Source of the DNA: Nostoc punctiforme PCC 73102
GTDB taxonomy: Bacteria; Cyanobacteriota; Cyanobacteriia; Cyanobacteriales; Nostocaceae
Direction: 5' to 3'
NCBI RefSeq assembly: GCF_000020025.1
Contig: NC_010628.1
Span: 4,650,001 to 4,682,000, forward strand
DNA: 32,000 nucleotides
The notes under the pieces were generated by a model. It had not been told where the DNA came from. It did no database searches and was given only the letters and a program-made list of their open reading frames with translations. Both the position numbers and the translations under genes were made by a program. Below are positions 1 through 32,000 of this stretch, in pieces (the first letter of the stretch is position 1; every line of letters starts with the position of its first letter).

Positions 1-2859
1 ATAAATCACCACAGGGCTAGAAGTAAGCAGATATTGAAGGCGCTCGTTAGCTAAACGTAGTTCTTGTTCGACATGTTTGCGTTCGCGTAGCGCGGCTTGC
101 CGTTCGCGTAGTGCTGCTTGCAGTTCGCTAATTTCTACTAAAACAGTGCCCACACCAGAGAGGCGATCGTCTTCACCAGGAATCGGAAAATAAGAAACTA
201 AAAAGTGGCGGATAATATCTGGTTGTTTAATTGATGCGGCGCTTAATTCTTGATTGAGGATGGGTTCACCTGTCAATAGAACCTGTTGATAAAATGGTTC
301 TACGACACTGGCTATTTTGGGTAAGGCTTCATGAATGGTCTTGCCAATATGAGCTTCCTGGGATATTCCATTAATTTCCGCTAGTACTTGGTTGATTTGC
401 ACAAACCGCAGTTGGTTATCTACAATATTCATACCGACGGGAGCCCCTGTAAAAAAGGCATTGAGGCGAGCTTCCCTGAGTGCTAATTCTTGTTCTAGGG
501 TTTTGCGCTCAATCAACCCACCTAACTGAGCAGCAACAGCATTTACTAGCAAGAGCAAACGTCTATCTACCAATACTGAACTACGTTTAAAAAACACTAA
601 AACAGCTAATACTTTGTTTCCAGCCAGTATGGGAACACCAAAACCAGCTTTTAATCCTACCTTTGCTGCTTGTTGCGATCGCAAAAAAATTGGCTCTGTA
701 ACTTCTGAAACATCTTCTATCCATTCTGGTTCCTGATTCTGCCAAACTCTTCCTGGTAGTCCCACTCCCAGAGGAAATTTCACAATTTGACTGTGGCGGC
801 AAAATTCTTCTAAATTGCTTTGTTCACCATACCAGCCCAGGCTGTGTTCTAAAACACTACTATCTTCATTAGGTATCCATGCTTCACCAAAATCCCAGCC
901 AATGGTATGACAAATTAAGCGTAAGACCAGTGCTAAAGAGCTATTGACATCATTAGCGCGAGTGATGGCTTGGGTTGTCAACAGTAACAAACGGCTTTCA
1001 TTTTCTGCCTGCTTGCGTTCAGTAATATCTTTCGCTGTGCCTAGTACGTAACATTTTCCATCAATCTCGATCATTTCCGCACTCAGCAAGGTTGTCCTGA
1101 TTTCTCCTGAACAAGTGCAGACATCAATCTCATAGTTACGAATAGCTTTAGTTTTTTGCAGCATCTGGGTAAGAAAATTATATTCTTCTGGATTCACCCA
1201 AATATTCAATTCTTGATCGGTGCGATCGATAACCTGAGAACGAGAATAACCAAAAAACCGACAAAAACTGTCGTTAACTTCGACGAAGCGTTTGTTAGGA
1301 ACAGTAATTAAGGCAATGGGATCGGGAGATGACCGAAAAGCTGATGCTAACTTTTCTTCAGAAGCCCTCCGCGCGGCTTCAGCGCGTTGACGTTCTTTTG
1401 CTTCCAGCACCAAAGATACTAAATTGCCCAGAGAGCGAGCAAAATTTTGATCTTCTAGCGTCCAATGATGAGCAACTCCCACTGCCTCCAAACATAAAAC
1501 CCCTACGGTTTTTCCCTCCTGCCTAATGGGTGTATAGAGTATAGAGGTAATATTTAATCTTGAGTAAGATGGGGAAAATTCTCTAATTCTGGGATCGGTA
1601 TGGGCATCATCTGCGGCGATTGGTTGATCTTGTTGCAAAGCTGCAAAATAAGCTGGATAGTCGGCCTCTGATAAAACAAGTCCTTCACTATGTTGATTGC
1701 GACTGCCCTCAAATAGGTCAAAACACTCGATTTTCAAGCCTGTTTCGTCATACAACCAAACACTGGCCCGTTCCATTCCAATATTTTTGACAGCTGTTTC
1801 TGTAATTTTACCCAAAGCTGCTTTCAAGTCACCCTGATAAAGGATCTGATTTTGCGCCAGTTGGGTTAGCACTAAGTTATGATTGCGGAGCTTAATCGCG
1901 CTCTCTTGGAGTAATTTTTCTATACCTCGACGCTGTGTAATATTACTAGCAGTGCCTGTCATACCTATGACTAAACCCTCTTCGTTGCGTAATGCGATCG
2001 CATTAAACATTAAATAAAGTAAAGTACCATCTTTCGCTACACAGGTAGTTTCATGCTGAAATATCGGCTTCCCGTGTAAGACACGCTCAAAGACTACTTT
2101 ATCTTTAGTAACTTGCTGAGGTGAGATAAAATCAATCAAGGTACGCCCGATCATCTCCTGGGGTTCATAACCATAAATCTGCTTGACTGCCGGGTTAACA
2201 AAGGTAATTAGTCCATCAATATCTACCGACCAGATCATATCCTGGGATGTCTCCACCAGGTGGCGATATTGACTTTCGCTCTTCTTGAGGGCAGCTTCGA
2301 CTAAAAGGCGTTCGTTTTGGTAAACTTCCCTACAAAAAGCTTTGCTAAGGCTGGGAGGAATTTCCGTGAAAATTTCTTCTATTTGTTGGTTCCGAAGATT
2401 TAACTCAACAGCAACCCGTTGACGTTCTTTAATCTCCTCTTGCAATTGGGAATTTTGTTCTTTTAACTGTTTTTTCAGCCTTTGGAGAGTTAGTTGATTT
2501 TGTATGCGTAATAAAACTTCTTTAGCTTGGAATGGTTGAGTAATATAGTCAACATCGCCTAAATCACAAACATTTACTTCTTCCGATAATTCATCTAAAA
2601 CACCAAAAAAAATTATTGGAATATCTTGAGTTTTATGATGAGATTTTAAATTTTGATAAACTTCATAACCATTTATTTTTGCAATGAGAAAGTTTAGTAC
2701 AATCAAATCAGGAGGAAAAGCCAACGCCGTATTGATTGCTAATTCTCCCGAAAGGGCACTTTGTACCTGATAAACTTGGTTGTGAAGGATGTCTGATAAA
2801 AAATGTAAATTTTCTAGCTTATCATCAACTAATAAAATTTTGATTTTTTTAGCATCCAT
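1..2859 (-). CDS. Multi-domain signal-transduction protein: N-terminal (pseudo-)receiver domain followed by alternating PAS and GAF sensor modules (REC-PAS-GAF-PAS-GAF-PAS...). The C-terminus lies beyond the window start.
   Basis: Not in the ORF track because there is no in-window stop. My own minus-strand translation from ATG 2859-2857 (MDAKKIKILLVDDKLENLHFLSDIL...) stays open to base 1 (953 codons). PAS-like: SQYRHLVETSQDMIWSVDIDGLITFVNPAVKQIYGYEPQEMIGR and AFRSSPDPIALITVPNKRFVEVNDSFCRFFGYSRSQVIDR. GAF-like: ERASVWLYDETGLKIECFDLFE and GVGLPGRVWQNQEPEWIEDV. A third PAS-like stretch is LNAFFTGAPVGMNIVDNQLRFVQINQVLAEINGIS. Confidence 0.85.
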   Translation of the reverse strand, partial: MDAKKIKILLVDDKLENLHFLSDILHNQVYQVQSALSGELAINTALAFPPDLIVLNFLIAKINGYEVYQNLKSHHKTQDIPIIFFGVLDELSEEVNVCDLGDVDYITQPFQAKEVLLRIQNQLTLQRLKKQLKEQNSQLQEEIKERQRVAVELNLRNQQIEEIFTEIPPSLSKAFCREVYQNERLLVEAALKKSESQYRHLVETSQDMIWSVDIDGLITFVNPAVKQIYGYEPQEMIGRTLIDFISPQQVTKDKVVFERVLHGKPIFQHETTCVAKDGTLLYLMFNAIALRNEEGLVIGMTGTASNITQRRGIEKLLQESAIKLRNHNLVLTQLAQNQILYQGDLKAALGKITETAVKNIGMERASVWLYDETGLKIECFDLFEGSRNQHSEGLVLSEADYPAYFAALQQDQPIAADDAHTDPRIREFSPSYSRLNITSILYTPIRQEGKTVGVLCLEAVGVAHHWTLEDQNFARSLGNLVSLVLEAKERQRAEAARRASEEKLASAFRSSPDPIALITVPNKRFVEVNDSFCRFFGYSRSQVIDRTDQELNIWVNPEEYNFLTQMLQKTKAIRNYEIDVCTCSGEIRTTLLSAEMIEIDGKCYVLGTAKDITERKQAENESRLLLLTTQAITRANDVNSSLALVLRLICHTIGWDFGEAWIPNEDSSVLEHSLGWYGEQSNLEEFCRHSQIVKFPLGVGLPGRVWQNQEPEWIEDVSEVTEPIFLRSQQAAKVGLKAGFGVPILAGNKVLAVLVFFKRSSVLVDRRLLLLVNAVAAQLGGLIERKTLEQELALREARLNAFFTGAPVGMNIVDNQLRFVQINQVLAEINGISQEAHIGKTIHEALPKIASVVEPFYQQVLLTGEPILNQELSAASIKQPDIIRHFLVSYFPIPGEDDRLSGVGTVLVEISELQAALRERQAALRERKHVEQELRLANERLQYLLTSSPVVIY

Positions 2860-3496
2860 ATCAGTTACTAAGCTAATTTTCAATCAGGAATAAATTGTTG
2901 AATCAAACTGAACATGAAATCAGAAAGCAAAACCTTATTAAAAGATTATAAATAAAATGATCGTTGCTTACCACCATACTTCACCTGAGAGTACAGGTGT
3001 GTCAAGCTAAGGCAAAACCCTCTGTAACTGGGGATAAGACTCTGTAAAAACAATAATTACACTGTAATACAGAAGTAAATTTTATACAAAAACTATTTGG
3101 AAGCGATTATACTATGGCTTCACCTCAATTCTGCATCAAGATTCTAAAATACATGAATGAGCGCATTGTAGGTGATACCAAACAAAACCGCACGACTAAA
3201 CCCTCCTCTTTTTAAGTGGAGGGTGCGTTACAACGTGGGTAGGGTATTTTTTTACTCACAAACTTTAAATCTGCTGTAAGCAAAAAGTCATTCCATCAGG
3301 TTCGACTATATTTATGGTACTCCCGTAAAACTACATAGGATAGAGACAAATATCCTACGAGTGATGCTCGAACCTATCTATGAGACAATACGCGTAGCTA
3401 GCTTCCCCACAGGGTTAAACTAACGCCAGTTGCTTTATGTTGGGGAACCCTTCCACCGGAATGGATGCTCACTGCTTTGCGTCTACATGAATTGCC

Positions 3497-3892
3497 CTAA
3501 GAGGATGTTTGAAAAGTCCTCTTGTCGGTATCAAAAGTTCTAAATCCTCCTAAATTCCCCTTATAAAGGGGGACTTTGATTCCGGTTCCCCCTTTTTTAA
3601 AGCTACGGTGATACACAAGTCCCATTACCCCCCTCAATCCCCCCTTATAAAAGCTACCGTGTACACACAAGTATAGCCCGCAAAGGTTTCAACCCTTTTA
3701 GCCCCGTAAATACCCAAATTTTGGGCAACTATAAACTCCATTTATCCCGCTAATTTTAAGGTTAAGGCAACGAAACCAAGTTTTAGGTGGGATTTCAAGA
3801 CTTGTGTGTACACCGTAGCTTTTTTAAGGGGAGTTAGGGGGATCTAAAAGTGCCTAAAGTTATAGCAAAACACCTTTCAAACAACCTCTAAG
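3497..3892. repeat. MITE-like nested inverted-repeat element (non-coding, ~400 bp)
   Basis: The outer arms are inverted copies: ctaagaggatgtttgaaaag (3497-3516) versus the reverse complement of cacctttcaaacaacctctaag (3871-3892). The inner motif CCCC..T/A-run..aaagctacNgtg(a)tacacaagt occurs twice in direct orientation (about 3588-3620 and 3639-3672) and once inverted (about 3800-3832), with one mismatch between 3650-3672 and the inverted copy. No ORF of 60 aa or more lies in the region. Confidence 0.55.
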
Positions 3893-3911
3893 AATAAAAT
3901 CAAGCTTTGAG

Positions 3912-4775
3912 CTATTTTTTACGTAAGTCCTGTTTAGCTAATCGCTGCTTAATAGATTCAGGCAATCGTTCTGGATGCTTGGAAAAATAAAAGATTTTTA
4001 AGAAAGTAAAATTTATATTCCGAGCTAACCAAATCTGCCATTGTTCCATCAAAGATAGTGTTTTAATATAATTATTAAATAATTGTTCAATTCGCGCTAA
4101 ACTGCTTCCTGTTGCAGAATCATCAAATGTTTTAGTTCCTGGATAATATCTAAAGTTACCCCAAGTTTCATTGAAATACTTAACATGAGATGAACAAACA
4201 GCTTTCAAAAGGAAATCTATATCCATTGAATAATGATCTTCTACTTTATAGAGTCCGATTTTCTGATGCAATGATTTATGATAGAAGTAAGCAGATGGAT
4301 TTACTGGAAAAGAAGCATCGATAATTCCATCATCATTAACTCGTCTTTCTAAGAGTAAATCTATTGTTCGTAATTGGCTAGGTTTATTAAGAGACATTAG
4401 CTGACCTTTCTGATTAATGATATTACAGTTACCAACAATCAAGCTAGGTTCTGGTAAAGTTTGGAAAATTTCGAAGATGCGGTTAAGAAGATTTATCTCA
4501 TAAAAATCATCAACATTTAAAACACCAATAATCTCTCCTCGTGCCATAGCAATTCCTTTATTAATAGCGTCAGATTGCCCTTTGTCCTTTTCACTAATCC
4601 AACGTATGTGGGGATATTGATTGGCTTTATCCTTAATAATGTCTACTGTCTTGTCGCTTGAACCTCCATCAACAACGATATGCTCCACTTCTAAACAGTT
4701 TTGGTCAATGACAACTTGAAGGCAAGATTCTATAAATTTCTCACCGTTATAAACTGGTGTAATTATACTAATCAT
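3912..4775 (-). CDS. Family-2 glycosyltransferase
   Basis: ORF track 3912..4781. ISIITPVYNGEKFIESCL, HIVVDGGSSDKT and LNVDDF are GT2 (GT-A fold, DxD-type) hallmarks. The track start at 4781 is TTG; the ATG two codons downstream (4775) is preferred. Confidence 0.88.
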   Translation of the reverse strand: MISIITPVYNGEKFIESCLQVVIDQNCLEVEHIVVDGGSSDKTVDIIKDKANQYPHIRWISEKDKGQSDAINKGIAMARGEIIGVLNVDDFYEINLLNRIFEIFQTLPEPSLIVGNCNIINQKGQLMSLNKPSQLRTIDLLLERRVNDDGIIDASFPVNPSAYFYHKSLHQKIGLYKVEDHYSMDIDFLLKAVCSSHVKYFNETWGNFRYYPGTKTFDDSATGSSLARIEQLFNNYIKTLSLMEQWQIWLARNINFTFLKIFYFSKHPERLPESIKQRLAKQDLRKK

Positions 4776-5192
4776 TAACAAGAACCTTTTGTGCGTATTG
4801 CAAACAAAAAATAATTCAAATAATTGAATTGATCTCCAATCGTATAGTTCCCAATTGGCACAAGTTTATAACGCGATTTAGGACAGTGTAAATACGTAAA
4901 TTGAGCTTGCGTATGTAAGTGATAGATTTAAATTCGTCTAAGGGTATTTCTGACCAATGGCAAGATACAACTATTTGATGAAGGTGTAGCGATCGATAGA
5001 ATTCTTGAGATTCAATTGAGGCATTGAAAAGGCTATAGAAACGGAGGTTGTTTTTGCCAATCCTCCGTTTCTGATATTTCTATTGTCACTCAAAAATGAA
5101 TAGGCAAAGTGCTGCAAAAAGTTTAGGTAACATTTTGTAGCCTACTGGCAACTTCTGATGTTTGCCCAATGGTAGTAAATCGAGAGAGGGTG

Positions 5193-5552
5193 CTATTCCT
5201 CTTGTACATCAACCCAGATACTACCTTCTTCCACACGAATAGGAAACACTGGTAACGTCTTTGGTTGCGAAACCAACGAGAGTACTTTACCTACACCAGG
5301 TGGCCAGGAACACCAGCCTTGTACCTCACCAGTCCGCAAGTCAAAAGCACTGCGATGGAAGGTACAAACAATTGCTCCACTTTCAGTGATTTTCCCACTT
5401 TTCAACGGTAATTTTAAGTGGGGACAGTTGTTATCTACAGCATAAAGCTGATTCTCGTGATTCAAAACCAGAATTTTCCGGTTGCCAACTTTCACCACTT
5501 CTCGCGTACCTGGGGAAAGTGCTTCAACTGCAAGAACTTTAGTCCAGCTCAT
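5193..5552 (-). CDS. Rieske [2Fe-2S] domain protein (small Rieske ferredoxin)
   Basis: CPH...(17 aa)...CTFH matches the Rieske CxH/CxxH ligand pattern. The start is moved to ATG 5552 (MSWTKVLAVEAL...), which follows GGAGAGGAG on the minus strand. The 46-codon extension in the track (to 5690) has no supporting features. Confidence 0.85.
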   Translation of the reverse strand: MSWTKVLAVEALSPGTREVVKVGNRKILVLNHENQLYAVDNNCPHLKLPLKSGKITESGAIVCTFHRSAFDLRTGEVQGWCSWPPGVGKVLSLVSQPKTLPVFPIRVEEGSIWVDVQEE

Positions 5553-5840
5553 TAGGTTCTCCTCTCCTAATATATCTGCTTTCAGTTTCTCGCAATTGTG
5601 ACCAGTGCGATCGCCTTTCAGTACTAGAGAAAAGTCAGTAGATTGCAAACTTCTCCCGAAAAAGCCATGTCTACGATGAGCTTTGCTCACCTTGGCGAGA
5701 TATAACCGCTATAAATTTTTACATTAAATTCCATTTACACACTGAATGAACTGGTTTCTGGGTAAACTAAAAAAAGCACTTTCTATCCTTGCATCATCAA
5801 GCTTGTAGCTCATCACAGACAATATTGAGGGATATAAAAA

Positions 5841-7688
5841 ATGATTAAGACAAGTTACGAATTTGACCAGTCTATTCTTCCCGCCGGATCTTCATTAAAG
5901 ACTAATATTTTGCTACGTTTTCGTCCTGACATAGCTGAATCTCCCCGACGGAACCTTAACCTTTCTCTTGTAATTGACCGTTCAGGCTCTATGGCAGGTG
6001 CTGCCTTACATCATGCACTCAAAGCTGCTGAGTCTGTGGTAGATCAACTTGAGCCAGATGACATTCTCTCAGTAGTTGTTTACGACGATGAAGTAGACAG
6101 CGTTGTACCACCCCAAGCTGTAACTAACAAAGCCACACTGAAAGATTCTATCCGCAAAGTGAGAGCAGGCGGTATTACCAACTTATCGGGGGGATGGCTC
6201 AAAGGCTGTGAACACGTCAAAACACGGCTCGATCCACAAAAAATCAACCGTGTTCTCTTGCTTACTGATGGTCACGCCAATATGGGCATTCAAGACCCCA
6301 AGGTACTAACGGCGACATCAGGGCAAAAAGCTGAGGAAGGTATCACCACAACTACATTAGGTTTTGCTCAGGGTTTTAATGAAGACCTGCTGATTGGTAT
6401 GGCAAGGGCTGCCAGGGGAAACTTTTATTTCATTCAAAGCATTGATGAAGCAACTGAAGTGTTTAGTATTGAGCTAGACAGTCTCAGAGCAGTAGTAGGA
6501 CAAAACCTCACAGTGAAACTTGAGTTGGCTGAAGGTGTCAGTCTTGTTGATACCTTAAGTCTTGCAAAAGTTAGCCAGAATGACGCTGGTCAGGCTGTTA
6601 TCAGCTTGGGAGAGCTTTACGAGGGTGAAGACAAACTTCTCGGTTTAAGTTTGGTGATATCAAGCGCTCAAGTTGGTGAGTTACCTGTGATGAAACTGCA
6701 TTACAGCGCTGACGTTATCCAAAATGACCTCATTCAAAACGTTTCAGGCACAGCAGATATCATTGCCAAAGTTGGCACTGTTGAGGAAGCCGCTTTTGCC
6801 TCTACAAGCCATATCATTCTTGAACTGAGCCGCCTCACCATCGCTAAGGCTAAAGAGACTGCCCTCGATTTAGCTGAACATGGCAGACACCAGGAAGCGG
6901 AAGAAACCCTGCGTACTCTGGTGAAAGATTTGCGGGATAAAGGGTTAAACGAGAATTTTGAAATTGCTGAAGAGATCGATCAGCTTGAGTATTTCGCAAG
7001 TCGAATCGCCCAAAAAGCTCTAGGTAATGCCGGACGTAAAGAATTGCGAGATCAGTCTTACCAGACAATGAACCGCAATCGTAACGATCTGGTGGGGCGC
7101 GGTGTTACTGCTGGTGATGAAGTGTACGCAATGCCGGTTGTCAATGAAGTTGGCTCAGGTGTTGAATTGTATTGCGTTCGTGAAGGAGGTAAACTACGGG
7201 TCAAAGTCATATCTGAAGGCTATGATTCAGCCAAGAATGTCCAGTTTCCGCGGAGTATTCGGGCTGAGGGAGCAAGGTACGTTGTTGAAGGGCTGGAACT
7301 TTCAAATGAAGGCACTTTCTACCGTGTACGTGGCAATATCACTCGTTTTGCTCAACCCGGTGAAACAGATATCTTCGTTGCCCCTAGACAATCGAATATA
7401 GCTTATACAGGCAAAGCCTCTAAAGGGTCTGCGAGCGCTGCCGATCTTCCCACAACTGATGTTGTAAAAGATGGCATTCTTGTTCAGTGTGTCAAAGATG
7501 GCAGCAAGCTACGCGCTAGAGTGGTTTCCGACGGTTATGAACCAGATTGGAATATGCGTTTTCCGCGATCGGTTCGTGAGGAAGGGATGCTTTATGTTGT
7601 TGATGAAGTCAAAACAGCACCTGATGGAAAGTCCTATATTGCGTGTGGTGAAATTAAGCGATTTGTCCAACCCACTACTACCAATTAA
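5841..7688 (+). CDS. von Willebrand factor type A (vWA) domain protein with a beta-rich/helical middle region and two C-terminal copies of an unassigned ~68-aa module
   Basis: MIDAS residues are present: LVIDRSGSM (DxSxS), GGITNLSGG (T) and LLLTDGHAN (D). Internal repeat: aa 438-505 SGVELYCVREGGKLRVKVISEGYDSAKNVQFPRSIRAEGARYVV...RF versus aa 544-611 DGILVQCVKDGSKLRARVVSDGYEPDWNMRFPRSVREEGMLYVV...RF. ATG is preceded by GAGGGA. Confidence 0.85.
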   Translation: MIKTSYEFDQSILPAGSSLKTNILLRFRPDIAESPRRNLNLSLVIDRSGSMAGAALHHALKAAESVVDQLEPDDILSVVVYDDEVDSVVPPQAVTNKATLKDSIRKVRAGGITNLSGGWLKGCEHVKTRLDPQKINRVLLLTDGHANMGIQDPKVLTATSGQKAEEGITTTTLGFAQGFNEDLLIGMARAARGNFYFIQSIDEATEVFSIELDSLRAVVGQNLTVKLELAEGVSLVDTLSLAKVSQNDAGQAVISLGELYEGEDKLLGLSLVISSAQVGELPVMKLHYSADVIQNDLIQNVSGTADIIAKVGTVEEAAFASTSHIILELSRLTIAKAKETALDLAEHGRHQEAEETLRTLVKDLRDKGLNENFEIAEEIDQLEYFASRIAQKALGNAGRKELRDQSYQTMNRNRNDLVGRGVTAGDEVYAMPVVNEVGSGVELYCVREGGKLRVKVISEGYDSAKNVQFPRSIRAEGARYVVEGLELSNEGTFYRVRGNITRFAQPGETDIFVAPRQSNIAYTGKASKGSASAADLPTTDVVKDGILVQCVKDGSKLRARVVSDGYEPDWNMRFPRSVREEGMLYVVDEVKTAPDGKSYIACGEIKRFVQPTTTN

Positions 7689-7698
7689 CTCATAAAAT

Positions 7699-7770
7699 CT
7701 CTGCGTTCTCTGTGCCTCTGCGGTTCAATAAATCGTTTTTAAACCGCAGAGGCGCAGAGTACACAGAGAA
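7699..7770. terminator. Long hairpin between convergent genes (candidate bidirectional intrinsic terminator; Nostoc-type repeat sequence)
   Basis: cctctgcggtt (7715-7725) pairs with aaccgcagagg (7742-7752). The stem is extended by ctctgtg (7708-7714) / cacagag (7762-7768), and a T-run (7736-7740) lies in the loop region. It sits between the vWA stop (7688) and the stop of the minus-strand gene (7789). Confidence 0.5.
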
Positions 7771-7788
7771 AAGAGGAATTAGAGCTAA

Positions 7789-8487
7789 CTACGCCTCGAT
7801 CGCAGGGTGATAATCATCTGGGTTATCAAAGCCCGCAATCCAAGCGGCTGCTTGATGGCAACTCCGCATATAAGGGGGAACGCGCAAGATATGAATATGT
7901 CCTGTGGATGGACAGGTGACTTTCAAGACCATAAGTGGCTCGTCATCCTCAAAAGGGATGTAGACTAGTTGACGTTCTCCACCAGCATCACGATCGCGAT
8001 CGCGGATCAATCCTCCCACTTGCTGCAAAAATGTCTCATATCCCAGACGCTCAATCAGCACGCGGCGCAACTCAACGTTCTCTATATTGAGGATATCTTG
8101 CCCCGTTAGAGACTGGGATTCAAAGGCAATTTTATCTGTCACTTCCACGCCTCGCCAGTGCCAGATAAAACCATGTCCCGCAGATACATTGGTAATCCCA
8201 CTTCCGGCCAACTCGATCCAATAAGTAACGTGGAGTCCTATGGGAAGGGTTGTAAGGTTTACACAGTCGCTGATATCAAGACTTTCACAAGTGAGATTTT
8301 CAGGTAGATTGTAAAGAGCCAACGCACCACTTACATCCAGATGGCCTAAAACGCGCATCCCATCGCAGGCGCGATGCTCAAGGATAAGTTTTCGAGCATA
8401 TTCAGCCGATACAGGCTCGTGGCTTTGGTTTGGGCGCTGCAAAACTGGTTTATTCGGCACACGTCCATTGGACATAATCTTGAGCAT
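7789..8487 (-). CDS. Conserved hypothetical protein: LRR-like N-terminal half plus a C-terminal domain of unknown function
   Basis: 232-aa ORF. The ATG overlaps the upstream stop (TAATG at 8485-8489). LRR-like: LPENLTCESLDISDCVNLTTLPIGL. C-terminal pattern: NVELRRVLIERLGYETF...VTCPSTGHIHILRVPP...AAAWIAGF. I cannot name the family with confidence. Confidence 0.7.
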   Translation of the reverse strand: MLKIMSNGRVPNKPVLQRPNQSHEPVSAEYARKLILEHRACDGMRVLGHLDVSGALALYNLPENLTCESLDISDCVNLTTLPIGLHVTYWIELAGSGITNVSAGHGFIWHWRGVEVTDKIAFESQSLTGQDILNIENVELRRVLIERLGYETFLQQVGGLIRDRDRDAGGERQLVYIPFEDDEPLMVLKVTCPSTGHIHILRVPPYMRSCHQAAAWIAGFDNPDDYHPAIEA

Positions 8488-8819
8488 TAGTCTACTACCT
8501 CCATATAGGCATCAGGGCGATATTCACGTTGTTTCCAAACGCGGTAAAGCCCTTGGGGTAATTCAATCGCCCGATGTTCTTCATGAACTAAAGTGGCACT
8601 TGGTTCTTTAACCTCTAGAAAAAGATCGCTACCATGTACCCACAACTGAACAGCATCAGCTTGCTGAATGCGATGGCTATGTCCTGTAATTTCACCATGA
8701 GCGAGAGTAGCACCTAGACGCTTCTGAGCGCCGACAGGTAAGCTAGCAATATGTCTAATTAGAACGTCGCCATGTCTGTAGAGAATACTAGCTTGGGAGT
8801 TATTGCTGTTGTTAAACAT
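8487..8819 (-). CDS. Small conserved hypothetical protein (HGDVLI...GEITGHSHR motif; probable small beta-barrel)
   Basis: 110-aa ORF with ATG at 8819, 23 nt downstream of the DUF4157 gene stop and overlapping the next gene by 1 nt. The motifs HGDVLI, GEITGHSHR and LVHEEHRAIELPQGLY resemble a family I recall from phage and bacterial genomes, of unknown function. Confidence 0.65.
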   Translation of the reverse strand: MFNNSNNSQASILYRHGDVLIRHIASLPVGAQKRLGATLAHGEITGHSHRIQQADAVQLWVHGSDLFLEVKEPSATLVHEEHRAIELPQGLYRVWKQREYRPDAYMEVVD

Positions 8820-8842
8820 CTTTTTATTACTAAATCCTATAG

Positions 8843-10288
8843 TCAGATTAGATCCTGTTGTAGCGTTTTCGGCTCTATCTGTTTAGTTTGAACTCCTATC
8901 TGTGCATTTGATTCATCTCCATTTTGAGAAACTTTTTCTGTGCCGCATTGTACCGGGGTTACTCCTGTACCTTGAGTCAGCCCGTGCTTAGTTGTGGTGT
9001 CGTAGGTATTGTTATCAGTATTAGCTTTAGTATAAGTATCGTTAAAAATTGTGTCAGATGCTGAGGTTGTTTTGCCAAGCAGCTTTTTGTGTAAATCTTT
9101 AAAAGCCTTCTCGTCAATACTAATGTGCCCATTTTCGTGCTGATCCAGAGCGCTATAAAATCTTGCCCATTCTGTTTTAACGGGTTCGCATTGTTTGTCA
9201 AGTTCAGTCCAGACGGGCATTGCCTTAGTTTCTGTGACTAAAACGTCTGCTTCATAGATAATTTCAGCAGACCGATCGTCAGCTTGGTAAGTTTTGACAC
9301 TTTTCTCTGGGGCACAAGTAACACTGCCCGCTTCGCCCTTTCCTTGTGATGTTAAGTTTGTAATTGCTTCAGTGATGTTTTTCCCAGAAGCGGTAATTGT
9401 AGTATTCTTGTGGTCAATTTTGGTTGTACCTGTTTTGGGCGGCATACCATTAGATGCCTGGTCAAGAGGGACTGGTGCTGTGGATGTATCGCTTTGTTTT
9501 TGCACCTTGCCTGTTTGCTGTACCACATGGGTTAACTCATGGGCTGTCAACTCGTTATTACCAGGTGATTTCCCTGCACCGAAGTAAACATCACTACCAT
9601 GAGTAAATGCCTGCGCTCCCAACGACTGACTCATCTGCATAGCATTAGAGTCAGTATGTACTCGCACATTGTTAAAGTTACTACCAAAGCGTGGTTCCAT
9701 AAACTCTTGCACTTCGGCAGATAACGGGCTTCCCCCACCCTTACTACTATTTAACTGACTCTCAATGTTATTCTCACTCTGGACGCTGCCATCAGTCGCC
9801 CGTTGTAGTGACAGCTTAGTTTGTAGTTCCTCTTCTTCTTCACAAGCTGCACATTTTCGTTGCATGATATCTTGTGAACCCATCTCACCCAAATTTATCT
9901 TTGGCTCAGGTCTAGTCATCCGCATAATTTGGTTAGCAACCCAGTCAGCTGACTGCTCATAATGGTCTCCTGGCTGGCTAACTGCAAGTTGTGGCTGTGG
10001 ACGACGCAAAGATATGCGACTAATGTCGTGAACAACAGGCTTTTCTTTGATAGCTTCTGGTTCTAATGATTGCTCGTTAGCAGGCTGGGCTTCTTGAAGG
10101 TCGCTTGCTACCTCAGTGACTGTTCCGAGTGGAGTATGATTTGTTGGTAAACCAAAACCGCGTGTCGGATTCGCCAATGTGGGAATAGTTGATGAGACAA
10201 GCGATAAATTTGTAAAATTTGACGTACCTGCGTTGTGTTGCCGAAAAGTGCGTAGACGCGAAGCGTCTTGTCTTATGACATCGCTCAT
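8843..10288 (-). CDS. DUF4157-type (eCIS-core-like) protein with a second, C-terminal HExxH domain (DUF922-like putative Zn-peptidase)
   Basis: Classic DUF4157 layout: HYEQSADWVANQIMRM, LQRK/CAACEEEEELQ linker, then FGSNFNNVRVHTDSNAMQMSQSLGAQAFTHGSDVYFGAGK...LTAHELTHVVQQ (aa 185-258, nt 9515-9736). A second HExxH is at DQHENGHISID (aa 382-392), preceded by MPVWTE...WARFYSAL. The N-terminus is hydrophilic with no signal peptide visible. Confidence 0.8.
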   Translation of the reverse strand: MSDVIRQDASRLRTFRQHNAGTSNFTNLSLVSSTIPTLANPTRGFGLPTNHTPLGTVTEVASDLQEAQPANEQSLEPEAIKEKPVVHDISRISLRRPQPQLAVSQPGDHYEQSADWVANQIMRMTRPEPKINLGEMGSQDIMQRKCAACEEEEELQTKLSLQRATDGSVQSENNIESQLNSSKGGGSPLSAEVQEFMEPRFGSNFNNVRVHTDSNAMQMSQSLGAQAFTHGSDVYFGAGKSPGNNELTAHELTHVVQQTGKVQKQSDTSTAPVPLDQASNGMPPKTGTTKIDHKNTTITASGKNITEAITNLTSQGKGEAGSVTCAPEKSVKTYQADDRSAEIIYEADVLVTETKAMPVWTELDKQCEPVKTEWARFYSALDQHENGHISIDEKAFKDLHKKLLGKTTSASDTIFNDTYTKANTDNNTYDTTTKHGLTQGTGVTPVQCGTEKVSQNGDESNAQIGVQTKQIEPKTLQQDLI

Positions 10289-10537
10289 CTCTCACTTCCT
10301 ACATCAATTTAGCAAACCCTTTGTCTCTGGTATTTAGCTATTTTTTATCGAATTTTATAATTATATCCACATAATATTGATATAGACTAAAGTCTAATTT
10401 TGAAATCCAACATTTAGCCACCCAAGTTCCTTTATACAATACTTCGGACAAAATTAAGTGGCGATAACGCCGTAAAATCGTAGGTTTTGATAGTTAGGAT
10501 GGGATTTAATTACAGTAGTGTAACCCATTACGAATTA

Positions 10538-11149
10538 TTAACGTCCTAGTCTCAAACCTCTTTCCATAAGCATCTGAGGTTCGATATTCTCAACTTTAGG
10601 TATCGCTTCTAGCTGAGGAATCTTTGCGATCGCATCTGCAATATTACCTGATTGGGCACGCAACCAAGCAGCGTGAGGCGCATAGTCAAGGCTTTCTACT
10701 ACTTCGTAACCCGCTTGATTAATTGCCTCGTGCTGGGACTTTACATCAACGCCTTCAGCAAAGCGGATAAAAACTAGTCCAGTTGGTACTGCTAAAGAAC
10801 CATTGGGTTCTATTGTGTAAACTGGACTCAGTTTACCCTGCTCTGATTGATTGGGTTCGCCTGGAAAAACTGCGTAGGTGTAGCCCGCACTTCGACAAGG
10901 CTCAGTGACCATCGTAGACATCGCACCATCGTTAAGTTGTAAAATTGCTTCTGGTGCTACCGTCTTGGGTTGATTATTATAATGTATTGCATAGTACCCA
11001 GGCTTACGAGTGTAAGATAAAGCAGTGCTATCGCTACCAACCCGAATTTGTTCAGGATAATCAGAAAAATAGTCGTTTTGAAATTTCACTTCAGCAATCA
11101 GGGGTAAAGAGTACACCTGTAGAAAAGACTCAGCCGGAAAATAAAACAT
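10538..11149 (-). CDS. Stand-alone homologue of the N-terminal pro-region of the neighbouring S8 peptidase (possible inhibitor or chaperone)
   Basis: LAVPTGLVFIRFAEGVDVKSQHEAINQAGYEVVESLDYAPHAAWLRAQSGNIADAIAKIPQLEAIPKVENIEPQMLMERGLR aligns by eye with S8 aa ~100-185: QPIIYTENLFVKFDNEEESRVCQEILGRYSLTIKRRLEYARNAYFVNAPTNTGIAIFDIAERLLNEESVELCHPELVRESRQR. The track start at 11158 is TTG; ATG at 11149 is preferred. Confidence 0.65.
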   Translation of the reverse strand: MFYFPAESFLQVYSLPLIAEVKFQNDYFSDYPEQIRVGSDSTALSYTRKPGYYAIHYNNQPKTVAPEAILQLNDGAMSTMVTEPCRSAGYTYAVFPGEPNQSEQGKLSPVYTIEPNGSLAVPTGLVFIRFAEGVDVKSQHEAINQAGYEVVESLDYAPHAAWLRAQSGNIADAIAKIPQLEAIPKVENIEPQMLMERGLRLGR

Positions 11150-11498
11150 CTTTCTCAAGTTCTAATGATGTTATAGCGTTTTCAGTGGTACAGAATACAA
11201 ATCTTTTATCGGGATGCAAGCTATATATCCCTAGTGATAGTGAAGATTCGTAAAACAGCCTGACTTTGAATTCCTCTTTTCTGGAAAGGCGAATTGAAGG
11301 CTTGTATGAACTTTAGAGAGATTAAATTCTGTTGCAGCTGGATCTTTTTAATGTCGTAATACACATATAACACATGAAATAAAAACCATCCATAAACTAA
11401 ACATAAACGCACGCTGCGTATAGCAAGCTTTAAAAGTGGTGCATAATACGATTTCCCGATGCCCAATTTTCAAGACAAATATCCCAGGAGATTAAATT

Positions 11499-13487
11499 AT
11501 GGTTCAGGTTCGCTATGGTGGACAGAACGGTCAACAGTATGAACTTGCTATCAGTGACGAACACGTTGTAGTGCGTACCGAAAGCCGCAGTACTCTAATT
11601 GGTGCAAGACCGTTTGAAGTCGCACCTGTGTCACCCACAGCTCGTAGCATCCTCAATCAATTCGAGTTAACAACGCGGTTTCGGCAAGCGGGTGTAGAAA
11701 TTTTGCGTGCGAAAGTTCCGACTCAGGGTGTCGCTTTGCGCGATCGCGCCCGTGAAATTCTCAACCAAGAGTCTGAAGTCCAATTTGCCGGACGTGTCTT
11801 GATCGATCCAGCCTCCAGCCAACCGATAATTTACACCGAAAACCTCTTTGTTAAATTCGATAATGAAGAAGAATCAAGGGTCTGCCAAGAGATATTGGGA
11901 CGTTACAGCTTAACAATTAAACGCCGACTTGAATATGCGCGAAATGCTTATTTTGTCAATGCACCTACAAATACTGGTATAGCGATCTTTGACATCGCCG
12001 AGAGACTTCTGAATGAGGAATCAGTCGAACTGTGCCATCCTGAACTAGTGCGTGAATCACGCCAACGTCAGGTTTTTCCCCAGCAGTGGCACTTAAAGCA
12101 AACAACAATTAACGGTAAGGTAATTAACGCCCATGCCAACGTTGAAGCAGCTTGGAAGTTGAGCGATGGCACAGGAGCAATTATTGCAATAATCGATGAC
12201 GGTGTGGATCTCGATCATGAAGAATTTCGTTCCTCTGGAAAAATTGTTGCCCCGCGCGATGTCACACGTAAAAATGACAATCCCAGACCGGGAAACGACA
12301 ATAACCACGGGACAGCTTGTGCAGGAGTAGCTTGTGGCAACGGGAAATTTGGTGCATCTGGTGTAGCACCAGGCGCAAAACTGATGCCGATTCGTTTAGC
12401 TTCGTCGTTGGGATCACAGGATGAAGCAGATGCTTTTATTTGGGCGGCTCAAAATGGTGCTGATGTGATTTCTTGTAGTTGGGGTCCAGCAGATGGGACT
12501 TGGTTTGAGCCAAACGATCCTCTACACAAGCAAAAAGTACCTTTGCCTGACTCCACAAGATTGGCTATGGACTTTGCAATCAATAAAGGACGCAACGGCA
12601 AGGGATGCGTAATTTTATTCGCGGCTGGCAATGGTAACGAAAGTGTAGATAACGATGGCTACGCCAGCTACCAAAAGGTAATTGCGATCGCAGCTTGTAA
12701 CGACTTTGGCACAAGAAGCGCTTACAGTGACTTTGGTCAGGCGGTGTGGTGCGCCTTTCCCAGTAACAATGGTGATAGTTCTCAAACCCCTGGAATTTGG
12801 ACAACCGATCGAGTTGGTGTACTTGGCTATAATTCCGGTAATGTAAATCTGGGTGATGCTGGAGGTAACTACACGAACGAATTCGGCGGGACTTCTAGTG
12901 CTTGTCCTGGTGCGGCTGGTGTCACAGCATTGATTATTGCCAGAAACCCAAATCTGCGTTGGGACGAAGTACGAGACATTATTAAACGCTCTTGCGATCG
13001 CATCGATCAAGCTGGAGGTAAATATGATGCCAATGGTCGCAGCCCTTTCTACGGTTATGGTCGAATCAATGCTCTCAAAGCTGTAGAATTGGCCAAGCCG
13101 GCGCAAACATCGCCCATTAGCATATTCAAGGCAGTACAAGATATCCCAATTAACGACTTGCAAACATCAACATTGTCGTTGGCGATCGCTAATACCAGCC
13201 TCCTGAAATCCATCAAAGTGAATGTAGACATCGAGCATACTTATATTGGCGATCTTGTAGTTACTCTCCTTCCCCCAGTGCAAATAGGCATACTTCCCAT
13301 CATTCTGCACGATCGCCAAGGTGGAGCTACAGATAATATCAAAACAACCTATGACGAGGTAAACACCCCAAAACTTGCTGCCTTTAAAGGTAAAAGTCCC
13401 CAAGGAACCTGGACTCTGGAAGTTGCAGATAAAGCTAGCACAGATACAGGAAAGATTCGCAGCTTTACCATTGAAATCGGATTTTAA
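11499..13487 (+). CDS. S8 (subtilisin/kexin-like) serine peptidase with a C-terminal proprotein-convertase P-domain; no signal peptide
   Basis: Catalytic motifs: AIIDDGVDLDHEEF (Asp), NNHGTACAGVA (His), GGTSSACPGAAGVTALI (Ser). P-domain-like C-terminus: IEHTYIGDLVVTLLPP...GTWTLEVADKASTDTGKIRSFTIEIGF. AGGAG lies upstream of the ATG. The N-terminus MVQVRYGGQNGQQYE is hydrophilic. Confidence 0.9.
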   Translation: MVQVRYGGQNGQQYELAISDEHVVVRTESRSTLIGARPFEVAPVSPTARSILNQFELTTRFRQAGVEILRAKVPTQGVALRDRAREILNQESEVQFAGRVLIDPASSQPIIYTENLFVKFDNEEESRVCQEILGRYSLTIKRRLEYARNAYFVNAPTNTGIAIFDIAERLLNEESVELCHPELVRESRQRQVFPQQWHLKQTTINGKVINAHANVEAAWKLSDGTGAIIAIIDDGVDLDHEEFRSSGKIVAPRDVTRKNDNPRPGNDNNHGTACAGVACGNGKFGASGVAPGAKLMPIRLASSLGSQDEADAFIWAAQNGADVISCSWGPADGTWFEPNDPLHKQKVPLPDSTRLAMDFAINKGRNGKGCVILFAAGNGNESVDNDGYASYQKVIAIAACNDFGTRSAYSDFGQAVWCAFPSNNGDSSQTPGIWTTDRVGVLGYNSGNVNLGDAGGNYTNEFGGTSSACPGAAGVTALIIARNPNLRWDEVRDIIKRSCDRIDQAGGKYDANGRSPFYGYGRINALKAVELAKPAQTSPISIFKAVQDIPINDLQTSTLSLAIANTSLLKSIKVNVDIEHTYIGDLVVTLLPPVQIGILPIILHDRQGGATDNIKTTYDEVNTPKLAAFKGKSPQGTWTLEVADKASTDTGKIRSFTIEIGF

Positions 13488-13510
13488 GCCAACACGTTTG
13501 AGTTAGGGAG

Positions 13511-13580
13511 TGTGGGGATGAGGGAGCAGGGGAAGAAGAATTATTGATTAATGACCAATTCCCCATTCCTCATTCCCCCA
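13511..13580. terminator. Imperfect G-rich/C-rich hairpin between convergent genes (candidate bidirectional terminator, STRR-related sequence)
   Basis: tgtggggatgagggagcaggggaa (13511-13533) pairs imperfectly with ttccccattcctcattccccca (13559-13580). It lies between the S8 stop (13487) and the thiC stop (13587). Confidence 0.35.
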
Positions 13581-13586
13581 TGTCAA

Positions 13587-15060
<1,474 letters not shown>

Positions 15061-15387
15061 GATGTAGTGTATCACTTTCGTTATATCTAGGAGCAGGGGT
15101 ATTAACAATTTATGAGGAGAGGGTGGTGTTAAGCTGTTTTTTCTGAGTCTAATACTGCTTCATGGATTTCTTCTGGAGTCATTGAGGCGCGATAAGTCCT
15201 AGATGGAAGTTTTATCGTCAAACGATCTGCGTGGCAGGTTTGAAAGATTTACCATCTAAGGGATTATCGAGAAACTTTTATAAAAAATGTTCATTAATTC
15301 AAAAAAGGCGATCGCATCCTTTACACTCTTCAACTAAAAACTTTTAACCACAAGGTACTATGGAGCGATCGCTTTGACTTTGTACAA

Positions 15388-16593
15388 TTAAACAACAACA
15401 AAATTAGTTGCACTTAGTGACAATCCATTGCTGAGTTGCGCGAATTGTACCTGAGTAAATGTGCCACCGCTACCATCTTGGTCAAAGAACAGCGCACCTG
15501 TACCGTTGTCGTAGATAAATCGTTGAGCGTCCGTTGTGGCGGCTGAACCGATGGTAAACTCACTAGTCGAGAGTGCGCCTTTTGCTAAAGATCCGCCGAA
15601 ACCATCAGAGGATACCTGAATAACTTCAGCAATCGGGTCGAAGTCATAAAGACTATCAACACCTTCATTGTAATTATTGAAGGCAAATGTATCAGTGCCC
15701 TCTCCTCCACACAGACAATCATTGCCTTTCCCTCCAGCCAGGAAATCGTTGCCATCATTCCCGAAAAGAAAATCGTTACCATTACTGCCTAGAATAGTGT
15801 CAGTGTTAGCTGTACCAAAAATATCTAATTGTTGAATATTCTTATAGCTAACTTGATACGTCCCAGCCGTAATTGAACCTTGGTTAGTGGTTGTATCGAA
15901 AGTTGAGGTGATTCCCTCAGTAGTAAAACTGCCATAATCGATAGACAAATAGTCGTCGCCCGTACCTCCATCTACCGTTTGAGTTACTAAAACAGAGGGA
16001 GTAATAGAGGGGGCGCTCAAATGGAAGGAGTCGTTGTCACTCCCTCCTTTAAGGGTGTTATTGCCACTAGCACTATAAGCATAAAATTGATCGTTCCCCA
16101 AGCCACCGTCTAAAAGGTTATTTCCAGAAGAAGAAGAAATATCAAACACATCATCCCCAGTTCCTCCCTTAAGAGTGTTGTCGCCACTGGTGTTAGAAGC
16201 ATAAAGTCGATCGTTCTCAGAACCACCGTTTAAAAGGTTATTTCCAGAAGAATGATAAATGTATAGATAATCATTTCCTTCTCCTCCATTAAGGGTGTTG
16301 TTGCCAGTGGTATTGGAACCAGAAAATGAATCATTCTCAGAGCCACCGTCTAAAAGATTTCTTCCAGAAGAATTGTTAATATTAAAATAATCACTTCCAG
16401 ATCCCCCCTTAAGGCTGTTGTTGCCAGTGGTGTTAGAAGCATAAAGTTGATCGTTCCCCAAGCCACCGTCTAGGCTATTATCTCCTTCGCCACTATATAA
16501 GATGTAATTACCATCTCCTCCAGAGAGGCTATTGTTAGTAGTTTTACTTATCATAATGACATCATTAGCATCAGTACCCTTGATATTTGCCAT
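15388..16593 (-). CDS. Calcium-binding repeat protein (RTX / hemolysin-type beta-roll like) with an unusual 20-aa (40-aa double) repeat array
   Basis: Canonical nonapeptides sit near the C-terminus (GSNGNDFLFGNDGNDFLAGGKGNDCLCGGEGTDTFAF). The N-terminal two thirds is about nine G-G-x-G/E-N-D-x-F/L-x...SGNN-L units. C-terminal tail: FIYDNGTGALFFDQDGSGG...SATNFVVV. The DNA shows a 120-bp periodicity (units at 16081, 16201, 16321, 16441). Confidence 0.85.
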   Translation of the reverse strand: MANIKGTDANDVIMISKTTNNSLSGGDGNYILYSGEGDNSLDGGLGNDQLYASNTTGNNSLKGGSGSDYFNINNSSGRNLLDGGSENDSFSGSNTTGNNTLNGGEGNDYLYIYHSSGNNLLNGGSENDRLYASNTSGDNTLKGGTGDDVFDISSSSGNNLLDGGLGNDQFYAYSASGNNTLKGGSDNDSFHLSAPSITPSVLVTQTVDGGTGDDYLSIDYGSFTTEGITSTFDTTTNQGSITAGTYQVSYKNIQQLDIFGTANTDTILGSNGNDFLFGNDGNDFLAGGKGNDCLCGGEGTDTFAFNNYNEGVDSLYDFDPIAEVIQVSSDGFGGSLAKGALSTSEFTIGSAATTDAQRFIYDNGTGALFFDQDGSGGTFTQVQFAQLSNGLSLSATNFVVV

Positions 16594-16642
16594 AACTTCT
16601 ATTGACCTAAATTGATTTTTCAGAGACTTGCTGTTTTAATGC

Positions 16643-16686
16643 ACATAAACTATACCAAGAGTTGACACTTTCGGTATAGTTTATGT
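16643..16686. promoter_or_regulatory. Perfect 14-bp inverted repeat upstream of the RTX-like gene (operator or 5'-leader hairpin candidate)
   Basis: acataaactatacc (16643-16656) and ggtatagtttatgt (16673-16686) are exact reverse complements separated by 16 nt. The repeat lies 50-93 nt upstream of ATG 16593 on the minus strand. Confidence 0.4.
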
Positions 16687-17039
16687 CGCGATTGAGAAAC
16701 ACAAATTTTCCACTTGAAGCAACCCTTTGACAGGCTGGAAAGTACTATTTGGCTAACTTGCTGACACAATACAGTTGATTAATTTAATCACTATAGTGTT
16801 TGTTTTGTTGAGTGTCACTACTTGGAATGGCATTTTTTTACTGTCTATATCTAGTATAAAAATTTTATAAAAATTACGTATTTCTATCTTGAAAATCGAA
16901 ATAAATTACTGATGAGAAAGGATAAGAAAAGAGATTTCTATCGTGCGTTGTCTACCCAGATGAATCATAAATCTTGGCACAACCTACATTTTATTCTGAC
17001 ACAAGGTTGATGGGTGTCTCTTAAATAAGTCAAAATTAT

Positions 17040-17064
17040 GCCCTCAGACTGGAAGGTTGAGGGC
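17040..17064 (-). terminator. Candidate intrinsic terminator (minus strand)
   Basis: gccctca (17040-17046) pairs with tgagggc (17058-17064). On the minus strand the stem is followed by ATAATTTTGACTTATTT. It lies downstream of the phosphatase gene and the RTX fragment. Confidence 0.3.
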
Positions 17065-17153
17065 TACTTACAAAAGTGAAATATTTTAGTGTAAATTACT
17101 TAGATGAGCGATATATGCGTTGATTAGACCGAATTCGGATTTGATATTACAGA

Positions 17154-17312
17154 TTAGACAACAACAAAATTAGTTGCGCTTAGTAATAATCCACTGCTGA
17201 GTTGCACGAATTGTATCTGAGTAAAAGTACCACCGCTACCATTTTGGTCAAAGGACAGTCTACTAGTGATATTGTCGTAAAGCCCTACCTGAACTGATGG
17301 TAAATTATCAAT
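17154..17312 (-). pseudogene. Decayed 3' fragment of a paralogue of the RTX-like gene at 15388..16593
   Basis: Nucleotide similarity to 15388-15540, including the stop. The fragment translates as ...LYDNITSRLSFDQNGSGGTFTQIQFVQLSSGLLLSATNFVVV*, compared with the gene's FIYDNGTGALFFDQDGSGGTFTQVQFAQLSNGLSLSATNFVVV*. Upstream of ~17290 a ~20-nt deletion breaks the frame. It has no start codon and is absent from the ORF track. Confidence 0.8.
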
Positions 17313-17336
17313 ATCCTATTATTTACTACATCTGTT

Positions 17337-17816
17337 TCAGCAAGTAGGCACAGCTAATTTGGCGTGTTTGTTAACGTAGTCCACAAATAATTGCCTCAAT
17401 CGGGGACTAACGCCAGCGTGTTCAAAGAATCCAAAACCCAGATTCTTTGCTCTTGCTAAGGTTTCTTCTGGTGTTAATCCTTCTTGGATAGCAATACTTA
17501 AGAGTGCAATTCCAGTCGATCGCATCCCGGCTGCACAATGCACAACTGCTGGTTTAGGAATTTCTTCGAGTGTCGTGAGGATTTTGGTAATGGCCTCTTC
17601 ATTCAAGTTTTTTAAATCTACCTTGAGTGGAACATTCTTATAATGCAGCCCCAATGCTTCAGCTACTTTTTGCTCATCTTTGGAAAATCCTAGCTCATCA
17701 GGCGATCGCAAATTTAGAACGGACTTAAAACCTTCTTGGATAGCTTGCTCTAGCTGTTTTGGTATAACTTGTCCTGTTGTCGTTAAGTTTTCGTTAATCT
17801 GTATGGCGTTGATCAC
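17337..17816 (-). CDS. Cys-based phosphatase-fold protein (DUF442 / beta-lactamase-hydrolase-like PTP family)
   Basis: The CX5R(S/T) P-loop is VVHCAAGMRSTG. The N-terminus INAIQINENLTTTGQ is typical of DUF442-type proteins. The track start (17873) is TTG. GTG at 17816 is preceded by AAGGAG with ~5-nt spacing and is preferred, but the start is uncertain. Confidence 0.75.
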   Translation of the reverse strand: MINAIQINENLTTTGQVIPKQLEQAIQEGFKSVLNLRSPDELGFSKDEQKVAEALGLHYKNVPLKVDLKNLNEEAITKILTTLEEIPKPAVVHCAAGMRSTGIALLSIAIQEGLTPEETLARAKNLGFGFFEHAGVSPRLRQLFVDYVNKHAKLAVPTC

Positions 17817-18144
17817 ATTCACTCCTTTTGACTTTCTAATGGCTTCCAGCTTGGTAAATAGTCGAATCAGCAAGCTTTGAGAATTTATTCAAATAAGCAC
17901 CGCAAAGTTAGCTAAATATCAAAAGATATTGCTTGATTACTTCAAAATATGTCTTTTGAAGTTGGTTATTTTATTGCTTTATCCATAATATACGGTTTGT
18001 CGATAGATTTAGTGTTAATTAGAGCTTATTATGATTTTTGCTGATACTATTACCAGAGCTTATGTATTAGCCATCTGCGCTGGTTCTCTATTACTGACAG
18101 AGGTGTGACAGCAGGTATTGGTTTTGGGCTGGCGATTCGGGGAA

Positions 18145-18173
18145 GCGATGTCTACGACAGACTACAGATGCGA
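18145..18173. repeat. Nostoc-type dispersed short repeat, copy 1 (diverged)
   Basis: gcgatgtctacgacagactacagatgcga. It is related to copy 2, located 131 bp downstream. Confidence 0.6.
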
Positions 18174-18275
18174 GTCACACAGAAAATTAGACGACAAGTT
18201 GTCCAGCGAGTTGTGACTCAATTGGAAACTGCTAATATCAGTAAAGCAGTTGAAAATTTGGCTAGTTGATGGGTT

Positions 18276-18305
18276 GCGATGTCTACGACGGGCTACGCCT
18301 ACGCA
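18276..18305. repeat. Nostoc-type dispersed short repeat, copy 2
   Basis: gcgatgtctacgacgggctacgcctacgca. I recognise this sequence family as common in intergenic regions of heterocystous cyanobacteria. It is a direct repeat of 18145-18173. Confidence 0.6.
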
Positions 18306-18376
18306 ACTAAAATTTCTTTCTTATAACATGCCAAAAAGTCAAACAGACATATAATCTGAATGTCAGTTATGAACCT

Positions 18377-18874
18377 ATGAGTGCTAACGAAATATCTCTT
18401 CGACCTGCCCAAGAAACAGATGCGTGGGTGCTGAGTGCAATTCATATTGCTGCTATCAAAGCTTTGCCTGCAACTTTCTACACTCAAAAAGAACTTTTAG
18501 CTTGGCGTAATTACCGCGACAAACCGGATGGTTCAAATATCTTGAAGAGTATGAAAGTGGAAACTTGCAAAGTTGCCATTAAGGGAGATGCTGTTATAGG
18601 TTTTGCTAGTTTTATTGTTGATGAACTCATCGGGCTGTATGTCCATCCTAAATATCAAGGTAAAGGGATTGGGCGTGCTTTAGTTCAAAATTTTTGTGAT
18701 GAAGCAACCGATCGAGGTATAGATAAGGTAATTACAACTGCTAGTCTTTATGCGGAAGGATTTTATTTACGACTGGGATTTACTACCATTCAAAAAGCAC
18801 CTCATTATTTAAGCAAGGGGATAGTTGTTCCAGTTACGAAAATGAGTAAAATATTAGCTACGACACCGAGATAA
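18377..18874 (+). CDS. GNAT family N-acetyltransferase
   Basis: 165 aa. The acetyl-CoA binding motif A is LIGLYVHPKYQGKGIGRALV (Q/RxxGxG/A), and the size is typical for a GNAT. Confidence 0.85.
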   Translation: MSANEISLRPAQETDAWVLSAIHIAAIKALPATFYTQKELLAWRNYRDKPDGSNILKSMKVETCKVAIKGDAVIGFASFIVDELIGLYVHPKYQGKGIGRALVQNFCDEATDRGIDKVITTASLYAEGFYLRLGFTTIQKAPHYLSKGIVVPVTKMSKILATTPR

Positions 18875-18995
18875 ATTTGAGCCTATACCAGATTTCCAAT
18901 AACTTTAAAAGTACTGATATCAAGAGTATTTTTATTTAATTTACAACAACTTTGGAGACATAAAATATTATGAAAGTAAGTACTTGCCAGTATAA

Positions 18996-19625
18996 ATGAA
19001 TAAAAGCATCCGTTCATCAACTCTCACTCGTATACGTTTGATAGAAGCCGCCTCGCAAGTATTTGCCAGTTTAGGTGTTCAAGGAGCGACTACCCGTGAA
19101 ATAGCTCGTGTTGCTGGTGTGAATGAGGTGACTTTATTTCGTCACTTTGCTAGCAAAGAACAACTTCTGGGAGCAGTCATCAAAAATGCCTTGGCACTCC
19201 AGACCGAAGCCCTTGCATACCCCGAAGCGTGGACACAGGATCTAAAAATTGATTTAAGACAATATGCCCATCTTTATAATACTATGCTAGAAGCACAGGA
19301 AGACTTAATTCGTACATTTATTGGAGAAGCTAAACGTCATCCTGAAGCAGCTAAACAAGTGATTCAAGAAGCCGCCAAGCCTTTAAGAGAAAAACTGGTT
19401 GCTTATCTTGAATCGAGCCAGAAACTAGGCACCGTGAGAGTAGACCTCGCTCCATTTCCAGCAGTAGATATGTTTACGGGAATGCTGTTAGCTGGAATGC
19501 TATGTCGCAGTGCAAAATTTAATCAAGGCAGCTATAGCTGTGAGGACTATATCGAAACCTGTGTAGATATTTTTGTGCGCGGTATTAGTACCTCTAACAG
19601 TTCTCAATGCGGCTGTAAGTTCTGA
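18996..19625 (+). CDS. TetR/AcrR family transcriptional regulator
   Basis: The N-terminal HTH is RLIEAASQVFASLGVQGATTREIARVAGVNEVTLFRHFASKEQLL, followed by an all-helical C-terminal ligand domain. 209 aa. Confidence 0.9.
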   Translation: MNKSIRSSTLTRIRLIEAASQVFASLGVQGATTREIARVAGVNEVTLFRHFASKEQLLGAVIKNALALQTEALAYPEAWTQDLKIDLRQYAHLYNTMLEAQEDLIRTFIGEAKRHPEAAKQVIQEAAKPLREKLVAYLESSQKLGTVRVDLAPFPAVDMFTGMLLAGMLCRSAKFNQGSYSCEDYIETCVDIFVRGISTSNSSQCGCKF

Positions 19626-19757
19626 GCTAAAGTAGATAATTTATGCCAATAGTATTGATTAAAAATGGTTTAAATTAGCGTTTGGTGATAATTATTTTTT
19701 ACAATTTAAAATATGTACTTAACTCAATTATTTTATTTAATTTTAGGTTCACAACAG

Positions 19758-20471
19758 TTATTCATAATTAGTCGTTAGAGTAGAGCCGCCATTAACTAAA
19801 AGCGCTTGTTGTTTTGCCAGCACTTGTTTGCGTAACAAGAGCAATTTTCTATCTTTTATACCTTCTGCGATTAATCCATCGACAGTTTTCATAAGATAAT
19901 CAGCGCAGGAACCCAATTTTCCAGATGCGGTGGCAATGCTATTAACAGTAGTTGTTAATGGTAGTTTATGAGCGTATCTGGGATGCTGGCGATTAGCAAC
20001 AAAGGCGATCGCTTTAAATTCTTGCGTACCATCAAACACCTTTACCCAACGGGCAACGTAGACACCAGCTAACATTTCCCGTCGCCAAATCAGCAATAAT
20101 TCGGATGCTACATCAGCAGCAGCAATTCGATAAACAATACCACGACAACTACCGCCGCGATCGAGTCCTAAGAGTAATCCGGGATTCTCTGGAGTACCGC
20201 GACCGAGGATCATCCATGTACAGAAGCGCCGATGCCAACCATAAATGATCCCAGCACGGCGCTCGATGTATGTAATTAGGGGATTCCAAATTAGGGAACC
20301 GTAGGCAAATATCCAGATATCAGAATTTGGTAGTTGCTGTTGTAGTATTTCATGGAGCGATCGCTGTAACTCATCTTCGCTCAGAGTAGTTAACTTGATT
20401 CCAGAGTGTGATGCTTCTAACAGTCTAGTCTGTGCGTTTTCAGCTTCGAGGTCGCTACGACTGAGTGACAT
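19758..20471 (-). CDS. chaC: ChaC-family gamma-glutamylcyclotransferase
   Basis: IWIFAYGSLIWNP (YGSLxW motif), GWHRRFC, GRGTPENPGLLLGLDRGGSCRGIVYR and LLIWRREM are colinear with E. coli ChaC as I remember it. Confidence 0.88.
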   Translation of the reverse strand: MSLSRSDLEAENAQTRLLEASHSGIKLTTLSEDELQRSLHEILQQQLPNSDIWIFAYGSLIWNPLITYIERRAGIIYGWHRRFCTWMILGRGTPENPGLLLGLDRGGSCRGIVYRIAAADVASELLLIWRREMLAGVYVARWVKVFDGTQEFKAIAFVANRQHPRYAHKLPLTTTVNSIATASGKLGSCADYLMKTVDGLIAEGIKDRKLLLLRKQVLAKQQALLVNGGSTLTTNYE

Positions 20472-20634
20472 AATGTAGATTATTTCCTTTTCTGTAACTA
20501 TTCAGTAATTTCACTATAACTTTAAGATAAATTAATCATAGTATCGCTTCCTTTTCCGTAGGATTATAGAGTAAGCCTAACTACAGGCAGCAGTATCTTG
20601 ATGATGCTAATCCACGAAATAAGGAGCAAGCTTT

Positions 20635-21417
20635 GTGGCATCTGCGACAAATCAATTATTAAAGTTATCAATCCAATATTTACCAACAATTGCCACTAAA
20701 TTAGCAATTACAACTCTAATAGCAATTCTACCGTTACCAGTTAAAGCAGTTACATTAGTCACTAGTCGTGCTAATTTTGGAAGTAATGACGGAATTGATT
20801 GGTCAAGTTTGGGTAAAGTGTTCAATCCCTTTGCTCCCGATCCTTCGGCTTTTTTGCCTAACTCCTTTTCAGCAGTATCCGAAGGCGGTTTAGCTTTAGG
20901 TGTAACTGTACCTCAAGTTAATGATTCTGGTATTACCCCACCTTTTGTTTTTCAAACCTCTTTTATACCTAAAGGTATTCCGACTAACTTCACTGATGGC
21001 GATTTTCTTCTCTTCACAGGCTTTAACCCACAAAGTGGTTTTCCTGCCATTGGCAACTCAAGCCCTTTGACCATTAACTTTGATCGTCCTGTTTTCGGTG
21101 CTGGTACTCAAATAGCTGTAGATGATATTCTAAAATTCAACGTGTTTGTCTCAGCTTTTGATAGTGCCAATAACTTATTGGGTACTTTCTCTATACCGGG
21201 AACTTCTTCAGTAACATTGGATAATTCAGCATTGTTCGTTGGGATTAGCAGTGAAACTGCTAACATCTCGCGACTGGTTTTCAGTACTTCTGAGTTAAAT
21301 AGGGCTTTTGCTATCAACAGGGTGAGTATTATTGCATTTCCTGAACCAAATTATACCTTGGCTATCTTAGCTTTCGGTGTTTCATCTGCCATTTTGAAAG
21401 TACGCCAACGCAGGTAA
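20635..21417 (+). CDS. Secreted protein with a C-terminal PEP-CTERM sorting signal
   Basis: The C-terminus FPEPNYTLAILAFGVSSAILKVRQRR combines a PEP motif, a TM helix and a basic tail. The N-terminal signal-like segment is LAITTLIAILPLPVKAVT. The GTG start is preceded by AAGGAG (20621-20626). Confidence 0.8.
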   Translation: MASATNQLLKLSIQYLPTIATKLAITTLIAILPLPVKAVTLVTSRANFGSNDGIDWSSLGKVFNPFAPDPSAFLPNSFSAVSEGGLALGVTVPQVNDSGITPPFVFQTSFIPKGIPTNFTDGDFLLFTGFNPQSGFPAIGNSSPLTINFDRPVFGAGTQIAVDDILKFNVFVSAFDSANNLLGTFSIPGTSSVTLDNSALFVGISSETANISRLVFSTSELNRAFAINRVSIIAFPEPNYTLAILAFGVSSAILKVRQRR

Positions 21418-21440
21418 CAATTATTGTCTAAACACTTGTA

Positions 21441-21463
21441 GAGACGGCGATTTATCGCGTCTC
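21441..21463. terminator. Short hairpin between convergent genes (Nostoc-type repeat; candidate bidirectional terminator)
   Basis: gagacggcga / tcgcgtctc form a 9-bp stem with one bulged G and a ttta loop. It lies between the PEP-CTERM gene stop (21417) and the SDR stop (21484). Confidence 0.4.
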
Positions 21464-21483
21464 AAAACCCACGATTTTGTACT

Positions 21484-22233
21484 TTAATGTTCTTGTCCCG
21501 TTGGCCGGATAAGAATTTCGTTGACATTAACGCGCGACGGTTGCGTGACGGCATAAACGATCGCAGCAGCAACGTCTTCACTATGCAGAGGTGTAATTGC
21601 CTTGCGCCGTTCCTCAATGCGTTGTTTGGCAACTGGATCGGTAATTTGGTTGTCAATTTCCGTATCCACTAAACCAGGTTCAATAATGGTGACGCGGATG
21701 TTGTCCTTGTGGACTTCTTGGCGTAAAGCTTCTGAGAGGGCATTAACGCCCCATTTAGTAGCATTATAAACACCCACACCCGCCCGTGCTGTCCGACCTG
21801 CCACTGAGGAGATATTGACTATGTGCCCCGATTTTTGCGCCTTCAACAGAGGTAAAACAGCGTGGGTAGCATATAGCAGTCCCAGTACGTTGATGTCGAA
21901 CGATCGCCGCCAGTCTGAGCTATTTCCAGCTTCAATGGTTCCGAGTAAGGCAATCCCTGCATTATTTACAAGGATATCGACCCTTCCCAATTCGACATTT
22001 GCCTTTGCCACCAAGTGATTTACCTGGTTTTCATCAGTCACATCAGTGACAATGGGCAATGCCTTGCCACCACTAGCTTCAATCCGTTCTGCTAATGCCT
22101 GAATGCGATCGCCACGCCTAGCAGCCAATACTACTGTTGCTCCTTCTGCCGCCAATGCGATCGCAGTTGCTTCTCCAATTCCTGCTGAAGCCCCAGTGAT
22201 AATTGCTACTTGTTCTTTTAATTTACCTGTCAT
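21484..22233 (-). CDS. Short-chain dehydrogenase/reductase (classical SDR)
   Basis: TGASAGIG (TGxxxGxG), NNAG, and the catalytic S...YNATK (YxxxK). 249 aa. Confidence 0.92.
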   Translation of the reverse strand: MTGKLKEQVAIITGASAGIGEATAIALAAEGATVVLAARRGDRIQALAERIEASGGKALPIVTDVTDENQVNHLVAKANVELGRVDILVNNAGIALLGTIEAGNSSDWRRSFDINVLGLLYATHAVLPLLKAQKSGHIVNISSVAGRTARAGVGVYNATKWGVNALSEALRQEVHKDNIRVTIIEPGLVDTEIDNQITDPVAKQRIEERRKAITPLHSEDVAAAIVYAVTQPSRVNVNEILIRPTGQEH

Positions 22234-22314
22234 TTATTTAATTCCTTAGTGATTAGTAATTGGTAATTAGTAATTGAGATTAGTTATTCTCCCCCTGCTC
22301 CCGTTCGGCTACGC

Positions 22315-23754
22315 TCACGGTAAGCCTGCCCCCTTCCTCTTCCCGATCCTCAACACGGATGCGACTGCTGCTCCACAAAGTATTAGGGCTGCAAAGCGAA
22401 AAGTTCCTTGGAATCCCGCAACGATCGCATCAGGAGGGGCAACAGAAACATCTGCACCCGCAGACATGCTAGCGATTAATGCTCCAAATACTGCCCCGAT
22501 TAAAGAAACTCCTACTGTGTTCCCTGATGTACGTGACAAAGATAGTAGCCCAGAAGCAATCCCTAGCCGCTCCCTTGGTACTGCTCCCATAACAGTGCTG
22601 TTGTTGGGCGATTGGAATAAACCCAGTCCAATGCCGTAAATAAAATAGCGCGACACATAGCCTAGCTCAGTAATCTGAGCATCAAAGGTGCTAATCCCCA
22701 AACAGCCACCTATCATTAACCCCAGTCCAATTGGGCTGATTAGTCGAGCGCCAAAGCGGTCTGAAAGTATTCCTCCTAATGGCGCAATTAACCCACTAAG
22801 TACAGGTGACACGGCTAGTAGCAGCCCCACTTTTACCGTCGGATAATGCTTGACGCTCTCTAGAAAGAAAGGGACGATGAGTAGTGAACCGCCGATAACA
22901 ATGAATGCTAGCCACCCACTTAGCAAACCCATACTCAACTGAAGATTGCGAAACAGGTGTAGTTCTAGTAGCGGCTCCTTTATAACTGCTTCAACTACCA
23001 AAAAAATTATGAAACTTAAGGTAGCGATCACTAATAATACTAGTGCATTAGTACTGCCAAAGCCCTGGCTTTGCCCTAGCGTCATACCTAGACCAAAACT
23101 ACCCAGAGTTAATAAAGCCAATATAGCTCCAAAAAAGTCAAATCTCTGTTTCCCCTGAATGCGTATAGAAGGTGGCACTACCCGAGCTATCAAAAAACTA
23201 GCGATAATCCCCAACGGTACATTGATGAAGAATATACTATGCCAGCCTGATAAGCTTAGGAGCAGTCCGCCTGCGGAAGGGCCAAAAGCAATTCCCAGTG
23301 ATACAACACTACCGATAACGCCAACAGCGCGACCTCGCTCCGAAGATGGAAAAACTTCTGTAATGATTGCCAAACCAAGCCCAGAAATGAACACAGCACC
23401 CAGTCCTTGAAGTGCGCGAAAGGCAATCAACCACTCAATACTAGGTGCAAAACCACACAACAGCGAACTGAAAGTAAATAGAACAAGTCCCCCCTGATAC
23501 AAAGACTTCTTACCCCACATATCTCCCAAGCGGGTTGCCCCCAAAACTAAACCGGAACTGACCAACTGGTAACTCAATACAGCCCATTGGGTTGTCGGAA
23601 AACTGGTGCCAAAGGCTTGTACCAATGTGGGTAAAGCAACATTGATGATGCCCACATCGAGGGTAGACATGAACACCCCAAGTCCGACACCGAGTAAGAC
23701 CCAATTTTTCTGAGCGTCTGACAAAGCCAGAGGTTGTGTTTCCAATTGTGCCAA
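22315..23754 (-). CDS. MFS transporter, DHA2 (EmrB/QacA-like, 14-TMS type) drug:H+ antiporter family
   Basis: 479 aa and highly hydrophobic. FMSTLDVGIINVALPTL and LGDMWGKK match DHA2 signature regions. The TTG start is preceded by GGCGGAGG at 7-nt spacing. Confidence 0.88.
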   Translation of the reverse strand: MAQLETQPLALSDAQKNWVLLGVGLGVFMSTLDVGIINVALPTLVQAFGTSFPTTQWAVLSYQLVSSGLVLGATRLGDMWGKKSLYQGGLVLFTFSSLLCGFAPSIEWLIAFRALQGLGAVFISGLGLAIITEVFPSSERGRAVGVIGSVVSLGIAFGPSAGGLLLSLSGWHSIFFINVPLGIIASFLIARVVPPSIRIQGKQRFDFFGAILALLTLGSFGLGMTLGQSQGFGSTNALVLLVIATLSFIIFLVVEAVIKEPLLELHLFRNLQLSMGLLSGWLAFIVIGGSLLIVPFFLESVKHYPTVKVGLLLAVSPVLSGLIAPLGGILSDRFGARLISPIGLGLMIGGCLGISTFDAQITELGYVSRYFIYGIGLGLFQSPNNSTVMGAVPRERLGIASGLLSLSRTSGNTVGVSLIGAVFGALIASMSAGADVSVAPPDAIVAGFQGTFRFAALILCGAAVASVLRIGKRKGAGLP

Positions 23755-24106
23755 GGTTTAGCCTCCGCCTTTGATTTTACGGTTATGAATAGTTTGCATA
23801 CGTATATTCATTATCCTCACTATCTGTTCGCTGCGATCGCTTGGTTGCTCAGAAATGCTCTGGATGAATTGCCAAATTCAAGTTTATTTCAGGCATTATT
23901 TTCTCAATCAGCAACACTGGCTTTTCTACTTGCCATAATATTTTGGTAAAGTACTTAGATACTTTTAACTCCAAGCTCCTTCGACTATATTAAAAATAGT
24001 ATTCACTAAAATACGGTAACTTGATACATTGACTGTATTTTATACTAGTTAGCAAACTATCATAGACACCTCTAAGAAGCAAGTCCTAGAGATTTTCGTA
24101 TAAGCA

Positions 24107-24556
24107 ATGACTCAAAAAGCTGCCTTATCTCGATTTGTATTAGCATTTATTGCAGGCTTTGTGTCTGTTTTGCTATTTCACCAAGGTATGTTGGCGTTGC
24201 TACATACAGTGAATTTCACGCCTCGCACTCCTTATCCAACTGCACCAACACAACCATTTGGAATCCCGCAAATTTGGTCAAGTGCATTCTGGGGAGGAAT
24301 TTGGGGAATGATTTGGGTAGCAATCGCGCCTCGTTTTCAAAATAATAAAAGCTATTGGTTAGCAGCATTGGTATTTGGTGCAATCGCCCCAACGCTAGTA
24401 GCTTGGTTTGTGGTCGCACCACTCAAGGGTCAGCCCATCGCTGGAGGCTGGAAACTTGTGGGAATAGTCACAGGTTTATTGGTTAATGGTGCTTGGGGAA
24501 TAGGAACCGCCGGGTTGCTGAGATTATTCTCTAGAAGACAATTGTTCAACAGCTGA
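24107..24556 (+). CDS. Small integral membrane protein (about 4 TM helices), function unknown
   Basis: 149-aa ORF with four hydrophobic stretches (FVLAFIAGFVSVLLF, GGIWGMIWVAI, WLAALVFGAIAPTLVAWFVV, VGIVTGLLVNGAWGIGTAGLL). Confidence 0.65.
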   Translation: MTQKAALSRFVLAFIAGFVSVLLFHQGMLALLHTVNFTPRTPYPTAPTQPFGIPQIWSSAFWGGIWGMIWVAIAPRFQNNKSYWLAALVFGAIAPTLVAWFVVAPLKGQPIAGGWKLVGIVTGLLVNGAWGIGTAGLLRLFSRRQLFNS

Positions 24557-24619
24557 GATTTTTTAAGACTTTTACTAGTTTCTGAAGAGACTCGCCATTT
24601 ATTCAGTAAGCCAGTAAAG

Positions 24620-25045
24620 TTATTTCCCAGACGTTCCCGGCTCAATCCGCGCCCCAAGCTGAAGAACTCGTCCGAGATCATCAGCGTTTCGCCAAGTTTC
24701 AACTATCTTCCCGTCAACAATCCAATGAATGAACATAGCCGTGAACGTCTGCTCTCGACCATGACTAGGTATTCCAAAGAAACTTTCTTGAGTGCAGGTA
24801 TTAGTTGCACGCACCACAACTTTGTCACCTTCAGCAATTACGTCTTCAATTGTCCATTTCTGCTCGATAGCCCCAAATGAGCCAAAGAGTTTACGTACCC
24901 CATCCGGCCCTGGAGGAAGCCCAGGTAAAGCACCGTGCATCCTCCAAGTTGGGGCAGTCATCTCGCAGATATCTTCAATTCGATGCTCGCTAATGAGTTC
25001 GACCCAGCGTCGAGCAATTATTTTATTGTCTTCAACATTAGACAT
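24620..25045 (-). CDS. SnoaL-like / ester cyclase family protein (NTF2-like fold)
   Basis: NKIIARRWVELISEH..., IEDVIAEGDKVVVRATNTCTQESFFGIPSHGREQTFTAMFIHWIVDGKIVETWRNADDLGRVLQLG matches the ester-cyclase pattern (aegD.V..r....GTh...f.G.p.tG......dGKI.E.W...D....QLG). Confidence 0.8.
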   Translation of the reverse strand: MSNVEDNKIIARRWVELISEHRIEDICEMTAPTWRMHGALPGLPPGPDGVRKLFGSFGAIEQKWTIEDVIAEGDKVVVRATNTCTQESFFGIPSHGREQTFTAMFIHWIVDGKIVETWRNADDLGRVLQLGARIEPGTSGK

Positions 25046-25501
25046 TGCTACTCCTTTTTACTTAAAACTAAAAATAGTATTTACTTATCAGTGATTAATT
25101 CTGGGCTGATGCAAGTTCAAAAATAAATTTTTGCTCCGTGCATTATTGCTAATTTTTTGAAAGACAGGCACTCCCGCTTTGGGCAGCCCCAAATATTATT
25201 GCATTTTAGACAGCATCCCAAACGCTCTCATAACTGGTACACTGCCACGTACTTTAATCGAATGTCCTAACGCACAGGACATTTTTGGGACAAAGCAAGT
25301 CTACAGCATGGGTTTTGACGATGCAGACAAACAACAAGTAATATTAGTATCATCCAAACTAAGCAAAATCCCTTGCTTCTTGCCCCAGCAGAAAGTGTAA
25401 AGATGTGTATACTAATAATGATTCGAGAATAATAGCTCAGAAAATAACGAGAATATTATTTACTTTACTCAGTCACTGCAAGAGAAAAAGGATTTATCAA
25501 A

Positions 25502-26521
25502 ATGGATTCCTTCGGTATCTACACCCTGGCTAATGATGTGGTGTTTGACCAACTAGTAGCTTTGCTAAACAGTATTGAGGTGAATGTTAGCGCAGATATT
25601 CCTATTTGTATAATTCCATATAATGAGCAACTAGATTTAGTTAGGAAAGAAATTAATAATCGAAAAAATGTAATCTTATTTGATAATTGGGACGTAATTC
25701 AACACTGGGAAGAATTTGCTCATCAGGTTTGGGCAGCACATCCAAGGGAAAAAGAGGCAAAGTTATCACGTCCTAGTTGGTACAAAAGTCATTTACAAAG
25801 AAAGTTTGTTGCCTTTGAGGGTATTTTTGATAAATTCGTATTTTATGACGGTGATAGTTTGGCAATGAAGCCACTCAATAATGTAATTGACAAGTTAGAA
25901 ACATCAGATTTTGTTTTTGATGATTGGGAACACCTTAAGGATAGGGCTGTTGCAGCGTTAAATATTTCAGTCATAGAGAAAACTGGGCTGTATACAGAAG
26001 CAGATATACGTCCTCAACTCCATTGTTCTAGTTTTTTTGGCTCTAAACGAGGATTGTTTACTGTTAAAGAAATTGAGATACTGAAGGAGCGATTAATTAC
26101 CCAAAAAGAAGTTGAGTGGATTAATGGACATGGATGGTGGGATGATTCTTTTTTGTTTAACTATATGACCTTGCGCTGCGATCGCCCACTTTTTAACTTT
26201 ACACTTAGCCCCAATGGTGAAGATAGAACAGGCAACTGTGCCAATGCAGATCCCTTTGTCAATATTAATAACGTTCTTTATAATCAAGATGGCTTAAAAC
26301 CAATTCATCGTATACATTATATGAGCTATTCTTCTCGTGATTTTGCCCAGTTATCTCAAGGGCAAGATGTCAATATATGTTATGGAGATGAATTTTTGCA
26401 CTATCGCTTTCTTAAAGAACCAGAACAAAGACCAAAACAGCTTAAACCAGCAAGTATAATTACCAAAACTAACAATTTCTTTAACAAAACAATGAATAAA
26501 ATTCAAAGAACTCTCCGTTAA
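25502..26521 (+). CDS. Putative nucleotide-diphospho-sugar transferase (GT8-like), cyanobacterial conserved protein
   Basis: 339-aa ORF. The N-terminus GIYTLANDVVFDQLVALLNSIEVN and the FYDGDSLAM (DxD-like) motif resemble the GT-A/GT8 layout. It is adjacent to a GT2 gene. The function is inferred only. Confidence 0.5.
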   Translation: MDSFGIYTLANDVVFDQLVALLNSIEVNVSADIPICIIPYNEQLDLVRKEINNRKNVILFDNWDVIQHWEEFAHQVWAAHPREKEAKLSRPSWYKSHLQRKFVAFEGIFDKFVFYDGDSLAMKPLNNVIDKLETSDFVFDDWEHLKDRAVAALNISVIEKTGLYTEADIRPQLHCSSFFGSKRGLFTVKEIEILKERLITQKEVEWINGHGWWDDSFLFNYMTLRCDRPLFNFTLSPNGEDRTGNCANADPFVNINNVLYNQDGLKPIHRIHYMSYSSRDFAQLSQGQDVNICYGDEFLHYRFLKEPEQRPKQLKPASIITKTNNFFNKTMNKIQRTLR

Positions 26522-26591
26522 ATATAGCTTTATTGGTGACGCGTTAAATTAGTATTCTATTTTCTATATTTTCTAGTTACTAGTATAAAAT

Positions 26592-27539
26592 ATGCCTAAA
26601 ATTACTGTTTGCGTTCCTACTTTTAATCGTGTTAATCTTCTTCCTTATGCCATTGACAGTGTACTGAATCAGTCTGAGCAAGACTTTGAGCTAATTGTTT
26701 GTGATGACGGTTCTAGCGATCGCACACCTGAGTTAATGTCACAGTATACAGACCAACGGATTAAATATATTCGTCATTTGCAAAATATTGGTAAAAGTAA
26801 TAATATGCGCTCTGGCTTTGATGCAGCCAGTGGTGAATATTTTATTAAATTTGATGATGACGATCGGCTCACACCCGATTTTCTTGCAAGTACCGCAGCG
26901 ATTCTTGCTCAAGACTCTAGCATTGATTTTGTTGGTACAGACCATTGGATAATTGATATTAACAATGTGCGGGATGAAGCAAAAACTCAAGAAAATACTC
27001 ATCGCTGGGGTAGAAAAAATTTACCAGCAGGTGTTGTAGATAATTTGTTGGAAGTTGTATTTGTTAACCAAAGCTTTCAAGTTGGTGCAACATTATTCCG
27101 CCGTAAAACATTGCAAGAATTAGGATATATGCAGCCAAATATGCAAAATTGTGAGGATAATGATTTATTTGTGCGTTTAGCTTTGGCGGGAAAGAAGGGT
27201 TATTATTTACCAAAATTATTGATGGAATATCGCACTCATGCAGAACAGCAAGGTATAAATCGAGCCATTCCTTATTTGTTTGATAAAATCCGGTATTTAG
27301 AAAGTTATAAGTTTGATTTTGAAAAAATAGAGACAATCAGGAAAAATCGTCTAACTGAAACGCAGTTATTATTAGGTTTGCGTTTAATTGAAAAGGGTGA
27401 AACGCAAAAAGGTAGAGAGCTAGTTTTGGCAGGGCAGTCTTTTTCAACTCCTAAAGCTTGGACTGGTTTAGGATTATCATTGTTACCAGTTGGGTTGCGA
27501 GGTAAGGCGTTTAATGCACTGCGACAAGTGCGGGGTTAA
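26592..27539 (+). CDS. Family-2 glycosyltransferase
   Basis: ITVCVPTFNRVNLLPYAIDSVLNQSEQDFELIVCDDGSSDRT and FDDDD are GT2 hallmarks. 315 aa. Confidence 0.9.
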   Translation: MPKITVCVPTFNRVNLLPYAIDSVLNQSEQDFELIVCDDGSSDRTPELMSQYTDQRIKYIRHLQNIGKSNNMRSGFDAASGEYFIKFDDDDRLTPDFLASTAAILAQDSSIDFVGTDHWIIDINNVRDEAKTQENTHRWGRKNLPAGVVDNLLEVVFVNQSFQVGATLFRRKTLQELGYMQPNMQNCEDNDLFVRLALAGKKGYYLPKLLMEYRTHAEQQGINRAIPYLFDKIRYLESYKFDFEKIETIRKNRLTETQLLLGLRLIEKGETQKGRELVLAGQSFSTPKAWTGLGLSLLPVGLRGKAFNALRQVRG

Positions 27540-27663
27540 GCTAGCTTTATCTTGGTATTAATAGTTTCCCGGAAGTATTATATTTGTGGCAGTTCATAAG
27601 TATAACGAGCCAGTTTTCTTATTTTGACATCATTTACTGAGGTATCGAGGCGGAACACACCTA

Positions 27664-28497
27664 TTATTGACTGCGTATACTTGTAACTTGTTTTAGTTTT
27701 TCGTAAGTACCTTTGGCAAAGTTTTTAATTTTATGTTCACTTCCTGATTCAGACGATTTCTTAAGATTTTGCCAGGTTAAAATTTTTCCTGCTTGTTTCC
27801 AATATTTAATAGCTTCCCATGCAGCATTTGTTTGATTTTTATTTGCGCCAGCTTCCTCTAAGAGACTCTTAATTTCATCCTCATTTGCTATTAGCAAATT
27901 TAACTTTGGTGGAGGTACCACTTCTTTAATAAGTAATGCCAGTTTTTCCAATGCAGATAATATATTTTCAAGTCGGCTTTCAATTGCTTTCAATTTTACT
28001 TCAGAATCTGATTTTTCTGTATTACCTGAAGTATTAGAAATTAATTGATTTATTTTGGTATAAATTGGTTTAAGTTTTTGCTCAATTAAGCTACTAATAT
28101 CAGTTTCTTCTTTTACACTATTTTCACCATCAATTGAATAGCCAAGTAACTGCTGCATTTCATCTTTAGCAGCAGCAGCTTGCTCATCATTCATATCAAA
28201 CACCCAAACCCATAGCTTTTCAATGTCAAGTTCTTTAGCAACAATACACCAATCAGTACCATAGACAACTTCGTACTCCTCTTCTTCACTATACGCTTGG
28301 GTACGACGCACAATTAGAGGAATTAAATTACTTTTGTGTTGAGTTAGAGTCTCCTCTATTAGCTGGTGTCTTTCTAACGAAATATTCTGCTGTTCTGACG
28401 CTGATATAGCAATCTGAAAAGTATAAACTTGACCATGACTAATTGGTTCAATACCCAAGTTAGCGCGAATACGGGCACGACGTTGTGAACTATCCAT
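27664..28497 (-). CDS. Degenerate ParB-like N-terminal domain protein with a coiled-coil middle and a possible HhH-like C-terminus
   Basis: NLIPLIVRRTQ...EYEVVYGTDWCIVAKELDIEKLWVWVF follows the ParB-N pattern (P-hV....Y.hh.G.RR..AAk.hg). However, the GERRxRAA box is replaced by GTDWCIVA, so the arginines are missing. Heptad-like helical region: aa ~130-200. The ATG overlaps the upstream ParA-fusion gene by 8 nt. Confidence 0.65.
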   Translation of the reverse strand: MDSSQRRARIRANLGIEPISHGQVYTFQIAISASEQQNISLERHQLIEETLTQHKSNLIPLIVRRTQAYSEEEEYEVVYGTDWCIVAKELDIEKLWVWVFDMNDEQAAAAKDEMQQLLGYSIDGENSVKEETDISSLIEQKLKPIYTKINQLISNTSGNTEKSDSEVKLKAIESRLENILSALEKLALLIKEVVPPPKLNLLIANEDEIKSLLEEAGANKNQTNAAWEAIKYWKQAGKILTWQNLKKSSESGSEHKIKNFAKGTYEKLKQVTSIRSQ

Positions 28498-30001
28498 GAT
28501 TTTTTGAATCTCCAGTAGTAACTTTAATCAAATGTTGAGCTAGATTGGTGTAGCGTTCTAGAACTTTTTGTGCAGCCTCTTTTTCTTGAGAGACAAGTGT
28601 GTTGTCAAATTCGCCTTGGTACAGTGGATATCCTTTATCTTGACAAATAGAAACTATATTTAAACGTGGAATCCAAGTGTTTTCAGGAAAAAGTTCCACT
28701 TTGTTACTGCCACCACTCTTTTCAATAATTTCGAAAAGTCTGACAACCATAGACTTATTGTAGTTGGACGATTTTTGATCGTACATACTAACGGCTATTC
28801 CCAAAATTGGTAGAGGTTCATCTTTTAACTGCTCTATTTCGTTTGTTCTATCTAGTACATATTCTAAAGCTCGAATTGCGTAGGCTGATAACTGAGTAGG
28901 AATAAGAATAGCTGATGATGCCATTAATGATATGCTGTTAACTTTGCCGAAAGAGGGAGGCGGATCAATAAGTACGAAATCATAATCATGCTTTTTCAGC
29001 TTTTTTGCGAGTAGACGATCGCTATCTACTGTTTGATTAAGTGTAGTTTCCATTCTACTTAGGCGTATATGTGATGGAACCAAGTCCAATTGAACATCTC
29101 CCCAATTAGTTGTAGTTATTGTGTCCTCTAATTTAGTTCTTGGTTCAGTAAGTAGATGAGTAATATCTTTCTTCCCTTTCTGTTCAATATCATCCAAAGG
29201 ATCTATTCCTAATCCCATTGTTAGATTAGCTTGAGCGTCAATATCAATCAGCAGTACTCGCTTACCAAGCTTGTTGAGAGCGGCCGCGAGGTTGATAGTA
29301 GTTGTAGTTTTACCTACTCCTCCTTTGTTATTAAATACAGTAATAATCATCGATTTACGTTCCTCCTTAGTTTGAGAAATTAAAATTTTTTCTTCACTGG
29401 TTTGCTGTATTTGCGAGGGAAAAGTCTTGCCTTTGTTGAATAAACCCAACATATCTTCTTGTTGCACCTCTTTTGAGATTAAATTTAAAAATTGTAAGCG
29501 AATATTTTGTTGATTTTTATACAGGGTAGAAGTAAAGTTTAAATAAGTTTTTTTGGATAAAATTTTGTAAAATGACCTATATTTTTGAATAAGTGTCACT
29601 TGGGAATACTCTACAATAGTGGTAATTCTTTTATCATGGTTATAAAGTATACGAAAATCATAGCCATTGGTTAACAGTCCGATAACAGATCCCGTATGGC
29701 GCATATAATTATTAATTTGCCAAACACTGTGGGCAATGTTTTTACTAGGTGCTTTAACTTCAATAATTAAATAGGCAGGTTTTATTAAAGCGGAATCTGG
29801 TTGACCCACTAGGAAGTCAAGCTTAGATTGTAAAATTACTACTTGAGACTGCCAATCGCTATTGCTGTAACCAAGGATACGCAAGAGTGGAACTACGACC
29901 TTTTGCTCTACATCAGATTCGTTACTATTTGGGGCGATCCCTTGAAAAATGTTTTGCAGGGTCGAGCCATAGTCAGCAATCATACTAGCACCGAGAGGCA
30001 T
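28490..30001 (-). CDS. Fusion protein: N-terminal HsdR-N-type PD-(D/E)xK nuclease-like domain plus C-terminal ParA/Soj-family deviant Walker A ATPase
   Basis: C-terminal half: MIITVFNNKGGVGKTTTTINLAAALNKLGKRVLLIDIDAQANLT (KGGxGKT deviant Walker A with signature Lys226) and FVLIDPPPS (Walker B). N-terminal ~215 aa: SDVEQKVVVPLLRILGY, KLD62FLV, LIIE81VK83AP and Q95INNY99. This gives D...ExK...QxxxY in the order and spacing seen in type I restriction HsdR nuclease domains. Confidence 0.8.
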   Translation of the reverse strand: MPLGASMIADYGSTLQNIFQGIAPNSNESDVEQKVVVPLLRILGYSNSDWQSQVVILQSKLDFLVGQPDSALIKPAYLIIEVKAPSKNIAHSVWQINNYMRHTGSVIGLLTNGYDFRILYNHDKRITTIVEYSQVTLIQKYRSFYKILSKKTYLNFTSTLYKNQQNIRLQFLNLISKEVQQEDMLGLFNKGKTFPSQIQQTSEEKILISQTKEERKSMIITVFNNKGGVGKTTTTINLAAALNKLGKRVLLIDIDAQANLTMGLGIDPLDDIEQKGKKDITHLLTEPRTKLEDTITTTNWGDVQLDLVPSHIRLSRMETTLNQTVDSDRLLAKKLKKHDYDFVLIDPPPSFGKVNSISLMASSAILIPTQLSAYAIRALEYVLDRTNEIEQLKDEPLPILGIAVSMYDQKSSNYNKSMVVRLFEIIEKSGGSNKVELFPENTWIPRLNIVSICQDKGYPLYQGEFDNTLVSQEKEAAQKVLERYTNLAQHLIKVTTGDSKNHG

Positions 30002-30120
30002 CTAACTTTACAATTCTATCTGCTAATTTATCCGTTGTAAAAATTTTTGCCTATATTGCTAGTAAAATCCAAGAATGGCTAGAATCAAAGAGTTTAATCA
30101 ACCTATTTGCGCTAAAGGTT

Positions 30121-30492
30121 TTGGCTACTGTATCTTGTCCCCACTGCCATCAACTCGTTGATAGTCAAGCTATTAGTTGTCCCTATTGCCGGACTACACT
30201 CAAAGCTTACGGTCATCCCGGTATTCCATTGCACCGCGCCACTGGGGATGGGTATCTGTGCAACACTTGCACCTATCACGCTGATGATACTTGCAATTTT
30301 CCTCAGCGTCCCTACGCCAAAGACTGTACCCTCTACCAAAATATTGAACAGACAAAATTAGAGTTGGAACAGCAGCGTTACACGAACAGTTTTGCTGTAA
30401 CTGTGAAAACTTGGGTAAAACGCAATCAGGCTTTGCTGTTGCTATTAGGTTTATTATTGGTCTGTTTGTTGTTCGTGATATTAAGGTCTTGA
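30121..30492 (+). CDS. Zinc-ribbon protein with a C-terminal transmembrane anchor
   Basis: CPHC...(14)...CPYC is the zinc-ribbon pair. There are additional Cys (CNTC, C..C), and the C-terminal TM is ALLLLLGLLLVCLLFVIL. The start is TTG (no in-frame ATG upstream), so it is uncertain. Confidence 0.6.
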   Translation: MATVSCPHCHQLVDSQAISCPYCRTTLKAYGHPGIPLHRATGDGYLCNTCTYHADDTCNFPQRPYAKDCTLYQNIEQTKLELEQQRYTNSFAVTVKTWVKRNQALLLLLGLLLVCLLFVILRS

Positions 30493-30502
30493 TTGGTGTT
30501 TA

Positions 30503-30537
30503 CTGGGGAATGGGGAATGGGGAATGGGGAATGGGGG
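30503..30537. repeat. STRR-like heptamer tandem repeat (TGGGGAA x4 plus a partial unit)
   Basis: tggggaatggggaatggggaatggggaatgggggg lies in the spacer between convergent genes. A related GGGGA/TCCCC-rich sequence is at 13511-13580. Confidence 0.85.
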
Positions 30538-30589
30538 GAGATAAGGGAGAAAGAATAACTATTAATCGCCAATGCCCAATCCCTAAACT

Positions 30590-32000
30590 TTAGACCGTGG
30601 TGATTTTGGATGCTTCAGTAATAGCTTCAACTTGTATCGGTGGCGCTTTTTCCTCAAAGGCGGCTAAGTCGAACCAAAAAGTTGTGCCAATGCCAACTTC
30701 ACTCACTAGATGGACTTTACTACGATGTCTGTCGATGATATTTCTGACAATCGATAATCCTAAACCTGTGCCTTCTAGGGTGTGAACTCGGTTTTCTACG
30801 CGAAAGAAGCGTTCAAAAATTGAGTGCTGGTCTTCTGTAGCAATGCCAATTCCAGTATCGGAAATTTCAATCCGCACTGGAGAAGATTGGCTGTGATTGG
30901 GTTTGAAATCTAGTTGGTAAGCGCGGATTGCTACTTTACCACCGGCTTTGGTAAATTTGAGGGCATTACCAATTAGATTGCCAAAAACTTGTACTAACAG
31001 ATCGTAATTACCCATTACCAGGGGTAAATTAGTATCAACTTCCTGAAGAAGTTCAACACCTTTATCTTTGGCATTGAGTTGGTAAGTACGCAATGTTTGC
31101 TCGATCGCTTGAGCTAGATCCACTCCATCGAAGTTATACTGACGGCCAGATTCGAGTTTTGATAAATCTAATACATCGTTAACTAGGCGGGTTAGGCGAT
31201 CGGTTTCATGATTAACTGTTTGCAAAAACTCTTGCCGTTCTTCTAATCCTAAGTCTTCGCCGTAGTCATGCAGGGTTTCAATATAGGTTTTGATGTTAAA
31301 TAAAGGCGTTCGCAGTTCGTGAGAAACGTTGCTGATAAATTGACTTTTTGCATCGTTTAATTCCACCTCACGGGTTATATCTTGGACGGTAATCGCAATA
31401 CCTTTGATGCTTTCTCTTTGCACGTTGAGTACTGTAGTCAAGAGAATACGGATTGTTCGAGGGGTGGGTTGGTTAATAAAAATGCGGAATTCGGCGCTTT
31501 CGCATTCACCTGCTGCCATTTCGTACAATGGGCCAGTGATTTCCATTTGTACTGCTGGCGGCAAGTGATGCAATACATTGCAACCAACCACATCAGCCGT
31601 TTCCCAGCCAAAAATCCGCCGCGCCGTGGGGTTGACTAATATCACCTGCATGTTGTTATCAATCAACACAGCACCATCTGCGATCGTGGAAACAAGGGTT
31701 TCTAGCTTGGCTTTTTCTGCGGTCAGTTCTTCAATATTCTGTTCTTCATAGCGTTCTAATCGCTCTGCCATCTCATTAAAGCTTAAAATTAACTCCCCTA
31801 GTTCGCCCCCTAAAGGTAAATCAATGCGCTGCTTGAAATTCCCGGTAGCAATTTCCTTTACCCCCACTAGCAGTTCTTTTATTGGTTTAGTGATGGTCAA
31901 AGCGTTGATTACTCCTGCCAAAATCACCATTACCCAAATTGTGATAAAAACGGCAATGGTGACATCGCGGGTAAAATTGGTGGAGATGACAGCAGTCTGA
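30590..32000 (-). CDS. Sensor histidine kinase (TM-HAMP-PAS-HisKA-HATPase_c), NblS/Hik33-like; N-terminus lies beyond the window end
   Basis: The reading frame stays open upstream of the track's Met (31930) to base 32000 (...QTAVISTNFTRDVTIAVFITIWVMVILAGV, a TM helix). HAMP: PIKELLVGVKEIATGNFKQRIDLPLGGELGELILSFNEMAERL. PAS: LVSTIADGAVLIDNNMQVILVNPTARRIFGW. H-box: FISNVSHELRTPLFNIKTYIETL. N, G1 and G2 boxes: GNLIGNALKFT, DTGIGI, GTGLGLSIV. Confidence 0.9.
   Translation of the reverse strand, partial: QTAVISTNFTRDVTIAVFITIWVMVILAGVINALTITKPIKELLVGVKEIATGNFKQRIDLPLGGELGELILSFNEMAERLERYEEQNIEELTAEKAKLETLVSTIADGAVLIDNNMQVILVNPTARRIFGWETADVVGCNVLHHLPPAVQMEITGPLYEMAAGECESAEFRIFINQPTPRTIRILLTTVLNVQRESIKGIAITVQDITREVELNDAKSQFISNVSHELRTPLFNIKTYIETLHDYGEDLGLEERQEFLQTVNHETDRLTRLVNDVLDLSKLESGRQYNFDGVDLAQAIEQTLRTYQLNAKDKGVELLQEVDTNLPLVMGNYDLLVQVFGNLIGNALKFTKAGGKVAIRAYQLDFKPNHSQSSPVRIEISDTGIGIATEDQHSIFERFFRVENRVHTLEGTGLGLSIVRNIIDRHRSKVHLVSEVGIGTTFWFDLAAFEEKAPPIQVEAITEASKITTV

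Follow-up and report, generated by a model that had tools for sequence, protein, structure and literature searches.

ParA and ParB are the paradigm for DNA segregation. The locus described here raises the question of what a ParA switch does when it is hard-wired to an intact-looking nuclease and paired with a protein that retains the ParB fold without the CTP motif, a combination that would represent a new use of these components. The locus lies in a 32,000-nucleotide stretch of the Nostoc punctiforme PCC 73102 genome (hereafter, the window). New in this work are the restriction of the cassette to cyanobacteria, its division into two types, the invariance of its key residues, the interchangeable tails of the partner and the same-slot replacement in Nostoc.

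Organization of the locus

Two minus-strand genes, one for the nuclease-ParA fusion (gene 1, 28490..30001; 503 aa from the first ATG) and one for the ParB-fold partner (gene 2, 27664..28497; 277 aa), were located in the list of open reading frames. They overlap by 8 nt, as the initial annotation had stated, and the letters agree: the shared octamer is ATGGATAG, since the minus-strand CAT GGA TAG overlaps ATG GAT AGT. The gene 1 product is identical to ACC82104.1 / B2J337, and that of gene 2 to ACC82103.1 / WP_012410074.1. The true start of gene 1 is probably M7 at 29983, which gives a protein of 497 aa; this start is used by RefSeq WP_234710951.1 (497 aa) and by most orthologues, so that the residue numbers used here may shift by -6.

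The two genes sit within a cassette (27540..30073, not assigned to a strand), the segment that is swapped between types A and B, or is missing, between conserved Nostoc flanks. Its edges were placed where nucleotide homology stops (~27538-27543) and resumes (~30074) in comparisons with two loci of type B (Nostoc sp. C052 and L178) and two empty slots (L182 and L183). The slot is anchored on one side by a GT2 glycosyltransferase gene (26592..27539, plus strand; Pfam Glycos_transf_2), whose identity is 90-93% across Nostoc genomes with a different allele and 86% for the two empty slots, and on the other by a gene for a zinc-ribbon membrane protein (30121..30492, plus strand; Pfam Zn_ribbon_3/DZR), for which the corresponding values are 95-96% and 88-90%. 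The GC content of the cassette is 0.35, compared with 0.41 for the window. The description of the operon as the most AT-rich part of the window holds in that the operon is low in GC (0.35-0.36), but the lowest 1-kb bin is 4001-5000 (0.33).

A promoter-like sequence, TTTACA-17-TAGAAT, is found 5' of gene 1, inside the cassette edge (30013..30041, minus strand; 10/12 positions); such sites in the region, 12 versus 8.8 expected after shuffling, are not above background. In agreement with the earlier reading, which saw no parS-like array, replication gene or integrase nearby, neighbour annotation and a repeat search revealed no integrase, replication gene or repeat array near the operon, and a parS search of the operon and its vicinity turned up no array of repeats or palindromes, the short AT-rich repeats that it did find being attributable to chance. 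The cassette shows neither terminal repeats nor mobility genes.

The N-terminal nuclease domain of the fusion

The N-terminal part of the gene 1 protein was proposed to contain an intact-looking HsdR-type nuclease domain, and all lines of evidence examined are consistent with this assignment. The domain (aa 26-150; 29552..29926, minus strand) contains the HsdR/RecB-type PD-(D/E)XK motif set, D62, E81-x-K83 and Q95-x-x-x-Y99, including the expected K-to-Q spacing of 12. Pfam HSDR_N_2 matches aa 28-120 with 29.5 bits for the full protein and 32.1 bits for the N-terminal part alone (cut-off 25), and HSDR_N scores 25.7 and 29.1 against a cut-off of 25.1. The AF2 model of the domain (pLDDT 87.4, pTM 0.81) has an alpha-beta-beta-beta-alpha-beta core, that is, a restriction-endonuclease-like fold, so that a non-nuclease fold, which had been named as grounds for abandoning the assignment, was not obtained. 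In the PDB, the model is closest to HsdR (3h1t); other restriction-endonuclease folds, BpuSI and Cas4 come next.

Across 120 sequences of type A (the two types are described below), D62, E81, K83, Q95 and Y99 are all invariant. D, E, K and Y are invariant also in 120 type B sequences, and thus in all 240, with the Q of QxxxY conserved in type A only and replaced by R or K in type B. The nuclease domain looks catalytically intact, and nuclease activity is predicted. Pfam searches detected no SF2 helicase domain in the gene 1 protein, and no methyltransferase or specificity gene (HsdM/HsdS) was found among the scanned neighbours. The nuclease domain is connected to the ParA half by a long helix (aa 150-186; AF2 pLDDT 88-97) and a linker, aa 187-215, whose length and sequence differ among the aligned proteins (helix and linker together, 29357..29551, minus strand).

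The ParA ATPase half

The C-terminal half of the fusion (aa 216-503; 28493..29356, minus strand) is a Soj-type ParA ATPase domain, as previously suggested: the AAA_31/ParA profile matches aa 219-410 with an E value of 1.7e-45, and the nearest solved structures are the Soj proteins of H. pylori (6iub, E 2.6e-25) and T. thermophilus. The deviant Walker A motif KGGVGKT, with K226 and K231, and the A'/Walker B residues D255 and D346 are invariant in the 240 sequences. The score against the NCBIfam partition-ParA equivalog model NF041546 is 83.4 bits, below the cut-off of 180, and those against the SopA and RepA models are far under the respective cut-offs. Judged by these profile scores, the ParA half is a member of the ParA superfamily and not an equivalog of the curated partition ParA.

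The basic patch of B. subtilis Soj (R189/K201/R215/R218) was mapped onto the fusion using a reference sequence that we take to be correct from its length and from the published residues 12, 16, 40, 189, 201, 215 and 218; at ~29% identity, the mapping is less certain in the patch region. In type A, the patch is incomplete, with K or R at position 410 in 62% of the sequences, at 428 in 91% and at 446 in 65%, and position 449, matching R218, is always I or V. In type B, positions 446 and 449, matching R215 and R218, are acidic, the R218 position being occupied by D or E. The predicted DNA-binding patch of ParA is thus degraded, with the Soj arginines partly lost.

The ParB-fold partner

The partner gene is located directly downstream of the fusion in 15/15 type A loci, and in type B, a ParB_N-type gene directly follows the fusion wherever the downstream gene is readable. 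Few genes of the neighbourhood evolve as fast as the partner. Its N-terminus comprises a basic peptide and helix, MDSSQRRARIRANLGI (aa 1-16; 28450..28497, minus strand), in which R6 is present in at least 90% of the sequences, I10 and L14 are invariant, and residues 3-14 form a helix in the AF2 model. By analogy with the N-terminal peptides of ParB proteins, this is a candidate ParA-activating peptide.

The following domain (aa 17-118; 28144..28449, minus strand) has a ParB/sulfiredoxin fold. Pfam ParB_N scores only 14.5 bits on the Nostoc partner, under the cut-off of 26.3, whereas type B partners score above it (32.9 and 35.9). Despite the sub-threshold Pfam score, the ParB-N-like core recognized in the initial annotation is borne out by Foldseek, which places Noc (7ol9), ParB-CDP (6sdk) and KorB on top of the matches to the AF2 model, with sulfiredoxin further down, and by the N-domain profile, whose PDB matches are confined to Noc, Spo0J and ParB. 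The profile alignment also puts G80-T-D-W ('G-a-d-w' in the profile) on the G-E-R-R of ParB, which corroborates the proposed replacement of the GERR box. No partner examined, of either type, contains this box, and the partner accordingly lacks the ParB CTP-binding arginines and CTP motif. Neither the AF2 model nor Pfam revealed an HTH in the partner.

The remainder of the partner had been described as a coiled coil leading into an HhH-like tail. The coiled coil (aa 134-193; 27919..28098, minus strand) stands: AF2 predicts helices at 134-157 and 162-193, and the corresponding profile matched only coiled-coil proteins in the PDB. This region is poorly conserved, being highly variable in both length and sequence. 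The HhH assignment, however, is not demonstrable. The tail is modelled with high confidence as a four-helix domain (aa 200-277; 27667..27900, minus strand; AF2 pLDDT ~94), but it has no Pfam match, and the comparison with the HhH hairpin of HHH_3-tailed orthologues gives an hhalign probability of 7.6%, a weak value. Orthologous partners carry HHH_3, SAP/HeH or Rho_N in the place where the Nostoc protein has its own tail type; the predicted DNA-binding tail of the partner is thus interchangeable.

Two types of a cassette confined to cyanobacterial chromosomes

The cassette is restricted to cyanobacteria, where it is found on chromosomes and occurs as two deep types, A and B, that are ~29% identical. 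The fusion was not found on any of 72,556 plasmids or on any viral contig in IMG/VR, and we therefore rejected the possibility that this is an ordinary plasmid partition locus; nor were homologues found beside replication genes or centromere repeats. An apparent extension of the fusion to Chloroflexota was also rejected: the ParAs that come closest outside cyanobacteria (L016-L021) are ~260 aa long, lack the N-terminal domain and have a different partner.

Across orders, the contexts of the cassette are unrelated. Housekeeping genes surround the cassette in the window and in the 10 other cyanobacterial loci inspected, with no methyltransferase among them and no indication of a defence island; in two cases repair genes adjoin the cassette, RecR in L012 and UvrD-exonuclease in L015. 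Against PADLOC-DB v2.0.0, the partner matched no family, and the fusion matched only by a generic Walker A stretch (PDC-M28B) and a weak Cas4 hit. The papers searched, on PD-(D/E)XK classification, McdAB evolution, cyanobacterial morphogenesis, NTP-dependent conflict systems, Menshen and BREX, describe no such fusion. The inability of the first reading to match the pair to any named system is thus shared by both searches: the cassette is uncharacterized and matches no named system or paper found.

Allele replacement at a fixed slot in Nostoc

Types A and B were at first considered to be paralogues at separate loci, a view that was revised because in Nostoc both fill the same slot. This slot contains type A, type B (in many sub-alleles), a truncated copy (in one case) or no cassette at all; the breakpoints do not change, and the flanks are 88-96% identical between Nostoc genomes that hold different contents. 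In other slots with type A, the fusion is 78% and the partner 58% identical to the copy in the window; in type B slots, the fusion is 31-33% identical to that copy and the partner is undetectable. Among 15 further slot copies from metagenomes, type B accounts for 12 and type A for 1, and the remaining 2 are empty, their breakpoints unchanged; compared with the C052 copy, these 12 type B cassettes are 62-96% identical in the fusion and 34-97% in the partner. The slot is occupied in most of the Nostoc copies examined.

The cassettes of L167 and L170 (96%/94% identical) are more alike than their flanks (91-92%), which indicates that alleles and flanks have been reassorted. L007 and L009 are close relatives whose fusions have diverged to the same degree as the flanks (96% identical), a pattern that reads as ordinary vertical descent. 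In every genome checked, the cassette is AT-richer than the host locus. Like conflict systems, the cassette is exchanged, lost or substituted by another allele in closely related strains. The slot analysis weakens the case for a slow, vertically inherited housekeeping gene.

Possible functions of the cassette

The best explanation of these observations, to the extent that function can be read from sequence, would be an accessory unit of two genes, self-contained and specific to cyanobacteria, that combines an ATP-switched nuclease, the activity of which is predicted, with a DNA-bound regulator. We tentatively favour, with slightly less than even confidence, its being an ATP-gated nuclease module for conflict with, or exclusion of, foreign or extrachromosomal DNA. 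The ParA half would make the usual ATP-sandwich dimer, and dimerization, we infer, would pair two N-terminal PD-(D/E)XK domains on DNA and license cleavage, the DNA contact being made by the nuclease domain and not by the degraded ParA basic patch. The ParB-fold partner, dimerized via its coiled coil, would be kept on DNA by its interchangeable, non-specific tail, and its N-terminal basic peptide, in the putative role of an activator, would touch ParA and trigger ATP hydrolysis, resetting or restraining the nuclease. Two genes would then provide a sensor (the ParB fold with the DNA-binding tail), a transducer (ParA) and an effector (the nuclease), and the putative target would be foreign or extrachromosomal DNA.

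Direct support extends to the folds, the residue invariance, the obligatory pairing with translational coupling, the missing CTP motif and HTH, the tail swapping, the confinement to cyanobacterial chromosomes and the allele replacement at a fixed locus. The invariance of D62, E81, K83, Y99, K226, K231, D255 and D346 across types that are only ~29% identical points to selection on catalysis, and we lean towards exclusion or conflict because the cassette is replaceable and present or absent, has a fast-evolving, domain-swapping partner and is AT-richer than the host locus. The conflict reading is favoured also by analogy to Menshen, GmrSD and SspE, in which a ParB-superfamily sensor works alongside an ATPase and a nuclease and the domains are polymorphic (PMC12065111). 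It is disfavoured by the lack of any PADLOC family match beyond the generic Walker A; by the housekeeping neighbours, the lack of a methyltransferase and the location outside defence islands; by the absence from plasmids and viral contigs, unusual for a mobile defence system; by the vertical descent of the L007/L009 fusion; and by the filled slot in most Nostoc copies examined; genomes with an 'empty' slot might also hold the cassette elsewhere. No mechanism of self/non-self discrimination is evident, which counts against it as well.

The main rival, which we consider rather unlikely, is that a ParA/ParB-derived module organizes, segregates or repairs chromosome copies in polyploid cyanobacteria, with the nuclease processing DNA ends or branched intermediates, or resolving linked copies, under ParA ATP control, and with the partner serving as a sequence-independent nucleoid adaptor. 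Such a role in chromosome or nucleoid maintenance would suit a ParA half closest to chromosomal Soj, a strictly chromosomal cassette in one phylum, the housekeeping neighbours with repair genes in two cases, the RecB-family-like QxxxY motif and weak Cas4 match, and the vertical evolution in L007/L009; moreover, cyanobacteria have been reviewed as lacking a classical ParABS system, which leaves a niche (PMC7766704). It fits poorly with a slot that is sometimes empty or holds a truncated copy, with the swapping of alleles only 31% identical between strains whose flanks are 92-96% identical, with a hypervariable partner that exchanges its DNA-binding tail, with the AT-richness relative to the host locus, and with the lack of parS, HTH and CTP motif alike.

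Another reading is a selfish addiction or homing-like cassette, in which the nuclease-ParA protein is a potential toxin restrained by the partner or a cutter of chromosome copies that lack the cassette, with the homing version spreading across polyploid chromosome copies via gene conversion. This would explain the clean replacement at fixed breakpoints, and the precise edges shared by type A, type B and empty slots, the movement of alleles independently of the flanks, the toxin-antitoxin-like translational coupling and the AT-rich composition are all compatible with it. We nevertheless regard it as improbable: the unrelated contexts across orders imply no common target site, the size and multi-domain build of the partner do not suit a typical antitoxin, mobility genes and terminal repeats were not seen, and toxicity is purely hypothetical. 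Type Ia ParA proteins have an N-terminal DNA-binding domain (HTH), and by analogy the PD-(D/E)XK domain could be a non-catalytic DNA anchor of an ordinary ParA system that positions cargo or autoregulates its operon. The degraded ParA basic patch, which calls for another DNA contact, and the R or K that replaces Q of QxxxY in type B would be in line with such an anchor. Inactivated PD-(D/E)XK domains normally shed the D/ExK residues, whereas here all 240 sequences keep D, ExK and Y despite ~29% overall identity; operator-like repeats were not found near the promoter, and the partner tail, judging by domain type, binds DNA and not a distinct cargo. We consider this last explanation very improbable.

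Returning to the preferred conflict reading, we suggest, somewhat more tentatively still, that the cassette represents an unrecognized class of cyanobacterial DNA-policing systems, in which a ParA switch gates a RecB/HsdR-type nuclease, a CTP-independent ParB-fold adaptor with exchangeable tails acts as sensor or regulator, and two ancient allelic types swap at fixed slots; the system would exclude foreign replicons or phage, or police polyploid chromosome copies. If the nuclease is active, the ParA ATP-dimer switch would control DNA cleavage. Cyanobacteria are polyploid and often hard to transform, and a phylum-wide, strain-variable cassette could bear on the management of chromosome copies or on barriers to genetic engineering in Nostoc and Anabaena. 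With type A, type B and empty alleles all occurring naturally between near-identical flanks, allele swaps are easy to design.

Comparison with known systems

With the chromosomal Soj/Spo0J system (ParABS, type Ib), the cassette shares a small Soj-type ParA with the deviant Walker A motif and signature lysine, for which the H. pylori and T. thermophilus Soj proteins are the best PDB matches, and an immediately downstream partner gene with a ParB/Srx-fold N-terminal domain. Unlike Soj, the ParA here bears an N-terminal nuclease region of ~215 aa and has lost some of the DNA-binding arginines; the partner lacks GERR, HTH and the ParB C-terminal dimerization domain, in place of which it has a coiled coil followed by an interchangeable tail that would bind DNA non-specifically; no parS was found, and the cassette is replaceable and either present or absent. 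Type Ia plasmid ParAs, such as P1 ParA and F SopA, likewise have an extra DNA-interacting domain before the ATPase, but in the cassette this domain is a PD-(D/E)XK nuclease and not an HTH, and the cassette was never found on plasmids. The nuclease domain resembles HsdR of type I restriction systems and the RecB/Cas4-family nucleases in its HSDR_N_2/HSDR_N matches, the D...ExK and QxxxY motifs, the K-to-Q spacing of 12 and the 3h1t match; it differs in being joined to a ParA switch ATPase in place of an SF2 translocase, in having no HsdM/HsdS nearby and in the R or K at the Q position in type B.

In overall logic, the cassette is comparable to GmrSD, SspE and Menshen NsnABC, which also bring together a ParB-superfamily domain, a DNA-binding module, an ATPase and a nuclease effector, with polymorphism of the DNA-binding parts (PMC12065111). 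Those systems, however, draw on the DUF262 branch, in which NTP is bound through a DGxQR motif, and rely on ATPases of the ABC or another type, whereas the ParB_N-like domain of the cassette has no nucleotide motif, its ATPase is ParA and it does not match the PADLOC models. McdAB differs from the cassette in that McdA lacks a nuclease domain, McdB is not of the ParB fold and does not bind DNA, and the genes are often tied to carboxysome genes, which the nuclease-ParA cassette is not; what the two have in common is a two-gene arrangement of a ParA with a fast-evolving coiled-coil partner on cyanobacterial chromosomes (PMC7182216).

Gene pair and the nuclease-ATPase fusion

Two minus-strand ORFs, 28490..30001 (503 aa; gene 1, the fusion) and 27664..28497 (277 aa; gene 2, the partner), were confirmed in the ORF list exactly where the initial annotation had placed them. 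They overlap by 8 nt (ATGGATAG; on the minus strand, ...CAT GGA TAG over ATG GAT AGT...), and this shared stretch implies that they are translationally coupled. The products are identical to ACC82104.1/B2J337 and ACC82103.1/WP_012410074.1, respectively, both encoded on an 8,234,322-bp contig; the window belongs to the chromosome of Nostoc punctiforme PCC 73102. The RefSeq product of gene 1 is 497 aa long and starts at M7, as do the majority of the orthologues; residues are numbered here from the first ATG of the 503-aa ORF.

Gene 1 joins a PD-(D/E)XK nuclease core, intact and deeply conserved, to a ParA switch that is likewise intact. The ParA-type ATPase is recognized by Pfam as AAA_31 (aa 219-410, E 1.7e-45) and is preceded by matches to HSDR_N_2 and HSDR_N, each over its curated cut-off (HSDR_N_2 has a cut-off of 25 bits and reaches 29.5 with the whole protein and 32.1 with just the N-terminal part). 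In an alignment of 120 type-A homologues, that is, window-like fusions with 56-94% identity to the window protein, the nuclease residues predicted from the sequence, D62, E81, K83, Q95, and Y99, proved invariant, as did K226, K231, D255, and D346 of the ATPase.

The solved structures nearest to the ATPase half are those of chromosomal Soj proteins from H. pylori (6iub, E 2.6e-25) and T. thermophilus. The HpSoj-DNA study names the residues with which Soj binds DNA; in the B. subtilis protein, they are R189, K201, R215, and R218 (PMC6393308). We mapped them using a B. subtilis Soj sequence validated solely by its length and the published residue identities. With this mapping, position 449 of the fusion, which we take to be equivalent to R218, is always I or V in type A, and position 446, presumably equivalent to R215, is R in 65% of the type-A sequences, so that the ParA basic patch appears to be kept just in part.

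The nuclease-domain matches include a second deep clade, type B, with proteins of about 450-490 aa that are 26-31% identical to the window fusion. Their hosts are cyanobacteria too (Nostoc, Calothrix, Chlorogloeopsis, Microcoleus, Allocoleopsis, Nodularia, Anabaena, Leptolyngbya, Phormidium, and Halothece), and the fusion is followed by a ParB_N gene that has an HHH_3 or SAP tail and lacks GERR. The D, E, K, and Y residues and every ATPase motif are unchanged across 120 type-B proteins, R or K stands in place of the Q of QxxxY, and, in the same mapping to B. subtilis Soj, the positions equivalent to R215 and R218 are acidic. The nuclease core thus persisted through very deep divergence as the canonical DNA-binding patch of ParA decayed, which suggests that contact with DNA would be supplied by the nuclease domain, perhaps also by the partner.

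The ParB-fold partner

The partner has a ParB fold, no CTP box, no HTH, and DNA-binding tails that are interchangeable among orthologues. Its Pfam match to ParB_N is sub-threshold at the sequence level. The AF2 model (pLDDT 79.7) consists of four parts: a helix (aa 3-14), a compact alpha/beta domain reaching roughly aa 118, a pair of long helices (aa 134-193), and a confident C-terminal four-helix domain. Foldseek grouped this model with Noc, ParB-CDP, and KorB, with sulfiredoxin lower in the ranking, and a profile of the N-domain, built from 15 diverse orthologues, matched exclusively Noc, Spo0J, and ParB when searched against the whole PDB. In that alignment, 'YEvvyG-adw-clvA' of the partner lies over 'YElIAG-ERR-wRAv', and with 'G-adw' aligned to 'G-ERR', both CTP-contacting arginines are replaced, which bears out the loss noted in the initial annotation. 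In the most divergent members, the equivalent box is GEDI, GEEI, or GFEY.

The middle part is weakly conserved and matches coiled-coil proteins alone. The C-terminal domain of the window partner, read in the initial annotation as a weak HhH-like tail, has no Pfam match and just a weak one to the HhH hairpin of those orthologues that carry HHH_3 (hhalign probability 7.6%). The same position in orthologues is occupied by Rho_N, SAP/HeH, or ComEA-type HHH_3; hence, the tail is an interchangeable nucleic-acid-binding module and, judging from these domain types, probably binds independently of sequence.

Distribution and genomic context

Among the matches listed, full-length fusions were found in cyanobacteria only, namely, Nostocales, Planktothrix, Coleofasciculaceae, Leptolyngbyaceae, Gloeomargaritales, and a Synechococcus-like MAG; the loci besides those of taxonomically named cyanobacteria come from one MAG labelled Actinomycetota and three further MAG loci. 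Several fusions are carried by multi-megabase chromosomes. The fusion is absent from all 72,556 PLSDB plasmids, where the best matches are ParA-only with at most 33% identity, and from IMG/VR contigs. An exhaustive HMMER search of 1.84 billion cluster representatives with the nuclease domain on its own retrieved just 78 clusters (E ≤ 1e-3), and the majority of those long enough to judge are themselves ParA fusions.

A ParB-fold gene directly follows the fusion in 15 of 15 genome loci, and no other neighbour is conserved across them; the two genes are an obligatory pair. Outside cyanobacteria, the nearest ParAs come from Chloroflexota; they have no N-domain, and their partner is of another kind. 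Four of these (L016, L018, L019, and L020) are about 260 aa long and 39-41% identical; the gene 3' of them encodes repeated arginine-rich 'RRGQGLRLS'-type motifs fused to an apparent alpha/beta-hydrolase (HGW..S motif), and its product may be another sort of ParA partner, one that bears ParA-stimulating peptides in tandem. A Nostocaceae MAG has a further ParA-like gene of the ordinary kind (294 aa, AAA_31; L002:5415-6296, minus strand), which lies divergently beside a type-A module.

The window module is surrounded by genes for a GT2 glycosyltransferase, a zinc-ribbon membrane protein, a HAMP-PAS histidine kinase, MFS, SDR, SnoaL, and ChaC. The immediate neighbours in ten other orders or loci include desaturase, invertase, GluRS, HHL1-like, RecR, glyoxalase II, VanY, LptA, UvrD-exonuclease, and one Uma2-family gene, and type-B loci adjoin pyrF, queG, rpsO, a DAHP synthase gene, and truB. 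Among the neighbours scanned, there is no methyltransferase, integrase, replication gene, or recognizable defence island, and no repeat array occurs within or around the window operon, in agreement with the initial annotation. Its description of the operon as the most AT-rich part of the window has to be corrected: the 1-kb bin with the lowest GC is 4001-5000 (0.33), below the operon region.

Some neighbours deserve mention in their own right. A DNA-repair gene lies right after the module in two deep-branching loci, RecR at L012:9369-9947 (minus strand) and a UvrD-type helicase fused to an RNase T-like exonuclease at L015:9104-11521 (minus strand), an adjacency that could be due to chance (2 of 20 neighbours). 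In the window, a 339-aa gene without a Pfam match (25502-26521, plus strand) adjoins the GT2 gene; Nostoc strains that share 88-94% identity in the genes around it are just about 62% identical in this one, making it a second fast-diverging gene here, possibly one related to surface polysaccharide. The HAMP-PAS-HisKA-HATPase histidine kinase (30590-31930, minus strand, and beyond 32000) is listed as a 446-aa ORF that is probably partial, with its start past the window end, because the FACHB-892 orthologue, 94% identical, has 648 aa.

Allele replacement at a fixed slot

As a chromosomal cassette, the module can be present, absent, or replaced by another allele, with the breakpoints remaining fixed. 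A type-B module occupies the exact slot of the window's type-A module in Nostoc sp. C052, FACHB-892, and DSM 114159. Compared with the window, the bordering zinc-ribbon and GT2 genes of these strains are 95-96% and 91-93% identical, respectively, and the wider syntenic genes (149-aa gene, MFS, SDR, and histidine kinase) 89-94%, whereas the fusion is just 31-33% identical and the partners show no BLAST match to that of the window. Nucleotide homology ends at ~27538-27543 and restarts at ~30074, with the operon and its promoter region in between.

In a close Nostoc MAG with a type-A allele (L001), the flanks are 88-96% identical to the window, except for the variable 339-aa gene, the fusion 78%, and the partner 58%, in its N-terminal half only. 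For the type-B loci L167 and L170, the module is 96%/94% identical and the flanks 91-92%; between L169 and L167, the fusion is 83% and the partner 50% identical. By contrast, in a close pair from another order (L007/L009), the flanks are 96-99%, the fusion 96%, and the partner 90.5% identical, the last being, jointly with one flanking gene, the most divergent of the neighbourhood. The module is also richer in AT than the locus that holds it, with a GC content of 0.34-0.35 vs 0.38-0.41, in each of the four genomes checked.

With the GT2 gene as anchor, metagenomes yielded 15 further slot copies from close relatives (GT2 at least 84% identical): 12 with type B (fusion 62-96% and partner 34-97% identical to the C052 copy), one with type A, and two empty. 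In the empty slots, the zinc-ribbon gene follows GT2 after 162-259 nt, with the same breakpoints as in occupied slots, and the content is hairpin or MITE-like filler alone. This filler, at L182:6948-7109 and L183:6948-7206, comprises perfect hairpins, such as GTAGGGGCGCAAAGCTTTGCGCCCCTAC, and MITE-like G/C-rich palindromes, and is unlike between the two slots. In L180, the type-B fusion is cut to a 222-aa ORF (L180:8519-9184, minus strand), pointing to either a pseudogene or a misassembly. Insertions of one to three genes separate GT2 from the module in L186 and L214.

Possible functions of the module

A conflict or exclusion function, which we favour tentatively, best fits the module because of its hypervariability, domain swapping, AT-richness, dispensability, and sensor-ATPase-nuclease logic. 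ATP-driven ParA dimerization would place two nuclease domains side by side on DNA, where the partner might be held, dimerized through its coiled coil. The conserved N-terminal basic peptide of the partner (R6, I10, L14) could then boost ATP hydrolysis, so that the nuclease would be restrained or reset. A maintenance role in polyploid cyanobacteria is a serious, though less likely, rival: cyanobacteria are reported to lack classical ParABS (PMC7766704), and the module is strictly chromosomal, sits amid housekeeping genes, and derives from Soj. Behind both conflict and maintenance come a selfish addiction or homing-like cassette, which appears improbable, and, more improbable still, a nuclease domain that serves as a non-catalytic anchor.

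Both domains are already recognized by automated annotation, the fusion as 'BcsQ/predicted type IV restriction endonuclease' (JGI) and the partner as 'ParB/Sulfiredoxin domain-containing' (UniProt). No PADLOC or NCBIfam family covers the fusion, the partner, the two types, or the cassette polymorphism, and the literature searched yielded no description of any of these. There is a substantial chance that the module represents a new functional class, built on the known kinds of ParA/ParB and ATPase-nuclease modules. The conflict reading has a parallel in Menshen, GmrSD, and SspE, ParB-superfamily defence systems with a similar sensor-ATPase-nuclease logic (PMC12065111).
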